The notes below the pieces were generated by a model, which had not been told where the DNA came from, did not search any database, and saw only the letters and a program-made list of their open reading frames with translations. Source: a bacterium (GTDB lineage: Bacteria; Methylomirabilota; Methylomirabilia; CAVQYV01). From it: DNA of 21,328 nucleotides. The stretch lies in the NCBI GenBank assembly GCA_043800755.1, contig JAZDMQ010000139.1, forward strand, positions 1 to 21,328. The letters are read 5' to 3'. Both the position numbers and the translations under genes were made by a program. Of the stretch, positions 1 to 21,328 are shown in pieces. How positions within the stretch are numbered: position 1 is the first letter of the stretch; every line of letters begins with the position of its first letter.

Positions 1-63
1 AGCTGGTTTCACCGCTTGTACCACAAGGAAGGGAGTTTCATGAAAGTGATTCTGCAACCTTAA
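1..63 (+). CDS. C-terminal fragment of a probable zinc-dependent (MDR) sugar/polyol dehydrogenase, 5' end outside window
   Basis: Frame 1 reads SWFHRLYHKEGSFMKVILQP*, ending in the KVIL-x-P pattern typical of MDR C-termini. Stop TAA 61-63 abuts the SD (AGGAGAGG) of the next dehydrogenase. Only 20 codons are visible. Confidence 0.6.
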   Translation, partial: SWFHRLYHKEGSFMKVILQP

Positions 64-72
64 GGAGAGGAC

Positions 73-876
73 ATGAGCCAGTCATTGTTCGACCTCACGG
101 GGAAAGTGGCAGTGGTTACGGGGGCCAGCCGGGGGCTGGGCCAGCACTTCGCCCGCGCCCTGGCTCGAGCCGGAGCGGATTTGGTGATCACCAGCCGGAA
201 GCTCGATTCCCTCCAGGGGTTCAAGAAGGAGATTGACAGTCTGGGACGCAAGGCGCTCCCCCTTGAGCTGGAGGTCCGCGACTATGACAGCATCCAGCGC
301 ATGGTCGAGGCTGCCCATCAATACTACGGCAAAATCGACATCCTGGTGAACAACGCGGGCTGCAATGTCCGCAAACCGGCTGTGGATGTGACCTGGGATG
401 ACTGGAATCTGGTAGTGGACACCAATCTCCGCGGGAGTTTCTTCGTCGCTCAGGCAGTGGCCAAGAGGATGATCCCGCGCCGTTATGGGCGCATCATCAA
501 CATCGGCTCAGTAACCACCGTCTTCGGCTATGCGAACATCACCCCCTATTGCGCCAGCCGCGGAGGCGTCAAGCAGATGACCATGAGCTTGGCGGATGAC
601 TGGGGTCCTTACGGCATCACCGTTAACTGTCTGGCTCCTGGATGGTTCAAGACCGAGCAGACCAAGGTGCTCTATGAGAACAAAGAATGGGTGGAGTACA
701 TTATTGACCGAATCCCCTTGAAACGCCCTGGGCAGCCCAATGACCTGGACGGAGCCATCGTTTTCCTGGCATCGGATGCCAGTGCTTATATGACCGGCCA
801 TACCCTGCTCGTGGATGGCGGGATTTCTACCGGGTCAACGAAGGCCAGTGTCACCTCGAAAAGAGGGCAGGCGTAG
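73..876 (+). CDS. Short-chain dehydrogenase/reductase (gluconate 5-dehydrogenase/KduD-like)
   Basis: TGASRGLG Rossmann motif, DILVNNAG, IINIGS, YCASR active-site motif, VNCLAPG and C-terminal YMTGHTLLVDGG. Strong SD upstream. Confidence 0.93.
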   Translation: MSQSLFDLTGKVAVVTGASRGLGQHFARALARAGADLVITSRKLDSLQGFKKEIDSLGRKALPLELEVRDYDSIQRMVEAAHQYYGKIDILVNNAGCNVRKPAVDVTWDDWNLVVDTNLRGSFFVAQAVAKRMIPRRYGRIINIGSVTTVFGYANITPYCASRGGVKQMTMSLADDWGPYGITVNCLAPGWFKTEQTKVLYENKEWVEYIIDRIPLKRPGQPNDLDGAIVFLASDASAYMTGHTLLVDGGISTGSTKASVTSKRGQA

Positions 877-1103
877 GAGGTGGCGCGAAATGCGCTCGCT
901 GGGCATTTCAAGAACCTGGCGAGGCCTGGAATATAGCCCTTGCAGCCGGCCTCTGTCCAGGAGGCATCCAGCCTGTCCTAGAAGGAACGAGGGGCGAGTC
1001 GGAAGGTCAGGCACGTCCGGAAAAAGGATAAAACTCCGTCCTGACGAGAGGTGGTTCAGGGTCTGTTGAGGCGAATGGGGACATTCCTGGCATAAAGAGT
1101 AAC

Positions 1104-1355
1104 GTGAGACCGCCTGACACAACATTCGAAGCAGAGCAGGTGCAAGTGGAGATTTTCAGAAGCATGGGTCCCGAGAAACGCTTGCAGGCTGCCATTGCGT
1201 TTTCCCCAACCTGTCGAAAGCCTTTGGTGGAAGGGGTACGCCGGCAGCATCCGAAATACGATGAGAGGCAGATCGTGCTGGCAGTGGCTCGGCTGATGCT
1301 GCGCGAAAAGCTGTTCTTCGCAGCCTACCCCGAGGGACGGGATATCCTGCCATGA
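1104..1355 (+). CDS. Small helical hypothetical protein, putative partner (antitoxin-like) of the downstream nucleotidyltransferase
   Basis: 83 aa, GTG start. Pattern DTTFEAEQVQVEIFRSMGPEKRL...GVRRQHPKY resembles small proteins I recall directly upstream of stand-alone nucleotidyltransferases. Its stop overlaps the next ATG (ATGA, 1352-1355). Confidence 0.7.
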   Translation: MRPPDTTFEAEQVQVEIFRSMGPEKRLQAAIAFSPTCRKPLVEGVRRQHPKYDERQIVLAVARLMLREKLFFAAYPEGRDILP

Positions 1356-1528
1356 TTCCCGAAGAGGCGTCGTAGCTTGCAGTTTCACGACTGGACGAAT
1401 GCGGGATATCCTATATGATCACCGGCTCCTTTGCCAGTAATTTGTATGGCGTGCCTCGCGCCACCCAGGACGCCGATGTGGTGATAGAGGCAGATCAAGG
1501 ATCTCTGGACAGATTCCTCCAATCTTGA
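1352..1528 (+). pseudogene. Truncated nucleotidyltransferase (Pol-beta fold) pseudogene
   Basis: Manual translation: MIPEEAS*LAVSRLDECGISYMITGSFASNLYGVPRATQDADVVIEADQGSLDRFLQS*. It carries the GS...R-x-T-x-D-x-D NTase signature, an in-frame TAG at 1373-1375 and a stop at 1526-1528, so only the N-terminal part remains. Confidence 0.8.
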
Positions 1529-1785
1529 AGGATCTCCTCCGCACAACCCACCTCCCCGCATACTCCTGGTAAGCGCCGTCAGCCCAATACCATCCCAGGC
1601 CTGAGCCACGTGATTGGGCGGCGAGAACCTATTCTCTACTGAGGGAATAGTCTGACGGATGCGATGTCCTGGCTCCGGGGAGGTTCTGTTAAGGAAGGAG
1701 CTCTGGAGGAAGAATCCCCTTCCCTGGGGATTGGACCTGTGCCATCCTCATTTTCTTCTTTGTTTTTAAGGGAGTTAGATATAAA

Positions 1786-2853
1786 ATGCCAATCGGCATG
1801 AGAACTGAGTCCTCACCCATGACGGAATTCGAGAGAAGGGTGCTCCTGATCGGGGGGATTCTGCTCTCGGCCTTTTTCCTCTCCAAGATCCTTTTCATCA
1901 TCAAGCCTTTTGTCCTTGCCTTCCTCATTGGTCTGGCCTTCCACCCGGCCCTCTCCTGGCTGGAAAGAAGGGGGATCAGGCGATGGATCTCCCTGATCCT
2001 GGGGGTCGTTCTTTTCCTCGTCCTCCTCGCCCTTGCCGGCTACTTCTTCGTCCCCCTCTTCATCAACCAGGTGACGGATCTTTCCTCCGATCTCCCCCGC
2101 CTGTGGGAACAAGTGGGAAAACGGTGGAATGCCCTCCACCAGTTGTTTCCCCGGCTGATCCCCCAGTTTCGGGAAAAGGACCTAGTCCAGGAGTTTTACC
2201 GGAATGTGGGCAGGGTCTTCCCCCTGGCCCGCCAATTCGCCTCTGGCCTATTCTCGTTGGCAGCCACCAGCCTCCTCGTCTTCTTTATCCTCATCTTCGG
2301 CCTCTATAATCCCGCCCATCTCAAGGATTGCCTGGTGGAGTCTATTCCGCCTCGCCACCGCGAGAAGGCGGCGCGGATCGGAAGACGGATGTTAGGCCAA
2401 CTGAAATCCTGGGTCCAGGGGCTCTTATTGGCCATGCTCTTCGTGGGCCTTCTCTCCTATGTGGGCCTGCTGATCCTCAAGGTGAAGTACGCCTTTGTCT
2501 TTGCGATCCTCTCCGGCTTCCTGGAGATCGTCCCGTATTTTGGGCCCATCCTTTCAGCCCTCATCCCGGCGGCCCTCACCGCCATGGATGACCCGATGCG
2601 GGGGGCCTATGTCCTCCTGCTCTTCTTTATCATCCAGCAGGTGGAAAACCATATCCTGATCCCTCTTATCATGTCCCGCCAGCTTACCCTCCATCCTCTG
2701 GGCATCATGTTTTTCTTTTTGGTCATGACTTATTATTTGGGCCTCTTTGGCACCTTTGTGGCGGTGCCCATCTATGCCTGCGTGGCCATACTCTATGACG
2801 AGCTTTACTTGCAGGGCATGGAACCCGGGAAGGCCCCTATAAAAAACCCTTGA
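1786..2853 (+). CDS. AI-2E family (UPF0118/PerM-like) transporter
   Basis: 355 aa with multiple hydrophobic segments and family motifs LEIVPYFGP, IQQVENHILIPLIM and LHPL. Start uncertain: 1786 has GGGAG upstream; 1798 and 1819 are alternatives. Confidence 0.9.
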   Translation: MPIGMRTESSPMTEFERRVLLIGGILLSAFFLSKILFIIKPFVLAFLIGLAFHPALSWLERRGIRRWISLILGVVLFLVLLALAGYFFVPLFINQVTDLSSDLPRLWEQVGKRWNALHQLFPRLIPQFREKDLVQEFYRNVGRVFPLARQFASGLFSLAATSLLVFFILIFGLYNPAHLKDCLVESIPPRHREKAARIGRRMLGQLKSWVQGLLLAMLFVGLLSYVGLLILKVKYAFVFAILSGFLEIVPYFGPILSALIPAALTAMDDPMRGAYVLLLFFIIQQVENHILIPLIMSRQLTLHPLGIMFFFLVMTYYLGLFGTFVAVPIYACVAILYDELYLQGMEPGKAPIKNP

Positions 2854-2878
2854 CAAGGGGAAACACCTCGGGTATAAA
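2850..2878 (+). promoter_or_regulatory. Sigma70-type promoter for the rho operon
   Basis: TTGACA (2850-2855), 17-nt spacer, TATAAA (2873-2878), with an A-tract just upstream. The -35 box overlaps the TGA stop of the AI-2E gene. Confidence 0.88.
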
Positions 2879-2884
2879 AGTGAT

Positions 2885-3225
2885 GCTTCAACTGAAGGTA
2901 GCCAATAAGCCCCTCGCTTAAGTAGTTGATGTTCTGATCTTCAACAGAGAGCAGATCCTGCCATCTATCTTCCTTGTCTTATTCAGCATGGATCTTCAAA
3001 GCTGTGTCCTCAGCTTGGCATCGTTGAGACGTGAACTCTCTTCTTTCCCATTGCAGGATGTCCATCAGCGATCTGAAAATGCACAGCGAGCGCATCTGAT
3101 AATGAAAGAGGTTCCTTGCAGTTGAAGATTCCTCGCCGCTGCCAGGCAGGAGCTTTATTCGAGGGGTGGCCTTCCATCGATCTCTCTCCCATTCGGTCTC
3201 CAATATCCCATAGCGAGGTAAGGTA
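2885..3225 (+). promoter_or_regulatory. Long (~340 nt) rho 5' leader with C-rich/G-poor tracts, probable autoregulatory leader
   Basis: Lies between the promoter and the rho ATG. In-frame TAG four codons upstream of the ATG excludes an N-terminal extension. Pyrimidine-rich tracts at ~2961-2984, ~3036-3049 and ~3170-3209. Confidence 0.55.
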
Positions 3226-4476
3226 ATGAATATCGCAGAGCTTAAGGAGAAGAGTATCTCCGAACTAACTACTATTGCCCGAGAATTCAGCGTTTCAGGG
3301 GTCAGCTCCCTGAGAAAGCAGGAGCTCATCTTCAAGATCCTGGAAGCGCAGACGGAGAAGAACGGCCTCATCTTTGCTGCGGGGGTTCTGGAGATCCTCC
3401 CGGATGGATTTGGTTTCCTGCGGGCCCCGGATTACAATTATCTCCCGGGGCCAGACGACATCTATGTCTCCCCCTCCCAGATAAGGCGCTTTGATCTGCA
3501 CACCGGAGACACCATCTCCGGCCAGGTGAGGCCACCCAAAGACGGGGAGCGCTATTTCGCCCTTCTCAAGGTGGAGGCGGTCAACTTCGAGAGTCCAGAA
3601 ACGGCGCGAGAAAAGATCCTCTTCGATAACTTGACCCCCCTCTTTCCCAACCAGCGATTGAAATTGGAGACCACCTCGGATGAGATGTGCATGAGGGTGA
3701 TGGATCTGATTACCCCGATTGGGAAGGGGCAAAGGGGTCTTATCGTCGCTCCTCCCCGCACCGGCAAGACGATTCTTTTGCAGAGGATCGCGAATAGCAT
3801 TACCACCAATCATCCGGAGGTGATCCTTATTGTCCTCCTCATTGACGAACGACCCGAGGAAGTGACCGATATGCAGCGATCGGTGAAGGGAGAGGTGGTC
3901 AGCTCCACCTTTGACGAGCCGGCCACCCGCCATGTGCAGGTGGCCGATATGGTGCTGGAGAAGGCCAAGCGGCTGGTGGAGCACAAGCGGGATGTGGCCA
4001 TCCTTTTGGACTCCATCACCCGTCTGGCCCGGGCGCACAATACGGTCATCCCTTCCAGCGGCAAGGTCCTCTCCGGGGGCATCGATTCCAACGCCCTGCA
4101 GAGGCCGAAGCGGTTCTTTGGGGCGGCCCGCAATATCGAGGAGGGAGGGAGCCTGACCATCATTGCCACTGCCTTGGTCGATACCGGATCGCGGATGGAC
4201 GATGTGATCTTTGAGGAATTTAAAGGGACGGGCAACATGGAGCTGCATCTGGACCGGAAGCTGGTGGACAAGAGGGTCTTCCCCGCCGTCGACATCAATC
4301 GTTCCGGGACCCGGAAGGAAGAGCTCCTCTACAAGCCAGAGGAATTGAATCGTATGTGGATCTTGAGGAAAGTGCTTCACTCCATGGGCGTGGTGGAGTC
4401 CATGGATCTCTTGCAGGAGAAATTGCGGGAAACCAAGTCCAACGAGGAATTCCTGCGGGCCATGAATACGCTTTAG
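3226..4476 (+). CDS. rho: Transcription termination factor Rho
   Basis: GFGFLR and [16 protein letters not shown]-binding motifs, Walker [40 protein letters not shown]. 416 aa, no N-terminal insertion. Confidence 0.99.
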
Positions 4477-4508
4477 GCCACTACTATTAGAGAGGAGATC
4501 GATTACCA

Positions 4509-4727
4509 ATGAAAAAGGACATTCACCCCCCCTACCAGGATTGTACCATCACCTGCGCCTGCGGGGAGGCCATTCACACCAAATCGACCCACCCCAGCAT
4601 GAAGGTGGAGATCTGCTCCAAGTGCCATCCCCTCTTCACCGGGAAGCAGAAGTTGATTGACACCGAGGGGAGGGTAGAACGCTTCCAGAAGAAATATGGA
4701 AAGAAGACGACGGGGACTTCAAGCTAA
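4509..4727 (+). CDS. rpmE: 50S ribosomal protein L31 (zinc-binding type)
   Basis: MKKDIHPPY...CACG...[15 protein letters not shown]...[11 protein letters not shown], with CxC and CxxC ligands. SD GAGGAG upstream. Confidence 0.98.
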
Positions 4728-4741
4728 AGTCGTTCCTCTTC

Positions 4742-4785
4742 GCCCCGGGTTGCTTCATGGCCAACTCGGGGCTTGCCTTGTTTTT
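4742..4785 (+). terminator. Stem-loop after rpmE (weak intrinsic terminator or processing/stabilising hairpin)
   Basis: GCCCCGGGTTG (4742-4752) pairs with CAACTCGGGGC (4762-4772): 11 bp with one G-U, followed by an interrupted T-rich tail TTGCCTTGTTTTT. Confidence 0.5.
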
Positions 4786-4819
4786 GGGCCGCCTTTATGG
4801 CGAGCGGGGTTTTGATTCG

Positions 4820-5818
4820 ATGAGGATCGGGAAAGGCCTTTATCAGGTCCTGCTGTTTTTTCTGAGCCAGCTTGCGGAGGCCCGCCTTTCCGTGGGGGGG
4901 CAGGCGGTGATCGAAGGAGTGATGATGCGCGCCCCGCGATCCCTGACGGTGGCCGTACGCAAGCCAAAAGGGCAGGTGACCGTAAAGAGGCAAGATCTGC
5001 GGCCCGCCTCCGATCGATTCCCCTTCTTGAAGTTTCCCCTGTTGCGGGGGGTGGTCGCCTTGGTGGAGGCCCTCATCTATGGAATCTCCGCTTTAAATTA
5101 TTCAGCCAATGAGGCCTTGGTGGAAGAGGGCGCAGAGGGAGAGGAGCTCAGCCCCTGGGCACTGACAGGCATCATGGTCTTCTCCCTCGGGTTGGGGGTG
5201 GCCCTTTTCTTCATTCTTCCCCTCTACTTGACGCAGTTGACCGCAGCATGGGTTCCCCTGGTTCGACGCAGCAGCCTGTTCTTCAATTTAATCGACGGAT
5301 TTCTGAGGATCGCCGTATTTCTCATTTATGTGGCGCTCATCTCCCTGTTGAAGGATGTGCGGAGGGTATTTGAATATCATGGTGCGGAGCATGTCGCCAT
5401 CCACGCCTATGAGGAGGGCAGGGACTTGGAGGTGGCGAAGGCCAAAGGGCTGAGCCCCCTACATCCCCGGTGTGGAACGGCCTTTCTCCTCTGGGTGATG
5501 GTCATTTCCATCTTTGTCTTCTCCTTGCTTCCCAAGGATCTCTCCCTGGGGGCCAAGATCCTCTCCCGCATCGTCCTCCTGCCTTTGATCGCCGGGATCT
5601 CCTATGAGCTCATCAAGCTCTCGGGGAGGGGCAAGTATCCGTTGGTGGGTTGGCTTACCAAGCCTGGTTTGTGGCTCCAGAAGATCACTACCCGCGACCC
5701 CCAGGATGACCAGGTAGAGGTGGCGATCCGTGCCCTCTCCGAGGTGCTGGAGATGGAAAGGGAGAAGCGGGGTCCTGGGCCTGGTCCTGGCGGGGCAATT
5801 GAGGCGATATCGAGATGA
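4820..5818 (+). CDS. DUF1385 domain membrane protein (putative metal-dependent enzyme)
   Basis: [26 protein letters not shown] and [13 protein letters not shown] motifs, and the usual position between rpmE and prfA. Start 4820 preferred because ATG 4757 lies in the loop of the post-rpmE hairpin. Confidence 0.92.
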
Positions 5819-6894
5819 CCGATCTGGAAAAAAAGCTGGAGGACATCAAGGAGCAATACCGGGAATTAGGGGAGAGGCTGGGCGATCCCAAGTTAATCGC
5901 TGACCACCTCTCCTATCAGAAGTACGCGAAGGCCCACGCCGAACTGGCGGAGGTCGTGGAGGAATATCATCAATATAAGAGGGTGGTATCCGCCCTCGAG
6001 GAGACCAAAAAGATCCTACAGGAGACCAAGGATCCAGAGATGCGTGATCTGGCTGAGGCCGAACTGGAGGACCTCACCCAGAAGCTCGAAACGGAAAAGG
6101 GGAGGATCCAGACCCTTCTGCTCCCCGCCGATCCCTTGGACCAGAAGAACATCATCCTGGAGATCCGGGCAGGGACCGGGGGGGATGAGGCCGCCCTGTT
6201 TGCCGCTGACCTGCTCCGCATGCATACCCGATATGCTGAGTCAAAAGGGTGGAAGGTCGAGATGCTCTCCTCCAATAACACCGGGGTGGGGGGGATCAAG
6301 GAGGCCATCCTCTCGGTGGAAGGCAAGGGGGTTTACAGTCATCTCAAATATGAGAGTGGGGTACATCGGGTGCAGCGGGTGCCAATTACCGAGGCCAGTG
6401 GACGCATCCACACCTCGGCGGTCACCGTTGCGGTTTTACCTGAGGCGGAAGAGGTAGAAGTGGAAATCGATCCCAAGGATCTCCGCATTGATGTGTTTCG
6501 ATCCACCGGGCCGGGGGGCCAGAGCGTCAATACCACGGATTCCGCAGTGCGCATCACCTATCTGCCTACCGGAATGGTCGTCTCCTGCCAAGACGAGAAA
6601 TCGCAGCATAAGAACAAGATCAAGGCAATGAAGGTCCTGAGGGCCCGGTTGTCGGACAATCTGCGGGCGGAGCAGAACGCAGAGATCTCCGCCGCCCGGA
6701 GACAACAGGTGGGGACTGGAGATCGCAGCGAGCGCATTCGCACCTACAATTTCCCCCAGGGCAGGGTCACCGATCATCGCATTGGCCTCACCCTCTACTC
6801 CCTCAACACCATCTTGGAGGGAGAGATCGATCCCTTGATCCAGGCCTTGGCCCAACATGCCCAGGCAGAGAGGCTGAAGGCCGCTTTATGCTGA
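5815..6894 (+). CDS. prfA: Peptide chain release factor 1
   Basis: [24 protein letters not shown] (PxT motif), GPGGQSVN (GGQ), [19 protein letters not shown] overlap with the upstream gene. Confidence 0.99.
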
Positions 6895-7754
6895 TCTGGC
6901 AGGGCCTGCGTTGGGCCGAGGATTTCCTGAGGTCTTCAGGGGCCTCCAATCCGCGATTGGACGCGGAGGTCTTGCTGGCCGAGATCCTGAAATGCAATCG
7001 CCTCTTCCTTTACAGCCATCCTGAGAGCCCGATTTCCCTGGAGGCCCAGGAGGTCCTGAGGATGTGGGTCGGGAGGAGGTCTCGGGGCCTTCCGGTGGCC
7101 TACATCCTGGGCAAGAAGGAATTCTGGTCCCTGGAATTTCTGGTCACCCCGGCAGTGCTCATTCCCCGGCCGGAAACAGAACGCCTGGTGGAGATATCCC
7201 TGGAGAGAGCAAGGGCAGGCAAGGCAAGAGCGATTGCCGAGGTGGGCTGCGGTTCGGGTGCGGTCATTGTAAGTCTGGCGAGGGCGTTGGGGGAGGCAAG
7301 GTTTTACGCCATTGATGCCTCCCGCGAGGCGCTGGGGGTAGCCCGCCAGAATGCCCGGAGGCATGAGGTGGCGGACAGGATTCTCTTCCTTCGCGGTGAC
7401 CTGTTGAGACCGCTTCGCGGGAAGAGGCTGGGAGGGGCATTGGATCAGGTGGTGTCCAATCCTCCCTATATTCCCCGGGGTGAAATCCCGAATCTGGCGC
7501 GTGATATCCGGCTTTACGAGCCGCATCGAGCCTTGAATGGTGGAAGAGACGGGCTCTTTTTTTACCGCCGCCTGATTCCCCAAGCGCTTGACTTCTTGAG
7601 GCCTGGGGGCTGGCTCATCCTGGAGATGGGCGGGGACCAGGGGAGTGCTATCTTGAAACTTCTGGCCCAAACCGGAGGCTTCGAGGAGCCCCTGATCGCG
7701 CGGGATGATCAGGGGGCAGAGCGGGTGATCTCTGCCCAGAGGCGGGAGGGATAG
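6888..7754 (+). CDS. prmC: Release factor glutamine methyltransferase (HemK/PrmC)
   Basis: [18 protein letters not shown]-binding motif, SNPPY, EP..AL.GG.DGL. Overlaps the prfA stop. Confidence 0.96.
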
Positions 7755-7763
7755 GGGCGCGCC

Positions 7764-9020
7764 TTGGATAAGATCGTGATCGAAGGGGGCTGTCGTCTGC
7801 GGGGGGAGGTGGCCGTGAGCGGGGCCAAGAATGCTGCCCTTCCCCTGATCGCTGCCAGCCTCCTCACCGAGGAGGAGGTCTTCCTGGAGAATGTCCCCCA
7901 GTTGGGGGATGTGCGAACCATGCTGCATTTGCTGATAAGGATGGGGGTAAAGGCGGAGACCCCGGATCCTCATTCCGTCTCTCTGCGGGCGGAGGGGTTG
8001 AACGCGTGGGAAGCCCCCTATGAGATGGTGAAGACGATGCGGGCCTCCATCTTGGTTTTGGGGCCTCTATTGGCTCGTTGGGGCAGGGGCCGGGTTTCCC
8101 TCCCTGGGGGCTGCTCCATCGGGTCCAGGCCCATTAACCTTCATCTGATGGGCTTCGAGAGGATGGGAGCACGAATTCGACTCAGGGAGGGGTATGTGGA
8201 GGCAGAGTCCGAGAGGCTCCACGGATCTCACATCCTCTTCGACATCTCCACGGTGACGGGCACCGAGAATCTGATGATGGCGGCCTGCCTCGCCGAGGGG
8301 GAGACCATCTTGGAGAATGCGGCACGGGAGCCGGAAGTGGTGGACCTGGCTCAGTTACTAATTTCCATGGGGGCGAAGATCGAAGGTGCGGGGTCTCGCC
8401 GCATCGCGATTGAAGGGGTCAAGGATTTGAAGGGGGCCCGCCGTCGCATCATCCCTGATCGGATCGAGGCGGGCACCCTGATGGTGGCCGCCGGGATCAC
8501 CAAGGGCGATGTCTTCGTCCGCGAGGCAATCCCCGAGCACATGCCGATCTTTATTGAGAAGCTTAAAGAGGCGGGATTGGGGATCGAGATTGAGAATGGC
8601 GGCATCAGGGCCAGGATGGATCGCCGGCCGAGACCGGTGAATATCAAGACCCTCCCCTATCCCGGATTTGCCACCGACATGCAAGCGCAGATGATGGCCC
8701 TGGCGAGTGTCGGTCAAGGTCGCTCCACGATCTCCGAGACAGTTTTCGAGAATCGCTTTCTCCACATCAATGAACTCATGAGGATGGGGGCCAATATCCG
8801 GGTGGAAGGGAGCACGGCGATCATCCAGGGTGTCCCCGAGCTAAGTGGGGCCCCGGTGATGGCGACCGATTTGCGCGCCAGCGCCTGCCTGGTCCTTGCG
8901 GGGTTGGCCGCCCAGGGCATCACCTCGATTTCCCGGGTCTATCATTTGGATCGGGGCTATGAGGGAATTGAGCGGAAGCTTTCGGCACTGGGGGCGAGGA
9001 TTGAGCGCGTCCCCGAATGA
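7764..9020 (+). CDS. murA: UDP-N-acetylglucosamine 1-carboxyvinyltransferase
   Basis: [32 protein letters not shown] (active-site Cys retained), ATDLRAS, YHLDRGY. TTG start. Confidence 0.99.
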
Positions 9021-9046
9021 AGGTCGAAGACGGGAAGGGGTCCCCA

Positions 9047-10336
9047 ATGAGAGTGGTGATGACGAAGGAACCCGGTTTTTCTGAGTGCGTGGAGAGGCTG
9101 CGCCGCCGGGGAGAGATGGGCCAGGGAGAGGTGGAGGATCAGGTGAAGGCCATCCTGGCAGAGGTTCGCCGGAGGGGGGATGTCTCTCTGCTGGAGTTTG
9201 GTGAACGCTTCGACGGCTATCGCCTTGAGGCGTCCCAAATTCGGGTGGAGGAGCGTGAGATCAAGGCGGCCTATGAGGCGATTGATCCTGAGGCCCTCTC
9301 CGCCTTGAGATTGGCCCAAGAGAGGATCACGGCCTTTCACGCCCGGCAAAAGCCCCGCTCCTGGTTCTTCCTGGAAGAGGGGGGGTTTTTGGGCCAGATT
9401 GAGCAGCCCCTGCGGCGGGTAGGAATCTATGTCCCGGGAGGGAAGGCCTCTTATCCCTCCTCCGTATTGATGAATGCCATCCCGGCGAAGGTGGCGGGGG
9501 TAGAAGAGATCGCCATGTGCACCCCGGCCCCCAAGGATCTCTCCCTCTCCCCCTGGATCTTGGTCGCGGCGGATCTGGTGGGGATCCACGAGATCTATCG
9601 GGTGGGAGGTGCCCAGGCCATTGCCGCTTTGGCCTACGGGACGGAGAGCATCCCGGCGGTGGATAAGATCGTGGGGCCGGGCAACATCTACGTGGCGGTC
9701 GCCAAGCGTCTGGTCTTCGGAGAGGTGGGCATCGATATGGTGGCCGGGCCCTCGGAGCTCCTGGTTTACGCCGAGGAGGGGAGCGACCCCACATTGATCG
9801 CCTCCGATCTGCTCTCCCAGGCGGAACACGATGAGATGGCCTATCCCCTGTTGGTGACCCCCTCCTTGAATCTGGCGGAGCGAGTCCGGGAGGAGATCGA
9901 GCTTCAGACAAAGCGACTCTCCCGCTCCGCCATCATCAAAAGCTGCCTGGAGAGAAATGGCTTTGTTCTGGTCTGTACGGACCGGACAGAGGGGATCCGA
10001 CTGATCAATGTCATCGCCCCGGAGCACCTGGAGCTGATGGTTCCAAACCCCTGGGAGATGTTGGGCCTCATCCGATCTGCCGGGGCCATCTTCCTGGGGG
10101 CCTACTCTCCAGAGGCGATCGGGGACTACCTGGCGGGGCCCAACCATGTCTTGCCCACGGGCGGGACCGCCCGGTTCTCCTCGCCCTTGGGGGTTGAGGA
10201 TTTCCTCAAACGCTCCAGCGTCATCTCCCTTTCCTCCGCCCGGGCAAAAGACCTGGCCGGGGCCGCCATGCGGTTGGCCCGGCTGGAGGGACTGGATGGT
10301 CACGCGCGGGCAGTGGAGATGAGGACCAAACCATGA
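9047..10336 (+). CDS. hisD: Histidinol dehydrogenase
   Basis: GIYVPGG, KIVGPGNIYV, DMVAGPSE, LSQAEHD, APEHLEL, GDYLAGPNHVLPT. ATG 9047 has SD-like GGGAAGGGG; the alternative start 9017 overlaps the murA stop. Confidence 0.98.
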   Translation: MRVVMTKEPGFSECVERLRRRGEMGQGEVEDQVKAILAEVRRRGDVSLLEFGERFDGYRLEASQIRVEEREIKAAYEAIDPEALSALRLAQERITAFHARQKPRSWFFLEEGGFLGQIEQPLRRVGIYVPGGKASYPSSVLMNAIPAKVAGVEEIAMCTPAPKDLSLSPWILVAADLVGIHEIYRVGGAQAIAALAYGTESIPAVDKIVGPGNIYVAVAKRLVFGEVGIDMVAGPSELLVYAEEGSDPTLIASDLLSQAEHDEMAYPLLVTPSLNLAERVREEIELQTKRLSRSAIIKSCLERNGFVLVCTDRTEGIRLINVIAPEHLELMVPNPWEMLGLIRSAGAIFLGAYSPEAIGDYLAGPNHVLPTGGTARFSSPLGVEDFLKRSSVISLSSARAKDLAGAAMRLARLEGLDGHARAVEMRTKP

Positions 10337-11415
10337 AACCTATCGATTTTCAATCTCTGATGCGGCCGTCGGTGAGAGAACTGGTTCCCTATGCGGTGGA
10401 GAATATCGCCCACCGGATCAAGATGGACACCAATGAGAATCCCTATCCCTGGCCTCCGGGGTTGCTCCAGGTGGTGATGCAGCGGCTGCAGGAGGTGGAT
10501 CTGAATCGGTACCCCAATCCCTCGGCTGAGGGACTGCGGGAGCTTCTGGCTAAACAGCTAAAGGTCAGTCCCTTCCAGATCATGCTGGGAAATGGCTCGG
10601 ATGAGCTGATTCAGTATATCCTCTTGGCCTTCGGGGGTCCGGAGGTGAAAACCCTCTCACCAACTCCCACCTTTGCCATGTATGAGATTGTGGCCAAGGC
10701 AACGGGATGCCAATTTATCGGGGTCCCCTTGGGGCCCGACCTGGATCTGGATGAAGGGGCACTGAGGGCGGCGATCCAAAGGGAGCAGCCACGCATCCTC
10801 TTTCTGGCCTATCCGAACAACCCCACCGGGAATTGCTTCCGGCGGGAGTCCATAGAGATGCTCCTCTCGGAGTTCGAGGGGATCCTGGTGATCGATGAGG
10901 CCTACTTCGATTTCTCCCAGCAGAGCTTCCTGGATCGACTTCCCCGGCAGGAGAACCTCCTCATCATGCGAACCCTCTCCAAGATCGGGTTGGCTGGACT
11001 GCGAGTAGGGATCCTACTCGGCCAAGAGCCGCTGATTCAACTGATCTCCAAGGTGCGCCTGCCCTATAACCTGAACACCTTCTCACAGATCGCGGCCCAG
11101 GTCGTGCTCACCCATAATGATTTCATCGCCCGCCAACTCAAGATCCTCATTGCAGAGCGGAAGCGCCTTTATCTTTCCCTTCAAGGTCTGCGTGGGATTC
11201 GGTCTTATCCCTCGGAGGCCAACTTCCTCCTTTTTTGGGCCGAGGACTCCGCGAGGGTCTTCGAGGGTCTTTTATCCAGAGGGATACTGGTGCGTGCCTT
11301 CGGTGACTCTGGTCCCTTGAGAGGTCATCTGCGGGTGACGGTGGGAAGGCCGGAGGAGAACGATCAATTCATTGAGGCCCTGGAAGGGCTTTGCGGGAAA
11401 GGGGACCGGGGATGA
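10333..11415 (+). CDS. hisC: Histidinol-phosphate aminotransferase
   Basis: NENPY, RYP, GNGSDELI, PNNPTG, DEAY, RTLSKIGLAGLRVG (PLP lysine), RVTVG; his operon context. Confidence 0.97.
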   Translation: MKPIDFQSLMRPSVRELVPYAVENIAHRIKMDTNENPYPWPPGLLQVVMQRLQEVDLNRYPNPSAEGLRELLAKQLKVSPFQIMLGNGSDELIQYILLAFGGPEVKTLSPTPTFAMYEIVAKATGCQFIGVPLGPDLDLDEGALRAAIQREQPRILFLAYPNNPTGNCFRRESIEMLLSEFEGILVIDEAYFDFSQQSFLDRLPRQENLLIMRTLSKIGLAGLRVGILLGQEPLIQLISKVRLPYNLNTFSQIAAQVVLTHNDFIARQLKILIAERKRLYLSLQGLRGIRSYPSEANFLLFWAEDSARVFEGLLSRGILVRAFGDSGPLRGHLRVTVGRPEENDQFIEALEGLCGKGDRG

Positions 11416-11999
11416 CACGAAAGGCGAGACTGTCGCGGAAGACCAATGAAACCGAGATCCGGGTGGAGCTGAATTTAGATGGAAAGGGAAGCTACCTCAT
11501 CCAGACCCCCCTGCCCTTCATGGATCACATGCTCTCTCTCCTGGCGAAGCACGGGTTCTTCGATCTGAAGGTAGCCGCCAAAGGGGATGTGGAGGTCGAT
11601 GCGCATCATACGGTGGAGGATCTGGGAATTCTCTTGGGAGATGCGTTTCGTCAAGCCCTGGGGGAGAAGAGTGGGATCAGGCGTTACGGGGCCGCCACCA
11701 TTCCCATGGATGAGGCCCTGGCATCCGTATCCCTCGATCTGAGTGGGCGGCCCTATCTTTCCTATCAGGCGCCGGCCCTCAAAGGAAGGATAGGGAACTT
11801 CGAGGTGCGGTTGCTCAAGGAGTTCCTCCGGGCCTTCTCCAATCACCTCCAGGCCACGGTGCATGTCCAGCTGCTCCAGGGCGAGGACCTTCATCACGGG
11901 GCGGAGGCCATCTTCAAGGCCCTGGCCAGAGCCTTGGATGAGGCCTGCATGCAGGAGAAACGCTCCCCAGGCATTCCCTCTACCAAGGGAGAACTCTGA
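11412..11999 (+). CDS. hisB: Imidazoleglycerol-phosphate dehydratase (monofunctional)
   Basis: RKTNET, DHML, DAHHTVED, PMDEAL, HHGAEAIFKA, PSTKG. No N-terminal phosphatase domain. ATG 11412 overlaps the hisC stop (ATGA). Confidence 0.98.
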   Translation: MTRKARLSRKTNETEIRVELNLDGKGSYLIQTPLPFMDHMLSLLAKHGFFDLKVAAKGDVEVDAHHTVEDLGILLGDAFRQALGEKSGIRRYGAATIPMDEALASVSLDLSGRPYLSYQAPALKGRIGNFEVRLLKEFLRAFSNHLQATVHVQLLQGEDLHHGAEAIFKALARALDEACMQEKRSPGIPSTKGEL

Positions 12000-12105
12000 T
12001 CCGCCATCACGGCTTCCTATTCAGACCCTTGAGAATTCGTGGCGAGTGGGAGTCGCCAGCTTGCTGTGGGGGGTACCAGCTTGGGAGGGGGAGTCCTCCA
12101 ACTCC

Positions 12106-12711
12106 ATGATTGCCATCATCAATTCCGGCATTGCCAATGTCCGCTCGGTGCAGAAAGGGTTCGAGCGCGAAGGCTTTCCCGCCCGGATCATTGAGGATCC
12201 GGGCGATCTGGATGGGGCGGGCGGGGCCGTCTTGCCCGGGGTGGGCGCCTTCCGAAGGGGGATGGATTATCTGCGGGAGAAGGGCTTCCTGGAGCCTTTG
12301 CAGCGTTGGATCGAAAGTGGGAAACCGCTTCTGGGCATCTGTCTTGGCTTCCAGCTCCTTTGTGCGGAGAGCGAGGAGTTCGGCCTGCATCGCGGCCTTA
12401 ACATCTTCCCGGGGAGGGTGAGGCGCTTCCCTCCGGGCCTCAAGGTCCCCCACATGGGATGGAATTCGATCCGCCGGGAGAGGAAGATCCCCTTGCTCCA
12501 AGGGATTCCCGATGGCTCCTACTTCTACTTCGTCCATTCCTATTTTCTGGACTCACCCGATCCGGCCGTGGTCGCCGGGACGACCGAGTATGGAATCTCC
12601 TTCCCCTCCGTGATCTGTCGTGACAATGTGTATGCCACCCAGTTTCACCCGGAAAAGAGCCAGAGGTTGGGATTGCGCATCTTGAGCAACTTTGGAGGGC
12701 TGGTCCGATGA
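12106..12711 (+). CDS. hisH: Imidazole glycerol phosphate synthase, glutamine amidotransferase subunit
   Basis: LPGVGAF, LGICLG (catalytic Cys), VPHMGWN, YFVHSY, QFHPEKS. Family similarity begins at ATG 12106 (MIAIIN...). Confidence 0.97.
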   Translation: MIAIINSGIANVRSVQKGFEREGFPARIIEDPGDLDGAGGAVLPGVGAFRRGMDYLREKGFLEPLQRWIESGKPLLGICLGFQLLCAESEEFGLHRGLNIFPGRVRRFPPGLKVPHMGWNSIRRERKIPLLQGIPDGSYFYFVHSYFLDSPDPAVVAGTTEYGISFPSVICRDNVYATQFHPEKSQRLGLRILSNFGGLVR

Positions 12712-13451
12712 TGATCATTCCGGCCATCGATCTGAAAGAGGGCAAGTGCGTGCGACTTCTGCAGGGGGACCCAGAGCAGAAGACGGTCTATTCAGAGGAC
12801 CCGGTGGAGATGGCGCGCCGATGGGAGGGCAAAGGCGCGGAGTTCCTCCATGTCATAGACCTGGATGGGGCTTTTTCCGGGACTCCGATGCACCTGGATC
12901 TGATCGAGAGGATTGCCAAGGCGGTGAGGATTCCCATCCAGGTGGGGGGCGGAATCCGAACCATGGAGAGCATCGTGCGCGTGCTCCAGCAGGGCGCTCA
13001 GAGGGTGATTCTGGGCACCAAGGCGGTGGGCTCTCCCCTTTTCTTGAGCCAGGCATGCCGCCGTTTTGAAGGTCAGATCCTCCTGGGCATCGACGCCCGC
13101 GGGGGGTATGTGGCCATCGAGGGCTGGACCCAACCCACCAACCTCAAGGCGATCGATTTGGCCCGGCAGGCGTCCCACTTCGCCCTGGGTGCCATTATCT
13201 ATACCGATATCTTTCGGGATGGTATGCTGAAAGGCCCGAACCTCGGGGCGCTGGCGGAGATGGCCGAGGCGATCTCGATTCCCCTGATTGCCTCTGGGGG
13301 GATCTCCTCCCTGGATGATGTGCGGGCGATCATGGCCCTGGAGCCGAGGGGGATTGTGGCGATGATTATCGGGAAGGCCCTTTATTCAGGGAAGTTTGAC
13401 CTGGCGGAGGCGGTCGCCTTGACCAGAGAGGGAAGGACGAATGCTCGCTAA
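12708..13451 (+). CDS. hisA: ProFAR isomerase
   Basis: [54 protein letters not shown]. Confidence 0.98.
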
Positions 13452-14205
13452 GAGGATCATTCCCTGCCTGGATGTGAAGGATGGAAGGGTGGTGAAGGGA
13501 ACGAGGTTCCTGCATCTCCGCGATGTGGGAGACCCCCCCGAGGTCGCCGCGGCCTACGATCAGGAGGGGGCGGACGAGCTGGTTTTCCTGGACATTACTG
13601 CCTCCTATGAGGGTCGGAAGACGATGGTGGAGGTGGTGAGGAGGACGGCGGAGATGGCCTTTATGCCCCTGACCGTGGGAGGGGGGATTGCCACGGTGGA
13701 GGATATCCAGGTGATGCTGCAATCGGGGGCGGATAAGGTCTCTCTGAACACGGCGGCGGTCCGAGACCCGGAGCTCCTTCAGCGCTCTGCAGAGATGTTT
13801 GGGAGCCAGTGTATTGTTCTTGCCATCGATGCCAAAAGGAGGTTAGGCGTCCCCCCCTCCTGGGGGGTTTATGTAGAGGGGGGAAGGATCCCCACCTCCC
13901 TGGATGCCCTCTCTTGGGCGAGACAGGGGGAGGAGCTGGGGGCAGGGGAGATCCTCCTCACTAGTATGGACTGCGATGGGACCAAGAACGGATACGATAT
14001 TGAGCTCACGCGGTCCGTGTCCGAGGCAGTGGGCATCCCGGTGATCGCCTCTGGAGGCGCCGGCTCCCTTCAGCATCTTTACGAGGTCTTAGGGGAGGGG
14101 AAGGCCGATGCGGTGCTGGCCGCCTCCATTTTTCACTATGGGATTTTTACCCTCCATGAGGCCAAGTCCTATTTGAAGGAGAGGGGAATCCCGGTCAGGA
14201 TGTGA
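13441..14205 (+). CDS. hisF: Imidazole glycerol phosphate synthase, cyclase subunit
   Basis: [63 protein letters not shown]. Confidence 0.99.
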
Positions 14206-14224
14206 GCGGGGAGGAGGGGAGAGG

Positions 14225-14707
14225 ATGAAGATCGAGGCGATCAAGATCGATATGCCGGAAGGAAGCAATATGATCCTGGGGCAGACCCACTTTATCAAGA
14301 GTCTGGAGGACCTTTATGAGATCCTGGCCACCAGCATGCCCAGATCCCGTTTCGGGGTGGCCTTCTGTGAGGCCTCGGGGCCTTGTCTGATTCGCGTGGA
14401 GGGTAACGATCAAGAGATGAAGGATGCCGCCACTGCCATCGCCCGCGGGGTGGCCAGTGGCCATTTCTTCTCCATTGTCCTGCAGGATGCCTTTCCCATC
14501 AATGTCCTCAATGCGGTGAAGGCCTGCCCTGAGGTCTGTAACATCTTCTGCGCCACCGCCAACCCAGTGGAGGTGGTCGTAGCGGAGACGGAGCAGGGCC
14601 GGGGGGTCATGGGCGTCATCGATGGGTATCCTCCAAAGGGGATCGAGGGGACGGCCGAGGTGGAGGCACGCAAGGAATTCCTGCGCAAGATCGGTTACAA
14701 GCGGTAA
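14225..14707 (+). CDS. DUF355 / 'adenosine-specific kinase' family protein
   Basis: [37 protein letters not shown] (His80), [36 protein letters not shown]. Strong SD GGAGGAGG. Confidence 0.92.
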
Positions 14708-14721
14708 AGGAAGGGAAAAAA

Positions 14722-15114
14722 GTGGAGATCTTGAAAGAGGTCAAATTCGATGAGAGAGGCCTGATCCCCGCCATCATTCAGGAGGCGGAGGGGGGTCAGG
14801 TCCTGATGGTGGCTTACATGAACCGGGATGCCTTGGAGCAGACGGCGCACACCGGCCTCACCCATTTCTTCAGCCGCTCCCGAAACAAGATCTGGAAGAA
14901 GGGGGAGGAGTCGGGCCATGTGCAGCGGGTCAAGGAGATCCTTTACGATTGCGATGGGGATGCCCTCCTGGTGAAGGTGAGCCAAGAGGTGGCGGCCTGT
15001 CACACCGGACACCGGTCCTGCTTCTTTCGCCGCTACCTCCCCTCCTCTGACCGGATAGAGGAGGTGGAGCCGGCGGTGTTCAATCCCCGGGAAGTCTATG
15101 GGAAGAAGGAATAA
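14722..15114 (+). CDS. hisI: Phosphoribosyl-AMP cyclohydrolase (monofunctional, no HisE domain)
   Basis: [48 protein letters not shown]. Ends at 130 aa; GTG start. Confidence 0.97.
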
Positions 15115-15115
15115 G

Positions 15116-15469
15116 ATGGAGCCGCAGCAGAATTGCCCCTTTTGCCGGATTCAGGCCCAGGAAGAAAGATCCCGCTCGGTCTACGAGGATGAATGGGTAG
15201 TGGCCTTCGAGGATATTCACCCCCAGGCACCGCTCCATATCCTGATTATCCCGAAAAGGCATGTGGAGAACCTGCTGGGACTTGAGGAGGAGGATGTTCT
15301 TTTGGCGGGTCGCATGCTGTTGGTGGCCAGTCGGATCGCGCGGGAGCGGGAGGTGGATCGCACCGGGTTTCGGTTGGTGGTCAATTGTAATCGAGACGGG
15401 GGGCAAACGGTGGGGCATCTCCATTTGCACCTGTTGGGGGGCCGAAGGATGAGCTGGCCTCCGGGATAA
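15116..15469 (+). CDS. Histidine triad (HIT/HinT-like) nucleotide-binding hydrolase
   Basis: CPFCRI, AFEDIHPQAPLHILIIPKRH, GGQTVGHLHLHLLGGR, C-terminal WPPG. ATG 15116 is 1 nt after the hisI stop. Confidence 0.95.
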   Translation: MEPQQNCPFCRIQAQEERSRSVYEDEWVVAFEDIHPQAPLHILIIPKRHVENLLGLEEEDVLLAGRMLLVASRIAREREVDRTGFRLVVNCNRDGGQTVGHLHLHLLGGRRMSWPPG

Positions 15470-15475
15470 AAATTA

Positions 15476-15504
15476 TTGACAAAGACGCTGATTGGAGATA
15501 TAAA
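15476..15504 (+). promoter_or_regulatory. Sigma70-type promoter for the rpsU (macromolecular synthesis) operon
   Basis: TTGACA (15476-15481), 17-nt spacer, TATAAA (15499-15504), preceded by AT-rich TAAAAATTA. Same hexamers as the rho promoter. Confidence 0.88.
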
Positions 15505-15575
15505 CGAAAGTTTGAGAAGCATTTTCGGCCGGTGGGCAGGCAGCGCGATTCGAAGGGGGCAAGGGAGGTGGGAGA

Positions 15576-15773
15576 ATGACGAGTGTGGAGGTTAGAGAGG
15601 ACGAGTCCTTTGAGAGCGCATTGCGGAGATTCAAGAAGCAATGTGAAAAGGCGGGAGTCCTCTCTGAGCTGCGCAAGAGGGAGCATTACGAGAAGCCTAG
15701 CGTCCGGAGGAAGAAGAAATCCCTGGCAGCTCGGAAAAAAATGGCGAAGAAGACCCGCATCACCTATGAGTAA
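15576..15773 (+). CDS. rpsU: 30S ribosomal protein S21
   Basis: [12 protein letters not shown]...[31 protein letters not shown]. Confidence 0.98.
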
Positions 15774-15776
15774 AGG

Positions 15777-16229
15777 ATGTCCCTTTCCAATCGGTTTCTC
15801 TTAGAGCAGCAACGGGCAATGAAGGACGGAGATGAGCTCCGCCTTTCAGTGTTACGGCTGCTTCGGGCAGCCATCAAGAACCGGGAAGTAGAGAAAGGGA
15901 GGCCGCTGGAGGATTCAGAGGTGATTCAAGTCATCAGTTCCTCCTGTAGACAGAGAAGGGAAGCCATCGCCCAATACCGCCAGGGAGGCAGGGAGGATCT
16001 GGCGAGCAAGGAAAAGGCTGAGTTGAGGATACTGGAGGAATTCTTGCCCCCACCATTATCTGAGGAAGAACTTCAGGCCAAGATTCAGGAGGCGATTGCG
16101 ACGAGATGGGCAGCTTCGATAAGAGATATGGGCAAGGTCATGGCCCATTTGATGCCTCAGATTTCTGGAAGGATTGACGGCAAGGTTGCCAGCGAGAAGG
16201 TTAAAGAGGTACTGGCCAAAGGACATTAA
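15777..16229 (+). CDS. yqeY: GatB/YqeY domain protein
   Basis: AMKDGDELRLSVLRLL..AIKN, QRREAIAQYRQGGREDL, EEFLP, DMGKVM, GRIDGK; typical position after rpsU. Confidence 0.93.
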   Translation: MSLSNRFLLEQQRAMKDGDELRLSVLRLLRAAIKNREVEKGRPLEDSEVIQVISSSCRQRREAIAQYRQGGREDLASKEKAELRILEEFLPPPLSEEELQAKIQEAIATRWAASIRDMGKVMAHLMPQISGRIDGKVASEKVKEVLAKGH

Positions 16230-16290
16230 GGGAAAAAGGGGAAGAGACGAGGAGAGGAAACCTTCCTCCCGAAGGGATGGAGTGTTCTGC

Positions 16291-16332
16291 AAAAGGGCAA
16301 GGGGCCTTCAATCAGGCTTCTTGCCCTTTTTT
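16291..16332 (+). terminator. Intrinsic terminator/attenuator between yqeY and the NIF3-like gene
   Basis: AAAAGGGCAAGGGGCCT, loop TCAATC, AGGCTTCTTGCCCTTTTTT: a 13-bp GC-rich stem (2 G-U) followed by T6 and preceded by A4. Confidence 0.8.
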
Positions 16333-16376
16333 CCCTCGGGGAGAAAGTCCCTCTCAGGATCAAAGGAGGTTTTTCG

Positions 16377-17348
16377 GTGAAGATCGGAGAGATCTACCAA
16401 AAGGCAATTGCCCTGGGGATGAAGAATGATCCCCGCTCCGAGGAGGGGGCCCTCCAAGTGCTGGAGAGGGCCAAAAAGGAATATGAGGAGCTGAAGGAAG
16501 ACCAGAGGTGGGAGTTCGATCAAGACCGGCTGGAGAACCCGTATGCCGACAGCCGCCTGCTCTATGGCTCGAAGGAGAGAGAGGCGAAGAGGCTGCTGGC
16601 CGGCATCGACATGGAGGTGGGGGAGGTGCTCCTGGCCGATCGGTTGGGGGACCGGGGGAAGAAGATCGACCTCATCCTGTCCCACCATCCTGAGGGCCGG
16701 GCCCTGGCCGGCTTCTATGAGGTGATGGAGATGCAGGCGGATATCCTTCACAAATATGGGGTTCCCATTGCCGTTGCGGAGGGGATCCTCGAGGGACGCA
16801 TCAAGGAGGTGCAGCGCAAGGTCATGCCGGCCAATCATACCCGGGCCGTGGATGTTGCCGCCCTCCTGGATATTCCATTTCTCTGCATCCATACCCCGGC
16901 AGACAATATGGTGACCACCTATCTCCAGAGAAAGATAGATGAGGAGAGACCGTTCCTGGTGAAGGAGGTGCTGGAGATATTGAGGCGGATCCCCGAATAC
17001 CAGGAGGGGATTGCCAACCACAACGGGCCGAATCTCGTGCTCGGCTCCGAGAAGCGGAAGACGGGCAAGGTATTTGTGGATATGACCGGAGGGACCGGGG
17101 GCTCCAAGGAGGCCTTTGAGAAGATCGCCCGCACCGAGGTAGGGACGATTGTAGGAATGCACATCGGGGAGGAGCACCGGGCCGAGGCGGAAAAGAACCA
17201 TCTCAATGTGATCATCGCTGGCCATATCCCCAGCGACTCCCTGGGCCTAAACCTCCTCCTGGACGAGTTGGAGAAAGGAGGGCCGCTGGAGATCATCCCC
17301 TGTTCCGGTTTCAGGAGGATCTCCCGCGGAGGATCCAGTCAGGCATGA
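16377..17348 (+). CDS. NIF3/NGG1p-interacting-factor-like dinuclear metal-centre protein (long variant)
   Basis: NPYADS, GIDM, ILSHHPEG, CIHTPADN, GMH, NVIIAGHIPSDSLG metal-ligand pattern. SD AAAGGAGGT, GTG start. Confidence 0.85.
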   Translation: MKIGEIYQKAIALGMKNDPRSEEGALQVLERAKKEYEELKEDQRWEFDQDRLENPYADSRLLYGSKEREAKRLLAGIDMEVGEVLLADRLGDRGKKIDLILSHHPEGRALAGFYEVMEMQADILHKYGVPIAVAEGILEGRIKEVQRKVMPANHTRAVDVAALLDIPFLCIHTPADNMVTTYLQRKIDEERPFLVKEVLEILRRIPEYQEGIANHNGPNLVLGSEKRKTGKVFVDMTGGTGGSKEAFEKIARTEVGTIVGMHIGEEHRAEAEKNHLNVIIAGHIPSDSLGLNLLLDELEKGGPLEIIPCSGFRRISRGGSSQA

Positions 17349-19744
17349 TCGATTCTCATTCTATGAAGGTCCTGGAGTTTGAGGCCATCCGGGAGATGCT
17401 GGCCTCTCAGGCCACCTCATCACCGGCCAAGGAGTTGGCCCATGGTCTGCTTCCCTCCACCGACCTTAAAGAGGTGGGGCGGTCGCTGGAGGAAACCGAG
17501 GAGATGCGGCAGGTCATGGCCTCGGCTGGCGATCTTCCCCTGGCAGGCTTGATAGACATCCAACCCCACCTCGATCGCGCGCTCTTGGAGGGTGCTGCCC
17601 TCTCTGCAATCGAACTGAAAGAGGTGAGAGAGGTTCTCCGGGTGGCGAGCCAATTACGATCTTATTTCCAACTTTACTCCTCCGGCTTTCCCCTGTTGCA
17701 GGTCTATTCTTTCTCTATTCATCCTCAGTTCCACCTGGAAGCGAGGATTACCGACTGCATCGGCGATGAGGGCGAGATCCTCGATTCTGCCAGCCCCCGG
17801 CTGAAGAAGATTCGGCAGGATGCCTTCGCACTCCGGGAGAAGATCAGGGAAAAGCTGCAGGCCGTTCTCGTCTCCCCGCAGTATCAGAAGGTCATTGCCG
17901 AACCCCTCATCACCCTCCGCAATGACCGCTATGTAATCCCGGTGAAGCCCAATTTTAAGCCTGCGCTCCGCGGATTCATTCAAGATCAATCCGCGAGCGG
18001 CCAAACCCTTTTCCTGGAGCCTCTCTCCCTGGTGGATGACAACAACCGCTTGAAACGGCTCAGCCTGGAAGAAGAGGAAGAGATCCGTAGGATCCTGCGA
18101 GATCTCACCGGGGAATTAAGGGAAAAGGCCCCCGAGATTGGGCCAGCAGTGGAGGGGATGATTCGCCTGGATCTGCTTTGTGCCAAGGCGCGTCTGGCAG
18201 AGAGGATGAGGGCCAAGAAGCCGATCCTCAGAGAGGATGGGCCCCTCCAGTTGCTGCAAGCCAGGCATCCCCTCTTGATCAAGAAGATGGAGGGCAAGGC
18301 GGAGGGGCCAGGGGTGGTACCCATTGACCTCTGTATCGGCGACCCCTACCGGGTGTTGGTGATCACCGGGCCCAACATGGGAGGCAAGACGGTGGCCCTC
18401 AAGACCGCAGGCCTCCTTTCCCTCATGGCGATGGCGGGATTGCATATCCCCGCCTCCGCCGACAGCCAACTTCCCCTGTTCTCCCAGGTATTCGCCGATA
18501 TTGGAGAGGAACAGGATATCGAGGAGAGCCTCTCCACCTTCTCCTCTCATATCTCCCAGATCGCCAAGATCTTGCGGGAGGCGGATCATCGGTCCCTCGT
18601 CTTCTTGGATGAATTGGGCTCCGGCACCGATCCCGAGGAAGGATCGGCCTTGGGGATTGCCGTCCTGGAAGAGCTGTATCAGCGAGGGGGAATGGCCCTG
18701 GCCACCACCCATCAGGATGCGATCAAGGCCCACGCCTATTCTCACCCGGGGATGGAAAACGCCTCAGTAGAGTTTGACCTTGACACCCTGAGACCGTTGT
18801 ATAAATTAAATATAGGGATTCCGGGCCGGAGTTTTGCCCTCGATATTGCCCAGCAGTTGGGGGTAGGGGCCGAGGTCATTGACGTCGCGCGGAAGTTGCT
18901 GAAATCGGAGGTTGTGGCCTGGGATTCAATGCTGAAGCGGATTCAAGAGGATCAAGCCTCCATCGATCAGAGCAAAAGGAAGGCAGAGGAAGAGACCGCA
19001 AAGGCATCTCGACTGAAGGAGGAGTGCGAGAAGCTCCTCCGGGAGGCCCGGGACAAGAGGAGGGCGATCGAGGAGGAGGTCCAAGACAAGATGAACGGGC
19101 TCCTCGCTCAGGCCCGGCGACAGATAGAGGGGGTCATCCGAGAGCTCCGAACCAAAGGCGCCTCTCGCGAATCTATCAAAGAGGGACAACAAACCTTGGC
19201 CGCCTTGGCCTGCGAAGTGGAGCAGGCCCGATCCGGGGAGCCCGAAGACAGGGTGGAAGCAGATGCGGGATCCCAGGAAGGCTTGTCCTTGGTCAAAGGG
19301 CAGAGGGTTCGGGTTAAGGGAATCCGGCAAGAGGGCGTCATTTTGGCGGAGGTCAACGAGCAAGGGATGGTCGAGGTGCAAATCAAGGTAGGAAAGCTCC
19401 GGGTCCCCACGAGCGAGCTGGAGGCAGCCTCAGCCCCGGGTAGTTGCCCCTCTTTCCCGGTTCTGCTTCACTGGGGAGAGGGAGGAGGCGGGGCGCAGAT
19501 CCGGGCCGAACTGAACCTCATTGGAAAACGCAGGGAAGAGGCCATTTCCGCGGCGGAAAGATATCTGGACGAGGCTTTTCTGGCAGGGCTCAAAGAGGTC
19601 CGCCTCATTCACGGAAAGGGAACAGGAATCCTCCGGAAAGGGATCGAGGAGATGCTAAAGGGCCACCCCATGGTGGAGGAATTCCATCTGGCTTCCTTCC
19701 ATGAGGGGGGAGCCGGCGCGACCATTGTCAAGATGAAACCTTAG
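17345..19744 (+). CDS. mutS2: MutS2 family ATPase with C-terminal KOW and Smr domains
   Basis: RNDRYVIPVK, SASGQTLFLEP, ARHPL, Walker A GPNMGGKT, LSTFSSH, LDELGSGTDP, TTH, coiled coil, IHGKGTGILR, GGAGAT. 799 aa; ATGA overlap with the NIF3-like gene. Confidence 0.97.
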   Translation: MIDSHSMKVLEFEAIREMLASQATSSPAKELAHGLLPSTDLKEVGRSLEETEEMRQVMASAGDLPLAGLIDIQPHLDRALLEGAALSAIELKEVREVLRVASQLRSYFQLYSSGFPLLQVYSFSIHPQFHLEARITDCIGDEGEILDSASPRLKKIRQDAFALREKIREKLQAVLVSPQYQKVIAEPLITLRNDRYVIPVKPNFKPALRGFIQDQSASGQTLFLEPLSLVDDNNRLKRLSLEEEEEIRRILRDLTGELREKAPEIGPAVEGMIRLDLLCAKARLAERMRAKKPILREDGPLQLLQARHPLLIKKMEGKAEGPGVVPIDLCIGDPYRVLVITGPNMGGKTVALKTAGLLSLMAMAGLHIPASADSQLPLFSQVFADIGEEQDIEESLSTFSSHISQIAKILREADHRSLVFLDELGSGTDPEEGSALGIAVLEELYQRGGMALATTHQDAIKAHAYSHPGMENASVEFDLDTLRPLYKLNIGIPGRSFALDIAQQLGVGAEVIDVARKLLKSEVVAWDSMLKRIQEDQASIDQSKRKAEEETAKASRLKEECEKLLREARDKRRAIEEEVQDKMNGLLAQARRQIEGVIRELRTKGASRESIKEGQQTLAALACEVEQARSGEPEDRVEADAGSQEGLSLVKGQRVRVKGIRQEGVILAEVNEQGMVEVQIKVGKLRVPTSELEAASAPGSCPSFPVLLHWGEGGGGAQIRAELNLIGKRREEAISAAERYLDEAFLAGLKEVRLIHGKGTGILRKGIEEMLKGHPMVEEFHLASFHEGGAGATIVKMKP

Positions 19745-19754
19745 AGGAAGACGA

Positions 19755-21328
19755 TTGGTCAATTTCAGCGATGAGATGGTTCGGGAGGTACTCTCCGGTA
19801 CGGATATCGTGGATATTATCTCCGCATATCTTTCTCTCAAATCATCCGGCAAGAACTTCCGTACCCTCTGCCCCTTCCACTCCGAGAAGACGCCTTCCTT
19901 CATGGTCTCCCGGGAAAAACAGATCTATCATTGTTTTGGCTGCGGTGAGGGAGGGAATGCCCTCACCTTCCTTATGAAGTATGAGAGGTTGAGCTTCCCG
20001 GAAGCGGTTCGCCACCTGGCCGACCGCGCGGGCATCAAGCTTCCGGAGAAGAAGGGAGGGAAGGGAGGGGGTTTTCCTTCGCCCAGGCTGGACCTCTATG
20101 AGGTCAATCTTCTGGCCTGCAGATTTTTCCAGGAGCAGCTCCAGAGGTCTCCTGAGGGGGAGAAGGCCCGTGAATATCTTAAGTCCCGGGGGATAGAGGA
20201 GGAGGCCTGGGGAAGATTTCTCCTGGGATATGCCCCGGCCTCCTGGGACCAGCTGGTTCGGCATTTGCGGGTGGAAGGAAAGCCGTCATCTCTGCTGGAG
20301 ACGGCGGGGCTCATCCTTCCAGGTCGCCGGCCAGGGGCCTTCCTCGATCGGTTTCGGGACCGCCTGATGATCCCCATCCTCGATACCCAGGAGAGGATCC
20401 TCGGATTCGGCGCCAGGGCCTTCGCCGAGGGCGAGAGCAAGTACCTCAACTCTCCTACCAGCCCCATCTACAATAAGGGAGAGACCTTATATGGCCTCAA
20501 TTGGGCCTATAGACGAATTCGAGACCCCGGGCAGGCCTTGATCGTGGAGGGTTATTTCGACCTCATCTCCTTGCATTTATTCGGATGGGAGACAGCCGTG
20601 GCCTCCTCCGGGACTTCCCTTACCTCGGGCCAGGCCAGGCTTCTCCGGCGTTATACCGATCGGGCCATCTTGCTCTTCGATTCAGATCCCGCAGGGGTCA
20701 AAGCCTCGGTGAGGAGCATTGAGGTACTGTTGGAGGAAGGCTTTGCCCTGAAGGTCGCGAAACTCCCTTCCGGTCATGACCCAGACAGCCTCCTCCATCG
20801 CGAGGGCCGAGGGGCGATGGAAGAGGTCCTCAATCAGTCCTGGGATTGGTTAGATTTCATCTGGGGCGGGGAGAAAGGGGAAAGGCTGGGAAGCGATATC
20901 GGGGAGGATCTCCATAGGGTAAGGGGCATTCTGCCTATTCTGGGCAAGATGAAGGATCATCTGGCCAGCGCCCATTACTTGAAGAGATTGGCCGAGAAGG
21001 CGGATTTAAGAGAGGAGGTTCTGCTAAAGGAGATGAAAGAAATGGGGAGACGGGAAATCCTCCAACCGAGTTCCCAACCTCCCTCCCCCAAGGCTTATCC
21101 GGTGGAAGAGCGAAAAGCCTTGGAGATTGCACTCCTCCATCCGGAGAGGCGGGATCGCTGGGCTGAACTCTTGGATCCCTCCCAGATCTCCGATCCGCAG
21201 CTCCAGAGGGTTTTTGCCTTGTTCTTTCAATATGGGCCGGAACGAGAAGAGGAATTGCGACAATTCTTGTGCCAGGAGGCAGACGAGGAGGTGAGGAATC
21301 TCTGCACTGGCATATGGGCCAAAGGAGG
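19755..21328 (+). CDS. dnaG: DNA primase, 3' end beyond window
   Basis: Manual translation from TTG 19755 (SD AGAGGA) is open to the window end. Motifs: CPFHSEKTPSF...YHCFGCG zinc finger, FRDRLMIPI, KYLNSP, VEGYFD, FDSDPAG, GHDPD. Not in the ORF track, presumably because no stop is reached. Confidence 0.98.
   Translation, partial: MVNFSDEMVREVLSGTDIVDIISAYLSLKSSGKNFRTLCPFHSEKTPSFMVSREKQIYHCFGCGEGGNALTFLMKYERLSFPEAVRHLADRAGIKLPEKKGGKGGGFPSPRLDLYEVNLLACRFFQEQLQRSPEGEKAREYLKSRGIEEEAWGRFLLGYAPASWDQLVRHLRVEGKPSSLLETAGLILPGRRPGAFLDRFRDRLMIPILDTQERILGFGARAFAEGESKYLNSPTSPIYNKGETLYGLNWAYRRIRDPGQALIVEGYFDLISLHLFGWETAVASSGTSLTSGQARLLRRYTDRAILLFDSDPAGVKASVRSIEVLLEEGFALKVAKLPSGHDPDSLLHREGRGAMEEVLNQSWDWLDFIWGGEKGERLGSDIGEDLHRVRGILPILGKMKDHLASAHYLKRLAEKADLREEVLLKEMKEMGRREILQPSSQPPSPKAYPVEERKALEIALLHPERRDRWAELLDPSQISDPQLQRVFALFFQYGPEREEELRQFLCQEADEEVRNLCTGIWAKG

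Follow-up and report, generated by a model that had tools for sequence, protein, structure and literature searches.

A PF04008 (DUF355) gene beside hisI in a histidine operon lacking hisE: a candidate for the PR-ATP to PR-AMP step in Methylomirabilota

Which enzyme performs the PR-ATP to PR-AMP step in a bacterium whose histidine operon carries a monofunctional hisI and no hisE? The question is raised by the window, i.e., the whole stretch of 21,328 nucleotides that was analyzed (contig C57 of G000, a Methylomirabilota/NC10 MAG of 2.43 Mb, 100% complete, in 166 contigs), in which an orphan HisI is flanked by two nucleotide-handling proteins, one of the PF04008 family and one of the HIT family; counting a MazG encoded elsewhere in the genome, there are three candidates. 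The missing PR-ATP pyrophosphatase is an already recognized gap, and this locus makes it testable. According to the available part of the GapMind 2026 report (PMC13759103), the PR-ATP pyrophosphatase was missing in 19 of 208 prototrophs and was among four steps accounting for 65% of the gaps still left, and other pyrophosphatases were speculated to stand in for the known families; PF04008, DUF355 and adenosine kinase are not mentioned in its text, and the supplement with the 19 genomes may bear on the matter. The available part of Price et al. 2018 (PMC5764234) reports that histidine is required when the MazG-family gene DVU1186 is mutated. The genes of the window, all on the forward strand, are as follows.

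5' of hisD, +: rho, DUF1385, prfA, prmC and a murA/aroA-family gene, in that order
7764-9020, +: the murA/aroA-family gene, directly preceding hisD
9017..10336, +: hisD, histidinol dehydrogenase, the first his gene of the operon (PF00815, E 3e-167)
10333..11415, +: hisC, aminotransferase class I/II (PF00155); the same order is kept in the sister genome G001
11391..11999, +: hisB, IGP dehydratase only, without a phosphatase domain (PF00475 only; monofunctional HisB equivalogs in NCBIfam)
12046..12711, +: hisH, glutamine amidotransferase (PF00117, in the open reading frame 11863-12711)
12708..13451, +: hisA (PF00977)
13441..14205, +: hisF (PF00977)
14225..14707, +: PF04008 (Adenosine_kin/DUF355) gene, 160 aa (Pfam, 245 bits)
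14722..15114, +: hisI, monofunctional PR-AMP cyclohydrolase, 130 aa, without a HisE domain (PF01502 only)
15098..15469, +: HIT (Hint/HinT-like) gene, 123 aa, overlapping hisI by 17 nt (PF01230); in the same place in G001
15576..15773, +: rpsU, ribosomal protein S21, 65 aa (open reading frame; the name S21 is a reading of its translation)
15777..16229, +: yqeY, GatB/YqeY-domain protein (PF09424)

The coordinates bear out the arrangement described in an earlier note on this DNA, in which hisF is followed by a 19-nt gap (GGAGG-rich, before an ATG), the PF04008 gene, a 14-nt gap and hisI, which starts with GTG at 14722. Its description of HisI as a monofunctional protein of 130 aa also held, since only the PRA-CH domain was found and the NCBIfam equivalog for monofunctional PR-AMP cyclohydrolase (NF000768) was matched at 169 bits, above the cut-off of 126; HisB, said to have no phosphatase domain, was found to contain the IGPD domain only. 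The start of hisH is uncertain, with in-frame starts at 12046, 12061 and 12106. The HIT protein is HinT-like and falls below the cut-off of the NCBIfam HinT equivalog (97 bits vs. 206), and in relatives, rpsU-like tblastn matches adjoin yqeY. At its 3' end, the his operon thus brings the PF04008 gene together with hisF, hisI and HIT, with which it is probably co-transcribed. The PF04008 gene was covered by contigs of metatranscriptome libraries from two studies, one contig (14392-15029) spanning the PF04008 gene into hisI and another (15049-15457) spanning hisI into HIT, although such contigs indicate presence in a library rather than a single transcript and may reflect DNA carry-over; positions 14205-14391 were left uncovered by contigs in RNA library X15, a gap to which no meaning is attached. 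A scan for promoters and terminators gave counts at chance level.

The absence of hisE, noted earlier for the window, was found to extend to the whole genome. A TIGR03188 profile search of G000 gave no match above cut-off, and the PF01503 and weak TIGR03188 matches all fell in one 278-aa tandem MazG (C94:13896-14732), which is a standard NTP pyrophosphohydrolase by NF007113 (329 bits, cut-off 208) and TIGR00444; the same search recovered canonical HisE above cut-off in all 14 named control genomes. A canonical hisE elsewhere in the genome, named in the earlier note as counting against its proposal, was found neither in G000 nor in G001 (10 contigs, 100% complete). The wider search proposed there, for MazG, HisN, HisJ and HisK proteins, returned a standard MazG together with PHP-type and IMPase-family proteins, and no HisE. 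HisG is present on contig C95 in its long form (290 aa). The loss of HisE in this lineage is therefore real. Within the phylum it is also rare: hisE was above cut-off in 39 of 41 relatives and in 131 of 135 genomes (tallies that take in the unpublished G030, G039, G061 and G126, each hisE-positive), the only hisE-less genomes among the 41 being G000 and G001, both of family f1, and the only others among the 135 being two fragmented genomes, G064 and G068.

Gene orders at hisI, read in 30 of the 41 relatives, suggest how the present arrangement arose. Genus g4 and family f6 (for which G019 also shows the order, so that it does not depend on the unpublished genomes) carry hisA-hisF-hisIE-HIT(-rpsU-yqeY), family f4 carries hisF-hisIE-rpsU-yqeY, G017 of family f5 carries hisF-PF04008-hisIE-rpsU-yqeY, and both f1 genomes carry hisF-PF04008-hisI-HIT, continued in f1 by rpsU. 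These orders point to an ancestral HIT gene 3' of hisI(E), to insertion of PF04008 between hisF and hisI, and then to loss of the HisE domain in f1. PF04008 was found in 9 of the 41 relatives, namely in both f1 genomes, in six of the eight g4 genomes and in G017; in g4, a Methylomirabilis-like genus, the gene lies away from the his genes and belongs to the other half of the family tree.

The window protein is an ordinary, full-length PF04008 member. Its sole Pfam match is PF04008 Adenosine_kin (E 2.7e-73, 245.3 bits vs. a cut-off of 25), with residues 6-159 covering profile positions 1-154 of 154, and a scan against NCBIfam gave no match. Over its full length it is 52-60% identical (E 2e-59 to 1e-36) to six solved "hypothetical proteins", the structures being those of PAE2307 (1WVQ, 2GL0, 2JB7), ST1511 (2EKM), TTHA1091 (1VGG), PH1918 (2D16) and 1RLH. 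Its AlphaFold2 model (pLDDT 94.6; 8 strands, 4 helices) superimposes on 1WVQ_A (PAE2307) with a Z score of 26.7 and an rmsd of 1.4 A over 160 of 160 residues; beyond the PF04008 family, all matches of the fold search had Z scores of at most 6.7, to generic ferredoxin-like, ACT or acylphosphatase-like domains, and no clear likeness to phosphohistidine swivel domains was seen. At least 97% conservation was found at 45 of the 160 positions in 94 bacterial and archaeal members, and the window protein keeps all 45. The placement of His80 in a conserved G-H motif was likewise corroborated: the motif reads S-G-H here, conservation of G79 and of H80 reaches at least 97% across the 94 members, and 38 columns are invariant in alignment A1. 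The protein thus resembles the solved members in full-length identity, fold and invariant G-H motif; no paper found in the literature search relates any of the solved proteins to histidine synthesis. The two halves of the family tree are weakly supported (SH-aLRT 77) and are parted by one column only (C101 vs. V); judged from the sequences, there is no histidine-specific PF04008 subfamily and no sign of neofunctionalization. The near-uniform sequence is read here as a single biochemistry common to genomes that have hisE, that lack it and that lack hisI. A PF04008-HisI fusion (P0003) was considered as a Rosetta-stone link and set aside, being a singleton with both domains truncated that may be an indel artifact.

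The family has no agreed function, and both adenosine kinase and ADPase have been proposed in print. As cited in PMC10248530, PAE2307 binds adenosine and AMP and bears a phosphorylated conserved histidine (Lott 2006), and a Thermus thermophilus member cleaves ADP to AMP (Tomoike 2016). In the available part of the same paper, the Thermotoga maritima protein was reported to lack both kinase activity, no AMP being formed from adenosine, and phosphatase activity toward AMP, ADP and ATP (PMC10248530). The Pfam label "adenosine kinase" is therefore not to be taken as a function. A literature search on the family found no paper linking it with histidine synthesis.

The gene pair itself is conserved well beyond the window. 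Of the 80 closest HisI loci, 28, mostly from Nitrospirota and NC10, have PF04008 immediately 5' of hisI, so the link is not local, and the adjacency is not confined to this lineage; such confinement had been named in the earlier note as counting against its proposal. By genes adjoining hisI, the 80 loci comprised 22 with none of hisE, PF04008 or HIT, 17 with hisE only, 13 with PF04008 only, 10 with HIT only, 6 with hisE and PF04008, 5 with hisE, PF04008 and HIT, 4 with PF04008 and HIT, and 3 with hisE and HIT. The 13 loci with PF04008 only, from Nitrospirota, are two-gene PF04008-hisI units with no other his gene near and opposite-strand genes following them, and in two Nitrospirae MAGs without hisE, PF04008, hisI and HIT form a unit on their own. 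Two phyla thus retain the PF04008-hisI(E) pair, often as an operon that stands alone. Since both PF04008-hisIE(-HIT) and PF04008-hisI(-HIT) occur in each of the two phyla, the pattern fits loss of hisE where PF04008 was already coupled to hisI. Among the 48 genomes without hisE adjoining hisI (the 49 such loci minus that of G001 itself), 46 had no hisE above cut-off and two had one, and 43 carried PF04008, for which the background was 3 of 14 control genomes. No third conserved gene was found beside hisI in the loci without adjacent HIT or hisE.

The anti-correlation of PF04008 with hisE, put forward earlier as a check, was only partly borne out. Among 151 Nitrospirota genomes at least 90% complete, hisI was found in 148, of which 16 had both genes, 55 PF04008 only, 62 hisE only and 15 neither; PF04008 was accordingly present in 55 of 70 hisE-less and 16 of 78 hisE-positive genomes (odds ratio 0.07, Fisher p 1e-12). 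On a HisI tree of 109 Nitrospirota genomes, however, hisE changes state only about four times (once on well-supported branches), and PF04008 18 times, so the anti-correlation is largely one clade effect and not an independent test; an independent-pairs test of PF04008 against hisE on this tree gave p = 1, and the number of independent changes (four for hisE, seven for HIT adjacency) is too small to give the sign tests any power. By coordinates, PF04008 adjoins hisI in 11 of the 16 Nitrospirota with both genes, where hisIE is bifunctional, vs. 5 of the 55 with PF04008 only. A sample of 50 diverse PF04008 holders, chosen by eye from 75 further loci to thin Acidobacteriota and Eisenbacteria (the other 25 being left out), had hisI in 35 and hisE in 13, all 13 also with hisI, leaving 22 of the 35 hisI-positive holders without hisE and 15 of the 50 without hisI. 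PF04008 also coexists with hisE in T. maritima, T. thermophilus, Sulfolobus acidocaldarius and six of the eight g4 genomes. There is no PF04008/hisE complementarity in Acidobacteriota: among 61 genomes, not scored for hisI and including one unpublished (G425), hisE was found in 29 and not in 32, and PF04008 was present in one of the first eight hisE-less genomes (absent from seven) and in two of the first seven hisE-positive genomes listed.

In roughly half of the Nitrospirota and Acidobacteriota sampled (70 of 148 hisI-positive and 32 of 61, respectively), no canonical HisE was thus found, and automated metabolic reconstructions would mistake such organisms for histidine auxotrophs. The absence of PF04008 from 15 of the 70 hisE-less Nitrospirota and from seven of the eight hisE-less Acidobacteriota means that another solution must exist. 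At least one other enzyme performs the PR-ATP step in many bacteria, and it could also serve here.

The reading preferred here, held tentatively, is that the PF04008 protein supplies the PR-ATP to PR-AMP step in place of HisE. Since hisI is the only gene with which the pairing is conserved, a function at the step feeding HisI is the simplest to assume; by the same token, the suggestion that it handles AICAR gained no specific support, the Nitrospirota partner being hisI and not hisF. Family f1 has lost the HisE domain that an ancestral hisIE carried, and the PF04008 protein, an alpha/beta adenine-nucleotide-binding protein with an invariant histidine, would act at the step feeding HisI by turning PR-ATP from HisG, and perhaps PR-ADP, which HisG can likewise form, into PR-AMP. 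In the likely chemistry, His80 would attack the beta-phosphate and the resulting phosphorylated enzyme would be hydrolyzed; the reported cleavage of ADP to AMP and the reported phosphorylated histidine fit such an attack on PR-ATP or PR-ADP. The canonical all-alpha HisE would thereby become dispensable, with some redundancy from HIT or MazG possible. We infer the substrate, the chemistry and the choice of PF04008 rather than HIT or MazG as supplier. Evidence against this reading comes from the hisE-less genomes without PF04008, the frequent coexistence with hisE, the holders without hisI, the near-uniform family sequence, the inactivity of the T. maritima homolog and the MazG precedent in Desulfovibrio. 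The earlier proposal of a non-orthologous PR-ATP pyrophosphohydrolase is in this respect strengthened by the genome-wide lack of hisE and by the wide PF04008-hisI adjacency, and weakened by an anti-correlation with hisE that was not clean; its choice of PF04008 was retained, and it had left unconsidered the HIT gene 3' of hisI and MazG, for which there is a Desulfovibrio precedent.

Compared with the HisE/HisIE domain (PF01503, TIGR03188), the PF04008 protein would share the postulated PR-ATP to PR-AMP reaction, and it shares the position beside hisI. HisE has an all-alpha fold resembling that of MazG. The two are related neither in sequence nor in fold: the PF04008 protein gave no match to the HisE models TIGR03188 and PF01503, its only match being PF04008, and its predicted structure is of the alpha/beta type with eight strands. 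The chemistry would also differ, with metal-assisted release of PPi in HisE and a postulated histidine nucleophile with stepwise release of Pi in PF04008. The family could perhaps constitute a third class of PR-ATP (and PR-ADP) phosphohydrolase, structurally unrelated to the others and acting by way of a phosphohistidine. If so, PF04008 would fill part of the PR-ATP pyrophosphatase gap in prototrophs, for instance in hisE-less Nitrospirota and in NC10 family f1, and a 20-year-old structural-genomics family, for which six structures but no accepted activity are available, would gain a physiological substrate.

A possible, though doubtful, alternative is that the housekeeping tandem MazG hydrolyzes PR-ATP and that PF04008, linked to hisI through co-expression only, has a different adenylate-related function. 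The MazG of G000 is a standard NTP pyrophosphohydrolase and the sole weak HisE-like match in the genome, and this explanation would also account for the hisE-less genomes without PF04008. In the available part of PMC5764234, the Desulfovibrio MazG-family protein DVU1186 is a genetically supported PR-ATP diphosphatase; it sets a precedent for a different nucleotide hydrolase taking the place of hisE in prototrophs without that gene, and it differs from PF04008 in being a distant HisE homolog rather than a protein of unrelated fold. However, weak MazG-like matches were also obtained in hisE-positive relatives, which leaves the loss of hisE in f1 unexplained by the presence of MazG, and no MazG gene was found beside his genes in any locus examined. 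Moreover, the 19 prototrophs reported in the available part of GapMind 2026 (PMC13759103) were still without the PR-ATP step despite the earlier publication on DVU1186.

Rather unlikely is a general, histidine-independent role of PF04008, in adenine-nucleotide or tRNA-end metabolism, with the adjacency to hisI being an inherited order spread by descent or cassette transfer. This explanation overlaps with those based on MazG and HIT. It is consistent with the setting of most PF04008 genes, which have no his neighbors: in 74 of the 80 closest PF04008 loci, none of the his, HIT or yqeY genes of the window lay within 8 kb, and no neighbor family was found in more than 8 of the 80 (SDR 8, Lhr helicase 6, RNase R 6, OGG 5, acetyl-CoA synthetase 5). 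The holders without hisI and the uniform sequence of the family point the same way, as do four Anaerolineae in which HIT, PF04008 and yqeY lie together without hisI and, although PF04008 fusions are rare, a genuine fusion protein of the order CCA-adding enzyme-HD-PF04008 (P0002; 9 members, 4 contigs). Nevertheless, the isolated PF04008-hisI operon persists amid changing surroundings and recurs in two phyla, and PF04008 holders are enriched among hisE-less genomes.

It is unlikely that the Hint-type HIT protein replaces HisE, a mechanism in which its catalytic histidine would attack the alpha-phosphate of PR-ATP, PPi would leave and the PR-AMP-enzyme would be hydrolyzed. HIT enzymes form a nucleotidyl-histidine intermediate at the alpha-phosphate, which fits the bond cleaved in the PR-ATP step, and the HIT protein of the window belongs by its PF01230 match with the Hint/HinT purine nucleoside phosphoramidases, which act at the alpha-phosphate of adenine nucleotides. 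We know of no HIT protein with PR-ATP activity, and no paper proposing one for this step was found among the titles and abstract openings available. The gene lies directly 3' of hisI in 65 of the 70 hisE-less Nitrospirota: it follows hisI in 50 of the 55 with PF04008 only (one of the five exceptions being cut by a contig end), and all 15 with hisI and neither hisE nor PF04008 carry an isolated hisI-HIT pair. HIT also follows hisI in G000, G001, G041 and G042. Among 103 hisE-less Nitrospirota-like genomes, 59 had both PF04008 and an adjacent HIT gene, 27 PF04008 only, 17 adjacent HIT only and none neither (Fisher p 0.005); outside Nitrospirota, three hisE-less genomes (G146, G150 and G157) had neither. 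The PF04008/HIT pattern was not significant by independent pairs on the HisI tree.

Against a replacement of HisE by HIT, the gene was also found after bifunctional hisIE in 28 of 40 hisE-positive Nitrospirota (about every second of the 78), within hisA-hisF-hisIE-HIT(-rpsU-yqeY), and, as it adjoins hisIE in g4 and f6 too, the adjacency is ancestral and not tied to the loss of hisE. HIT-rpsU-yqeY is a common housekeeping cluster: it is frequent without his genes in other phyla, and in 16 of the 80 closest HIT loci, yqeY follows HIT at a distance of about 650 nt. No column distinguishing the HIT sequences of hisE-less from those of hisE-positive genomes was shared with NC10, and HIT was not found beside hisI in hisE-less Acidobacteriota, where the gene order is hisI-hisG-hisD, or in hisE-less Desulfarculaceae. 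One HisI-HIT fusion of 246 aa (P0029) would favor the replacement; however, it was found only once, shows signs of indel errors and has an odd stretch within HIT, and it was rejected as a Rosetta-stone link since it may be an indel artifact.

Finally, it is very improbable that PF04008 is the missing histidinol-phosphate phosphatase acting through a phosphohistidine intermediate, an idea of the earlier note that could draw on the phosphatase-less HisB, on the phosphorylated histidine reported for the family (Lott 2006, cited in PMC10248530) and on the standing of this step as the commonest unfilled gap (42 of 208 prototrophs in the available part of PMC13759103), since adenosine, AMP and ADP are the ligands on record, the pairing is conserved with hisI rather than with hisB or hisC, the protein gave no match to the HAD HisB-N, PHP HisK/HisJ or IMPase HisN families in Pfam and NCBIfam, and G000 encodes, besides an IMPase-family protein, a 219-aa PHP protein on contig C116 that matches NF004981 ("histidinol phosphate phosphatase domain-containing protein") at 301 bits, well above the cut-off of 117.

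Among the 148 hisI-positive genomes sampled from Nitrospirota, 70 yielded no canonical PR-ATP pyrophosphohydrolase HisE (TIGR03188), and the same holds for 32 of 61 sampled Acidobacteriota genomes, a set not restricted to those carrying hisI. These rates are far higher than the 9% of prototrophs without this step given in the GapMind 2026 survey (PMC13759103). In Methylomirabilota, HisE was absent from only 4 of 135 genomes.

The PF04008 family was also encountered with HIT genes away from histidine genes. At four Anaerolineae (Chloroflexota) loci (L066, L068, L073 and L074), HIT and yqeY flank or adjoin PF04008. Neither hisI nor hisE was found in the two Anaerolineae genomes searched (G044 and G045) and, since both lack these genes, the association of HIT with PF04008 is independent of histidine synthesis there. 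A second HIT-superfamily gene was located in the genome that holds the window, on a contig (C116) that also carries a candidate PHP-type phosphatase at 927-1586:

C116:13383-14057, (-) strand, HIT-superfamily gene of 224 aa resembling ATP adenylyltransferase, with a score below the cut-off

The fusion protein P0002 (641 aa) is built from the head domain of a CCA-adding enzyme, an HD domain and a PF04008 domain of full length, and is represented by nine member sequences from four contigs; this domain arrangement hints that the PF04008 family is tied to tRNA 3'-end or nucleotide handling. P0029 (246 aa), a single example, joins HisI to HIT with both domains complete, and is 63% identical to the window's HIT. 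One internal stretch of its HIT part differs from related sequences, and indel errors are therefore possible.

PF04008 matches divided between two frames or contigs (G248:C13:8992-9451, G377:C1:120200-120659 and fragments in genomes G288 and G314) could represent pseudogenes or errors of assembly; among these genomes, G248 has hisE.

In two Nitrospirae MAGs, a putative pair of PIN-like and antitoxin-like genes, as judged from translation alone, lies 3' of an isolated PF04008-hisI-HIT unit, on the opposite strand to it:

L012:9438-10077, PIN-domain-like gene and small antitoxin-like gene
L029:3883-4519, PIN-domain-like gene and small antitoxin-like gene

Within the window, two long ORFs overlap on opposite strands:

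16377-17348, (+) strand, long ORF whose sole match, to NIF3/DUF34, is weak (E 1e-4) and scores below the cut-off
16308-17225, (-) strand, long ORF with no Pfam match
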